This document shows, in pieces, positions 1 through 64,000 of a DNA stretch of 64,000 bases. The position numbers were made by a program, and so were the translations under genes. The notes beneath the pieces were generated by a model that saw only the letters and a program-made list of their open reading frames with translations, was not told the DNA's origin and made no database searches. Position 1 is the stretch's first letter. The number at the start of each line of letters is the position of its first letter. Origin of the DNA: Mobula hypostoma (lineage: Eukaryota); assembly GCF_963921235.1 (NCBI RefSeq), contig NC_086097.1:100938001-101002000 (forward strand), given 5' to 3'.

Positions 1-495
1 TCACAAACATCAAGATTTCTCTCACTGGTTAATATTGAAGTATTCACTAAGGACCTTACCTTCCGCCTCTGACTCCAGGCATACATTTCCTTTTTTACCC
101 CTGGTTGGTCCTAACCTTACTCTAGTCATCATCCTGTTTTTCACGTGTTTGGAACACCTTGAGGTTTTCATTAATCCTTCTCACCGCCAATGCCTTCTCA
201 TGCCCCCTTCTAGCTCTCCTAACTCCATTCTTCAGTTCCTTCCTGGCCATCTTGTAACTTCCAAGAGCCCTGTCTAATTCCTGCTTCCTAAACTTATGTA
301 AGCTTCCTTCTTCCTCTTGACTAGATGTTCCATATCTCTTGTAAACCATGGTTTCTTCACCCTACCAACCATTCCCTGCTTCAATGGAACAAACCTACCC
401 AGAACCCCATGTAAGTGTTCCCTAAACAACCTCCACATTTCCATGGTCATTTGCCTACACATCCATTCCCAATTTATGCTCCCAAGTTTCTGCCT
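1..495 (-). mobile_element. CR1-type LINE ORF2 fragment
   Basis: Minus-strand ORFs 122-349 and 274-498 give the CR1 inter-domain linker (PWFTRDMEHLVKRKKEAY, ARRGHEKALA), matching other CR1 copies in the window. Confidence 0.8.
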
Positions 496-996
496 CAAAA
501 GAGAGGAGTTGACTAAAGTAAGTTGGAAGGAGATACTGGTAGGGATGACAGCAGAGCAGGAATGGCTTGGGTTTCTGGGAAAAATGAGGAAGGTGCAGGA
601 TCAATGTATTCTGAAAACAAAGAAATAATTAAATGGCAAAATAGGTAAATTATAAGTATTGTGAACAGTTTTGGGCTCCCCATCTAAGAAAAGATGTGCT
701 GGTGTTTGAGAGGTTCCAGCAGAGGTTCACAAGGATGATTCTGGGAATGAAAGGGTTATCACATGAGGAATGTTTGATGGCTCTCGGCCTGTACTTGCTG
801 GAATTTAGAGGGATGAGAAGGAGAATGTTGAAAGGCCGAGTCACAGTAGATGTGGAAAGGATGTTTCCCATGGTAGGGTAGCCTAAGACAAGAGCGCACA
901 GCCTCAGGATAGAGGGGCATCCATTTAAAACAGATGTGGAGAAATTTCTTTAGCCAGAGGGTGGTGAATTTGTTACCACATGCAGCTGTGGAGGCC
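496..996 (+). mobile_element. Internally deleted CR1-type LINE fragment
   Basis: REELTKVSW..EQEWLGF is joined directly to the ORF2 C-terminus (ERFQQRFTRMI, RNFFSQRVVNL). Confidence 0.8.
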
Positions 997-3382
997 ATAA
1001 GCCATAAGAGCAGAATTACGCCATTCAGCCCATTGAGTCCACTCCACCATTCCATCATGACTGATCTTGGATCCCACTCAACACCGTACACCTGCCTTCT
1101 CGCCATATCCTTTGATGCCCTGACTAATCAGGAAACTATCAATTTCTGCCTTAAATATACCCATGGACTTGGCCTCTACTGCAGTCTGTGGTAAAGTATT
1201 CCATAGATTTACTACTCTCCGGCAAAAAAAAATTCCTCCTTACTTCTGTCCTAAAAGGTTACCCCTCAACTTTGAGGCCGTGTCCTCTGGTTCTGGATAT
1301 CCCCACCATAGGAAACATCCTCTCCACATTGACCCTATCTAGTCCTTTCAATTTTGAGTAGGCTTCAATGAGATCCTCCCCTCATTGTTCTAAATTCCAG
1401 AGAGTACAGGCCAAACGTTGCCAAATGCTCCTCATATGTTAATCCCTTCATTTCCAGAATTATCCTCGTGAACCTCCTCTGGACCCTCTCCAATAACAAC
1501 ACATGCTTTCTGAGATATGGGGCCCAAAACTGTTGACAATACTCCAAGTACAGCCTGACTAGAGTCTTATAAAGCCTCAGCATTATCTCCTTGCTTTTAT
1601 TTTCTATTCTCCTTGAAATAAATGCCAGTATTGCATTTGCTGCCATTACCACAGACTCAAACTGTAAATTAACCTTCTGGGCATCTTGCACAAGGACCCC
1701 CAAGTCCCTCTGCACCTCAGTTTGAACCTTCTCCTATTTAAATAATAGTTCGCACTATTGTTCCTTTTACCAAAATGCATTACACATTTCCCAACACTGT
1801 ATTCCATCTGACACGTTTTTGCCCATTCTTCCAATTCATCTAAATCCTGCTGCAAAAGCATTACTTTCTCAGCACTACCTACCCCTCCACCTATCTTCGT
1901 ATCATCTGCGAACTTTGCCACAAAACCATCAATTCCATTATCTAAATCACTGACAATGTGAAAAGCGGCGGTCCCAATACTGACCCCTAAGGAACACCAC
2001 TAGCAGCCAACCAGAAAAGGCCCCTTTTATTCCCACTCGCTGCCTCCTGCCTGTCAGCCATTTCACTATCCATGTCAGTATCTTTCCAGTAACACCATAG
2101 AATTTATCTTGTTAAGCAGCCTCATGTGTGGCACCTTATCAAACGCCTTCTGAACATCCAAGTAAATGACATCCACTGCCTCTCCTTTGTCCTCCTTGCT
2201 TGTTATTTCCTCGAAGAACTTGAACAGATTTGTCAGGCAAGATTTCCCTTTACAGAAACCATGCTGACTTTAACTTACTTTTTCATTAGTCTTCAAATAC
2301 CTTGAAACCTCATCCGTAATAATGGAAACCAACACTTTCCAATCACTGAGGTCAGGCTAACTGGCCTTTCTTTTCCCTAACTCCCTTCTTAAAGAGTGGA
2401 GTGTCATTTGCAATTTTCCAGTCCTCCAGGACCATGCCAGAATTAAGTGATTCTTGAAAGATCATGACGAATGCATCCGTTATCTTGTCAGCAACCTGTC
2501 TCAGGGCTCTGGGATGTAGTCCATCTGGTCCAGGTGATCTATCCACCTTAAGACTTTTGAGTTTACCTCGCACTTTTTCCTTTTAATAGCAATGGCACTC
2601 ACTCCTGCTCCTTGACACTCACGGACCTCTGGCACACTGCTAGTATCTTCCACAGTTAAGACAGATGCAAAGTACCCATTGAGTTCATCTGCCATTTCTT
2701 TGTCTCCCATTAAAACCTCACCAGCATCATTTTCCAGTGAGTCCAATATCAACTCTCACCTCCTTTTCACTCTTTATAGAACTGGGAAAAAAACTCTTGG
2801 TATCCTGCATTATATTATCAGCTAGTCTGCCTTCATATTTCATCTTTTCCCTTCTTATAGCTTTTTTGTTGCCTTTTGTTAGATTTTAAAAGCTTCCCAA
2901 TTATCCAACGTCCCACTATTTTTGCTACCTTGTATGCTTTTTCCTTGGCTTTTATGCAGTCCTAACTTCCTTTGTCAGTCATGGTTGCTTACCCCTGCCA
3001 TTTGAAAATTTCTTCTTCTGTGGGACTTATCTATCCTGCTACGCCTTGTGAACTATTCCCAGAAACTTCAGCCATCTCTGCTATCATCCTCGCCAGTACC
3101 CTCCTCTAACCCACTGGGGCAAGCTCCTCTCTCATGCCTCCGTAATACCCTTTATTCCATTGCGATACTGATACATCCGACTTGCACTGCTCCCTCTCAA
3201 ATTGCAGCATGAATTCAATCATATTATGATCAGTGCTTTTAAGGGTTCCTTTACATTAAGCTCCCTCATAAGAACTGGCTAAGATGGCCAGATGGCCTTT
3301 CCCCGATGAGGCTCAAGCACAAACTGCTTTAAAAAGCCATCTCGTAGGCATTCAGCAAATACCATCTCTTGCGATCTGACAC
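997..3382 (-). mobile_element. CR1-type LINE, 3' part (continues at 13453-13790)
   Basis: 3' tail ATAAGCCATAAG; minus-strand ORFs with KFADDTKIGG, SPGPDGLHPR and LEYCQQFW; interrupted at CTGACAC (3376-3382). Confidence 0.9.
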
Positions 3383-3397
3383 ACCCTATATATATAG

Positions 3398-3505
3398 TCA
3401 TAAGTCATACTTTATTGATCCCGGGGGAAACTGGTTTTCACTACAGTTGCACCATAAATAATAAATAGTAATAGAACCATAAATAGTTAAATAGTAATAT
3501 GTAAA
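3398..3505 (-). mobile_element. Rex1/Babar-type LINE 3' UTR, split by the LTR element
   Basis: Near-identical to 8959-9060 and 54615-54716; resumes at 7546 after the LTR element. Confidence 0.85.
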
Positions 3506-4137
3506 TGTAAGGGGGTTTTGACTTTTATGTTACAGCGGAGGCTAATTAAAATGGCGTCTTTGTTATGTTAATCTGGGGAATGCGGCTTTGTTGTGTTATT
3601 AACCAATTGGGATAGATGTTATGGTTTTGGTGTATTTGAAAATAATGTATGCGGGGGGTTTGGGGACAGAAGCTGGAAGAGCGAGACAGAGGATGGACGA
3701 GGTGCTGTGATGTCCGCGAACGGGGTCGGACCCCGAGGAAGGCATTCGGCGAGAAGACGGATACGGACTCGTGTGGAGCATCTGGTCGAACACTGTTGGT
3801 GGTCCCAGGTGGCCGGTCAAGGTGGTCCGAGGGTCGCAGGGTGAAGAAGAAGGTCCTTGAGCTCCAACTGTTTGTGCATGAAGAGATTGAACTTTGATAA
3901 GTATGGCGCCTTTTATTTTCCTTTTATATTTATTCTCTACTAATTATATAGTTCCAGTAATATCTATAAACTGTAAATCATTTAATCGTGTCTGGTGTAT
4001 TGTCTGTTATTTGGGCGGGGTGGGGTACATCACACAGCATCCACACAAACAAATTATCCAGTTTGCCGGGGCCGAAGGCTGTTTCCCTGGACGACAGCGA
4101 GCCGAGCGACCCTGAGGGTGGCCGGGGGGGTGCTACA
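3506..4137 (+). repeat. 5' LTR (632 bp)
   Basis: Begins TGTAAG and ends CTACA; direct repeat of 6848-7541; followed by the PBS. Confidence 0.95.
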
Positions 4138-4139
4138 TT

Positions 4140-4844
4140 GTGGGGGCTCGTCCGGGATTGAGTCTGCTGGTATGCTGTGTGGGTGCCCTGTTTAAATCTG
4201 TAATGTGTGTCTCTGTGGGTTATTTGCTGGTAATTGCTGTATGTGTGATGGGTGAGGTCTTTGTTCGAGTTCGGGTTGGCATTGACGAGTTGGAGGTGGC
4301 ACCCAGGGCTGTCCATGCAGTTGGGAGAGAGATGAAAGAGTGGTCTGATTTGGAGGTAGGGACTGTGAATAAATTTTCCAGCTCTGGCAGGCTCCGCCTG
4401 GCGTTTGGGATAGTGTCCACCCCAGGAGGGGCGGAGGCGTGCGAGACGCGGGCGGAGCAGATTTCTCAGTTGTTAGATGAGTGGCAGTGCTCGGTTGAGG
4501 GAGAGTGACAGGGATTGGTTGAAGGTTTGAGTAGGCGGGCTGGTGACGGTGTTAGAGCTGTCAGGTTCACTTACACCGTAGTGACAGCTGTCAGTTATTT
4601 GAAAGAGGGGGGAAAGTTTTCAGTGTGTCTTCCCTGGTGAGGAAGGTGGCTAAATTGCTTGCAGTGCCAGGGGGATCATTTCAGGGGATCAGCCCCTCCT
4701 TCAGTTGTTCAGCTGATCAGAGAGGTGTCGGGAAACTTAGTGGAGGCCCAGTGGGAGAACGGCTCGGAGTCTCTGAGGAAGCACGTTCCCAGCAATGTAC
4801 CGATGAACTTCCAAAAGGAGAAGACCCTATTCCTGAAGGCTTAG
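4140..4844 (+). pseudogene. Abridged PNMA-like Gypsy gag with in-frame stops
   Basis: One frame reads [57 protein letters not shown], resembling PNMA-type Gypsy capsid. TGA stops at 4506-4508 and ~4638. Confidence 0.8.
4141..4158 (+). promoter_or_regulatory. Primer-binding site complementary to the tRNA-Pro 3' end
   Basis: TGGGGGCTCGTCCGGGAT, 3 nt after the LTR end; this is the canonical 18-nt PBS(Pro) sequence. Confidence 0.92.
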
Positions 4845-5640
4845 AGGGACCACGCCCCAGGGTGTCGCTATGGATAGAGGAAAGCGATGCTAAAGCCATC
4901 CTCGACCCCAGGGCACAGGTAAAGTTGTTGTACAGTTCGATTTACAACTGGTGTTTGAAGCATTTATCCTCGACAACTGCAAGGGCACTGGAGACTTTGG
5001 GTACTAGTGGCAGTAGTTATCCAGAAGACGATGATTGGTTAATGATCCTGGAGTTCATGGAGGCATTGTCTGGGCACCCAGCATGTCGAGTTGCTTCTGA
5101 GGACGTGTGTAGCAGCCTTGAGCTGGTACCGAATTTAAACGAGACCCAGCGGTGGTACGGCTTGGGGAAAGTAGCTGAGGGTGAGACCCTCTTAGTAGAT
5201 GCTCCGAACTACCACGAGGGAGGGGAGTTGACCGCTGAAGACTCCTCAGTGAGAGAGAGGTCGCGGCAACTGGACCCTAGTGGCGTGGAAGATGAAGGCA
5301 GCGTGTGTGTGGATTATGCGATGTGGTTTAATGTGCTGCATCTGAGGAGTGGATGTTGGCAGATCCTGAGGAGTGCGGCTGTTGAGCTGAAGATGGCCGT
5401 TACTAGTTCCCTAGGATTCTTCCGATCCGAAAAGATGCCCAAGGGAATATCCGGAGCCCCTGCATCCTTCCCGCGGGGCATGAGGAAGACCATGGGGGAA
5501 GTGAAGGCGTGTAGAGTTTTGACGTATGTGGATGACCGCCTAGAGCTTGGATTCGCCCGGGGGGACTATGAGGCGAGGCGAGTGGCTGAGCCCGGGCGAC
5601 TGAAGCGAAGTGTCAAATGTGGAGGAGTTTTTGGCTGGAG
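4730..5640 (+). pseudogene. Abridged pol remnant (aspartic protease and RT pieces)
   Basis: [18 protein letters not shown] is a degenerate LLDTGSQV protease motif. [27 protein letters not shown]...VLTYVDD matches RT KTAF..MPxG..PATF..YLDD. No RNase H or integrase core is visible. Confidence 0.8.
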
Positions 5641-6345
5641 GACTTTGGTGCAATGTGAGAAAAATGACCCGACATACCAGTTGAACTTCCTGGTGTTGGA
5701 ACAGACGGTGGTGGACCAGGGAATGGAAACCCAGGTCGTCAATCTGAATGAGACACAGGGAGAAGAGGGGATTTGCACCACACTGTGGTCATGTACTGAT
5801 GAATTAATCCAGTGAGAAGAAACAATGACCCGCCTTCGAATGGACCAGCAGAAACTCAAGACGTCGATTCAGAAAAGATTGGAAGACTTACAAGTTGGGG
5901 AAGATCATGGAAGTGTTCTGACTAAGGTCAACAGAAAACCGAGAGCCCAGGGAGGGGAGTTTGACTACACTCCCGAGGAGGTGAAGGAATGGAGGACAGA
6001 TCTCGGAAAAGGGAGGCGGACGCTTGAAAGGAACCTGAAGATGACAATCGTGAGTTTAAATGAAGTGGAAAAACTGAAAGTTGACCTGGAAGACGCCCTC
6101 AGGAAGAAACAACCGGAGGCTGAACATTCTTTAACTGCTGCTTTTCAGGTCGGGGTGGCAGAAGCTGGTTGGGTAACTGCGTCCCAGATTGAGATGGCCC
6201 AGAACCCTGAGTCAGAACTGCGGAGGCTGTGGCGAGAGTTGAAGGAGTCCCTGAAGAAGCTGACGTCTCGACTGCAGGAGGCTGAAGGGGTAGCTCCGGC
6301 TAAATGTTTCAGTTTGGAGAAACTCAAACAGCAGCTACCGATCGA
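5641..6345 (+). pseudogene. Transduced, intronless fragments of a sarcomeric myosin heavy-chain coiled-coil rod (MYH16-like) inside the LTR element
   Basis: In correct order: [135 protein letters not shown]. These parallel recalled myosin II rod motifs (EKNDL, LDDLQAEEDKVN.LTK, EAGGATSAQIEM, KKLAQRLQEAEE, AKCSSLEK). Confidence 0.82.
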
Positions 6346-6834
6346 AGGAATGAGGAAGGATACGGATTCGAAGGATGATGTGCTGCACATGTGGTACATG
6401 CTGCCTTTCGCTAACTTCCCCGTGATTGAGGAAGAGACCTTTGGCCCTTCTCCCACTGAGTCAGGTGTAGTGGGGAGGGCTAGCTGTCGGCAGTCTGAGT
6501 TATGGCAGGATCAGGAAGGAGGAGAGGCGGGGCCCCGGACACGGGACAGGGGGCTCCGAGCTGTAGTGGAGGCCTGAGTGAGAGAGGAGTTGGCAAGCAG
6601 GCCCAAGGTATCCCTAGTAGTGTCTGAGCCTTTTGGGTTTAGGTGAGGGGGTACCGAAGTCTCGGAGGGTTAAGAAGCTCTCAGATAGGTTGGCCTATGT
6701 AGCGCCCGTGGGACAGGAGTAAGGTCCACTGTTTGGGGAGCACTGTCACTGTGTGTATCTGTGTATATGTGTGTTGTGTGTCTGCAGGACTGGTTGGCGA
6801 GTTATTTAGAAGTCATGAGGATATGACTTTATTT

Positions 6835-6847
6835 GGTGGGGGGAGAG
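6835..6847 (+). promoter_or_regulatory. Polypurine tract
   Basis: GGTGGGGGGAGAG immediately before the TG of the 3' LTR. Confidence 0.85.
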
Positions 6848-7541
6848 TGTAAGGGGGTTTCGACTTTTATGTTACTGCGGAGGCTAATTACAATGGCGTC
6901 TTTGTTATGTTAATCTGGGGAATGCGGCTTTGTTGTGTTAAATGCTGAGAAAGTTTGTGCTAGTAGTTTGTTTTGATTTAGAGTGTGATAAGATGGTGCT
7001 ATTAACCAATTGGGATAGTTGTTATGGTTTTGGTGTATTTGAAGATACTGCATGCGCGGGGTTTTGGGGCAGAAGGCGGGAAAGCGAGACAGAGGATGGA
7101 CAAGGTGCTGTGATGTCCGCTAACGGGGTCGGACCCCGAGGAGGGCGTTCGACGAGGAGACGGAGATGGACTCGTGTGGAGCGTCTGGTCGACCACCGTT
7201 GGTGGTCCCAGGCGGCCGGTTGAGGTGGCCCGAGGGGTCACAAGGTGAAGAAGAAGGTCCTTGAGCTCCAACTGTTTGTGCAGGAAGAGATTGAACTTTG
7301 ATAAGTGTGGCGCCTTTTATTTTCCTTTTATATTTATTCTCTATTAATTATATAGTTCCCGTAATATCTATAAACTGTAAATCATTTAATCATATCTGGT
7401 GTATTGTCTGTTATTTGGGCGGGGTGGGGTACATCACACAGCATCCACACAAATGAATTACCCAGTTTGCCGGGGCCGAGGGCTGTTTCCCTAGACGACA
7501 GCGAGCCGAGTGACCCTGAAGGTGGCCGGGGGGGGGCTACA
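6848..7541 (+). repeat. 3' LTR (694 bp)
   Basis: Direct repeat of 3506-4137 plus a ~62-bp segment (~6940-7001) missing from the 5' LTR. Confidence 0.95.
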
Positions 7542-7545
7542 TAAA

Positions 7546-7681
7546 TTATGCCAGTAAATTATAAAATAAGTCCAGGACCAGCCTATTAGCTCAGGGTGTC
7601 TGACCCTCCAAGGGAGGAGTTGTAAAATTTGTTGGCCACAGGCAGGAATGACTTCCTATGACGCTCTGTGTTGCATCTCAG
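7546..7681 (-). mobile_element. Rex1/Babar LINE continuation
   Basis: TTATGCCAG..AAGTCCAGGACCAGCCTATT..GCATCTC matches 9060-9180. Confidence 0.85.
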
Positions 7682-10384
7682 TGCAATGCTACTGAAAATG
7701 TCAAATGTAGAGAATTAGATTCTCTGTTGGAGATAATCACTGTGCCTCACTTCCATTATGTGAACGTTATTTGCTACTTATCAGCCCAATTGTCCAGAGC
7801 TGACTGCATACAGCCATGGGATCCTTCATTGGCTGAAAACTAGTGAATGGAATTGAATACTGTACATTCCTCAGCACAACCACCACAGTTCTAATATTGT
7901 GATTGATGAAGCAGATAAAGATGAGTTTAGGACCTCTTGCAGTGATGTCCTATGGCTGTAACAACTGACTTCCCACAACCACAATTATCTTCCTTTGTAC
8001 AACACCAGCAATTCTGTAAATCAGCGAGTTATTTTGTTATTGTTGGTCTCCCCTCTCGCTGTGCAATACCTCTCTCCCCCTTTACTACAGAGAGATGTCG
8101 AATTGGTCAGGTGAACAATCAAATTTTCTGTACTGCAGATCCTGGTCCCTCCTGTGGGCTTTGGTGTTAAACCATAAGGCCACAGATATAGGAGCAGAAG
8201 TAGGCCATTCGGCCCATAAAGTCTGCTCCACTATTCAATCATGGGCTGATCCAATTCTTTCAGTCATCCCCACTCCCCTGCCTTCTTCCCATACCCTTTG
8301 ATGCCCTGGCTATTCTAGAACCTATCTATCTCTGCCTGAAATGACTTGGCCTCTACAGGCGCTCATGGCAACAAATTCCACAGATTTACCACCCTCTCAC
8401 TAAAGTAATTTCTCCACATCTCTGTTCTAAATGGACGTTCTTCAATCCTGAAATTGTGCCCTCTTGTCCTAGACTCCCCTACCATGGGGAGTTATGTTCT
8501 ATATGTTCTTATGTTTTTATGTTCTATAGCTCCAGAAATGAATACCAACATTGCAATCGCCTTCTTCACCACAGACTCTACCTGCAGGTTTACCTTCAGG
8601 GTATCCTGCACAAGGACTCCCAACTACCTTTGCATCTCTGTATTTTAAATTCCCTTACCCATCTAAGTAATAGTCTGTCTGTTTATTTCTTCCACCAAAG
8701 TGCATGACCATACACTTTCCAACATTGTATTTCGTTTGCCATTTCTTTGCCCATTCCCTTAAACTATCCAAGTCTCTCTGCAAGCTCTCTGTTTCCTCAA
8801 CACCACCCGCTCCTCCACCTATCTTTGTATCATCAGCAAATTTAGCTACAAATTCATTAATCCCATAGTCCAATTCCTTGACATACATTGTAAAAAGCAG
8901 GGGTCCCAACACTGACCTCAGTGGAACCTCAGTGGTAACTGGTAGCCAGCCAGAATAGTCATACTTTATTGATCCCGGGGGAAATTGGTTTTCGTTACAG
9001 TTGCACCATAAATAATAAATAGTAATAAAACCATAAATAGTTAAATAGTAATATGTAAATTATGCCAGGAAATAAGTCCAGGACCAGCCTATTGGGTGGC
9101 TGGCCCTCCAAGGGAGGAGCTGTAAAGTTTGATGGCCACAGGCAGGAATAACTTCCTATGATGCTCTGTGCTGCATCTCGGTGGAGTGAGTCTCTGGCTG
9201 AATGTACTCCTGTGCCCAACCTGTACATTATGTAGTGGACGGGAGACATTGTCCAAGATGGTATGCAACTTGGACAGCATCCTCTTTTCAGACACCACTG
9301 TCAGAGAGTCCAGTTCCATCCCCACAACATCACTGGCCTTACGAATGAGTTTGTTGATTCTGTTGGTGTCTGCAACCCTCAGCCTGCCGCCCCAGCACAC
9401 AACAGCAAACATGATCGCACTGGCCACCACAGACTCGTAGAACATCCTCAGCATCGATCAGCAGATGTTAAAGGACCTCAGTCTCCTCAGGAAATAGAGA
9501 TGGTTCTGACCCTTCTTGTAGACAGCCTCAGTGTTCTTTGTCCAGTCCAGTTTATTGTCAATTTGTATCCCCAGGTATTTGTAATCCTCCACCATGTCCA
9601 CACTGACCCCCTGGATGGAAATAGGGGTCACCGGTACCTTAGCTCTCCTCAGGTCTACCACCAGCTCCTTAGTCTTTTTCACATTAAGCTGCAGATAATT
9701 TTGCTCACACCATGTGACAAAGTTTCCTACCGTAGCCCTGTACTCAGCCTCATCTCCCTTGTTGATGCATCCAACTATGGCAGAGTGATCAGAAAACTTC
9801 TGAAGATGACAAGACTCTGTGCAGTAGTTGAAGTCCGAGGTGTAAATGGTGAAGAGAAAGGGAGACAAGACAGTCCCCTGTGGAGCCCCAGTGCTGCTGA
9901 TCACTCTGTCGACACACAGTGTTGCAAGCACACATACTGTGGTCTGCCAGTCAGGTAATCAAGATTTCATGATACCAGGGAAGCATCCACCTGCATCGCT
10001 GTCAGCTTCTCCCCCAGCAGAGCAGGGCGGATGGTGTTGAACGCACTGGAAAAGTCAAAAAACATGACCCTCACAGTGCTCGCTGGCTTGTCCAGGTGGG
10101 CGTAGACACAGTTCAGCAGGTAGACGATGGCATCCTCAACTCCTAGTCAGGGCTGGTAGGCGAACTGGAGGGGATCTAAGTGTGGCCTGACCATAGGCCA
10201 GAGCAGCTCCAGAACAAGTCTCTCCAGGGTCTTCATGATGTGGGAGGTCAATGCCACCAGTCTGTAGTCATTGAGGCCACTGGGGCGCGGCATCTTCGGC
10301 ACAGGGACGAGGCAGGATGTCTTTCACAGTACAGGAACCCTCCGGAGCCTCAGGCTCAGGTTGAATACATGGCGAAGAACTCCA
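7682..10384 (+). repeat. Local segmental duplication, copy A (copy B 53082-56048)
   Basis: Low-copy flank, CR1 3' end and the same Rex1 insertion junction recur at offset 45400; ORFs 7952/53352 and 8095/53495 are identical. Confidence 0.95.
8171..8958 (-). mobile_element. CR1-type LINE 3' fragment with internal deletion
   Basis: CCATAAGGCCACAGATATAGGAGCAG tail; KFADDTKIGG ORF at 8655-8912. Confidence 0.88.
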
Positions 10385-10714
10385 CATAGCTGAGGGGCAC
10401 AGGCTTTGAGCACCCTGGTACTGACACCATCCGGTCCTGCAGCCTTGCTTGGGTTGAGACATTTCAGTTGTGTTCTCACCTGTTCAGGTGTGAAGCCCAC
10501 CGTAGTGGCTTTGTGTGGGGAAGGGGTATAGTCTTGAGAGCAGGGTGGGGGACTGTGAGGAGGGGTAAGAGGGGAGAGTGGAATATGTGTTGGTTGGGGG
10601 CCGACAACAGGTGGCTCATGTGGGGGATGGGCAGGGGCCACAATGTCAAATCTGTTAAAGAACAGGTTAAGTTCATTAGCCCTGTCCACACTGCCTTCAG
10701 CTCCTCCGTTGCTG
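8959..10714 (-). mobile_element. Rex1/Babar-type non-LTR retrotransposon, 5'-truncated
   Basis: KAAGPDGV, GAPQGTVLSPFLFTIYT, LQKFSD(H)SAIVG, LNVKKTKELVVD, FYESVVASAIMFAVVCWG; AATAAA plus (CTATGA)-type tail. Confidence 0.88.
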
Positions 10715-13452
10715 ATAGGATATATACATCCTATCGAAAGGACAGACAGGTGGGCAGAGGGGGTGGGGTGGCTCTGTTGGTGAGGAATGAAATTCAGTCA
10801 CTTGCGAGGGGGGCATAGAATCAGGAGATGTGGAGTCAGTATGGATAGAACTGAGAAACTGTAAGGGCAAAAAGACCATAATGGGAGTTATCTACAGGCC
10901 CCCAAACAGTAGCCTGGATATAGGGTGCAAGTTAAATCAAGAGTTAAAATTGGCGTGTGGCAAAGGTAATACTACGGTTGTTATGGGGGATTTCAATATG
11001 TAGGTAGACTGAGAAAATCAGGTTGGTACTGGACCACAAGAAAGGGAGTTTGTGGAATGCCTTAGAGATGGATTCTTAGAGCAGCTTGTATTAGAGCCTA
11101 CCAAGGAGAAGGCAATTCTGGATTTAGTTTCGTGTAATGAGTCAGATTTGATAAGGGAACTCGAGGTAAAGGAGCCATTAGGAGGTAGTGACCATAATAT
11201 GATAAGTTTTAATCTACAATTTGAGAGGGAGAAGGGAAAGTCGGAAGTGTCAGTATTACAGTTGAACAAAGGGGACTATGGTCCCATGAGGGAGGAGCTG
11301 GCCAAAGATGACTGGAAAGATACCCCAGCAGGGATGACAGTGGAACAACAATGGCAGGTATTTCTGGGAATAATACAGAAGGTGCAGGATCAGTTCATTC
11401 CAAAGAGGAAGGAGGATTCTAACGGGAGTAAGGGGTGACCGTGGATGACAAGGGAAGTCAAGGACAGTATAAAAATAAAAGAGAGGAAGTATAACATAGC
11501 AAGGATGAATGGGAAGCCAGAAGATTGGGAGACTTTTAAGGAGCAACAGAAGATAAACTAAAAAGGCAATACGGGGAGAAAAGATGAGGTACGAAGGTAA
11601 GCTAGCCAAGAATATAAAGGAGGATAGTAAAAGCTTCTTTAGGTATGTGAAGAGGAAAAATAATTAGTTAAGACCAAAGTTGGGCCTTTGAAGACAGAAA
11701 CGGGTGAAATTATTATGGCAGATGAACTGAACAGGTACTTTGGATCTGTCTTCACTAGGGAAGACACAAACAATCTCCCAGATGTAACAGTGGCCAGAGG
11801 ACCTAGGGTAACGGAGGAACTGAAGGAAATTCACATTAGGCAGAAAATGGTGTTGGGTAAGCTGATGGGACTGAAGGCTGATAAATCCCCAGGACCTGAT
11901 GGTCTGCATCCCAGGTTACCTAAGGAGGTGGCTCTAGAAATCGTGGACGCATTGGTAATCATTTTCCAGTGTTCTATAGATTCAGGATCAGTTCCTGCGG
12001 ATTGGAGCTACTGTTATCCCACTTTTTAAGAAAGGAGGGAGAGATAAAACAGGCAATTATAGACCAGTTAGTCTGACATCAGTGGTGGGGAAGATGCTGG
12101 AGTCAATTACAAAAGATGAAATAGCGGCATATTTGGATAGCAGTAGCAGGATAGGTCCGAGTCAGCATGGACTTACGAAGGGAAAGTCATGCTTGACTAA
12201 TCTTTTGGAATTTTTTGAGGATGTAACTATGAAAATGGACATGGGAAAGCCAGTGGATGTAGTGTACCTGGACTTTCAGAAAGCCCTTTGATAAGGTCCA
12301 ACATAGGAGGTTAGTGGGCAAAATTAGAGCACATGGTATTGGGGGTAGGGTACTGACATGGATAGAAAATTGGTTGGCAGACAGGAAACAAAGAGTAGGG
12401 ATTAACGGGTCCTTTTCAGAATGGCAGGCAGTGACTAGTGGGGTACCGCAAGGCTCGGTGCTGGGACCACAGCTATTTACAATATACATGGATGATTTAT
12501 ATGAAGGGATTAAAAGTAACGTTAGCAAATTTGCAGACGACACAAAGCTGGGTGACAGTGTGAAATGTGAGGAGGATGTTATGAGAATGCAGGGTGACTT
12601 GGACAGGTTGGGTGAGTGGGCAGATGCATGGCAGATGCAGTTTAATGTGGATAATTGTGAGGTTATCCACTTTGGTGGCAAGAACAGGAAGGCAGATTAC
12701 TATCTGAATGGTGTCAAGTTAGGAAAAGGGGAAGTACAACAAGATCTGGGTGTCCTTGTTCATCAGTCACTGGAAGTAAGCATACAGGAACAGCAGGCAA
12801 TGAAGAAAGCTAATGGCATGTTGGCCTTCATAACAAGGGGAGTTGAGTATAGGAGCAAAGAGGTCCTTCTGCAGTTGTACAAGGCCCTGGTGAGACCCCA
12901 CCTGGAGTATTGTGTGCAGTTTTGGTCTCCAAATTTGAGGAAGGACATTCTTGCTATGGAGGGAGTGCAGCATAGGTTCACTGGGTTAATTCCAGGGATG
13001 GCAGGAATGTCATATATTGAAAGATTGGAGCGACTGGGCTTGTATACACTGGAATTTAGAAGGATGAGATGGGATCTGATTGAAACATATAAGATTATTA
13101 AGGGACTGGACATGCTAGAGGCAGAAAACATGTTCCCGATGTTTGGGGGAGTCCAGAACCAGAGGCCACAGTTTAAGAATAAGGGGTAGACCATTTAGAG
13201 CGGAGTTGAGGAAAAACTTTTTCACACAGAGGGTTGTGGATCTGTGGAATGCTCTGCCTCAGAAGGCAGTGGAGGCCAATTCTCTGGATTCTTTCAAGAA
13301 AGAGTTAGATAGAGCTCTTAAAGATAGCGGAGTCAAGGGATATGGGGAGAAAGCAGGAACAGGGTACTGATTGTGAATGATCAGCCATGATCACAGTGAA
13401 TGGTGGTGCTAGCTCGAAGGGCCAAGTGGTCTACTCCTGCACCTATTGTCTA
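10715..13452 (+). mobile_element. CR1-type LINE ORF2 (APE endonuclease + RT) with complete 3' end
   Basis: [52 protein letters not shown]; several stops/frameshifts; 3' end CTCCTGCACCTATTGTCTA; flanked by CTGACAC TSD. Confidence 0.95.
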
Positions 13453-13790
13453 CTGACACCAACCTGATTTTCCCAATCCCCTTGCATATTGAAATCCTTC
13501 ACTACAATCGAGTCATTACCCTTATTACATATCTTTTCTAGCTCCCTTTGCAATCTTAACCCCACATCTTGGCTACTATTTGGAGAGCTATATATGATTC
13601 CCATAATTTTTTTTTACCCTTGCAGTTTCTTAACTCCACCCACAAAGATTCAACAGTCTCTGACCCAATATCACCTCTTTCTAAAGATGTAATTCCTTCT
13701 CTTACCACCAGAGCCACACCACCACCTATGCTTTCCTGCCTGTTCTTTTGATACAAAGCATATCCTTTCATGTTAAGCTCCCAACTATGG
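13453..13790 (-). mobile_element. 5' continuation of the CR1 at 997-3382 (endonuclease region)
   Basis: Begins CTGACACCAACCTGATTTTCCC; minus-strand ORF GGGVALVVRE..ESLWVELRN. Confidence 0.8.
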
Positions 13791-14074
13791 CCAAGTCATT
13801 AGGTATATTTAAGGTGGAGCTGATAGGCTTTAGATTGGCCATGGCATCAAAGATTACAGGAAGAAGGGTTGATGAGGGTGGAGAAAAGGATCAGCCCTAA
13901 TTGAATGGTGCAGCAAACTCAATGGGCCAAATGGCCTAATTCTTCTATCTTACGGTCTTAAGGAAAATTGCAGTAAGTTTCTCATCCAAACACACCAGTA
14001 TGATTTGGAACAAACACGCACAATATAGATAACTGCTGATTTTTATCACAGGATCAAAATCTGGACACAATACC

Positions 14075-15095
14075 AACACAACAGGTTTACAGCAGATGCA
14101 ATCTTACTGGCTCTCCACTCAGCTTTGGACTTCCTGGACAATAGCAAAACCCATGTAAGGCTGCTGTTCATGGATTACTGCTTAGCATTCAACATCATCA
14201 CTCCCTCTGTACTAATCAACAAGCTTTAAAACCTGGGTCTCTGCAACTGTATCCTTGACAGAACAGATCAGAAATAACATTTCCTTCTCACTGACAATCA
14301 ATGCCGGCATACCTCAATGACGTGAGCTTAGCCAATGGCTCTACTCTCTCTACACTCATGTCTGTGTGGCTGGTACAGCTCAAATGGCAACTATAAATTC
14401 ACCTATGACACAAGTGTTGGCAGAATCTCGAATGGTGATGAGAATACGTACGGGAGTGAGACAGATCGGCTGATTAAATTAATCCTTGGTCTTCAGAAAG
14501 GGGAAGTTGGGAGCACACACACCAATCCTTATTGAGGGGTCAGCACTAGAAAGGATGAGCAGATTCAAGTTCCTGGGTATTAACATCTCAGAGAGGATCA
14601 CCTACACTTCATCATGTGCTTGAGGATATTTGGTACGTTATCAAAGACTCCAGCAAATTTCTACAGACATACTCTGGAGAGAATTCTGACTGGTTGTATC
14701 AATGCCTGATTTAGTGGCTCCAATGTATAGGAACTGAAAAAAGAATAAGAGGTTTGCCGACTCAGCCAGCTCCATCATGAGCACTAACCCCCCCGTAGCT
14801 TCAAAAGGTAGTGCCTCAAGAAGGCGGCATCTATCGTTAAAGACCCTCACCATCCAGGACATGCCCTGTTCAGATTTCTACCATCAGAGAGGAGGTACAA
14901 GACCCTGAAGATCCATACTCAACATTACAGGACGAGCTTTCCCTCCACCGTCAGATTTCTGAACGGCTCACCACTTTGCTCTCTTTTTAAAAATCTATTT
15001 CCTATTGTAACTTGGTGATTTTTCATGTATTGCACTGTACAGCTGCTGCAAAACAACATTTCACAACATGTATCAGTGAGGGTACACCTGATCTT
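14075..15095 (+). mobile_element. Old, degenerate Rex1/Babar-like LINE 3' region
   Basis: Recognisable remnants (LFMDY..AFN, FKFLG, ESILTGCI, KDPHHPGHALF) paralleling the element at 58365-60265. Confidence 0.7.
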
Positions 15096-15404
15096 GAAAT
15101 GTTTTACATAACAGCATTTACATTGGCTTACTATTGTCGCATGTACCAAGATACAGTGAAAAACTTATACTGCATACTATTTAGACAGACCAAATCATTA
15201 CACGGTGTATTGAGCTGGAATAAGGTAAAACAATAACAATGCAGAATAAAGGTGTAAAACTACTGGACGACTGCAGTCCAGGTGAATGATAAAGTGTAAG
15301 ATCATAATGAGGTAGATTGTAAGGCTGAGAGTCTATTTTATTGTACAAGAGATCCGTTCAAGAGTCTGATAATAGTGGGATAGATGCTTTTCTCGAGCCG
15401 AAAC

Positions 15405-15762
15405 AAAGTTGTTGCCAGACTTGAGGACCTAAGTTATAGGGAAAGGTTAAATAGGTTAGAACTTCATTCCCCAGAGCACAGAAGATTGAAAAGAGATTTG
15501 ATAGAGGTACACAAAATTCTGCGGTTGGGTGATACTAGAACTAGAGATCACGGTTTAAGGGTGAAAGCTGAAAGTTTAAGGGAGCATGAGGAAACATAAG
15601 AGGGTTATGAGAGTGTAGTAGATGCAGGCTCAATTTCAACATTTAAGAAATTTGTATAGATACATGGATGGGATGGCTATGGTCTGAGTGCAGATTAGTG
15701 GTTCAGCACCAACTAGATGGGTCAAGGGCTTGTATCTGTGGTGTACTGTTCGATGTTGCCAT
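15405..15762 (+). mobile_element. CR1 3' fragment
   Basis: LEDLSYRERLNRL..RDLIEVHKI..TRDHGLRV. Confidence 0.8.
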
Positions 15763-16224
15763 GACTCTCGAGTGGGTGGGATTAAGCGCTGCTGCTTTAC
15801 TGAAGCAGCGAGAAGTATAGACAGAGTCCATAGAGGGGAGGCTGGTTCCTGTGCTGTGGGAATACTTCAAAGGACAGATTACAACAGCTCTAAATGCTTT
15901 CTCAAGGTCAATTTACGATGGATAATAAATATAGGCTCTGCCAAAAACTGCTCACGTCGTACAAGGAAAAATATTAACTGGAAAGTAACAACGTTCACTA
16001 ATGAGTTTTAAATAGAAACAGAAAATGCTGGATATGACTCACATGAAAACATTCCATTACAAGATAAATACCCTTATTTGGATTGAAAACAGAAAATCCT
16101 AAGAATATGCAGCTGGTCAAACAATACATGTAAAGAGAACAGAACTTCATATTTTCTTTTACAATGCTGGAGGCTATTTGGCCCATCAAGTCCATGCCAG
16201 CTCAAGCAATCTCATTAGGCCCTT

Positions 16225-19200
16225 CCATAGAACATTACAGCACAGAAACAGGCCTTTTGGCCCTTCTTGGCTGTGCCAAACCATTTTTCTGTCTAGTCCC
16301 ACTGACCTGCACCTGGACCATATCCCTCCATACACCTCTCATCCATGTACCTGTCCAAGTTTTCTTAAATGTTAAAAGTGAGCCCACATTTACCACTTCA
16401 TCTGACAGCTCATTCCACACTCCCACCACTCTCTGTGTGAAGAAGCCCCCCACTAATGTTCCCTTTAAACTTTTCCACCTTCACCCTTAACCCATGTCCT
16501 CTGGTTTTTTTCTCCCCTACCCTCAGTGGAAAAAGCCTGCTTGCATTCACTCTATCTGTACCCATCATAATTTTATATACCTCTATCAAATCTCCCCTCA
16601 TTCTTCTACGCTCCAGGGAATAAAGTTCTAACCTATTCAACCTTTCTCTGTAACTCAGTTTCTCAAGTCCTGGCAACATCCTTGTAAACCTTCTCTGCAC
16701 TCTTTCAACCTTATTAATATCCTTCCTGTAATTTGGTGACCAAAACTGCACACAATACTCCAAATTCGGCCTCACCAATGCCTTATACAACTTCACCATA
16801 ACATTTCAACTCTTATACTCAATACTTTGATTTATAAAGGCCAACGTACCAGAAGCTCTCTTTACGACCCTATCTACCCGTGACGCCACTTTTAGGGAAT
16901 TTTGTATCTGTATTCCCAGATCCCTCTGTTCTGCTGTACTCCTCAGTGCCCTATCATTTACCTTGTATGTTCTACCTTGGTTTGTCCTTCCAAAGTGCAA
17001 TACCTCACACTTGTCTGTATTAAACTCCATCTGCCATTTTTCAGCCCATTTGTCCAGCTGGTCCAAATCCCTCTGCAACCTTTGAAAACCTTCCTCACTG
17101 TCCACTACACCTCCAATCAGCAAATTTGCTGATCCAATTTACCACAATATCATCCAGATCATTGATAGAGATGTCAAATAACAATGGACCCAGGACTGAT
17201 CCCTGTGGCACACCACTAGTCACAGGCCTCCACTCAGAGAAGCAATCCTCCACTACCACTCTCTGGCTTCTTCCATTGAGCCAATGTCTAATCCGATTTA
17301 CTAACTCTCCATGTATACCTAGCGACTTAATCTTCCGAACTAACCTCCCATGCGGGACCTTGTCAAAGGCCTTACTGAAGTCCATGTAGACAACATCCAC
17401 TGCCTTCCCTTCATCCACTTTCCTGGTAACCTCCTTGAAAAAATCTAATAGATTGGTTAAACATGACCTACCATGCACAAAGCCATGTTGACTCTCCCTA
17501 ATAAATCTCTGTATATCCAAATACTTGTAGATCCTATCTCTTAGTAATCCTTCCAATAATTTACCTACTACCAACGTCAAATTTACCAGCCTATAATTTC
17601 CCGGATTACTTTTAGAGCCTTTTTTAAACAACGAAACAACATGAGCTCCAATCCTCCGGCACCTCACCCGTAGATACTGACATTTTAAACATATCTGCCA
17701 GGGCCCCCGCAATTTCAACACTAGTCTCCTTCAAGGTCCAAGGGAATACCCTGTCAAGTCCTGGGGATTTATCTACTCTGATTTGCCTCAAGATAGCAAG
17801 CACCTCCTCCTCCTCAATCTGTATAGGTTCCATAGCCTCCCTACTTGTTTGCCTTATTTCCATAGACTCCATGCCAGTTTCCTTAGTAAATATAGATGCA
17901 AAAAACCCATTTAAGATCTCCCCCATTTCTTTTGGTTCCATATATAGCCGACCACTCTGATCTTCAAGAGGACCAATTTTATCCCTTACTATCCTTTTGC
18001 TCTTAATATACCTGTAGAAGCTCTTTGGATTATCCTTCACCATGACTGCCAAAGCAACCTCATGTCTTCTTTTAGCCCTCCCGATTTCTTCCTTAAGTTT
18101 TTTTTTGCGCTTTTTATACTCTTCAAGCACCTTATTTGCTCCCTGTTTCTTATACATGTCATACATCTCTCTCCTCTTCTTTATCAGAGTTCCAATATCC
18201 CTTGAAAACCAAGGTTCCTTATTCTTATTCACTTTGCCTTTAATCCTGACAGGAACATACAAACTCTGCACTCTCAAAATTTCTCCTTTGAAGGCCTCCC
18301 ACTTACCAATCACATCCTTGCCAGAGAACAACCTGTCGCAATCCATGCTTTTTAGATCCTTTCTCATTTCTTCAAATTTGGCCTTTTTCCAGTTTAGAAC
18401 CTCAACCAGTTTAGGACCAGATCTATCTTTATCCATGATCAAGTTGAAAATAATGGTGTTATGATCACCGGAACCAAAGTGTTCCCCTACACACACTTCC
18501 GTCACCTGTCCTAACTTGTTTCCTAACAGGAGGTCTAATATTGCATCCTCTCTAGCTGGTACTTCTATATATTGATTTAGAAAACTTTCCTGACCACATT
18601 TTAGAAACTCTAACCTGTCTAGACCTTTAACAGTATGGGAGTCCCAATCAATATGTGGAAAATTAAAATCCCCTACTATCACAATTTATGTTTCCTGCAG
18701 TTGTCTGCTATCTCTCTGCAGATTTGCTCCTTCAATTCTCGCTGACTACTGGGTGGTCTATAATACAACCCCATTAATGTGGTCATACCTTTCCTGTTTC
18801 TCAGCTCCACCCATATGGCCTCGGTAGACAAGCCCTCTAATCTGTCCTGCCTGAGCACTGCTGTAACATTTTCCCTGACTAGTAATGCCATCCCCCCACT
18901 CTTTATTCCTCTGCCTCTATCCCATCTGAAACATCGGAACCCTGGAACATTAAGCTGCCAGTCCTGCCCCTCCTGTAGCCAAGTTTCACTAATGTTGTAA
19001 TTCCACGTGTCAATCCATGCTCTCAACTCATCCGCCTTCCCCACAATACTCCCTGCATTGAAATAGATACACCTCAGAAGATTATTACCACCACACACAA
19101 CCCTTCTATTTGTGACTTTGCATGAACTTTTAACATCATTTATTTTCACCCCCGCTCCACTATCTGCTGTGGCACTCTGGTTCCCATTCCCCTGCAAATC

Positions 19201-20405
19201 TAGTTTAAACCCTCCCCAATAGCACTAACAAACCTCCCTGCAAGGATATTGGTCTCCTTGTAGTTCAGCTGTAACCCGTCTCCCTTGTACAGGTCCCACT
19301 TGCCCTAGAAGAGGTCCCAATGATCCTGAAATCTGAAACCCTGCCCCCTACACCAGTCCCTCAGCCACATGGTCATCCGCCAGAGCATCCTACTCTTACC
19401 CTCACTGGCACGTAGCACAGGTAGCAATCCTGAGATTACCACCCTTGAGGTCCTACTTTTTACCTACCTATCAAGCTCTCTATACTCACTCTCCAGGACC
19501 TCCTCACTCTTTCTTCTTACGTCATTGGTACCGATGTGTACCATGACATCTGCTGATCACCCTCCCACTTCAGAATGCTGTGCACGTGATCAGAGACATC
19601 TCTGACCCTGACCCTGGCACCCGGGAGGCAACAAACCATCTGGGAGTCTCTGTCACGATCACAGAACATCCTGTCTGTACCTCTAACTATCGAGTCCCCT
19701 ATCACTACAGCTCTCCTCTTCTTCCACCCTCCCTTCTGAACTACAGAACCAGACTCAGTGCCAGAGATCCGGCTGCCGTAGCTTGTCCCAGTTAAGTCAC
19801 CCCCCCCCCCCCAACAGTATCCAAATCGGTATCCTTGTTGTTGAAGGGAACCCTGCTCTGCCTGCCCTTTCCCCTTCCCTCGCCTGACGGTAACCCAATT
19901 ACCTGTGCGCTGCTCCTTTGGCGTAACTACCTCCCTGAAGCTACTATCTATAAACTCCTCATTCTCCCAAATGATCCGGAGGTCATCCAGCTCCTGCTCC
20001 AGTTCCCTAACATGGTTTGTTAGGAGCTGCAGCTGGATGCACTTCTTGCAGGTGTCATTGTCAGGGAGACCAGAGGTCTCCCTGACTTCCCACATCCTGC
20101 AAGAGGAGCATTCCAACATCCTGACTGGCATTCTCTCTACTCTAAACAAACAAAACAAAACTAAACTTACCGGAACCTACCCTCGCCTCTGCCTGTTTAC
20201 ACCGAAGCCTGTTGAGCCAAAGCCGTCCCACTCTGCTCCCTCTCACTCAGCCACCCGCTGTATATGGTGGTCTTTTTTTTAAACCTTTGGCGCTCTACTT
20301 CACGCACCTGCGCAGTCTAGCCTCTTTTCCCCGAGCAGTGTAAAAAAATGACTTTGCTCCGAGATTCCTTTACTTCTTCACTCTCAGCCTCTTGCTCCCT
20401 CACAT
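16225..20405 (-). mobile_element. Near full-length CR1-type LINE (5' UTR, ORF1 zinc-finger/SGNH esterase, ORF2 APE-RT), inactivated
   Basis: ORF1 CSSCRMW..CKKC, coiled coil and VIGDSIVR (19517-20158); ORF2 [47 protein letters not shown] across several frames. Confidence 0.95.
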
Positions 20406-20489
20406 TTTTTCTTGCAACTTATTCTCTCATATGCCATCAATTCCCCCAGTTTGCCTCACTTTCTTGCGATTTGTCCCACTCACTTACAC

Positions 20490-20692
20490 TCAAGGTAATT
20501 TGCCGTAACCAATTAATCAACCAAACTACTCATCTTTGGTACGTGAGAGAAAATTAGAGCACATGGAGGAAATACACATGGTCACAGGAAGAATATGAAA
20601 ACTCCACACAGACAGCACCAGAGGTCAAGAATGAATGAGGTCACCGGAACAACTCAACAACAACACTAAATGTTGTGCTACCATGTTGCCGA
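20490..20692 (-). mobile_element. tRNA-derived SINE (HE1/V-SINE-like), degenerate
   Basis: Reverse complement contains GCTGTCTGTGTGGAGTTT..TTCTTCCTGTGACCATGTG..TTTCCTCC..TGCTC..CCAAAGATG, resembling the V-SINE core. Confidence 0.7.
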
Positions 20693-21554
20693 GACCTTCT
20701 GGTGAATGATAGTATTTGCAACACATCATTTTTCTCTTTTGGATATTTTGCAACCATATATTTTGTCAGACCAGCTATGTAGCACAATGTCCTCTCAGTT
20801 CATAAAGATAGTGACTTAACTATCAACAGTTGTGTTAAATAGGTCATTCTCTCTTTTAAGATTAATTTGTTATCATTCCTTATGCGGCTGCTTTCAAGAT
20901 ACAGTGCCTTGTAAAAGTATTTAGCCCCTAACCTTTTGTTTACATAAATGAGTATTACAACTGGGGATTTTGATCAATTTAACTGAGAATTTGTATTTGT
21001 GATTCACATGCTTCTTTTTTGAGAGCAGATCCCAAAAAAAAGGAAAATTGTAAAGCATAAAAAAACAAAAAATTCAAAAACTGAAATGTCAGCAGTTCAG
21101 AAGTATTTATCCCCATATTGCTCAGTACGTAATTAAACCACTTCTCACAGATATTATAGTCAGTAATTTTTTTAGATAATTTTCTAATTGGCTTTGTACA
21201 ATGTGATGGAGAAAGGTTTGCCTTTTCCTCTTTGCAAAATTGCTCTAGCCGTGCCAGGTTAGTTGGGGAGCAGTGGTGGACAGAACTCCTACCAGAGATG
21301 TTCAAATGGGTTAAGGGCAGGATTCTGCCTGGACCACTAAACGACATAAATTTTCTTCATCTGAAGCCACTCCATGGTTGCTCAAACAGTGCGCTCAGGG
21401 TCATTGTCCTGCTGAAAGATGAACTTCCTCCCCAGTTTAAGCTTTCTTGCAGAGGCGAGCAGGTTTTTAATCTAGGATCTCTCTGCATTTAGCAGTATTC
21501 ATCAATCTTGACCAGATTCCAGTCCTTACTGCTGAAAAGTATCCCCACAGCATC

Positions 21555-23125
21555 ACACCCCCCATAGAAATTTTCATGTTTTATTATTTTACAACGTTAA
21601 ATCACCGTGGATTTAATTTGTTTTTTTTTACTCTGATTAACAGAAAAAGACTCTTTCGTATCAATGTCACAACAGATCTCTACAAAGTGATCTAAATTCA
21701 TTACAAATATAAAACACAAAATAATTGATTGCATAAATATTCACCCACTTTAATATGACACACGAAATCATCACTGGTGCAGCCAATTGGTTTTAGAAGT
21801 CTCATAATTAGTTAAATGGAGATCACTGTGTGCACTCAATGTGCTTCAATTGATTGTAGTAAAAATACACCTATATCTGGAAGGTCCAACTGCTGGTGAG
21901 TCAATATCCTGACAAAAAACTAACCATGAAGACAAAAGAACGCTCCAAGCAACTTCACCAAAAGTTATTGAAAAGCTCAAATCAGGAGATGGATGCACGA
22001 AAATTTCCAAGTCACTGAATATCAGTTAAGTCAATCATCAACAAATGGAAAGAATATGGCACAGCTGTAAATCTGCCTAGAGCAGGCTGTCCTCAAAAAC
22101 TGAGTGACCATGCAAGAAGGGACTAGTAAGGGAGGCCACCAAGAGATCTATGACAACTCTGCACGAGTTACAAGCTTCAGTGGATGAGATGAGAGAGACT
22201 GCACATACAACAACTGTTGCCCAAGTGCTTTACCAGTCGCAACTTTATGGGAAAGTGGCAAAGAGAAAGCCACTGTTAGAAAAAAAACTCACATGAAATC
22301 TCAGCTAGAGTTTGCCAAAAGGCGGGACTCTGAAGTCAGCTGGAAGAAGGATGAGTTTTTTGACCATCACACTAAACACTGTTTGGCATAAACCAAATAC
22401 TGCACATCATCGAAAACACATCATCCCTACTGTGAAGCATGGTGGTGGCTGGATCACACTGTGAGGATGCTTCACTGCAGCCAGCCCTAGAAGGCTTGTG
22501 AAGGCAGGGGGTAAAGTGAATGCAGCAAAATACAGGGAAATCCTGGAGGAAAACCTGATGCAGACCGCTAGAAAACTGTGACTTGGAAGAAGATCTGTTT
22601 TCCAGTAGGACAATGACCCCAAGCATAAGGCCAGAGCTATACAGGAATGGCTAAAAAGCAACAAAGTTAATGTCCTGGAGTGGCCAAGTCAGAGTCCAGA
22701 CCTCAATCCAATTGAGAATTTGTGGCTGCACTGGAAAAGAGCTGTTCACTCATGATCCCCATGCAATCTGACAGAGCTTGAACAGTTTTGTAAAGAAGAA
22801 TGGGGAAAAATTGCAGTGTCCAGATGTGCAAAGACCTATCTACACAAACTCTGGGCTGTAATTACTGCCAAAGGTGCATCTACTAAATACTGACTTGAAG
22901 GGGTGAGTAATTACGCAATCGACTATTTTGTGTTTAATAACTATAATAAATTTAGGCCAATGTGTATAAATTTGTTTTCACTTTGACACAGTAGTCTTTT
23001 CTGTTTTGCAGTAGTGTCAAAATGCTAAATTAAATCCACCGTGACTTAATGTTGTAAAACAAAAAACATGAAAACTTTCCGGAGGGGGGTGGGATGAGGG
23101 GGCTGAATAATTTTTATGGGCACTG
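21555..23125 (+). mobile_element. Tc1 element (inner) with long ~200-bp inverted repeats, left tip lost
   Basis: Decayed transposase at ~21927-22892 ([38 protein letters not shown]); IRs ~21555-21750 and ~22898-23125 ending GGGCACTG|TA. Confidence 0.9.
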
Positions 23126-23196
23126 TATACAGTATTTCACCTGAGGAAAGTTAGCACAGTAATTACAAAGGGGATAAATATCTTTGTGAGCCTCAT

Positions 23197-23660
23197 AAAG
23201 GGTACAGAGGAGATTTACCAGAATGCTTCCTGGTTTAGAGAGTATGCATTATGATCAGAGATTAAGGGAGCTAGGGCTTTACTCTTTGGAGAGAAGCAGG
23301 ATGAGAGGAGACATGATAGAGGTATACAAGATAATAAGAGGAACAGATAGAGTGGATAAGCCAGCGCCTCTTCCTCAGGGCACCACTGCTCAATACAAGA
23401 GGACATGGCTTTAAGGTAAGGGGTGGGAAGTTCAAGGGGGATATTAGAGGAAGGTTTTTTACTCAGAGAGTGGTTGGTGCGTGGAATGCACTGCCTGAGT
23501 CAGTGGTGGAGGCAGGTACACTAGTGAAGTTTAAGAGACTACTAGACGGGTATATGGAGGAATTTAAGGTGGGGGCTTATATGGGATGCAGGGTTTGAGG
23601 GTCGGCACAACATTGTGGGCCGAAGGGCCTGTACTGTGCTGTACTATTCTATAATTCTAT
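23197..23660 (+). mobile_element. CR1 3' fragment inserted within the outer Tc1
   Basis: LGLYSLERSRMRGDMIEVYKI; tail CTATTCTATAATTCTAT. Confidence 0.88.
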
Positions 23661-24099
23661 AATTTTGGTTTTTAAATTTTAGTAAACTGTTGAAAGGTTT
23701 TGGAATTTTTCTTTGGATTTTACATGATGCACACTACTTTGTAGATCAACTCAAAAAATCCTACTTCAATATACTTTAATTTAGGAAATGAGACAGTAAA
23801 ATGTACCAATAGTTGTGGGGGCTGAATACTTTTTCAAAGCACTGTAGGTGCTATTTTCAAGAAGGAGTGGTGTTGATATACACCATGAACAAGGATGTAA
23901 ACAGCAGATTTAATAGAGGGGTTATTGATAATGGCCTGGAAATACAACAGTGTGTATCAGTATTTTTCCCCACAATAAATGAACGTAGCTTTTACATGGA
24001 AAGTGTTATTGACACTTGCTGGACATCTGCCCAGCACTGGGTTGGGCTCAGCATCTATCATCAGCCTCAGGGGCCAAACTGACCGGCAGGTTGCACCAA

Positions 24100-25290
24100 C
24101 TGGGGGGAGGTGAGTGTTGTAGTTGGGATACAGCGGCAGATAGAAGAAAATGAAGGTAGACAAAGAAGAAAAAAAAATGATAAAATGAGAGGCAGATGAA
24201 GGTAGAGGAGAGCAAAGATTGGAGGCAACTGCTTGAAGATAATAAGCAGGGACTCAAAGGCTGTGAGAATCTAGAGTCTGATAAATAAAGGAGGTGACTA
24301 TGGGAACTAGTAAAGGAGAGATGAATAACAGGCAGAACCACAACCAAATGAGAGAGTGGCAGAGGAGGGAAAGGGGAAACTTGGAAGTGAACTGTGAGTA
24401 TGTAGTGGGTGAATGGAACCAGGACGGGGTCAAAACTTGGAGAACAGGAGGGGAATCAGAATGGGTGGGGAAACAACCAGAGGGGAGGATTACCCAAAAT
24501 CAGAAAAGTCACTCTTCATACCACTGGATTGAAGACTACCCAGATGGAGTACAGTACCACATGTTGTTCCCTGAGTTTGTGTTGGACTCATTTTAGCAGT
24601 GGAGAAAGCAGTTGATCTGGGAATTGGAAGGAGAATTGAAAATGGCATGCAACTTGGTGGCTCGGGATGGCCATTGAATACAGGCCATAGCTGTAAGATG
24701 GTCAGCCAGTTTGTGGATGGTATCACTGAAGTAGAGGAGAGCCTATCAGAAGCACTGAGTGCAGCAGACAGGGTTGACGGAGGTTCACGTGAATCCTCAT
24801 CCCACCGGGAAGTGCTATTTAGATCTCTGGATGACAGTAAGGGAGGAGCTGCAGGAACAACTATTAGACCTCCTGTAACTTCAGGGGAAAGCTCTAGGGA
24901 CCAGGGAGGAGTGAATAGAAGGGATGAGCAGACCAGAGTCACAGAGGGAATAGTCCCTTCAGCAGGCAGAACGGGATAGGAAGGAGAAGGTGTGGTTTGT
25001 GATGGGATCTCGCTACAACTAGTTAAAATAATGATGCTTAATGCAGAGGCTCATAGGTTGAAAGGTGAGGACTAGGAAATCTCTATCCTTGTTCTCTCTA
25101 GAAAGAAATGGCGTGAGAGAAGTACAAAAAACAAAGGGCATGCCAGAGCACACTTCATCAACCACAGCGGAAAGGAAATCATATTTCATGAAAGAGGACA
25201 TTTCAGATGCTCTGAAAAAGATGGCCTCACCTTGACAGCAGATACGGTAGAAATGAAAAAAACTGGAAGAAAGGAATAGCTTCCCCTAGC
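24100..25290 (-). mobile_element. Old degenerate Penelope-like element
   Basis: Colinear similarity to 28560-29650 (e.g. GACTACCCAGATGGA..TGTTGTTCC; GAAAGAGGACAT). Confidence 0.65.
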
Positions 25291-25484
25291 AAGGTGGCTT
25301 CTCTTCAAGCTCTCTATTCCTGCTGTCATTCATACTGAAAACCACATGCAACCAAAATTCTTAATCGCTTAATTGATGATAAAGGTAATATTCTTCCTCA
25401 ACCTTTACTCAAAAGGAGAAGAAGAACACAAGTAGAAAACTACATGTCAGTTAGTGTTTCCATCTGTCATAACGAGAATGTTGG

Positions 25485-25702
25485 ACACTACCTCACTTCT
25501 TTAAAATATACAGTATTTATGTTTTTGCACATTTTTAATAACCTATTCAATAAATATAATTGATTTACTTATTTATTATCATGTTTTATTTTATTTATTT
25601 TTTTTATATCTCTCTGCTGATTATGTATTGCATTGAACTGTTGCTGCTAAGTTAACAAATTTCACGTCACATGTCGGTGAAAATAAACCTGATTCTGATT
25701 CT
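25485..25702 (+). mobile_element. Isolated LINE 3' UTR
   Basis: T-rich tract ending AATAAACCTGATTCTGATTCT (polyA signal plus tandem tail). Confidence 0.6.
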
Positions 25703-25719
25703 TAGAGATTTAAAGTGAT

Positions 25720-26957
25720 AGATCGTGTTTAACGAATCTTGTAGAGTTTTTTGAGAAGGTTACTGAGAAAGTAGATGAAGGAAAGGCTGTGGATGCTGTC
25801 TACATGGACTTTAGTAAGGCCTTTGACAAGGTCCCATATGGGAGGTTAGTTCAGAAGGTTCAGACACTAGGTATCCATGGAGAGGTTGTAAACTGGATTC
25901 GAAATTGGCTGTGTGGGAGAAGACAGGGACTGGTAGTGGATGGTTGCTTCTCAGACTGGAGGCCTGTGACTAGTGCTGTGCCTCAGGGATCTGTGCTGGG
26001 ACCATTGTTGTTTTTTGTCTATATCAATGATCTAGATGATAATGTGCTGAATTGGATCAGCAAGTTTGCTGATGACACTAAGATTGGAAGTAAAGCTTGC
26101 AGAGGGATCTGGACCAACTGGAAAAATGGGCCAGAAAATGGCAGTTGGAATTTAACGCAGACAAGTGTGAGGTGTTGCATTTTGGAAGGACAAATCAAGG
26201 TAGGACATACACAATAAACGGTAGGGCACTGAGGAGTGTGGAGGAACAAAGGGATCTGGGAGTTCAGATACATAATTCCCTGAAAGTGGCATCACAGGTA
26301 GACAGCGTTGTAAAGTAGGCTTTTGGCATCCTGGCATTCATAAATCAAAGTATTGAGAATAGGAGTTGGGATGTTATGGTGAAGTTGTATAAGACGTTGG
26401 TGAGGCCAAATTTGGAGTATTGTGTGCAGTTCTGGTCACCTAACTATAGGAAGGATATCAGTAAGACTGAAAGAGTGCAGAGAAGATTTACTAGGATGTT
26501 GCCGGATCTTCAGGAGTTGAGTTACAGGGAAAGATTGAACAGGTTAGGACTTTATTCCTTGGAGTGTAGAAGAATGAGGGGGGATTTGATAGAGGTTTAC
26601 AAAATTATGAGGGGTATAGACAGAGTAAATGTGAGTAGGCTCTTTCCACTTAGATTAGGAGAGATAAATACGAGAGGACATGGCTTTAGGGTGAAAGGGG
26701 AAAGGTTTAGGGGGAACTTCTTCACCCAGATAGTGGTGGAGAAGACAGAAGATAGAGTGTGGAACGAGTTGCCATCTGACGTGGTAAATGCAGGCTCGCT
26801 CTTAAGTTTTAAGAATAAATTGGATAGATACATGGATGGTAGAGGTCTGGAGGGTTATGGGCTGGGTGCAGGTCAATGGACTAGTGGAATAAAGTATCGG
26901 CACAGACTAGAAGGGCCGAATGCCCTGTTTTCTGTGCTGTAGTGTTCTATGGTTCTA
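25720..26957 (+). mobile_element. CR1-type LINE, 5'-truncated RT/3' end
   Basis: [35 protein letters not shown]; tail GTTCTATGGTTCTA. Confidence 0.92.
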
Positions 26958-28410
26958 AAGCATGGCACTTAGAAAAAAATCAAGCCAATTAGGATGGTTT
27001 TATGCATGGGAAACTATATTTGACAAATTTATTGGAGTTTCATGAAGGAGTAATGTGTACTGTAGATAAAGTGGTGGATATACTTCAAGTTATTTGATAA
27101 GAAGTCACATCAAAAGTTGTTTTGGAAAATAAAACCTCATGGAAACAAATTATATATCAATGGGTAGACAGAGTTATTAGATGTTGATCTGTTTTGTAGG
27201 CGTATTAAACGGCTGAGATTTCATGGTTCGGCTTCAACTTCTACACTGGTAATCAATTGTTCAAAGTATTGACTAATATTGTAATAAAACTAGCACTAAT
27301 GTATTTTTAAAAATTTGTTACCAGTTTCTTGATATTAAAACAACTATGACCCATCAGATGATATAATTACAGTTAGGATGTTTGGCAACTAAGGTTTGCA
27401 TTTTGGAGGGTAATCCAGTAAAGCTGCGTTATCAGTTCAAAATGTTCTGTCTCCTTGGTTAGCATACTGAACTGGGTAGTGAAAGTCCATGGAATAGTGG
27501 CATGAAGACCCACAGAAAACTGCACAATTGTTGGAGCTTAAATCTCACGAGTTAATCAAAACAGCAAAACAAGTTCCACTTGTGCTGACTCTATTTCCTG
27601 TGTACCTTAGAGACATTTAAACAGCTCAATGTAGCAGCACAGTTGTCAAGTACTGCACTGACATTCATGAGATCAACAGCCTACCCTGGACATTTTTGAC
27701 ATGCCTAATTTGATTACTGCTTCGTTACAACGTCTTAGATTATAAATCTTAAATACTAACTTTATTTGGCACGTGCACATTGAAACAAACAATAAAGTGT
27801 GTCGCTTGCATCAACGACTAACAGTCCGAGGATGTGCTGAGGCAGCCTGCAAGTGTCTCCCTACTTCTAGCACTAACATAGCAATAAAATCACAATAAAA
27901 GCTGTGAATAAAGTAGTCAATAACAACAGGGCACTGTGCTGATCTAACTACTTTCTAGGCCAATGGTTTATTTATTAAACATGCTTTCATTTGGGAGTGT
28001 AGATAACATTAATACAAAGTTCAAATATGTGCTCAAAGGCAAGTACTTTCACTGATATAATAACTCTGACTAACTGTAATTGGAGCCAAATGAAGGGCTG
28101 TAAAGGACATTATTAAACACAAAGTCAGTGAATAATTTCCAGAATGTGGCAGGCAGCCACATTACAATTCCAGTACTGATATTACTTTACAAGGAGAAAA
28201 CATGCATATTTCTGCCTTCTCACAGTGAACAATTATATAAATGGTACAGTAAAAATAAATTTTCTATTTCCAAAATCATTAGCTAATTTCCTTAAAATAA
28301 CAAGCACAAGTCAGTAATACAAAGGAATACACTCCATTTGCTTGGATCAATGTCGTCTCAACAGTACTCAAAAAGCTCTACCCTCCAAGAAAAAGCAGCT
28401 TGTTGATTAG

Positions 28411-30422
28411 CAACACGCATCAAAGTTGCTGGTGAACGCAGCAGGCCAGGCAGCATCTCTAGGAAGAGGTACAGTCGACGTTTCAGGCCGAGACCCTTCG
28501 TCAGGACTAACTGAAGGAAGAGTTAGTAAGAGATTTGAAAGTGGGAGAGGGAGGGGGAGATCCGAAATGATAGGAGAAGACAGGAGGGGGAGGGATGGAG
28601 CCAAGAGCTGGACAGGTGATTGGCAAAAGGGATTTAAGAGGATCATGGGACAGGAGGCCTAGGGAGAAAGAAAAGGGGAGGGGGGTTGAAAACCCAGAGG
28701 ATGGGCAAGGGGTATAGTGAGAGGGACAGAGGGAGAAAAAGGAGAGAGAGAAAAAGATGTGTGTATATAAATAAATAACAGATGGGGTACGAGGGGGAGG
28801 TGGGGCATTAGCGGAAATTTGAGAAGGCAATGTTCATGCCATCAGGTTGGAGGCTACCCAGATGGAATATAAGGTGTTGTTCCTCCAACCTGAGTGTGGC
28901 TTCATCTTTACAGTAGAGGAGGCCGTGAATAGACATATCAGAATGGGAATGGGACGTGGAATTAAAATGTGTGGCCACTGGGAGATCCTGCTTTCTCTGG
29001 CGGACAGAGTGTAGGTGTTCAGCGAAATGATCTCCCAGTCTGCGTCGGGTCTCGCCAATATACAGAAGGCCACATCGGGAGCACTGGGCGCAGTATATCA
29101 CCCCAGCCGACTCACAGGTGAAGTGTCGCCTCACCTGGAAGGACTGTCTGGGGCCCTGAATGGTGGTGTGGGAGGAAGTGTAAGGGCATGTGTAGCACTT
29201 GTTCCGCTTACAAGGATAAGTGCCAGGAGGGAGATTGGTGGGGAGGGATGGGGGGGGGAAACGAATGGACAAGGGAGTCACGTAGGGAGCGATCCCTGCT
29301 GAAAGCGGGGGGGGGAAGGGAAAGGTGTGCTTAATGCTGGGATCCCGTTGGAGGTGGGGGAAGTTACGGAGAATAATATGTTGGACCCGGAGGCTGGTGG
29401 GGTAGTAGGTGAGGACAAGGGGAACCCTATTCCTAAGTGGGGTGGCGGGAGGATGGAGTGAAAGCAGATGTGCGTGAAATGGGGGAGATGCATTTGAGAG
29501 CAGAGTTGATGGTGGAGGAAGGAAAGCCCCTTTCTTTAAAAAAGGAGGACATATCCCTCGTCCTGGAATGAAAAGCCTCATCCTGAGAGCAGATGCGGCG
29601 GAGACGGAGGAATTGCGAGAAAGGGATGGTATTTTTGCAAGAGACAGGGTGAGAAGAGAAATAGTCCAGATAGCTGGGAGAGTCAGTAGGCTTATAGTAG
29701 ACATCAGTAGATAAGCTGTCTCCAGAGATAGAGACAGAAAGATCTAGAAAGGGGAGGGAGGTACGTTCTGTCCTCGCCAGAGAACACCTACGCTCTGTCC
29801 GCCAGAGAAAGCAGGATCTCCCAGTGGCCACACATTTTAATTCCACGTCCCATTCCCATTCTGATATGTCTATTCACGGCCTCCTCTACTGTAAAGATGA
29901 AGCCACACTCAGGCTGGAGGAACAACACCTTATATTCTGTCTGGGTAGCCTCCAACCTGATGGCATGAACATTGACTTCTCAATGTCCGCTAATACCCCA
30001 CCTCCCCCTTGTACCCCATCCGTTATTTATTTATATACACACATTCTTTTTCTCTCTCTCCTTTTTCTCCCTCTGTCCCTCTCACTATACCCCTTGCCAT
30101 CCTCTGGGTTTTCCCCCCCTCCCCCTTTTCTTTCTCCCTGGGCCTCCTGTCCCATGATCCTCTCATATCCCCTTTGCCAATCAACTGTCCAGCTCTTGGC
30201 TCCATCCCTCCCCCTCCTGTCTTCTACTTTCGTTTTGGATCTGCCCCTCCCCCTCTCAAATCTCTAAGTAGCTCTTCTTTCAGTTAGTCCTGACAAAAGG
30301 TCTCGGCCCGAAATGTCAACTGTACCTCTTCCTAGAGATGCTGCCTGGCCTGCTGCGTTCACCAGCAACTTTGATGTGTGTTGCTTGAATTTCCAGCATC
30401 TGCAGAATTCCTCGTGTTTGCA
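28411..30422. mobile_element. Penelope-like element in inverted configuration (minus arm 28411-29760, plus arm 29761-30422)
   Basis: RT C-terminus (LPFLDLSV..DVYYKPTD..SSHP..IPFSQFLRLRRIC) and GIY-YIG endonuclease (VIYCAQCSRCGLLYIGET..F.EH..VATHF..PDGMN); direct repeat TTGTTGATTAGCAAC at 28400-28414 and 30423-30437. Confidence 0.93.
28473..28508 (-). ncRNA. Minimal type I hammerhead ribozyme motif in the Penelope terminus
   Basis: Minus strand reads AGTC-CTGACGA-AGG GTCTCGG CCT-GAAA-CGTC-GACT: CUGANGA and GAAA cores, stem I AGUC/GACU, stem II AGG/CCU, GUC cleavage triplet. Confidence 0.75.
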
Positions 30423-30460
30423 TTGTTGATTAGCAACCTAGCCACTACCCTAAACATTCA

Positions 30461-30680
30461 CAAGGAAATCTGCAGATCCTGGAAATTCAAGCAACACACA
30501 CAAAATGCTGGTGGAATGCAGCAGGCCAGGCAGCATGCATTGGGAGAGGTACAGTTGACGTTTCAGGCTGAGACCCTTTGTCAGGACTAGTCCTGACAAA
30601 GGGTCTCAGCCCAAAACATCAACTGTACCTCTTCCAATAGATGCTGCCTGGCCTGCTGCGTGCCACCAGCATTTTGTGGG
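30461..30680. mobile_element. Palindromic Penelope-terminus mini-element (220 bp)
   Basis: ~90-bp arms mirrored about GACT|AGTC (30588/30589); 14-bp TSD ACCCTAAACATTCA at 30447-30460 and 30681-30694. Confidence 0.88.
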
Positions 30681-31139
30681 ACCCTAAACATTCATCTGGA
30701 CCACTAACAGCACAAAAAGCTGCAGCATTTATAAAATGTATTTCAGTAATTTATCGAGGATACTCCAAGAGTACCTCTCAAATTCACAACTTCTACCAGA
30801 CAACAAGGCCTTTAAGCACATGGGAAAGTCATCAACCTATTATGAAATACAAAAGCATCCCTTCTAGTTCTAAATTCTGAAACACACCACCAACCACACT
30901 GTGCAGGTAACTTTCGCCAATACACTATAGAGGTTCAATGAGATGCTCATCACCATCTTCTCAAGGGTGATTAGTGGGCACTAAATGCTGGCCCTGCCAG
31001 AAATATTCAAATCCAAAAAAACTGAAATTAAAAAGAACATAACATTTCATGTTGCACTGGACAGGGTGCGGAGAAGATTACAAAGATGTTGCCAGAACCG
31101 GAAAATGAGCAAAATTTAGAAGGGTAAGATGTTTCTTTC

Positions 31140-32240
31140 CTAAGACCACAAGATACAGGAGCCAATTTAGGCCATCAACCTACACCACCAGTCAATTATG
31201 GATGATTTTCTCAAACCTATTCTCCTGCCTTCAATTCACAGCCCTTAACCCCCTTAACAATCAATCTCTACCTTAAATTTCCCAATAATTTCCTCCACAT
31301 CCATAAAACATGGGTGCAGAATTAAGTCATTTGGCCTATCGAGACTGCACCACCTATCAATCATGCTAATTTATTTTTCCTTTCAATCCCATTCTCTTGC
31401 CTTCTCCTGTAGCCTTTCATACCTTACTAATCAAGAATCTATCAACCACTGCTTTAAATACAACTCATGAGTTGGTCTCTGCAGCTGTCTGTGGCAATGT
31501 ATTCCACAGATTCACCATGTCAGGCTAAAAAAATTCTTCTTCTTCATCACTATTCTAAAAAGAACATCCTTCTATTGAGGCTGTCCCCTCTGGTTCTATA
31601 CTCTCCTGTTATTGGAAACATCCTCTCCATGCCCATTCTATCTATGCCTTTCAATAATCAGTAGGTTTCAATGAAATCCTACCCACCCCCCATTTTTCTG
31701 AACTCCAGCAAGTACAGGCTTAGAGCTATCATGTGCTCCTCATATATTAACCCTTTCGTTCCTCGATCATATTCATAAACTTCCTCTAGACTGTCTCCAA
31801 TGCCAGTGAACAATGTTTTAGCTCTGGAGCCCAAAGCTGCTCATAATACTCCAAATACAGTCTAACCAATGTCATATAAAGCCTCAGCATTACATTCCTA
31901 GTTTTATATTCTAGTTCTCTCAAAATGAATGCTAACAGTACATTTGCCTTCCTTACCACCGATTCAACCTACAAGTTAATCTTTAGGGGATCCTGCACTA
32001 AGACTCCCAGGTCACTTTGTACTTCCAATTTCTGAATTCTCTGTTTAGAAAATAGTCGACACCTTTATTCCTTCTACCACTGTGCATGACCAAACATCTC
32101 CCTACATTGTACTCCATCTGCTACTTTGCCCTAATTTATTTAAGTCCTCGTGTAGGCTTATTGTTTCCTCAACACTTCCTCCCCCTACCTTTTTTTGTAT
32201 TATCTGTAAACTTAGCCACAAAGCCATACATTCCATCATA
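31140..32240 (-). mobile_element. Stacked CR1 3' fragments, degenerate
   Basis: Two CR1-type tails (31140, ~31300) followed by ORF2 C-terminal homology. Confidence 0.75.
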
Positions 32241-33336
32241 AGACCATAAGACATAGGAGCAGAATTAGGCCATCTGGCCCATCGAGTCTGCTCCACCATT
32301 CAATGATGGCTGATCCTTTTTTTAAAATTTTCTCCTCAACCCCAGTTCCCGTCCTTCTCACCGTAACCTTTGATCCCATGTCCAATCAAGAACCTATCAA
32401 TCTCTGCCTTATATACACTTAATGACCTGGCCTCCACAGCTGCATGTGGCAACAAATGCCACAAATTCACCACCCTTTGGCTAAAGCAATTTCTGGAATC
32501 TCTGTTTTGAAAGGGCGCCCCTCTATACCGAGGCTGTGCCCTCTTGTCCTAGACTCTCCCACATGGGAAACATCCTTTCTACATCTGCTCTGTTTAGGCC
32601 TTTCAATATTCGAAAGGTTTCAGTGGGATCCCCCTTCATACTTCTGGATTCCAGCGAGTACAGACCCAGAGACATCAAATGTTCCTCTTATGATAACCCC
32701 TTCATTCCTGGAATCATCATTGTGAACATTCTCCGGACCCTCTCCAATGTCAGCACATCTTTTCTAAGATGAGGGGCCAAAACCGTTCACAATACTCAAG
32801 GTGAGGCCTCATCAGTGCCTTATAAAGCCTCAGAATCACATCCTTGCTCTTGTATTCTAGACTTCTTGAAATGAATGCTAACATGGCATTTGCCTTCCTC
32901 ATCACTCACTCAATCTGCAAGTTAACTTTCAGGGTGTTCTGTACAAGGACACCCACGTCCCTCTGCAGCTTATATTCACAAAAACATAGAAAATAGGTGC
33001 AGGAGTAGGCCATTCGGCCCTTCAAGCCTGCACCGCCATTCAGTACGATCATGGCTGATCATCCAACTCAGAACCCTGTACCTGCCTTCTCTCCATACCC
33101 CCTGTTCCCTTTAGCCACAAGGGCCATATCTAACTCCCTCTTAAATATAACCAATGAACTGGCCTCAACTGTCTCCTGTGGCAGAGAATTCCACAGATTC
33201 ACCACTCTCTGTGTGAAGAAGTTTTTCCTCATCTCAGTCCTAAAAGGCTTCCCCTTTATCCTCAAACTGTGACCCCTCGTTCGGAACTTCCCCAACATCG
33301 GGAACAATGTTCCTGCATCTAGCCTGTCCAATCCCT

Positions 33337-34292
33337 TGTGACAAGAATACACATAGATGTTAGCTGTCCTGTGTGATCAGCAGTTGGTCTGCCACCTGTC
33401 TTCGGGAGAGAGAGAGATAAGGAAGACAATGGAGCAGCATTTGGAGATGTGTAATGAAGGGACGGGAGAGAGAGCTGTCTAGAGCGGCTCCCCCTTTGAA
33501 CCCTGAACTGTTTGAAGTGATGGACAGGCGATTTGGAGATGTGTAATGAAGGGACGGGAGAGAGAGCTGTCTAGAGCGGCTCCCCCTTTGAACCCTGAAC
33601 TGTTTGAAGTGATGGACAGGCGATACCCCAGCAGGGGGATAAAAAGGGACAGGTTCGCTAAGGCAAGACACACACGACACCACGAGGTAACGAGACCCTG
33701 GAAGCGGTGCCCCCCCGCAAGTCGGTGGGAGTGGATTTGGAAGGCTGGTTGCGGAACCAAGCCATAGACGCACAGGGTGGAAAGGTACGATCAGTGGGAA
33801 CCCGGTGTGTGTCCACCCTTGCTTGGGTGCCGGGTTCACTGCAGAGGATCGACCGCATCTGGAGGAGGGGTCACAGTCGGTGACCTCAGGTGACATCACA
33901 AAGGACCCGCCCGAAAGCTGCTTGTGAGTAATATCGCCGGTCTGTGAGTGAAGCCGTTCTGAATGATCAGTCGTTCTTGTTCTCTCTCTCCTTCCCCCCA
34001 CATTGTCCATCGCCACGGCAACAATTACTGCGAACTGAACTAAATTGGACTGAACTTTGTGCCACTTTGAAATTGGTCATTTACCCCTAGACAACGATAG
34101 AGCTTGATTGATCCTGTTATCTTAATTCTGTGCACATGTGTGTTTATCATTGCTGAACTGTTGCATTTATTATCCTTTCGATTACTGTGTTGCTTGTTTC
34201 TTTAATAAAACTTTCTTAGATCTAGTAATCCAGACTCCAACTGAGTGATCCATTTCTGCTGGTTTGGCAACCCAGTTACGGGGTACGTAACA
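33337..34292 (+). mobile_element. Solo LTR (956 bp)
   Basis: TGTGAC...GTAACA ends; 4-bp TSD CCCT (33333-33336, 34293-34296) restores the CR1 sequence; TATA-like GATAAAA at ~33638 and AATAAA at ~34204. Confidence 0.9.
33439..33624 (+). repeat. 92-bp tandem duplication inside the solo LTR
   Basis: ATTTGGAGATGTGTAATG...GATGGACAGGCG occurs at 33439 and again at 33531. Confidence 0.95.
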
Positions 34293-35747
34293 CCCTTTAG
34301 AATTTTATACATTTCAATCAGATCTCCCCTCAATCTTCTAAATTCCAGAGAGTACAAGCCCAGTCAATCCAGTCTTTCATCATATGAAAGTCCTGCCATC
34401 CCAGGAATCAATCTGGTGAACCTTCTTTGTACTCCCTCTATGGCAAGAATGTCTTTCCTCAGATTAGGGGACCAAAACTGCACACGATACTCCAGGTGTG
34501 GTCTCACCAAGGCCTTGTACAACTGCAATAGTAGCTCCCTGCTCCTGTACTTGGATTTTCTCCCCATTTAGAAAATAGTCTGCACATTTATTCAAAGTGC
34601 ATGACCATGCATTTTCCAACATTGTATTTCATTTGCCACTCCCTTGCCCATTCTCCTAATCCGTCTAAGTCCTTCTGCATCCTACCTGTTTCCTCAACAC
34701 TACCTGCCCCTCCATCAATCTTCATATCATCTGCAAACTTGGCAACAAAGCCACCTATTCCAGCATCTAAATCATTTATATAAAGCACAAAAAAAAGTGG
34801 TCCCAACACCAACCCCTGCGGAACACCACTAGTCACTGGCAGCCAAACAAAAAAGGATCCTTTTATTCCCACTCTCTGCCTCCTACCAATCAGCCAATGC
34901 TCTAACCATGTTAGTAACTTTCCTGTAATACCATGGGCAGCCTCATGTGTGGCACCTTGTTAAGGGCCTTCTGAAAGTCCAAATATACATCATCTTCTAC
35001 ATCTCCTTTATCTATCCTACTTATAGTCTCCTCAAAACATTCCAACAGGTTTGTCAGGCAAGATTTTCCCTTAAGGAAACCATGCTTACGTTGCCCTATC
35101 TTGTTCTGTGTCACCAACTACTCCATAATCTCATCCTTAACAATTGACCCTAACATCTTCCCAACTACCAAGGTCAGGCTAACTGGTCTATAATTTTCTT
35201 TCTGCTGCCTTCCTCCTTTCTTAACGAGTGGAGTGACATTTACAATTTTCAGGTCCTCTGGCACCATTTTTAAAAGATCATTTCTGATGTCACAACCATC
35301 TCAACCGCTAGCTCTTTCAGAACCCGAGGGTGCAGTTCCTCTGATCTGGGTGACTTATGTACCTTTAGGTCTTTCAGCATTTGTAATAGTAACTGCACCC
35401 ACTTCTCTTCCTTCACACACTACATCAGGCATACTGCTAGTCTTCCACAGTGAAGACTGACGCAAAACCTTATTTAGTTCATTAGCTATCTCCTTGTCCC
35501 TTGTTATTTCTCCAGAACATTAATATATAACTTGAAAAGTATCGAACATGATACCAAGCCCTGTCAGTGACCCATAAGACCATAAGATTTAGGGGTAGAA
35601 TTAGGCTATTTGGCCCATCGAGTCTGCTTCATCATTTCATCATGGCTTATCCAATTTTTCTCTCAAATCTCTGCCTTCTTCCTGTATCTCTTCCTGCCTT
35701 GACCAATCAATAATCTATCAACGTTTGCCTTAAATATACATAAGGAC

Positions 35748-35790
35748 ATATACATATATCTATACATATATTATATATATATATATATAT
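35748..35790. repeat. Imperfect (TA)n microsatellite
   Basis: Directly visible. Confidence 0.9.
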
Positions 35791-35954
35791 TCATAGGAAA
35801 CAACCACTCTGTCAAGACCTTTCACCATTCAATAGGTTACAATGAGGTCACCAAATCCAAATAGATAAGGACTCTTTATTCCCACTCTTTGCCAATCAGC
35901 CAATGCTGTGTCCATGATAGTATCTTTCCTGTAGCACTAGAATCTTATCTATTG

Positions 35955-37308
35955 ATGGTTGGTAAGTTGATGGAAAAGATCCTGAGAGGCAGGATTTATA
36001 AACACTTGGAGAGGCATACTACGATTAGGAATAGTCAGCATGGCTTTGTCTAAGGCAGGTCGTGCCTTACGAACCTGATTGAATTTTCGAGGATGTGACT
36101 AAACACATTGATGAAGGTAGAGCAGTAGATGTAGTGTATATGGATTTCAGCAAGATATTTCGTAAGCTACCCCAGGCAAGGCTTATTGAGAAAGTAAGGT
36201 GGCATGGGATCCAAGGGGACTTTGCTTTGTGGATCCGGAATTGGCTTGCCCACAGGAGGCAAAGAATGGTTGTAGACGGGTCATATTCTGCATGGAGGTC
36301 AGTGACCAGTGGTGTGCCTCAGGGATCCGTACTGGGACCCCTTCTCTTTGTGATTTTTATAAATCACCTGGATGAGGAAGTGGGCAGATGGGTTAGTAAA
36401 TTTGCTGATGACTCAAAGGTTGGGGGTGTTGTGGATAGTGTGGAGAGCTGTCAGAGGTTACAGAGGGAAATCGATAGGAAGCAAAACTGGGCTGAGAAGT
36501 GGCAGATGGAGTTCAACCCAGATAAGTGTGAGGTGGTTCATTTTGGTAGGTCAAATATGATGGCAGAATATAGTATTAATGGCAAGACTCTTGGCAGTGT
36601 GGAGGATCAGAGGGATCTTGGGTCCGAGTCCATAGGACACTCTCAGCTGCTGTGCAGATTGACTCTGTGGTTAAGAAGGCGTATGGTGTATTCGCCTCAT
36701 CAATCATGGGATTGAGTTTAAGAGCCGAGAGGTAATGTCACAGCTATAAAAGACCCAGGTCAGACCCCACTTGGAATACTGTGTTCAGTTCTGGTCGCCT
36801 CACTACAGGAAGAATGTGGAAACTATAGAAAGGGTGCAGAGGAAATTTACAAGGATGTTCCCTGGATTGGGAAGCATGTCTTATGAGAATAAGTTGAGTG
36901 AACTTGGCCTTTTCTCCTTGGAGCAACAGAGGATGAGAGGTGACCTAATAGAAGTATATAAGATGATGAGAGGCATTGATCGTGTGGACAGTCAGAGGCT
37001 TTTTCCCAGGACTGAAATAGCTAACATGGGAGGGCACAGTTTTAAGGTGCTTGGAAGTAGGTACAGAGGAGATGTAAGGGGTAAATTTTTTTACGCAGAG
37101 AGTGGTGAGTGCGTGGAATGGGCTGCCAGCGACAGTGGTGGAGGCAGATACGATAGGGTCTTTTGAGAGATTCCTGGATAGGTACATGGAGCTTAGAAAA
37201 ATAGAGGGCTATGGGTAACCCTAGGCAATTTCTAAAGTAAGTACATGTTCGGCACAGCATTGTGGGCCGAAAGGCCTGTATTGTTCTGTAGGTTTTCTAT
37301 GTCTCTAT
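35955..37308 (+). mobile_element. CR1-type LINE, 5'-truncated RT/3' end
   Basis: ORFs 36095-36715 and 36771-37166; same subfamily as 47880-51125. Confidence 0.92.
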
Positions 37309-38412
37309 CTTGTTAAGCCGCCTCATGGGTGGTACCTTGTCAAAGGCCTTTCAAAAATGCAAGCAAGCAACATCCACAAACACTCCTTTGTTTACCCTGT
37401 GTGTTATTTCCTCAAAGAATTCCAACAGATTTGTCAAGCAAGATTTTTCTAAAGGAAACCATGTTGACTTTGGCCTATTTCATTGTGTGCCTCCAAATAA
37501 CACAAGACCATAAGACATAGGGGCAGAATTAGGCTATTCAGCCCATCGAGTCTGCTCCACCATTCCATCATGGCTGATCCCAGATCCCACTCAACCCCAT
37601 ACACCTGCCTTCTTGCCATATCCTTTGAGGCTTTGACCGATCAACTTCCACCTTAAGTATACCCATGAACTTGGCCTCCACCACAATCTATGGTAGACTA
37701 TTCCAAAGATTCACTACTCTCTAGCTAAAAAAATTCCTCCTAACCTCTGCTCTAAAAGGACGCCCCTCAGTTTTGATGCTGAGGCCTCTAGTTCTGGATA
37801 CCCCCACCATAGGAAACATTCTCTCCACATCCACCCTATCTAGTCCTTTCAACATTCAGTAGTTTTCAATGAGATCACCCTGCATCCTTCTAAATTCCAG
37901 TGAGTATAGGACCAAAGCTGCCAAATGCTCCTCATATGTTAACCATTTCATTTCTGGACTCATCCTCATGACCCTCCTCTGGACTCTCTCCATTGACAAC
38001 ACATCCTTTCTGAGATATTGGCCATACTCCAAATGTGGCCTGACTAGTGTCTTATAAAGCCTCAACATTGTCTCCTTGCTTTTATATTCTATTCCCATTG
38101 AAATAAATGCAACATTGCATTTGCCTTCTTTACCACAGACAAAACCTGTAAATTAACCTTCTGGGAGTCTTGTATTATGAGGATTCATCAGTCCCTCTGC
38201 ACCTCTGATATTTAAACCTTCTCCCCATTTAGATAATAGTCCACACTATTGTTCTTTTTACCAAAATGCATTATCATACATTTCTCAACACTTTTTTGCC
38301 TATTTTTCTAAGTTGTTTAAGTCCTGCTGGAAAGGCATTGCTTTCTCAGCACTACCCACCTATCTTCGCATCATCTGCAAACTTTGCCACAAAGCCATCA
38401 ATTACATTATCC

Positions 38413-41400
38413 TTTTTTCTTTTCAAATCTTTTTATTGAATAAGTATACAAAAAGGTAAGCCATAAAGGCACTAATACATTGTTAGAATATAATAAAATT
38501 ACAGAAGATATTAATACAAAAAAAATGATACAAACAATGTAATTTAAACATAATATACTAAGGTAACATAATAGTATACTAATTTTATATATATATATAT
38601 ACCAATAGAGAAAAGGAAAAAAAAACAAAAAAAAACCCACCGTGCAACTAAACTAAAAAGCAAAGCAAAGCAATGGGCTAACTTGGAACCAAACAGAGTT
38701 AAAAAACTTAAAATCACGTCCTCAATCCCGACCTCCATTAAAAACGGTAAAAAAAACAAGAAGGGTATATAAATATGGAGCAAAAAAAGAGGAGAGAAAA
38801 AAATTACATTAAATGAAAATATTGAATAAAAGATCTCCAGGTGTGTTCAAATTTAAGTGAGGAATCATAAAGATTGCTTCTAATTTTCTCCAAATTCAAG
38901 CATAATATCGTCTGAGGAAACCAAAAAAAGGTAGTTGGAGCATTAAGCTCTTTCCAATGTTGTAAGATACATCTTTTCGCCATTAAAGTAAGAAATGCAA
39001 TCATTCTACGGGCTGAAGGAGAAAGATTACTGGAAATTTTAGGTAGTCCAAAGATAGCAGTAATAGGGTGAGGAGAGATATCTATATTCAATACCTTGGA
39101 GATAATATTAAAAATGTCTCTCCAAAAAGTTTCCAGAGTAGGACAAGACCAGAACATATGAGTTAAAGAGGCTATCTGCCCCGGACATCTATCACAAAAA
39201 GGATTAATATGGGAATAAAAGCGAGCTAATTTATCTTTGGACATATGTGCTCTATGAACAACTTTAAATTGAATTAGGGAATGTTTAGCACAAATAGAGG
39301 AAGTATTGACTAATTGTAAAATCTGCCCCCAGTCATCCACGGAAATGATAGACCCCAATTCCTGTTCCCAATCTACCCTAATCTTATCAAATGGAGCTTT
39401 CCTAAGTTTCATAATAATATAATAAATCATAGCCGATGCACCTTTCTGACATGGATTAAGGTTAATTATAGTATCTAAAATGTATGTAGGAGGAAACATT
39501 GGAAAAGAAGGAAGTATAGTACTTAGGAAATTTCTAACTTGTAGATATCTAAAAAAATGTATTCTTGATAAATTATATTTATTAGATAATTGTTCAAAAG
39601 ACATAAGGGAACCATCTAAAAATAAATCCAAAAACCGTGAAATACCCTTAATCTTCCAAATTTGAAAAGCACGATCCGTAAAAGAGGGAGGAAAAAATAT
39701 GTTACCTAAAATAGGAATCGCTAGCCCAAATTGGTTAAGATCAAAACATTTTCTGAATTGAAACCAAATACGTAAGGTATACTTAACTATCGGGTTAGAT
39801 ACCTGTTTGAGGCGTTTCAAATCAAAAGGAAGAGAGGAACCTAAAATAGAGCCAAGTGTATAGCCCTGAACAGATTGTAATTCCAATGCTACCCATTTAG
39901 GAATGGATAGTATATCCTGGTCAAGTAACCAAAATTTCATATGTCATGACGAAGGGTCTCGGCCTGAAATGTCGACTGCGCCTCTTCCTATAGATGCTGC
40001 TTGGCCTGCTGCGTTCACCAGCAACTTTGATGTATGTTGCTTGAATTTCCAGCATCTGCAGAATTCCTGTTGTTTTCATATGTCAAATATTGATTGCCCA
40101 ATAATAAAATCTAAAGCTGGGTAATGCTAAACCTCCATCTCTCTTAGCTTTCTGTAAATGTATTTTACCCAGCCTCGGGTTTTTATTTTGCCAAATAAAT
40201 GAAGAAATTTTGAGTCAACTTTATCAAAAAAAGATTTTGGAACAAAGATTGGTAATGCCTGAAATATATATAGAAATTTTGGCAAAAAAAACATCTTAAC
40301 TGCATTAATACGACCAATCAAAGTTAAATATAAAGGAAACCATTTAGATGAAAGTTGAGTAATATGGTCAATTAAGGGTAAAATAAATCTATTTTATCGT
40401 ATCTTAAATAAATCTGTGTATTTACAAGTAATTTTAATCCCAAGGTATGAAAAATAATTATTAATCAATTTAAATGGAATGTTATGATATAAGGGAAGTT
40501 GTTTATTAATCGGGAAAAGTTCACTCTCACTAAGATTTAATTTATAACCTGAAAAGAGACTAAATTGTGCTAATAACTCTAAAACAGCAGGGATAGATTT
40601 TTGAGGATTAGAAATATATAAAAGTAAGTCATCAGCATAGAGTGATATTTTATGGGACTTTAAGCCCCGAGTTATCCCAGTAATATTTGGAGATTCTCGA
40701 ATGGCAATTGCAAGAGGTTCTAATGCAATATCAAATAATAAAGGACTAAGAGGACAACCTTGTCGAGTGCCTCGAAAAAGAGGGAAAAAAGGTGAGCTTA
40801 GAGAGTTAGTATGGACCGAGGCCACAGGAGAATGATATAACAGTTTGATCCAGGATATAAGTTTCGAGCTAAAATTAAACATTTCAAGCACCTTAAATAA
40901 GTAAGGGCATTCTACTCTATCAAAAGCTTTCTCAGCATCTAAAGAGATAACACACTCAGGAACATTCTGTAAGGGGGTATAAACAATATTTAACAGTGTG
41001 TGAATGTTATAAAAAGAGTAACGACCTTTAATAAAACCCATTTGGTCTTCCGAAATAATAAAAGGAAGTACTTTTTCTAATCTGTTTGCTAATAATTTAG
41101 AAAAAACTTTAGAATCAACATTTAATAAAGATATTGGTCTATAAGATGCACATTGAGCAGGATCTTTATCTTTCTTTAATATTAGAGAGATTGACGCTCT
41201 GTTGAAAGATTCAGGAAGTTTACCAAGTTTTAATGAAGCCTCGAAAACCCTACAGAACCAAGGGATTAATGAAGGTGCAAAACATTTATAAAATTCTACA
41301 GTAAACCCATCAGGGCCAGGAGCTTTCCCCAAATTCATAGAGGAAATAACATTCTTAATCTCATCAGTGGTAATGGGAGTATCTAACATAGAAGACATAC

Positions 41401-41716
41401 CCTGTGAAATCTCAGGGAAGTCTAGGTTATCTAAAAAATCATTCATATATTTAGAGTCTCGAGGAGATTCTGATTGATATAAGGAAGAATAAAAATCACA
41501 GAAGGTTTGATTAATCCCCGCATGATCAAGTATCAGTCGGTCATTTTGATTATAAATCTGATTAATCTGAGATTTAGCATAATTAGACTTCAATTGGTTA
41601 GCCAGCCGTTTGCCAATTTTGTCACTGTGTACATAAAATTCACTTCTTGTTTTCTTTAATTGGTTTACAATCGAGGACGAAAGTAATAAACTATGTTCCA
41701 TTTGAAGTTCAGTTCT
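38413..41716 (-). mobile_element. L1-clade LINE, 5'-truncated ORF2
   Basis: KAPGPDGF, YRPISLLNVD, SLDAEKAFD, GTRQGCPLSP, LYADDLL, C-terminal CDRC..HMFWSC; AATAAA and A-rich tail; TSD ATCAATTACATTATCC at 38397-38412 and 41717-41732. Confidence 0.95.
39947..40073 (+). mobile_element. 127-bp Penelope terminus insertion in the L1 ORF2
   Basis: Matches 30291-30420; TSD TTTCATATGTCA at 39935-39946 and 40074-40085. Confidence 0.92.
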
Positions 41717-42480
41717 ATCAATTACATTATCCAAATCACTGACAGCGTGAAAAACAGTGATCCCAATACTGGCCTGAGGAACACCACTAGTCACTGGCAA
41801 CCAACCAGAAAAGCCCCTTTTATTCCCACTCACTGCCTCCTGCCTGTTAGCCACTCCACTATCCATGCCAGTATCTTTCCTGTAATACCATAGGATTTTA
41901 TCTTGTTAAGCAGCCTCATGTGTGGCATCTTATCAAATGCCTTCTGAAAATCCAAGTAGATGACATCCACTGCCTCTCCTTTGTCTATTCTGCTTGTTAC
42001 TTCCTTGAAGAACTCCAAAAGATTTGTCAAGCGACATCTCCCTTTACAAAAACCTTGCTGACTTTGACTTATTTTACCATTAGTCTCCAAGCATCTCGAA
42101 ACCTCATCCTTAATAATAGATTTTCCAGTCACTCAGGTTAGGCTAACTGGCCTATAATTTCCTTTCTTTTGCCTTCCTCCCTTTTTAAAGAGTGGGGTGA
42201 CATTTGTAATCTTCCAGTCCTCCAGGACCATGCTAAAATCAACTGATTCTTGAAAGATCATGACCAATGAATTTATTATCTCTTCAGCAACCTCTCTCAG
42301 AACTTTGGGATGTAGTCCATCTGGTCCAGGTGACTTATCCACCTTAAAACCTTTGAGTTTGCCTAGCACTTTTTCCTTTGTAATAGCAATGGCACTCATT
42401 CCTGTTCCCTAACACTCACGGATCTCTGACACATTGCTAGTGTCTTCCACACTGAATACTGATGCAAAATCCCCATTAAG

Positions 42481-44390
42481 TACTAATGCCTCTCTTTTAC
42501 TGTTTATTTATCTAAAAATTTCATCCTTAATAATACTCTAACATCTTTCCAACCAGCATAACTGGCAGTTAAATATTCTCCCTTTTGCCTCCCTCCCTTC
42601 TTAAAGAGTGGAGTGACATTTGCAATTTTCCAGTCTTCCGGAACCATTCCAGAATTTTGTGATTCTTCATAGGTCACTACTAATGCCACCACAATCTTTT
42701 TAGCCATCTCTCCCAGAATCCTGGGGTGCAGTCCATTTGGTCCAGGTGATTTATCTACTTCAGACCTTTCAGCTTACAAAGCACATTCTCCTTAGCAATA
42801 GCAACTACACTCATTTCTGCCCTCCGACACTTTCAAACTTTTTGGCATGCTGCTGGTACCATCTACAGTGAAGACCAACAGAAAATACTTATTCAGTTTT
42901 TCCGTCACTTTTTTTGTTCCCCTACCTCTCTAGTCTCATTTTTCAGCTCTCCGATTTCCATCCATACCTGTCTTTTACTGTTTATTTATCTGAAAAAATA
43001 TATAAAGTATCTTTTTTTAATTATTGGCTGGCTTGCCTTCACATTTCATATTTTCTCACCTTAACAAAAAAAAAGTATGGCCTTCTGTTGTTTTTTTAAG
43101 TTTCCCGGTCCTCTAACTTCCTACTAATTTTTGCTTTATTATATGCCCGCTCTTTCCCTTTTATGGTCTCTTTGACTTCCTTTATCAGCCATTATTGCCT
43201 CATCCTCCCTTTAGAACTCCTCCTCCTTTGAAATTAACTGATCCTATGTCTTCCAAATTATTCTCAGAAACTCCAGTCATTGCTGTTCTACCAACAATGC
43301 TGCTAGTGTCCCTTCCAAACAATTCTGGCCAGCTTCTTTCTCATGCCTCCATAGTTATCTTCATTCAACTGTAATACTGATACATCTGATTTTAGCTTCT
43401 CCCTCTCAAACTGCAGGGTCAATATGGTCATTATCTCCTTAGGGTTCCTTTACCTTAAGCTCCCTAATCAAATCTGGTTCATTGCTTTTTCCCTAGTGAC
43501 CTCAACCACAAGCTGCTCTAAAAAGACCTGATTTCCTCCAATCTACCTGCATACTGGAATCCCCCATGACTAACATAGTACTGCCCTTTTTGCATGCCTT
43601 TTCTATTTTCTGTTGTAATTTGTATATCACATCCTGGCTACTGTTCAGAGACATGTATATATAACTCCTAGCAGCATCTTTTTACCCTTGCATTATCTAA
43701 ACTCCATGCAGAAGGATTTTACATCTTCTTATCCTGTCACTTCTTTCTAAGGATTTGATTTCATTTTTTTTTAACCAACAAAGCCATCTCACCTCCTCTG
43801 CTCACCTGCCTGACCTTTCAATATATGTGTCTCCTTGGAGGTTAAGCACCTAGCTATGATTTTCTTTCAATCGCCAGTCTATGAAGCCAACAAAATCATC
43901 CCTTCTGATTTCAAACTGTGCTACAAGGTCATCTACGTTGTTTTATAATTAACACCTTCAGTCCTGTATTCACCACCCTTCTTTTCAATTTTGTCTCAAA
44001 ACACTATCTGGTCCTCTGCCCATCTTGGTGTCATCTACAAAGCACTTCAGTTACTTCATCCAAATCATTAAAGTATAAAGTGAAAAGTTGTACTAATCTC
44101 TGTGTAATGCCACTGATCATTGATAGCAATCCTTTAAAGGACACCTTTATACCACACTGCCATCTGCCAATCTTCTCTTCGTACCTGTACCTTCCTCTGA
44201 CACTAAGGGATCTTACCATGTTTAGCACCCTCTTAATGTGGTACCTTCTCAAAGGCCATCTGAAAATCCAAGTAAATAACATCTACAATGACTCTGTCGA
44301 AACTGCTAGTTATCTCCTCAGAGAATTAACCAATTTGTCAAGCACGATCTCTCCTTAATGAAACTACTGATTTATCCTATTTTATCATAT
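42481..44390 (-). mobile_element. Older CR1 fragments
   Basis: VPEDWKIANVTPLFKKGGR and colinear homology to the endonuclease-linker region of other copies. Confidence 0.75.
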
Positions 44391-44440
44391 ATAGTGAAAT
44401 CTGGCTAATTGGACCACTGGTTAATCAGGGCAGTCACTTA

Positions 44441-44588
44441 TAGTAGTCATAGTCATACTTTATTGATCCCGGGGCAAATTGGTTTTCATTACAGTTGCAC
44501 TATAAATAATAAATAGTAATAAAACCATAAATAGTTAAATAGTAATATGTAAATTATGCCAGGAGTTAAATAGTAATATGTAAATTAT
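44441..44588 (-). mobile_element. Short Rex1/Babar 3' tail inserted in a probable DNA-transposon remnant
   Basis: TAGTCATAGTCATACTTTATTGATCCC... matches 8959 onward; AGTTAAATAGTAATATGTAAATTA is duplicated at its 5' junction. Confidence 0.8.
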
Positions 44589-44754
44589 TTAGTATAACTC
44601 TTAAAGAACAAAAACTAATTGAGAAAATAGCTGAGATTCCAGTTGTTTATTTGGGACATGAACAATTGGAGTATGAGACTATTGACAAACAGTTTTAAAA
44701 TGACATCATTTGCATGCATTTCCAAATTTTATATAAAACGAATAACAGGAGTCC

Positions 44755-46374
44755 CACCTATAGCACACTAGTCACCAGCCTTCATTCTGAGAAAGAAGCT
44801 TCAACTGCCACCTTTTACTTCCTATCACTGAACTAGCTCTCCCTGGATTCCATGGGACCCAAGCTTCCAGGCCCAGCTATCCTGCTGGACTTTGTCAAAA
44901 GCCTTGCTAAAGTCCAAGAATCAAAATCCACTGCCATACCCTCATCTACCTTTTTGTCTATCTCTTCAAAAAATACTCCACAAAAATTCATTAAGCATGA
45001 CTTTCTACACACAAATCCATGATGACACCTCCTAATTAGATTGTCTATCCAAATACTGGTAGATCCTGTCCCTTAGAATTTCTTCTAGTGACTTCCCTTC
45101 TATTTTTAGCAGGCTGACTGGCTTTTCGTGGCTCATCCATGCTATTCTTCTTGAACAACATTAGCCTCCTTTCAGACTTCTGGAAATTGGCTAATGATGA
45201 AACAAATATCCCTGCAAGGACCTCTCAACTTCTTCTCTAGCCTCCCACAATGTCCAAGGATGCACTCAGTCAAGCTTTGGGCATTTATCTACTCTAATCC
45301 ATCTGTCCAGGTGATTTATCCACCTACAGGTTTTCAGCCTCTCCAGCATCATTTTCCCCTTAGTAATGGCCACTACACTTAGCTCAACCCCTGGAATCCC
45401 TTGAACTTCTGGGATGCTGCTGGTGTCTTCCATTGTGAAGGTTGATGCAAAGTACCTATTTAGCTCCTCTACAATTTCCCTCATTGCCCACTGATACGCA
45501 TCCAGCATAAGTTTCAAGTGGTCCAATGTCCACTCTTGCCTCTTACCCTTCATATACCTAAAGAAAAAGAATTATTTTATGCAATTTGCTTTTATGTACG
45601 ATCTTCTGTAAGGGAGCAGAAGATGAAACATGAAGGTAAACTATCCAATAACATGTCTACCTTTATGTTTCATCTTCTCCTCCCTTACAGCTTTTTATAG
45701 TTGCTCGCTTTTGACTTATAAAGGCTGCTCAACCATCTTTGCTTTATTGTAAGCCTTCTCTTTCATTTTCATGCTATTCCTGACTTTGTTTGCCAGCAAT
45801 GGTTGCCTCGTTCTTTAGTGTGCGAAATGGTACGAAATTCTGCTGTCTTCTCCAAATTACCCCTAGAAATTCTGACATTGCTGTTCCACTCTCTTCCCTG
45901 CCAGGGTTCCCTTCCAATAATCTCTGGTCTGCTCATTGCTTATACCTCTGCAGTTTCATTTATCAACTGTATTACCTTTACATCAGATTTCAGGTTCTCT
46001 CTCAAACTGTGGGGTGAATTCTATCATATTATGGTCACAGCCTCCCTAAAGGTTTCTTCACCTCGAGCTTCCCGATCAAATCTGCCTCATTACACAACAG
46101 AAAATTCAAATCCAGAATTGCGTGTTTTTGGTGGGCTCTACCATGAGCTGCTCCAAGAAACCATTTTGTAGAAGATCCACATATCCTTTTCTTGTAGTCC
46201 AATTCCAATCTGATTATCCTAGCCTACCCACATCGTGGCCCCCAATGATCACTGTAACACTGCCTTTCTCACATGTCTTTTCTATCTCCTATTGTATTCT
46301 GTACACCACATCTTAACTACTATTTGGAGGCCTGTACACAACTGCAGATTCTTTTTACATTTATGATTCCTCAA
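44755..46374 (-). mobile_element. Old CR1 fragments
   Basis: EELNRYFASTFTMED and nucleotide homology to other CR1 copies; continues at 47454-47540. Confidence 0.7.
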
Positions 46375-47453
46375 TTCCTTTTTCTTGTTCTTCTAACTTT
46401 TAATAGTGGTTGACAGAGCAAATTACAGGTGCATTACCACCACCAACTGGAGTGGAGTGTGGTGTAGAATTGAGAAATAAAACTCCTACTAGTCTTTATC
46501 AAATGAAAACTAAATTACCCCAAAAAGGTCCATAGACAGTAAATTATGAAAGACAATATTGTGAATTAAATTAGTCACTTCTATAACTTAGTAAAGTTTT
46601 TAAAACTATCAACCCTCAAAGATAGCACAGCCTGCATTTGCTTTCTTACAACGTTATATGCTTCACATTGTAAAAGAATGTGTTCAACTGTTTCATAATG
46701 ATGACAAAACCTACACACACCAGAGTGATTTTTTCTAAGATATAAGGAATAATTAAGCATAGTATCCCCAATTCTAAGCTGAGTCAATATAATTCCTTCC
46801 CTTCTTGTTTTACCCCCTTTACCCATCAATTCAAGTTTTATGTATTCTGTAAACCCATCTCCCCTTATGCCCATTATCCCACGTCGTCATAATCCACTAA
46901 TTCTTAGCCCCACCGAACACCTACCTTCCGATTTGCTAAGTGGAAGGTCTACCTCCACAGACAAACTTTCAACAGCTTTTTTGGCCAGACAATCAAAACA
47001 CTCATTCCCCTCAACACCTCTATGTGCAGGAACACATAAGAAGAGGACATGTAAAATAATACTCTAAATAGGAAATAAAGTTTGAAAAGTTTCCAACAGT
47101 AAATCTGACCTACTTCTAGGATGACCTGTTTTAAGACTAGTCAAAACTGAAAAAGAATCTGAACAAATTACAACTTTGCAAGGACAAATTTCCTCCACCC
47201 ACCATAAGCCCAAAATGGTGGCAACCAATTCTGCTGTGTGTACTGATAAATGATAAGACATTCTTTACTGTTACCTGTAATTCAGACAAAAAACAGCACC
47301 ACTAATATTCCCAGTTAAATTATCTTTCGATCCATCAGTAAAAATACTTAACATATCACAGTAATTTTCCTTAACATACTGATGAACCAACAGACTCTCA
47401 GGCATAAAGATCTTTGGACTTCATTAAATCATGCAAACTAAAATCAACTGAAG
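46375..47453 (-). mobile_element. RNase H-bearing non-LTR retrotransposon (Nimb/I group), 3' fragment
   Basis: IFTDGSKD, SVHTAELVA..VICSDSFS, VPAHRGVEGNE..D.LAK, LTQLRIG..C..C...ETVEHILLQC; AAG-rich tail; imperfect TSD TGATTYCTCAA (46364-46374, 47454-47464). Confidence 0.82.
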
Positions 47454-47542
47454 TGATTTCTCAACTCTACGCACAAAGATTCCTACATCTTCTGATCCTA
47501 TCTCACACTTTGCTATCAATTTAATTCTATTCCTCTCCCCAA

Positions 47543-47870
47543 GTCATAAGACCATAAGACATAGGAGCAGAATCAGGCCATTCAGTTTATCGAGTTTGTT
47601 CCGCCATTCCATCATGGCTGATCCTGAATCCCACTCAAACCCATACATCTGCCTTCTCACTATATCCTTTGATGCTCTGACTGATCAGGAAACTATTAAC
47701 TTCCGCCTTAAGTACACCATTGGACTTGGCCTCCACCAGTTTGTGGCAGAGCATTCCACAGATTCACTATTCACTGGCTAAAAAAAATTCTTTCTTAACT
47801 CTGTTCTAAAAGGTTGCCCTTTCAATTTTGAGGCTGTGCCTTCTAGTTCTGGATACCCCCACCATACATC
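47543..47870 (-). mobile_element. CR1 3' end
   Basis: CATAAGACCATAAGACATAGGAGCAG tail; close to 997-1320. Confidence 0.88.
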
Positions 47871-47879
47871 CACACACAT

Positions 47880-50800
47880 ACAGGGAGTTAGGAAGGAAAA
47901 TTGAGAAGCAGGACCTCTAATGTAGTAATCTCAGGATTACTGCCTGTGCCATGTGACAGTGAGTATAGGAATAGAGTGAGGTGGAGGATAAATGTGTTGC
48001 TGTGGGATTGGAGCAGGGGGCATGGATTCAGAGATCTGGATCACTGGGACTTCTTTTGGGACAGGCATGACCTGTACAAAAAGGACGGGTTGCACTTGAA
48101 TCCAAGGGGGACCAATATCCTGGCAGGGAGGTTTGCTAAGGCTATTGGGGAGAGTTTAAACTAGAATTGCTGGGGGGTGGGAACCGAACTGAAGAGACTG
48201 AGGAAGGGGCGGTTGGCTCACAAATACAGAAAGCTTGGAGACAGTGCAAGAGGGAGGATAGGCAGGTGATAAAGAAGGGATACGCTCAGACCAATGGTTT
48301 GAGATGTGTCTATTTTAATGCAAGAAACATCATGAACAAAGCAGATGAGCTTAGAGGCTGGATCAGTACCTGGAGCTGTGATGTTGTGGGCATTACAGAG
48401 GCTTGGATGGCTCAGGGGCAGGAATGGTTACTTAGAGTGCCAGGCTTTAGATGTTTCAGAAAGGACAGGGAGGGAGGCAAAAGAGGTGGGGGTGTGGCAC
48501 TGCTGATCACAGATATTGTCACGGCTGCAGAAAAGGAGTAAGTCATAGAGGGATGGTCGACTAAGTCTCCGTGGGTGGAAGTTAGAAACAGGAAGGGGTC
48601 AATATCTCTACTGGGTTTTTTTTTCATAGACTACCCAATAGTAACAGGGATATTGAGTAGCAGATAGGGAGACACATTCTGGAAAGATATAATAATAACA
48701 GCATTGTCATGGTGGGAGATTTTAATTTCCCAAATATTGATTGGCATCTCCCTAGAGCAAGGGGTTTAGATGGGGTGGAGTTTGTTAGATGTGTTCAGGA
48801 AGTTTTCCTGACACAATATGTAGATAAGCCAACAAGAGGAGAGGCTGTACTTGATCTGGTATTGGAAAATGAACCTTGTCAGGTGTCAGGTCTCTCAGTG
48901 GGAGAGCATTTTGGAGATAGTGATCACAATTCTATCTCCTTTACCATAGCATTGGAGAGGGATAGGACAGACAAGTTCAGAAAGCAATTAATTAGAGTAA
49001 GAGGAAATATGAAGCTATCAGGCAGGAACTTGGAAGCATAAATTGGGAACAGATATTCTCAGGGAAATGTACAGCAGAAATATGGCAAACGTTCAGGGGA
49101 TATTTGCGTGGAGTTCTGCAAAGGTATGTTCCAATGAGACAGCGAAAAGATGGTAGGATACAGGAACCGTGGTGAACAAAGGCTGTTGTAAATCTAGTCA
49201 AGAAGAAAAGAAAAGCTTAGGGAAGGTTCTGGAAGATTTAAGGCTAGCAGGAAGGAGCTTAAGAATGAAATTAGCAGAGCCAGAAGGGGCCATGAGAAGG
49301 CCTTGGCGAGCAGGATTAAAGAAAACCCCAAGGCATAAGAGCAAGAGGATAAGACGTGAGAGAATAGGACCAATCAAGTGTGACAGTGGAAAAGTGTGTA
49401 TGGAACCAGAGGAGATGGCAGAGGTACTTAATGAATACTTTGCTTCAGTATTCACGACAGAAGAGTATCTTAGAGATTGTAGGAATGACTTACAGCGGAC
49501 TGAAAAGCTTGAGCATTATAGACATTAAGAAAGAGGATGAGCTGGAGCTTTTGGAAAGCATCAATTTGGATAAGTCTCCTGGACTGGATGAGATGTACTG
49601 TGGGAGGCAAGGGAGGAGATTGCTGAGCCTCTGGCAATGATCTTTGTATCATCCATGGGGACGGGAGAGGTTCCGGAGGATTGGGGGGCTGCAGATGTGT
49701 TTCCTTTATTCAATAAAGGGAGTAGAGAAAGCCCAGGAAATTACAGACAAGCGAGTCTTACTTCAGTGGTTGGTAAGCTGATGAAAAAGATCCTGAGAGG
49801 CAGGATTTTTGAACATTAAGAGAGGTATAATATGATTAGGAATGGTCAGCATGGCTTTGTAAAAGGCAGGTCATTCTTTATGGGTCTGATTGAATTTTTT
49901 TGAGGATGTGACTAAACACATTGATGAAAGTAGAGCAGTAGATGTAGTGTATATGGATTTCAGCCAGGCATTTCATAAGGTACCCCATGCAAGGCTTACT
50001 GAGAAAGTAAGAAGGCATGGGATCTAGGGCGACCTTGCTTTGTGGATCCAGAATTGGCTTGCCCACAGAAGGCAAAGAGTGGTTGTAGACGGGTCATATT
50101 CTGCATGGAGGTCAGTGACCAGTGGTGTGCCTTAGGGATCTGTTCTGGGACCCCTTCTCTTCGTGATTTTTATAAATGACCTGGATGAGGAAGTGGAGGG
50201 ATGGGTTGATTTGCTGATGACACAAAGGTTGGGGGTGTTGTGGATAGTGTGGAGGGCTGTCAGAGTTTACAGTGGGACATCAATTGGATGCAAAACTGGG
50301 CTGAGAAGTGGCAGATGGAGTTCAACCCATATAAGTGTGAGGTGGTTCATTTTGGTAGGTCAAACATGATGGCAGAATATAGTATTAATGGCAAGACTCT
50401 TGGCAGTGTGGAGGATCAAAGGGATCTTGGGGTCCGAGTCCATAGGACACTCAAAGCTGTTGCACAGGTTGACTCTGGGGTGATGAAGGCATACGATGTA
50501 TTGGCCTTCATCAATCGTGGAATTAAATTTAGGAGCCGAGAGGTAATGTTGCAGCTTTCTAGGACCCCGGTCCGAACCCATTTGGAGTACTGTTCTCAGT
50601 TCTGGTCGCCTCACTATAGGAAGAATGTGTAAACTATTGAAAGAGTGCAGAGGAGATTTACAATGATGTGGCCTGGATTGGGGAGTATGCCTTATGAGTA
50701 TAGGTTGAGTGAACTCAGCCTTTTCTCCTTGAAGCAGCAGAGGATGAGAGGTGGCCTGATAGAGGTGTATAAGACGATGAGAGGCATTGATCATGTGGAT

Positions 50801-51125
50801 AGTCAGAGGCTTTTTCCCAGGGCTGAAATGGCTAACACAAGAGGGCACAGTTTTAAGGTGCTTGGAAGTAGGTACTGAGGGGATGTCAGGGGTAAGTTTT
50901 TGTTAACGAAGGAAGTGGTGAGTGCATGGAATGGGCTGCCGGCAACAGTGGTGGAGACAGATACGATAGGGTCTTTTCAGAGATTCTTGGAAAGGTAAAT
51001 GGAGCTCTGAAAAATAGAGGGCTATGGGTAACCCTAGGGAATTTCTAAAGTAAGCACCTGGTTTCGGCAGAGCATTGTGGTATGATGGGCCTGTATTGTG
51101 CTGTAGGTTATCTCTGTTTCTATGA
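47880..51125 (+). mobile_element. CR1-type LINE: ORF1 esterase C-terminus plus full decayed ORF2
   Basis: VVISGLLPVP..DGLHLN; CVYFNARN, VGDFN, SDHN, SPGLD, LEYCSQFW; tail CTCTGTTTCTATG. Confidence 0.93.
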
Positions 51126-51429
51126 CTCTGAGACTTCCAGGACTCCAACATGCAGCATGAAGAACAAACATGATCATTTACTACACTAGATACAGTAAGA
51201 AAAAAAGGGAACATTAACAAGAGCTTATCCAGACCCAACACCTCGTTCGAGCCAAAATCTCCTTTGAGCCAATGCTTGACACTCCTACTCTCACCGCTGG
51301 TCCACTCCTAACACTGGCTTCCCCGCTTGTCCTTTTTGTCAACCTTTGCGTTGCCAACCTGTGAGAAATCTCATCGCTGTGGCCTGCTCCTGATGCTGAA
51401 TGGGCTGCCAGGATATACACTCAGGTTTA

Positions 51430-52325
51430 GGATAAGGCCGCAATAGACTTAGAGGGAATCAAAGGAAGAATTTTTTCCCCACTCAGAGGGAGGCTAAACT
51501 CTAAATTACATTGCTAGAGTGGGTGATGGAGGCAGAGATATTCACAACATTTAAGTAGTATGTGGATTTGCCAAGGTATGGGAGGTACAAATCAAATGTT
51601 GGTAATGTAGATGGATATCCAATGGTCAACGTAAACATGGTGAACAGAAGGGCCCATTTCTGCACTGTATTACCCTGTCAATCAATGCAATAAATGCAAC
51701 ATGCATGCTCATGGGTGCTGGATAGCTGGATGTATTGTCCAATGCATATCATGTACCAATGTTCTCTCACCTTTTTATCCCTATACCTCTAAAGAGAGAG
51801 AGCAATACTCCAATCACTTCCAAGTAGGCATAAGGAATATTGGAGTACTACATAATGAACTATACACTGCAAAGCACATGTTGGATAGTCTGTATAGTCT
51901 GGGCTATTTGCTAGAAAGAAAGTGTTGTCCTAACAAGAGCAACAGGGTTGGTCTGTATTCCATGGAGATTAGAGAGAGAGGTGTCTTTATTGAGATACAA
52001 AAGATCCTACTGAGCTTGAGGATAGAAGTAGAGATAATTTCCAAAAAGGAAAGGTCTTGAACAGGGGACATAATTACAAGTGGCAGATCATTTTAAAATG
52101 AGATACAGAGAAATTTCTTCTGTCAGAGGGCAGTGAATTTCTAGCTCTAAGGGTGCTGGAGGCCAGATCATTTAAATATACAGTTCATCATTAAATATTT
52201 GAAAGACTGAATTAAAAGCTATAGGGAACTGACATAAGAGGCTGAGGACAGCTCATTCAGCCATGACCATAATGAATAGTGGGGCCTGGTGGACTACTCT
52301 GCTCCCATTTTCTTGTCCTTGTATC
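51430..52325 (+). mobile_element. Two very degenerate CR1 3' ends
   Basis: ACTCAGAGGG.., TTTCTTCTGTCAGAGGG.. and CTACTCTGCTCCCATTT-type termini. Confidence 0.55.
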
Positions 52326-53081
52326 AAACTGTGAATACCCACAATCAGCTTGAGTACTGCATACAACTCGCCTGATTAATCGCCACATGACAGAATGATT
52401 GAACTGGAGACAGTGTTGAAACCCAAAGTTGTTGCTGGAATTGGAAAACTAGATAGGAGGAGAGATTAGTTTGAAATAAAAGAATAAAGGGAGCTGAGAA
52501 GAGAATTAACTGAAATATACATAATGGTGAGGAGCCTAGATAAAGTAAGTATGAAAGATCTATTTCCAATAGAAGGGTGTCAGAAACAAGGAAAAGGTAT
52601 TGTAAGTATTTCTTTGCTAGTGACATCCAGCTTCTGAAAATGAATAACAAAGTGAGCATTTATTTTCCATCCCTAACTGCCATTAGAAGATGGGAAAACA
52701 TCTTCTGGAATCACTACAGTTCTTTTAGGTCATGGAACAGAATGGCACAAAACAGACCTTTCAGCTGATAATATCTGTGCCAGACACAATGCTGAATTAA
52801 ATTAGATCCACATCACTCCATTCTCTACATATGCACGTGTCTAACAGTGTCTACACCACTATTGTAGCTGCTTTGTCCCGCTGTTCAGCAGCAGTCATCC
52901 AGGTAGGTGGAGAGTCATACTCTTGACCTATGCTTTGCAGATGATGCAAAGTCCTTGGGACATCAGGTGGTGAGTCATTTACATCACCAAAGACCAGTCT
53001 TTGTTGCCACCATATTTATATAGCCACTACAACTGAGTTTCTGGTAACACACTAGATATTCATTATGGGGAGTTCAGCAAT

Positions 53082-56048
53082 TGCAATGCAACTGAAAATG
53101 TCAAATGTAGAGAATTAGATTCTCTGTTGGAGATAATCACTGTGCCTCACTTCCATTATGTGAACGTTATTTGCTACTTATCAGCCCAATTGTCCAGAGC
53201 TGACTGCATACAGCCATGGGATCCTTCATTGGCTGAAAACTAGTGAATGGAATTGAATACTGTACATTCCTCAGCACAACCACCACAGTTCTAATATTGT
53301 GATTGATGAAGCAGATAAAGATGAGTTTAGGACCTCTTGCAGTGATGTCCTATGGCTGTAACAACTGACTTCCCACAACCACAATTATCTTCCTTTGTAC
53401 AACACCAGCAATTCTGTAAATCAGCGAGTTATTTTGTTATTGTTGGTCTCCCCTCTCGCTGTGCAATACCTCTCTCCCCCTTTACTACAGAGAGATGTCG
53501 AATTGGTCAGGTGAACAATCAAATTTTCTGTACTGCAGATCCTGGTCCCTCCTGTGGGCTTTGGTGTTAAACCATAAGGCCACAGATATAGGAGCAGAAG
53601 TAGGCCATTCGGCCCATAAAGTCTGCTCCACTATTCAATCATGGGCTGATCCAATTCTTTCAGTCATCCCCACTCCCCTGCCTTCTTCCCATACCCTTTG
53701 ATGCCCTGGCTATTCTAGAACCTATCTATCTCTGCCTGAAATGACTTGGCCTCTACAGGCGCTCATGGCAACAAATTCCACAGATTTACCACCCTCTCAC
53801 TAAAGTAATTTCTCCACATCTCTGTTCTAAATGGACATTCTTCAATCCTGAAATTGTGCCCTCTTGTCCTAGACTCCCCTACCATGGGGGGAAATAACTT
53901 TGCCATATCTAATCTGTTCAGGCTTTTTAACAGTTGGAATATTTCTATGAGATCCCCCCTCATTCTCCTGAACTCCAGGGAATACAGCCCAAGAGCTACC
54001 AGACATTCTTTCAATGGTAACCCTTTCATTCCTGGAATCATTCTCGTGAATCTTCTGTGAACCCTCTCTAATGTCAGTATATCCTTTGCAAAATAAGGAG
54101 CCCAAAACTGCACACAACTCCAAGTGCAGTCTCACGGGTGCCTAATAGAACCTCAACATCACATCCCTGCTCTTATGTTCTATAGCTCCAGAAATGAATA
54201 CCAACATTGCAATCGCCTTCTTCACCACAGACTCTACCTGCAGGTTTACCTTCAGGGTATCTTGCACAAGGACTCCCAACTACCTTTGCATCTCTGTATT
54301 TTAAATTCCCTTACCCATCTAAGTAATAGTCTGTCTGTTTATTTCTTCCACCAAAGTGCATGACCATACACTTTCCAACATTGTATTTCATTTGCCATTT
54401 CTTTGCCCATTCCCTTAAACTATCCAAGTCTCTCTGCAAGCTCTCTGTTTCCTCAACACTACCCGCTCCTCCACCTATCTTTGTATCATCAGCAAATTTA
54501 GCTACAAATTCATTAATCCCATAGTCCAATTCCTTGACATACATTGTAAAAAGCAGGTGTCCCAACACTGACCTCAGTGGAACCTCTGTGGTAACTGGTA
54601 GCCAGCCAGAATAGTCATACTTTATTGATCCCGGGGGAAATTGGTTTTCGTTACAGTTGCGCCATAAATAATAAATAGTAATAAAACCATAAATAGTTAA
54701 ATAGTAATATGTAAATTATGCCAGGAAATAAGTCCAGGACCAACCTATTGGGTGGCTCCCCCTCCAAGGGAGGAGCTGTAAAGTTTGATGGCCACAGGCA
54801 GGAATGACTTCCTATGACGCTCTGTGCTGCATCTCGGTGGAGTGAGTCTCTGGCTGAATGTACTCCTGTGCCCAACCTGTACATTATGTAGTGGACGGGA
54901 CACATTGTCCAAGATGGTATGCAACTTGGACAGCATCCTCTTTTCAGACACCACTGTCAGAGAGTCCAGTTCCATCCCCACAACATCACTGGCCTTACGA
55001 ATGAGTTTGTTGATTCTGTTGGTGTCTGCAACCCTCAGCCTGCTGCCCCAGCACACAACAGCAAACATGATCGCACTGGCCACCACAGACTCGTAGAACA
55101 TCCTCAGCATCGATCAGCAGATGTTAAAGGACCTCAGTCTCCTCAGGAAACAGAGATGGTTCTGACCCTTCTTATAGACAGCCTCAGTGTTCTTTGACCA
55201 GTCCAGTTTATTGTCAATTCATATCCCCAGGTATTTGTAATCCTCCACCATGTCCACACTGACCCCCTGGATGGAAATAGGGGTCACCGATACCTTAGCT
55301 CTCCTCAGGTCTACCACCAGCTCCTTAGTCTTTTTCACATTAAGTATTAAGCTGCAGATAATTCTGCTCACACCATGTGACAAAGTTTCCTACCGTAGCC
55401 CTGTACTCAGCCTTATCTCCCTTGTTGATGCATCCAACTATGGCAGAGTGATCAGAAAACTTCTGAAGATGACAAGACTCTGTGCAGTAGTTGAAGTCCG
55501 AGGTGTAAATGGTGAAGAGAAAGGGAGACAAGACAGTCCCCTGTGGAGCCCCAATGCTGCTGATCACTCTGTCGGACACACAGTGTTGCAAGCACACGTA
55601 CTATGGTCTGCCAGTCAGGTAGTCAAGAATCCATGACACCAGGAAAGCATCCACCTGCATCGCTGTCAGCTTCTCCCCCAGCAGAGCAGGGCGGATGGTG
55701 TTGAACACACTGGAGAAGTCAAAAAACATGACCCTCACAGTGCTCGCTGGTTTGTCCAGGTGGGCGTAGACACGGTTCAGGAGGTAGACGATGGCATACT
55801 CAACTCCTAGTCGGGGCTGGTAGGCGAACTGGAGGGGATCTAAGTGTGGCCTGACCATAGGCTGAAACAGCTCCAGAACAAGTCTCTCCAGGGTCTTCAT
55901 GATGTGGGAGGTCAATGCCAAGAGTCTGTAGTCATTGAGGCCGCTGGAGCGCGGCGTCTTCGGCACAGGTATGAGACAGGACATCTTCCACAACACAGGA
56001 ACCCTCCGGAGCCTCAGGCTCAGGTTGAAGACATGGCGAAGTACTCCA
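53082..56048 (+). repeat. Local segmental duplication, copy B (probable source)
   Basis: Retains ~280 bp (53891-54170) missing in copy A and lies in uninterrupted flanking context. Confidence 0.93.
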
Positions 56049-58364
56049 TTAGGGATAATAGGATAATAGTGGGAGTGGGAAGAAAGGGATAATAGGATCC
56101 CTTTATTCCCACTCTCTGTTTTCTGCTGATCAGCCAATGCTCCACCTATGCTAATAACTTCCCTGTAATTCCATGGGCTCTTATCTTGCTAAGCAGCCTC
56201 ATGTGTGGTACCTTGTCAAAGGCGTTCTGAAAATCTAAGTGCACATCTACTGCATCTCCTTTGTCTACCCTTCTTGTAATTTTCTCAAAAATTTGCAGTA
56301 GGTTAGTCAGGCAGAATTTTGCTTTCAGGAAACCATGTTGGCTTTGACCTACCTTGTCATTTGCCTCCAGGTACTCCGTAATCTCATCCTTAACAATCAA
56401 TTCCAACAACTTCTCAACCATTGATGTCAGGCTAACAGGTCTATAGTTTCCTTTCTGCTGCCTTCCACCCTTCTTAAATAGCGGAGTAATATTTGCAATT
56501 TTCCAGTCATCTGGTACCTTCCTAGAACCCAGTGATTCTTGAAAGATCATTGTTAATGCCTCCGCAATCTCTCCAGCTACTTCCTTCAGGACCCGAGGGT
56601 GCACTCCATCAGGTCCAGGAAATTTATCCACCCTCAGACCATTAAGCTTCCTGAGCACCTTCTCATTCGTTATTTTCACTGCACAAACTTCATTTCCCTG
56701 ACACTCTTGAATATCCGGTAAACTGCAGATGTCTTCCACTGTGAAGACTGATGCAAAATATGCATTCAGTTCCTCTGCTATCTCTGTGTCTCTCATTACA
56801 ATCTCTCCAGCATCATTTTCTATTGTCCTATATCTACCCGCGACTCTCTTTTACCCTTTGTAAACTTAAAAAAGCTTTCAGTATCTTCTCTGATATTAGT
56901 CGCTAGTTCCTTTCATAATTCATCTTTTCCTTCCTAATGACCTTCTTAGTTTCCTTCTGCAAATTTTTTAAAAGCTTCCCAAATCTCTATCTTCCCACTA
57001 GCTTTGGCTTCCTTGTATGCCCTCTCTTTTACTTTTACTTTGGCTCTGACTTCACTTGTCAGCCATGGTAGCGTCCTTCTCCCATTTGAAAATTTCTTAT
57101 TTGGAATATATCTGTCATGCACATTCCTCATTTTTCGCAGAAACTCCAGCCATTGCTGCTCTGCTGTCCTTCCTGCTAGTGTCCCTTTCCAGTCATCTTT
57201 GGCCAGTTCCCCTATGCCATTGAAATTTCCTTTTTTCCACTGAAATACCAACACATTGGATTTTAGTTTCTCCTTCTCAAATTTCAAAGTGAACTTGATC
57301 ATATTGTGACCACTGTTCCCTAAGGGTTCCTTAACCTTAAGCTCTCTTATCACCTTCGGATCATTGCACAACACCCAATCCAGCACACCCGATCCCCCAG
57401 TGGGCCCAACAACAAGCTGTTCTAAAAAGCCATCCCTTAGACATTCCACAAACTCTCTCTCGAGGTCCAGTATTGACCTGGTTTTCCCAATCCACTTTCA
57501 TGTTAAAATCCCCAACGATTATCATGACTTTGCTCTTCTGACCTGCCTTTTCTATCCCCTGTTATTTGTAATCCACATCCTGGCTACTGTTTGGAGGCTT
57601 GTATGCACTGCCATTAGGGTCCTTTTACCCTTGCCATTTCTTAACTCAACCCATAAAGACTCTACACCTTCTGATCCTATGTCATCCCTTTCTAATGATT
57701 TAATATTATTTCTTATACACACGGCCACACCACCGCCTCTCTGCCTACTAACCTATCTTTCTGATACACCATATATCCTTTGACACTCAGCTCCCAATGG
57801 CAGCCATCCTTTAGCCAAGCTTCAGAGATGGCCGCAACATCATATTTGCCAATCTGTAGCTGAATTTCAAGATCCTCCATTTTATTTCTTATGCTGCATG
57901 CATTCAAATAGAACACTTTCAGTCCAGTATTTGTTGCTTTCTGTTTTTAACTGCACAATGCCTCTATTGCCCTGTAACTCATCCTCATGTAACTCAGGCT
58001 GTGATTATGCCTCATCTCCTGCCTGTCCCTTCTATCACCCCTGTTGCACGCTATCTTTGATTTACTTCTGTTTTCCCCTTCCTCAGCCCTATCACTGTGG
58101 TTCCCATCCCGCTCCCAAATTATTTTAAACCCTCCCTTACAGCTCTATTAAACCTGCCTGCTAGGAGCTTGGAATCCTTTGGGTTCAGGTGTAACCCATC
58201 CTTTTTGTACAGATCGAACCTCTCCCAGAAGAGGCCCCAGTGATCCAGAAGAATAATGCGCGCTATTCTTGCACTCGTTAGCACGTGGCACAGGCAGCAA
58301 TTCTGAGATTACTACCCTGCAGATCCTGCTTTTCAGCTTCCTATTCAACTCCCTGAATTCTGTC
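53571..58364 (-). mobile_element. Long CR1 LINE (53571-54614 + 56091-58364, last piece 60266-60312) split by two Rex1-type insertions
   Basis: ORFs at 53763, 54311, 56146, 56946, 57713 (YLNACSIRNK) and 58148 (ORF1 VVISELLPVP). Confidence 0.9.
54615..56048 (-). mobile_element. Rex1/Babar LINE, 5'-truncated
   Basis: Same family as 8959-10714; AATAG duplicated at 54610-54614 and 56091-56095. Confidence 0.9.
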
Positions 58365-60265
58365 TTTCCTTTACTTTACTTTATACTTTATTGTCGCCAA
58401 ACAATTGATACTAGAACATACAATCATCACAGCGATATTTGATTCTGCGCTTCCCATTCCCTGGATTACAAATATTAAATATTAAAAATAGTAAAAATTA
58501 GTAAATATTAAAATTTTAAATTATAAATCATAAATAGAAAATAGAAAAATGGAAAGTAAGGTAGTGCAAAAAAAAACCAAGAGGCAGGTCCGGATATTTG
58601 GAGGGTACGGCCCAGATCCGGGTCAGGATCCGTTCAGCAGTCTTATCACAGTTGGAAAGAAGCTGTTCCTAAATCTGGCCATACGAGTCTTCAAGCTCCT
58701 GAGCCTTCTCCTGGAGGGAAGAGGGATGAAAAGTCTGTTGGCTGGGTGGGTCGTGTCCTTGATTATCCTGGCAGTACTGCTCCGACAGCGTGCGGTGTAA
58801 AGTGAGTCCACGGACGGAAGATTGGTTTGTGTGATGTGCTGCGCCGTGTTCACAATCTTCTGCAGCTTCTTTTGGTCTTGGAAAGGACAACTTCCATACC
58901 AGGTTGTGATTCACCCTCGAAGAATGCTTTCTACGGTGCATCTATAAAAATTAGTGAGGGTTTTAGGGGACAGGCCAAATTTCTTTAGTTTTCTCAGGAA
59001 GTAAAGGTGCTGGTGGGCCTTCTTGGCAGTGAACTCTGCTTGGTTGGACCAAATCAGATAATTTGTGATATTAACCCCGAAGAACTTAAAGCTTTTGATC
59101 TGTTCCACTTGCGCACCACCGATGTAAATTGGGTCGTGTGGTCCGCTACTCCTTCTGAAGTCAACAACCAATTCCTTTGTCTTGCTGACGTTGAGGGATA
59201 GGTTATTGTCTTCGCACCATGCCACCAGGTTCTTAATTTCCTCTCTGTACTCAGACTCATCATTACCCGAGATACGGCCTACAATTGTTGTGTCATCAGC
59301 AAACTTATATATTGAGTTTGATGGAAACTTGGCTACACAATCATCGGTGTACAGGGGCTGAGTACACAGCCTTGTGGGGCACCGGTGCTCAGAGTGATTG
59401 TAGAGGACAACTTGTCCCCTACTTTTACAGCCTGGGTCCTGTCTGTCAGGAAGTTGAAGATCCAGCTGCAGATCTGAGTGCTAAGGCCCAGGTTCCGGAG
59501 CTTAGGAATCAGTTTATTTGGAATGATGGTATTAAAGGCAGAGCTGTAGTCAATGAAAAGGAGCCTTACGTATGCGTCTTTATTCTTCAGGTGTTCTCAG
59601 GAGGAATGTAGGGCCAGAGAGATGGCATCTGCCGTTGACCTGTTGCTCGGTGAAGTGAATTGCAAAGCGTCGAGGTTGACCGATAGGCTGTGGTTGATGT
59701 GTGCCATAACAATCTCTTGAAGCACTTCATAGCAATTGATGTCAGAGCCACAGGTCAATAGTCATTCAGGCATGCCACCTTGTTCTTCTTCGGCACTGGG
59801 ATTATCGTTGCCTTCTTAAAACACAAGGGGATCTTAGACTGAAGCAAGGAGCAGTTGAAGATGTCAGCAAACACTCCAGCTAGCTTGCTTGCACAGGCCT
59901 GGAGAACCCGTCCTGGGACGCCATCTGGGCCCGTCGCCTTCCTTGGATTTATCTTCAGGAAGGCCCTTCTAACGTCCTCCTCGGTGACGATGAATCTCGA
60001 TGCCACCAGGTCTGGTTCATCTGGAGGGAGCAGGACGCTCCTCTTCTGTTTGAATTTTGTGTAGAAGACATTAAGTTCGTCAGGAAGAGAAGCGCCACAG
60101 TTATTGATATTCCCAGCCTTTTCTTTGCGCCCAGTGATCTCATTTAGACCCTGCCATAGTCTACTGACATCCCTCTAGTTAGCTTGGGCTCCCAACTTGG
60201 CTCGATATTGCCTCTTGGTGCCCTTAATGGCTTTCCGGAGTTCACGCCTAGATTCCGTGTAGTGA
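58365..60265 (-). mobile_element. Second Rex1/Babar-like LINE family, 5'-truncated
   Basis: [69 protein letters not shown] plus (AAAGT)n tail. Confidence 0.88.
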
Positions 60266-60644
60266 CTCTTCAGGACCTCCTCCCTTTTTCTACTCATGTC
60301 ATTGGTACAAATGTGGTGAGTGGCTTGGGGGTGGTAGGTGCTGATTCTTTTTGCTGAAATGAGTAAGGGAGGGGAGGTTGATGCTTTCCTGCTGCCCGTG
60401 TGAGGGAGGGAGGAGAAGGGGGCTTTAGGGTTCTAACATTTTAACTGTCACTCTCACGCTTTGGAGTTTTAACTCTCATTCTTAGGAGTATTCTACTGTT
60501 TTTGTGGATGTCTGTGGAGAGCAAGAATTTCAGGGTGTATATTGTATACATTCTCTGATATTAAATCGAACTATTGAACTAGAATTGAGATGCCCATTAA
60601 CCTCAATTTCCCCAGAGTTCTATGATGCTACATTTGGTCAAATA

Positions 60645-61530
60645 CAGGTTGACTACTGATTTTCCAGCACCCTCGATTCCTGAGCCTTGCCGGATTAATA
60701 TTTTTGCCAGATTAAAAGAGGTCACACAATAATAATGGCAAAAATGTAGAAGCTTAAAAAGGATTATTAATTAAACAAAAATTAAATGTAAATTTATTAA
60801 TTACCATGCTTACAAAGAATGTTGCTTCTCGGTTATCTTTTTAAACATTTCATCCAGCCAAAGTTGTTTCATGTGGTTTGATCTCTGTCTCTGTAATATT
60901 TCTTGCCTCAAATAAAAATTCATTCGTTCTTGTTCTGTCACAAAGGTACTTTTCTCCAACTCTTTGATTAAATCTCCTAACAACTCAATTAACTTGTCAA
61001 TAATAAATCTTTTAGTTTCATCCATTTTATCATCATTATCACTGCTATCTTCTAAATCAGCATTCAGAACACTGTTTATAATTTCCGAGTCCGTAAGGTG
61101 ATGCACAACAGGTGCTTCGTCGTCAACAATCATCCGCTTACATGAATTTGCTTCATTAAGACTACTTGCAATATCTTTGAAAGCAGGTCCTGTAACATTT
61201 TTTATATACACAAGCAAATCATAAACAATTACTTTAACCTTTGATGCACAAAATCCTGTTCAACCATTGTGCTTTTCTTCAGGTGTATTATCAAACATCA
61301 AGGCAAGCCACAAGTTATGCCAGGTATTCTTTAGTGCTGAAGGATCTACTTTCTTCCGCCCTCGAGCAATGAACCAAAGAATGTCCTTCATGTTAAATTC
61401 TTCAACAAATGTCTATACAGAATTGTCAGCATTTATCTCATCTAACAGACATTTCATGAAAAGTGAGCGATACTTGACCTCAGTTTCATCCGAATTAAAA
61501 GAGGTTTCCAGAAAATTAGTGGTCAACTAG
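60645..61530 (-). mobile_element. Tigger/pogo (jerky-like) DNA transposon, 3' part
   Basis: TA|CAGGTTGAC.. terminus; ORF 60810-61217 DDEAPVVHHLTDSEIINSVL resembles a Tigger transposase C-terminus. Confidence 0.68.
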
Positions 61531-62479
61531 TACTGCCTTGATGCTAATCTCTGCAATTCAGCTCTTAAATCCGTGTTTGGACTAAGCCTGTGATAAAATA
61601 AGAATTTCGAGTAGTTCCGGTGAAACCTGTCTGTGTGATCAGTGAGTCAGTTATTGGTGAAGAAGTGCCACCTGATAGCAATGTTGTTGCCAATGGCTGA
61701 CAACAGACTGACTGAATGGCAATTAGCTAGATTGGATTTGTTCTGGGTTTTTTTTGTTTACAGGACAACAGCTTGACTCGAAGAAGCACAGCTAGTTCTG
61801 GAGCACAAGTTTTCAGTACTATAACACAGCTGCTCTCTGTTCCATAACCTTTTTTTCTCTATCTAGAACTTTGTTGCTCCTTGAATGGGTCAGAGGATTG
61901 CAGGAAAGATGAACAAAACTCCTTTCACACAGGAGAGTGATGAGCATTTGGACCCTACTGCCTGAGACTGTGATACAGGTAGAAACAACTCTCATGTTTA
62001 ATAATTATTGTATTTTACATGTCACAACCTCCTGGAGTATTATTGAAAAGTGGGACTAGGTTATTCTTTTTGATTGGCACATACGTGTCTTTTTCTGTTG
62101 TAAATTGCTCCTAATTCCATTCTCTTCTCTCCAAACTCATGCACCATATACACTACATAATCCTCTTCCCAAATGAGAAATAAACTTGCGAATCGCAAGC
62201 GATCATGGAAGAAAGGTCAATTGTAATGTCGTAAGCCTCATGAACAATATGCAGGTCAGCCCTTCAGGAGTATTCACCTTTAGCTGATCATACTAAGAAC
62301 TGTACAGGCAAAACTTGGGCACTCTGCTTTATATCAATGTAAGAACACAAGAAAACATTCAATATGAAATACTAAACTTGAGTGACTTCAGTCAGTCAGC
62401 AGCTGGAGCTGTGTGCACAAAAGCATAATGACAGTATTGCGAGTTATACAGCAAGGACACACCAAGTCTTCGCTGACCT

Positions 62480-63212
62480 GCTCATTTACACATCTTACGT
62501 TAATCCACATTTTTATTTTCCCCACGTTCCCATCAACTCCCCCCAGATTCGACCACTAGGGGTGACTGGCAGTGGCCAATTAACCAGCCTGCATTTGACC
62601 GAGTCACCAACAACAAGGTCCTGGCCCGCGCCCAGATACCCAGCCTCTTCACCCTGCTCCAACAACGCCATCTCCACCGGCTGGGCCACGTACACCACAT
62701 GTCAGACGGGAGGATCCCGAAAGACCTGCTGTACGGGGAACTGGCCTCCGGCAAGAGAGCACAAGGGCGGCCTCATCTTCGTTTCAAAGACATTTGCAAG
62801 AGAGACATGAAGTCACTGAGAATGGATACGAAGAGGTGGGAGGACATCGCAAGCGATCGCTCTCACTGGAGGTTGGAACTACGCAGAGGTCTAAAAAGAG
62901 GAGAAGAGAAGCTGAGGCTTGCTGCTGAAGAAAAGCGCACTCGTCGGAAAAACAGCACCAAGTCGACACTGGAGGACAGCGCCTTCAAGTGCAGTCGCTG
63001 CAGCCGAGACTGTCACTCCCATGTGGGACTCTACAGCCACAACAGACGCTGCTCTAACACAGACTGAAGCAAGACTTTCCAAGCGCAGATCCATGGTCTC
63101 GCGAGACTAACGGATGCCACCACTACCATTTGGATGTGGGAGGAAACCACGACACCATGTACAAACTCAAGTGGTCACAGGAAGAACATGCAAACTTCAC
63201 ACAGGACAGCAA
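62480..63212 (-). mobile_element. HE1/V-SINE-like SINE split by an RTE insertion
   Basis: TTTGGATGTGGGAGGAAACC..GGTCACAGGAAGAACATGCAAACTTCACACAG matches the SINE at 20490-20692. Confidence 0.65.
62598..63126 (+). mobile_element. RTE-clade LINE 3' fragment
   Basis: RVTNNKVL..LGHVHHMSDGRIPKDLLYGEL..GRPHLRFKD..CSRC..C.S..GLYSH; flanked by CATTTG (62592-62597, 63127-63132). Confidence 0.9.
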
Positions 63213-63659
63213 TATTATTATAAATTACGTGTTTATTGATAAAGACAGATGACAATTTTGCCAACATTTGCTAAAGTATAAAGAATTTCATATCAAAAAA
63301 TTATTGATCAACTAAATAGGTGTCAAATTATTTCTCCATGATGGTGAGATAGTAATGATGGGACATAAATTTAAGGTGATCTGAAAGTATGGAAAGTCTC
63401 TCTATTGTGGTTAATAATAGAAGCTTCTGTCACAAAAGTTACAAGAAATTAATTAGACTAAAAGACTGCTGTGGAATACAAAGTTAACACATAATTTGTT
63501 CTGGCCTGCTGCATGTTCCATTCCCCACTTCCCACCTCCAAACCTAGACATTATTCATCTTTCCATAAAATAATTTAATCACACATCCTCCACTAAGCAT
63601 TCATTTCTGCCAGACATCCTTATTCTTAACTGCAATCTTTAAGGAGACTACAAAATGTA

Positions 63660-64000
63660 TGGATTTAACAGAACAAGCTGCAGGAACTCAGCCGGTCACA
63701 CAGCATCTATGGAAGGAAAGGGGTAGGTGATATTTTGGGACAAAACTCTGAAGCAGGACTGGAAAGAGGGGAGAAGCCAAGATAAGAGAGAAAAAGAGGA
63801 GCACAAGCTGGTAGATCCAAGTGACAGAAGAAGATGGGCAGGTGGGGAGTAGGGGAGTGGAAGAGTTGGAATAATGTAGGAAGCTGGGAAGTGATAAAGG
63901 GCTGAAGAAGTTGAAAGGAGAGGACAGCCGACCATGGAAGTAAAGGGAAAATAGTGAGGAGGAGAATGGATGGGAGGAAGGTGTGGGTGATGGCCAGACA
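63660..64000 (-). mobile_element. Old Penelope-like terminus
   Basis: GCTGCAGGAACTCAGC..CAGCATCTATGGAAGG..CAGGACT followed by a purine-rich tract, as at 28420-28700. Confidence 0.6.

Follow-up and report, generated by a model that had tools for sequence, protein, structure and literature searches.

A Ty3/Gypsy-like LTR element family of rays carrying a myosin rod fragment that probably derives from a spliced MYH16-like transcript

Acutely transforming retroviruses are exogenous, and their cargo is selected for cell transformation, while the captures of host sequence by maize Bs1 and by rice LTR elements are of plants and of low copy number; LARD and TRIM elements are further non-autonomous LTR derivatives. 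The RNA-mediated capture of host mRNAs by LTR retrotransposons is already known (Tan et al. 2016, PMC5131818). In the LTR-mediated retrocopies of that source, as in the family described here, a discontinuous LTR element holds a host mRNA fragment free of introns, which replaces part of the element's ORFs; the duplication of the mRNA is partial and often in frame, and the product can be retroposed again as a pseudo-LTR element. Other systems treated or cited there share single features with our family: host gene fragments replace the element's own coding sequence and spread non-autonomously in maize Bs1 and the rice LTR elements; spliced host sequence replaces replicative genes in the transducing retroviruses, giving in-frame fusions that are defective and helper-dependent; MaLR, mobilised by MERVL, keeps its LTRs, primer-binding site (PBS) and polypurine tract (PPT), has lost its enzymes and is amplified by relatives; and HERV-K with FAM8A1 (Jamain 2001) is a vertebrate LTR element that holds a host retrocopy (PMC5131818).

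The ray family differs from each of these. Whereas the LTR-mediated retrocopies described in PMC5131818 are young, single or low copy, and have a readable junction microsimilarity, the ray family is old, is spread over several ray genera in about 1000 copies and has been whittled by many deletions. In contrast to maize Bs1 and the rice elements, it is found in a vertebrate, its cargo comes from a structural muscle gene, and it has reached about a thousand copies; in contrast to the transducing retroviruses, it appears to be a germline Ty3/Gypsy family, whose rod fragment is without evident activity. Derivatives of the MaLR type carry no host coding sequence, and HERV-K/FAM8A1 is described as a single untranscribed locus that has not been amplified (PMC5131818). 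No description of a myosin-carrying LTR family was found in the literature searched, which included PMC3597677 (subscription journals and Repbase entries were outside this search). We consider it very probable (roughly 0.9) that a Ty3/Gypsy family of rays captured a spliced MYH16-like transcript, and then amplified and shrank.

Structure and class of the element

The window, i.e., the whole stretch of 64,000 nucleotides of Mobula hypostoma DNA that was analysed (NC_086097.1, positions 100,938,001 to 101,002,000 of the forward strand), holds at 3506-7541 what appears to be a non-autonomous Ty3/Gypsy LTR element. Its features are as follows, where L063, L064 and L079 are relatives of the element.

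3502..3505, + strand: target-site duplication, left copy, 4-bp TAAA (same 4 bases at 7542-7545; empty-site paralogue)
3506..4137, + strand: 5' LTR, 632 nt, TG..CA (LTR-LTR alignment)
4141..4158, + strand: PBS-like stretch, 18-nt, 3 nt past the LTR (read from the sequence)
4159..4720, + strand: leader and weak gag remnant (4693-4726 matches the gag ORF end of L079)
4721..5062, + strand: protease-region remnant of pol (50.9% aa identity over 114 aa to L079 2866-3207)
5291..5605, + strand: reverse transcriptase (RT) remnant including ..YVDD.., with internal deletions (41.9% over 105 aa, L079 pol aa 205-309)
5639..5719, + strand: RNase H remnant, containing EKNDPTYQL (48% over 27 aa, L079 pol aa 482-508)
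5720..5812, + strand: myosin piece 1, about MYH16-like aa 947-976 (sequence comparison with relatives and a MYH16-like protein)
5813..5815, + strand: in-frame stop that arose late, in this copy (in just 2 of 29 other copies)
5816..6118, + strand: myosin piece 2, MYH4 aa 989-1091, MYH16-like aa ~978-1080 (PDB phmmer, colinear alignment)
6119..6155, + strand: short remainder of a part of the rod that has been largely deleted (L064 and L063 have about 146-163 nt extra here)
6156..6250, + strand: myosin piece 3, with the source exon-exon junction between 6187 and 6188 (DNA match, two exons)
6254..6340, + strand: myosin piece 4, MYH16-like aa ~1381-1413 (colinear alignments)
6341..6577, + strand: pol C-terminal tail (downstream of integrase) with the shared stop 6575-6577 (55% over 47 aa, L079 pol aa 1090-1136)
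6835..6847, + strand: PPT, a purine run directly 5' of the 3' LTR
6848..7541, + strand: 3' LTR, 694 nt, 61 nt longer than the 5' LTR (LTR-LTR alignment; ends of other copies)
7542..7545, + strand: target-site duplication, right copy TAAA (matches 3502..3505)

The two LTRs, with TG..CA ends, were identical at 589 of 631 aligned bases (93.3%), and an empty site was seen in an uninterrupted paralogue of the flanking repeat nearby, at about 8957-9080. In 24 of the 29 other copies one alignment runs through to the end of the LTR, which falls at 7489-7554, and the elements L027 and L028 likewise terminate at 7541. The complement of the PBS has 761 exact occurrences in the genome; no tRNA gene was called by ARAGORN in four loci carrying this complement, and the partner may be tRNA-Pro. 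The PPT region (6812-6856) matches L079 7925-7969 at 86.7%.

The class of the element was assessed through its relatives. The RTs of L063 and L064 matched the Ty3 RT best (4ol8; E 1.3e-13 and 3e-9, respectively), with Caulimovirus second and retroviral RTs at E values of at least 0.03. The window's own ORF matched Pfam RVT_1 at E 0.03 only, and no Pfam match to a gag region was found in the window itself. In L079, Pfam assigned RVT_1 (175-334), RT_RNaseH (446-550), Integrase_H2C2 (707-762) and rve (777-873), and called the gag ORF PNMA; its pol has the order protease-RT-RNase H-integrase. The remnants in the window keep this order but lack integrase, and the element is therefore non-autonomous. 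An earlier note on this DNA had called the element Gypsy, and the LTRs, the target duplication, the Ty3-like RTs of the relatives and the full domain set of L079 all agree with it, next to a putative PBS and a purine run in the place of a PPT. Taken together, these comparisons support the assignment of the element to Ty3/Gypsy (Metaviridae) as a probable non-autonomous derivative.

Myosin homology and source gene of the insert

Between the RNase H remnant (to 5719) and the pol tail (from about 6341), the frame reads sarcomeric myosin rod sequence in four colinear pieces. The host sarcomeric MYH cluster was located in the genome by motif pattern, and block alignments were scored over all positions of a 16-kb host MYH gene. 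Each of the blocks 5789-5950, 5951-6118, 6119-6253 and 6254-6361 found its best local alignment in a sarcomeric MYH gene of the host, at the exon colinear with it, with scores of 80, 66, 73 and 67 against second-best scores of 46, 41, 39 and 42; no shuffle (0/200 for each block) reached these scores, and the likeness is far beyond chance. The earlier note had read five peptide strings as myosin blocks. All five were found in the frame given for them, and four hold as myosin; the remaining one, EKNDPTYQL (about 5655), was equalled by 28 of 200 shuffles in the comparison with the MYH gene and was rejected, as it aligns to the RNase H of L079.

A phmmer search of PDB with 5816-6574 matched Myosin-4 at E 2.9e-5 without gaps, query residues 1-103 corresponding to MYH 989-1091. 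The relative L064, which shows 76-80% DNA identity to the window, matched Myosin-4 along 199 aa without a gap (E 8.4e-29), and Pfam Myosin_tail_1 at E 6.4e-10 (38.0 bits; cut-off 38.1). When the window's own ORF was subjected to the Pfam check that had been proposed for it, Myosin_tail_1 was absent at E<=1. Word-indexed protein searches with both window ORFs matched no long protein, and no full-length myosin was found at E<=0.001 for the window ORF among 1.84 billion representatives. Since the protein matches of the window ORF are weak, the case for this copy leans on 105 nt of DNA identity to the source gene and on the less-deleted relatives. The motor domain is absent, and neither the window ORF nor L064 attains the gathering score of Myosin_tail_1; the insert is a fragment derived from myosin and no myosin gene. 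A Pfam scan of the genome brought up mainly MYH genes of the non-muscle type, together with fragments of such genes that lack introns; these have no DNA similarity to the element, and their protein likeness is of the generic coiled-coil kind only.

The source is a MYH16-like gene of the same genome, at G000:C68:14.66 Mb. Two of its exons are matched in DNA by window 6156-6195 (85.0% of 40 nt) and 6186-6250 (84.6% of 65 nt), and the same two exons are matched by L063 at 92.8% and 90.5%, and by L064 at 90.7% and 90.9%, respectively. In the gene, 2,681 nt separate these exons, which are contiguous in the elements, the join falling exactly at window 6187|6188; L064 also lacks a second intron of the source gene, which is about 12.4 kb long. 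We also found that piece 2 spans the position of an intron of a host fast-MYH gene, the intron having been checked in this paralogue only, with none in the element. These results bear out the claims that the rod sequence is spliced and that its long block crosses an MYH intron position, and they show that introns of the source gene are missing from the insert. Exons of the source gene that would encode rod aa ~886-1100 and ~1381-1413 did not turn up within the 33 kb examined.

With the source exon as a query, 51 of the 120 listed matches were named myosin-16(-like) and 12 were named other myosins. A shark myosin-16-like protein took first place both for L064, among 73 proteins, and for the window, among 72, and myosin-3, -4, -7-like and -13 proteins ranked 57th-73rd over three queries, with the exception of myosin-3, which was 52nd for L064 ORF2; the panel was picked by likeness to the source exon, and the result is a ranking and not a tree. 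The likeness to MYH16 that had been proposed is thus upheld, and the comparison supports a probable MYH16-type origin of the insert.

One might argue that the likeness to myosin is a generic coiled-coil resemblance of a segment native to the element, as Pfam finds just weak coiled-coil families in the window ORF (CENPH, E 0.005) and the protein identity to well-known MYHs is merely about 30-35%. We give this next to no probability: two exons of one host gene match at 85-93% DNA identity with an exact splice join, the four colinear blocks are each the best of all positions in the 16-kb MYH gene, and the autonomous relative has integrase where these elements have myosin. The match of L064 to Myosin-4 and the exon identity with its splice join refute it.

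The replaced part of pol, the deletion series and the family

The window element is colinear with L079 in the LTR, protease, RT, RNase H and tail, and the myosin occupies the place of L079 pol aa ~585-1090. L064 matches L079 to nt 5329, and then again from nt 6894, and the integrase domains of L079 fall between these points. Genome matches with long open frames cease matching at aa ~67 of an RNase H-end query. The capture junctions can be placed only roughly: in L064 the first follows the motif that closes RNase H, and in the window the second lies at ~6341. They lead from about pol aa 584 into rod aa ~886, and from rod aa ~1413 back into pol aa ~1090. The claim that the rod stands in place of RNase H and integrase is right in outline: the insert originally replaced integrase, and RNase H was lost afterwards by deletion.

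The cumulative deletion that the earlier note had suspected is seen in the relatives L063, L064 and L065-type, which carry stretches missing from the window. Relative to the L065-type subfamily, the window has a 120-nt in-frame deletion at 5779|5780; in the region 6119..6155, ray proteins show intermediate deletion forms; and pieces 3 and 4 meet where about 200 codons have been deleted, in the window as in all relatives. Large deletions of 159, 60, 78, 117, 120 and 105 nt are multiples of 3. In sequencing-run contigs matching the family, loose ends were observed at 5779/5780.

A DNA search of the genome gave at least 856 candidate copies, and all 40 that were scored were full length at 94-100%; a rod-protein search gave at least 1210 candidates. 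The fetched copies (29 of 29) are colinear across both junctions, and the copies stand at about 93-95% identity, with scattered private stops and frameshifts. ORFs derived from the family, with the same internal junctions, are present in the proteomes of Mobula and of stingray, and the chimaera is common to several ray genera, with 8-15% DNA divergence from the source exons. These data are in accordance with the propagated family that had been postulated, and support the view that the chimaera was retroposed again as a pseudo-LTR element. The internal region of the element is also covered by contigs of runs that may be RNA; such coverage cannot show transcription. Contigs of the family occur in runs under four coded organism labels, which need not be different species.

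The ray proteome models made from family copies are 179-403 aa long and are named myosin-16-like, MYH16, or myosin heavy chain striated/cardiac/skeletal-like, and one of them is fused to an SDHAF3 model. Such models in public proteomes would favor a real host gene at this locus, either a short myosin-16-like gene or a domesticated element. We regard this as highly improbable, because this copy has an in-frame stop and no motor domain, is flanked by LTRs and a target duplication, and is one of about 1000 copies with private stops and frameshifts.

Reading frame and route of capture

The frame 4556-6577 is open apart from the single stop at 5813-5815, and its terminal stop (6575-6577) is common to all 29 copies. 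It is rather unlikely that this ORF has been kept translatable by selection, whether with the myosin coiled coil serving the element (e.g., multimerising or particle-associating) or with transcripts feeding small RNAs against the host MYH16-like gene. In favor of it, the subfamily to which the window copy belongs had a founder whose frame was open over at least 673 codons, and no internal stop is common to more than 6 of the 29 copies. Same-subfamily copies average 1.8 internal stops (51 in 29 copies) at about 3.5% decay, and the divergence of roughly 8-10% on the active lineage should give about 4 stops, by a rough count. Many large deletions are multiples of 3, and some L065-type copies have open frames of more than 700 aa. 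However, the dN/dS between subfamilies (0.57-0.84 over pol and myosin sequence) does not lie below the baseline pooled within subfamilies (0.69), and there is therefore no sign of amino-acid constraint. Moreover, the gaps relative to L064 are multiples of 3 in just 10 of 19, no start codon stands close to where the long frame opens, and protease, RT and RNase H have lost their catalytic parts. A distinctly unlikely reading is that the active lineage kept one pol-myosin frame open through more than 12 deletions and about 10% change, the coiled coil being advantageous in self-association or entry into helper particles, or the roughly 1000 copies being a source of small RNAs bearing on the host MYH16-like gene. 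In the reading that we prefer, the myosin piece is most probably carried along as a passenger, with neither motor nor filament function.

In the course of events that we propose, a spliced host MYH16-like transcript would have been copied into the family ancestor during reverse transcription, and the captured rod took the place of the integrase part of pol, from just past RNase H to the pol tail. The chimaera kept the LTRs and the putative PBS and PPT, so that autonomous relatives would have supplied the proteins for its further copying. Internal deletions, one after another and for the most part in frame, then took away the greater part of gag, protease, RT and RNase H, as well as about half of the captured rod, which left the short form with its four rod pieces at 5720-6340. 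We infer that the capture took an RNA route, by template switch or read-through, and that the chimaera was mobilised in trans. No helper element with near-identical LTRs is shown here; L079 matches the window LTRs at 80-90% over short stretches only.

Capture by read-through, or by a deletion-fused chimaeric transcript, is the classical route of retroviral transduction. Here it would call for an element in or beside the MYH16-like gene, without template switching onto a separately packaged mRNA, which we hold to be possible but doubtful. In favor of this route, the insert has the sense orientation and continues the frame of pol; against it, the insert lies inside the element and begins mid-rod. 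Either route yields an intron-free insert flanked by element sequence and needs at least one RT-level recombination, and no result here separates the two. Similarity-independent 3' transduction is mentioned as an alternative by Tan et al. 2016 (PMC5131818).

The capture of a spliced MYH16-like transcript, followed by amplification and shrinkage, is the reading that we prefer. The animal captures described in the source cited above are few and mostly single copy, and here a fragment of a structural gene has reached about a thousand copies. With its deletion intermediates and an identifiable source gene, the family is a natural record of a chimaeric LTR element shrinking while mobile. It also explains many of the small "myosin-like" gene models in ray genomes, and such misnamed models can mislead myosin gene-family counts and orthology in cartilaginous fishes.

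Element structure and the place of the integrase

The LTRs of the element shared 93.3% identity (589 of 631 aligned bases), and both started with TG and ended with CA. They differed by one 61-nt indel; the extra 61 nt (6939-6999), absent from the 5' LTR, were aligned by the 3' LTRs of other copies. The features of the element, with amino-acid identities to L079, a full-length integrase-bearing relative in the same genome, were as follows.

3502-3505 and 7542-7545: target-site duplication TAAA, flanking the element on both sides
3506-4137: 5' LTR
4141-4158: PBS-like 18-mer, 3 nt beyond the 5' LTR
4721-5062: protease-region remnant, 50.9%
5291-5605: RT remnant, 41.9%
5639-5719: RNase H remnant, 48% over 27 aa
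6326-6466: pol tail, 55%
directly before the 3' LTR: purine run
6848-7541: 3' LTR

The PBS-like 18-mer presumably fits tRNA-Pro, and no tRNA gene was present in the four genomic loci carrying its complement. The element is nested in another interspersed repeat (3403-3505 and 7542 to about 7690), an intact second copy of which, 1.4 kb downstream (8957-9188), shows the empty insertion site in uninterrupted sequence at about 8957-9080. Other pairs of diverged repeats occur at 1075-1235/8261-8412 and 1784-1955/8712-8883.

Pfam assigned the following domains to the pol of L079.

175-334: RVT_1
446-550: RT_RNaseH
707-762: Integrase_H2C2
777-873: rve

The pol remnants in the window keep the order of L079, and Ty3 RT was the best PDB match for the RTs of L063 and L064, two less deleted relatives. 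Because of the L079 domains, the colinear remnants and these Ty3-like RTs, the assignment to Gypsy made in the earlier note is sound. The gag ORF of L079 (1499-2608) was identified as PNMA (Pfam, E 5.5e-37). PNMA is a Gypsy-gag-derived family that was domesticated in mammals, and the ray element lineage is thus a living relative of this gag type. In its 3' part, the long pol frame of L079 contains a tandem array (6993-7634; 84-nt period, about 7.6 copies, 92-96% identity), which immediately follows the counterpart of the window's pol tail.

The match between L064 and L079 ends at L079 nt 5329 and resumes from nt 6894, so the myosin sequence occupies the former place of the integrase. For the RNase H-end segment kept in L064, a genome search listed 2395 candidates, of which 150 were scored. 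Those with open frames of about 900-1450 aa lost the match near residue 67 of the 72, and myosin-bearing relatives matched the query to its end. The earlier note had the myosin replace both RNase H and integrase. This is correct with one refinement: the integrase was replaced at capture, and the loss of RNase H came later, by deletion.

Homology, type and source of the myosin insert

The peptide strings reported earlier as five myosin blocks were all found in one frame (4556-6577). A short degenerate pattern led to the host sarcomeric MYH cluster at C68:15.31-15.89 Mb, one gene of which (L061 plus L062, 16 kb) was taken for comparison. When four blocks were aligned to all open pieces of this gene in three forward frames, each best matched a colinear exon, with 0 of 200 shuffles equalling the score in every case.

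5789-5950: exon at gene nt 4065, score 80, runner-up 46
5951-6118: exon at gene nt 4336, score 66, runner-up 41
6119-6253: exon at gene nt 5162, score 73, runner-up 39
6254-6361: exon at gene nt 9977, score 67, runner-up 42

The first two of these abut in the window and are separated by an intron in the gene. The remaining block (about 5655) was rejected as myosin, with 28 of 200 shuffles equalling its score against the MYH gene; its EKNDPTYQL string belongs to RNase H.

A PDB phmmer search with window 5816-6574 gave exclusively class II sarcomeric myosins as top matches, the best being Myosin-4 (E 2.9e-5; query 1-103 ungapped on residues 989-1091), and further window stretches matched Myosin-4 at about 1150-1165 and 1390-1427. 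This ORF had no Myosin_tail_1 match in Pfam at E ≤ 1, and two word-indexed searches found no long protein relatives of the window ORFs. A genome search with a host MYH exon returned, besides the anticipated MYH genes, numerous diverged matches, three of which, L063, L064 and L065, were fetched. All three have additional sequence within the myosin part. L065 showed 82-90% identity to the window's element across BLAST pieces (89.8% over the aligned internal region), and L063 and L064 showed 68-88%. An ORF of L064 matched Myosin-4 with E 8.4e-29 (199 residues ungapped on 894-1092), and its next ORF matched Myosin_tail_1 with E 6.4e-10 (38.0 bits; cut-off 38.1). These less deleted relatives settle the myosin likeness of the insert.

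The suggested likeness to MYH16 was also supported. In a full-length MYH panel, picked by likeness to the source exon and giving a ranking rather than a phylogeny, a shark "myosin-16-like" protein ranked first for both L064 (of 73) and the window (of 72), and myosin-3, -4, -7-like and -13 ranked 57-73 across three queries, except that myosin-3 ranked 52nd for the second ORF of L064. Window 5717-6346, which includes the LKMTI..LNE.E..K.DLE stretch, aligned with residues 947-1219 of the shark protein (E 1.9e-24, from a single-sequence search without composition correction), and myosin piece 4 matched it at about 1381-1413. Among 120 listed matches of the source exon, 51 were named myosin-16(-like) and 12 bore the names of other myosins. 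These data support, short of a phylogeny, an insert of MYH16 type.

Among the diverged MYH loci, a MYH16-like gene at C68:14.66 Mb stood out. DNA identities to two of its exons were as follows.

L063: first exon 92.8%, second 90.5%
L064: first exon 90.7%, second 90.9%
L065: first exon 90.0%, second 85.3%
Window: first exon 85.0% (6156-6195), second 84.6% (6186-6250)

In the gene a canonical 2,681-nt intron parts these exons, whereas the elements have them fused precisely at the splice junction (between 6187 and 6188 in the window); an exon further upstream, about 12.4 kb away in the gene, is contiguous with them in L064. The sequence was thus spliced, as the earlier note had proposed, and the intron loss at the exact splice join indicates transfer from gene to element via spliced RNA. 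Chance coiled-coil likeness is ruled out by the DNA identity together with the splice join. Within the C68:14643620-14676839 region covered, most of the captured rod had no matching source-gene exon.

This source region (L078, L072, L067 and L073), with very long introns of about 12.4 kb and 2.7 kb, has just 40-70% identity, exon by exon, to the shark myosin-16-like protein. At a second locus (L066, G000:C36:112722834-112724717) an intron interrupts the EAGG..|IEM exon in the same position, which is intron-free in fast MYH genes. The genome may therefore contain two MYH16-type genes, one fast-evolving or decaying.

Propagation, deletion and reading frame of the family

The 705-nt stretch gave 856 candidates in the 3.48-Gb assembly, and all 40 scored were full length with 94-100% identity, including the window itself. 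The longer rod protein of L064 gave 1210 candidates; both numbers are first-look counts and not a census. Most of 150 scored rod candidates span residues of about 19-197 without the window's 120-nt deletion, and therefore the L065-type subfamily is also abundant. Among 29 fetched copies, 24 were colinear from the fetched edge (about 4141) to the LTR end and five were truncated, deleted or rearranged; all 29 were colinear over 5488-6577, spanning both junctions of the myosin part, with 93.1-95.6% identity. The copy count and shared junctions bear out the claim of a propagated family. An actual host gene at the locus of this element is a very unlikely reading.

The chimaera multiplied and shrank by deletion. 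The main difference between the window and L065 is the single 120-nt deletion (between 5779 and 5780), and 19 gaps of at least 6 nt separate the window from L064, ten of them divisible by three (including 159, 60, 78, 117, 120 and 105 nt). Contigs from other runs had loose ends at 5779/5780, 6109 and 6287, matching longer forms.

A HMMER search of the window ORF against 1.84 billion representatives gave 18 proteins at E ≤ 0.001 (127-403 aa), with no full myosin among them. The ten looked up came from Mobula birostris, Mobula hypostoma, Hypanus sabinus and Hemitrygon akajei, under names including "myosin-16-like", "putative uncharacterized protein MYH16" and names of the myosin heavy chain striated/cardiac/skeletal-like kind. 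Their sequences carry the family's internal junctions and pol tail, which points to a single ancestral capture that would be older than these ray lineages or have spread across them. One of the ten, P0127 (Hypanus sabinus), is labelled succinate dehydrogenase assembly factor 3 isoform X1. After some 55 residues at its N-terminus come roughly 120 from the element's myosin/pol-tail ORF; the model is either an element copy turned into an exon or a chimaera made by annotation.

Long, intron-free Myosin_tail_1 matches of non-muscle MYH type with internal stops (L031-L035, L042, L043 and L046) were also observed, at C18:48745523-48746731, C50:30689110-30689772, C184:304888-305403, C157:172388-172903, C21:138691427-138692201, C12:196941089-196941472 and C12:197103644-197104027. 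They showed no DNA similarity to the element and are probably processed pseudogenes, some duplicated.

The pol-myosin frame of the window is open apart from one stop (5813-5815), which occurs in just 2 of 29 others. All 29 share the terminal stop at 6575, and the remaining 51 stops are scattered, each in at most six copies. This pattern implies that in the subfamily founder the frame was open over at least 673 codons. Selection for a role of the chimaeric ORF is possible but found no support at the amino-acid level. By the Nei-Gojobori method, dN/dS of the window against L065, L064 and L063 was 0.57-0.84 over the pol and myosin parts, as compared with 0.69 for pooled same-subfamily comparisons, and we therefore see no sign of constraint on the amino-acid sequence. 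As a rough estimate, stops arise from about 2.5% of the substitutions seen in decayed copies, and about four stops would be expected from 8-10% divergence on the active lineage, against none in the founder. This deficit is suggestive only, as the estimate depends on how far L064 itself has decayed.

Mode of capture and precedents

A piece of a spliced MYH16-like transcript replaces the integrase in a Ty3/Gypsy element. The piece would have entered during reverse transcription, possibly by template switches onto a packaged mRNA, as described by Tan et al. 2016 (PMC5131818); it could instead have entered through a read-through chimaeric transcript. Whichever the entry, the family would have been mobilised in trans by integrase-bearing relatives.

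Searches of the literature outside subscription journals and repeat databases turned up no report of an LTR family with a myosin cargo. LTR-mediated retrocopies are known in fly, mosquito, zebrafish, chicken and mammals, and maize Bs1 and HERV-K/FAM8A1 are LTR elements of the same kind (PMC5131818). Transducing retroviruses represent the same kind of capture as the ray family. The kind of capture is already known; the ray family differs in scale (about 1000 candidate copies), in age and spread across ray genera, in its deletion series and in its cargo.
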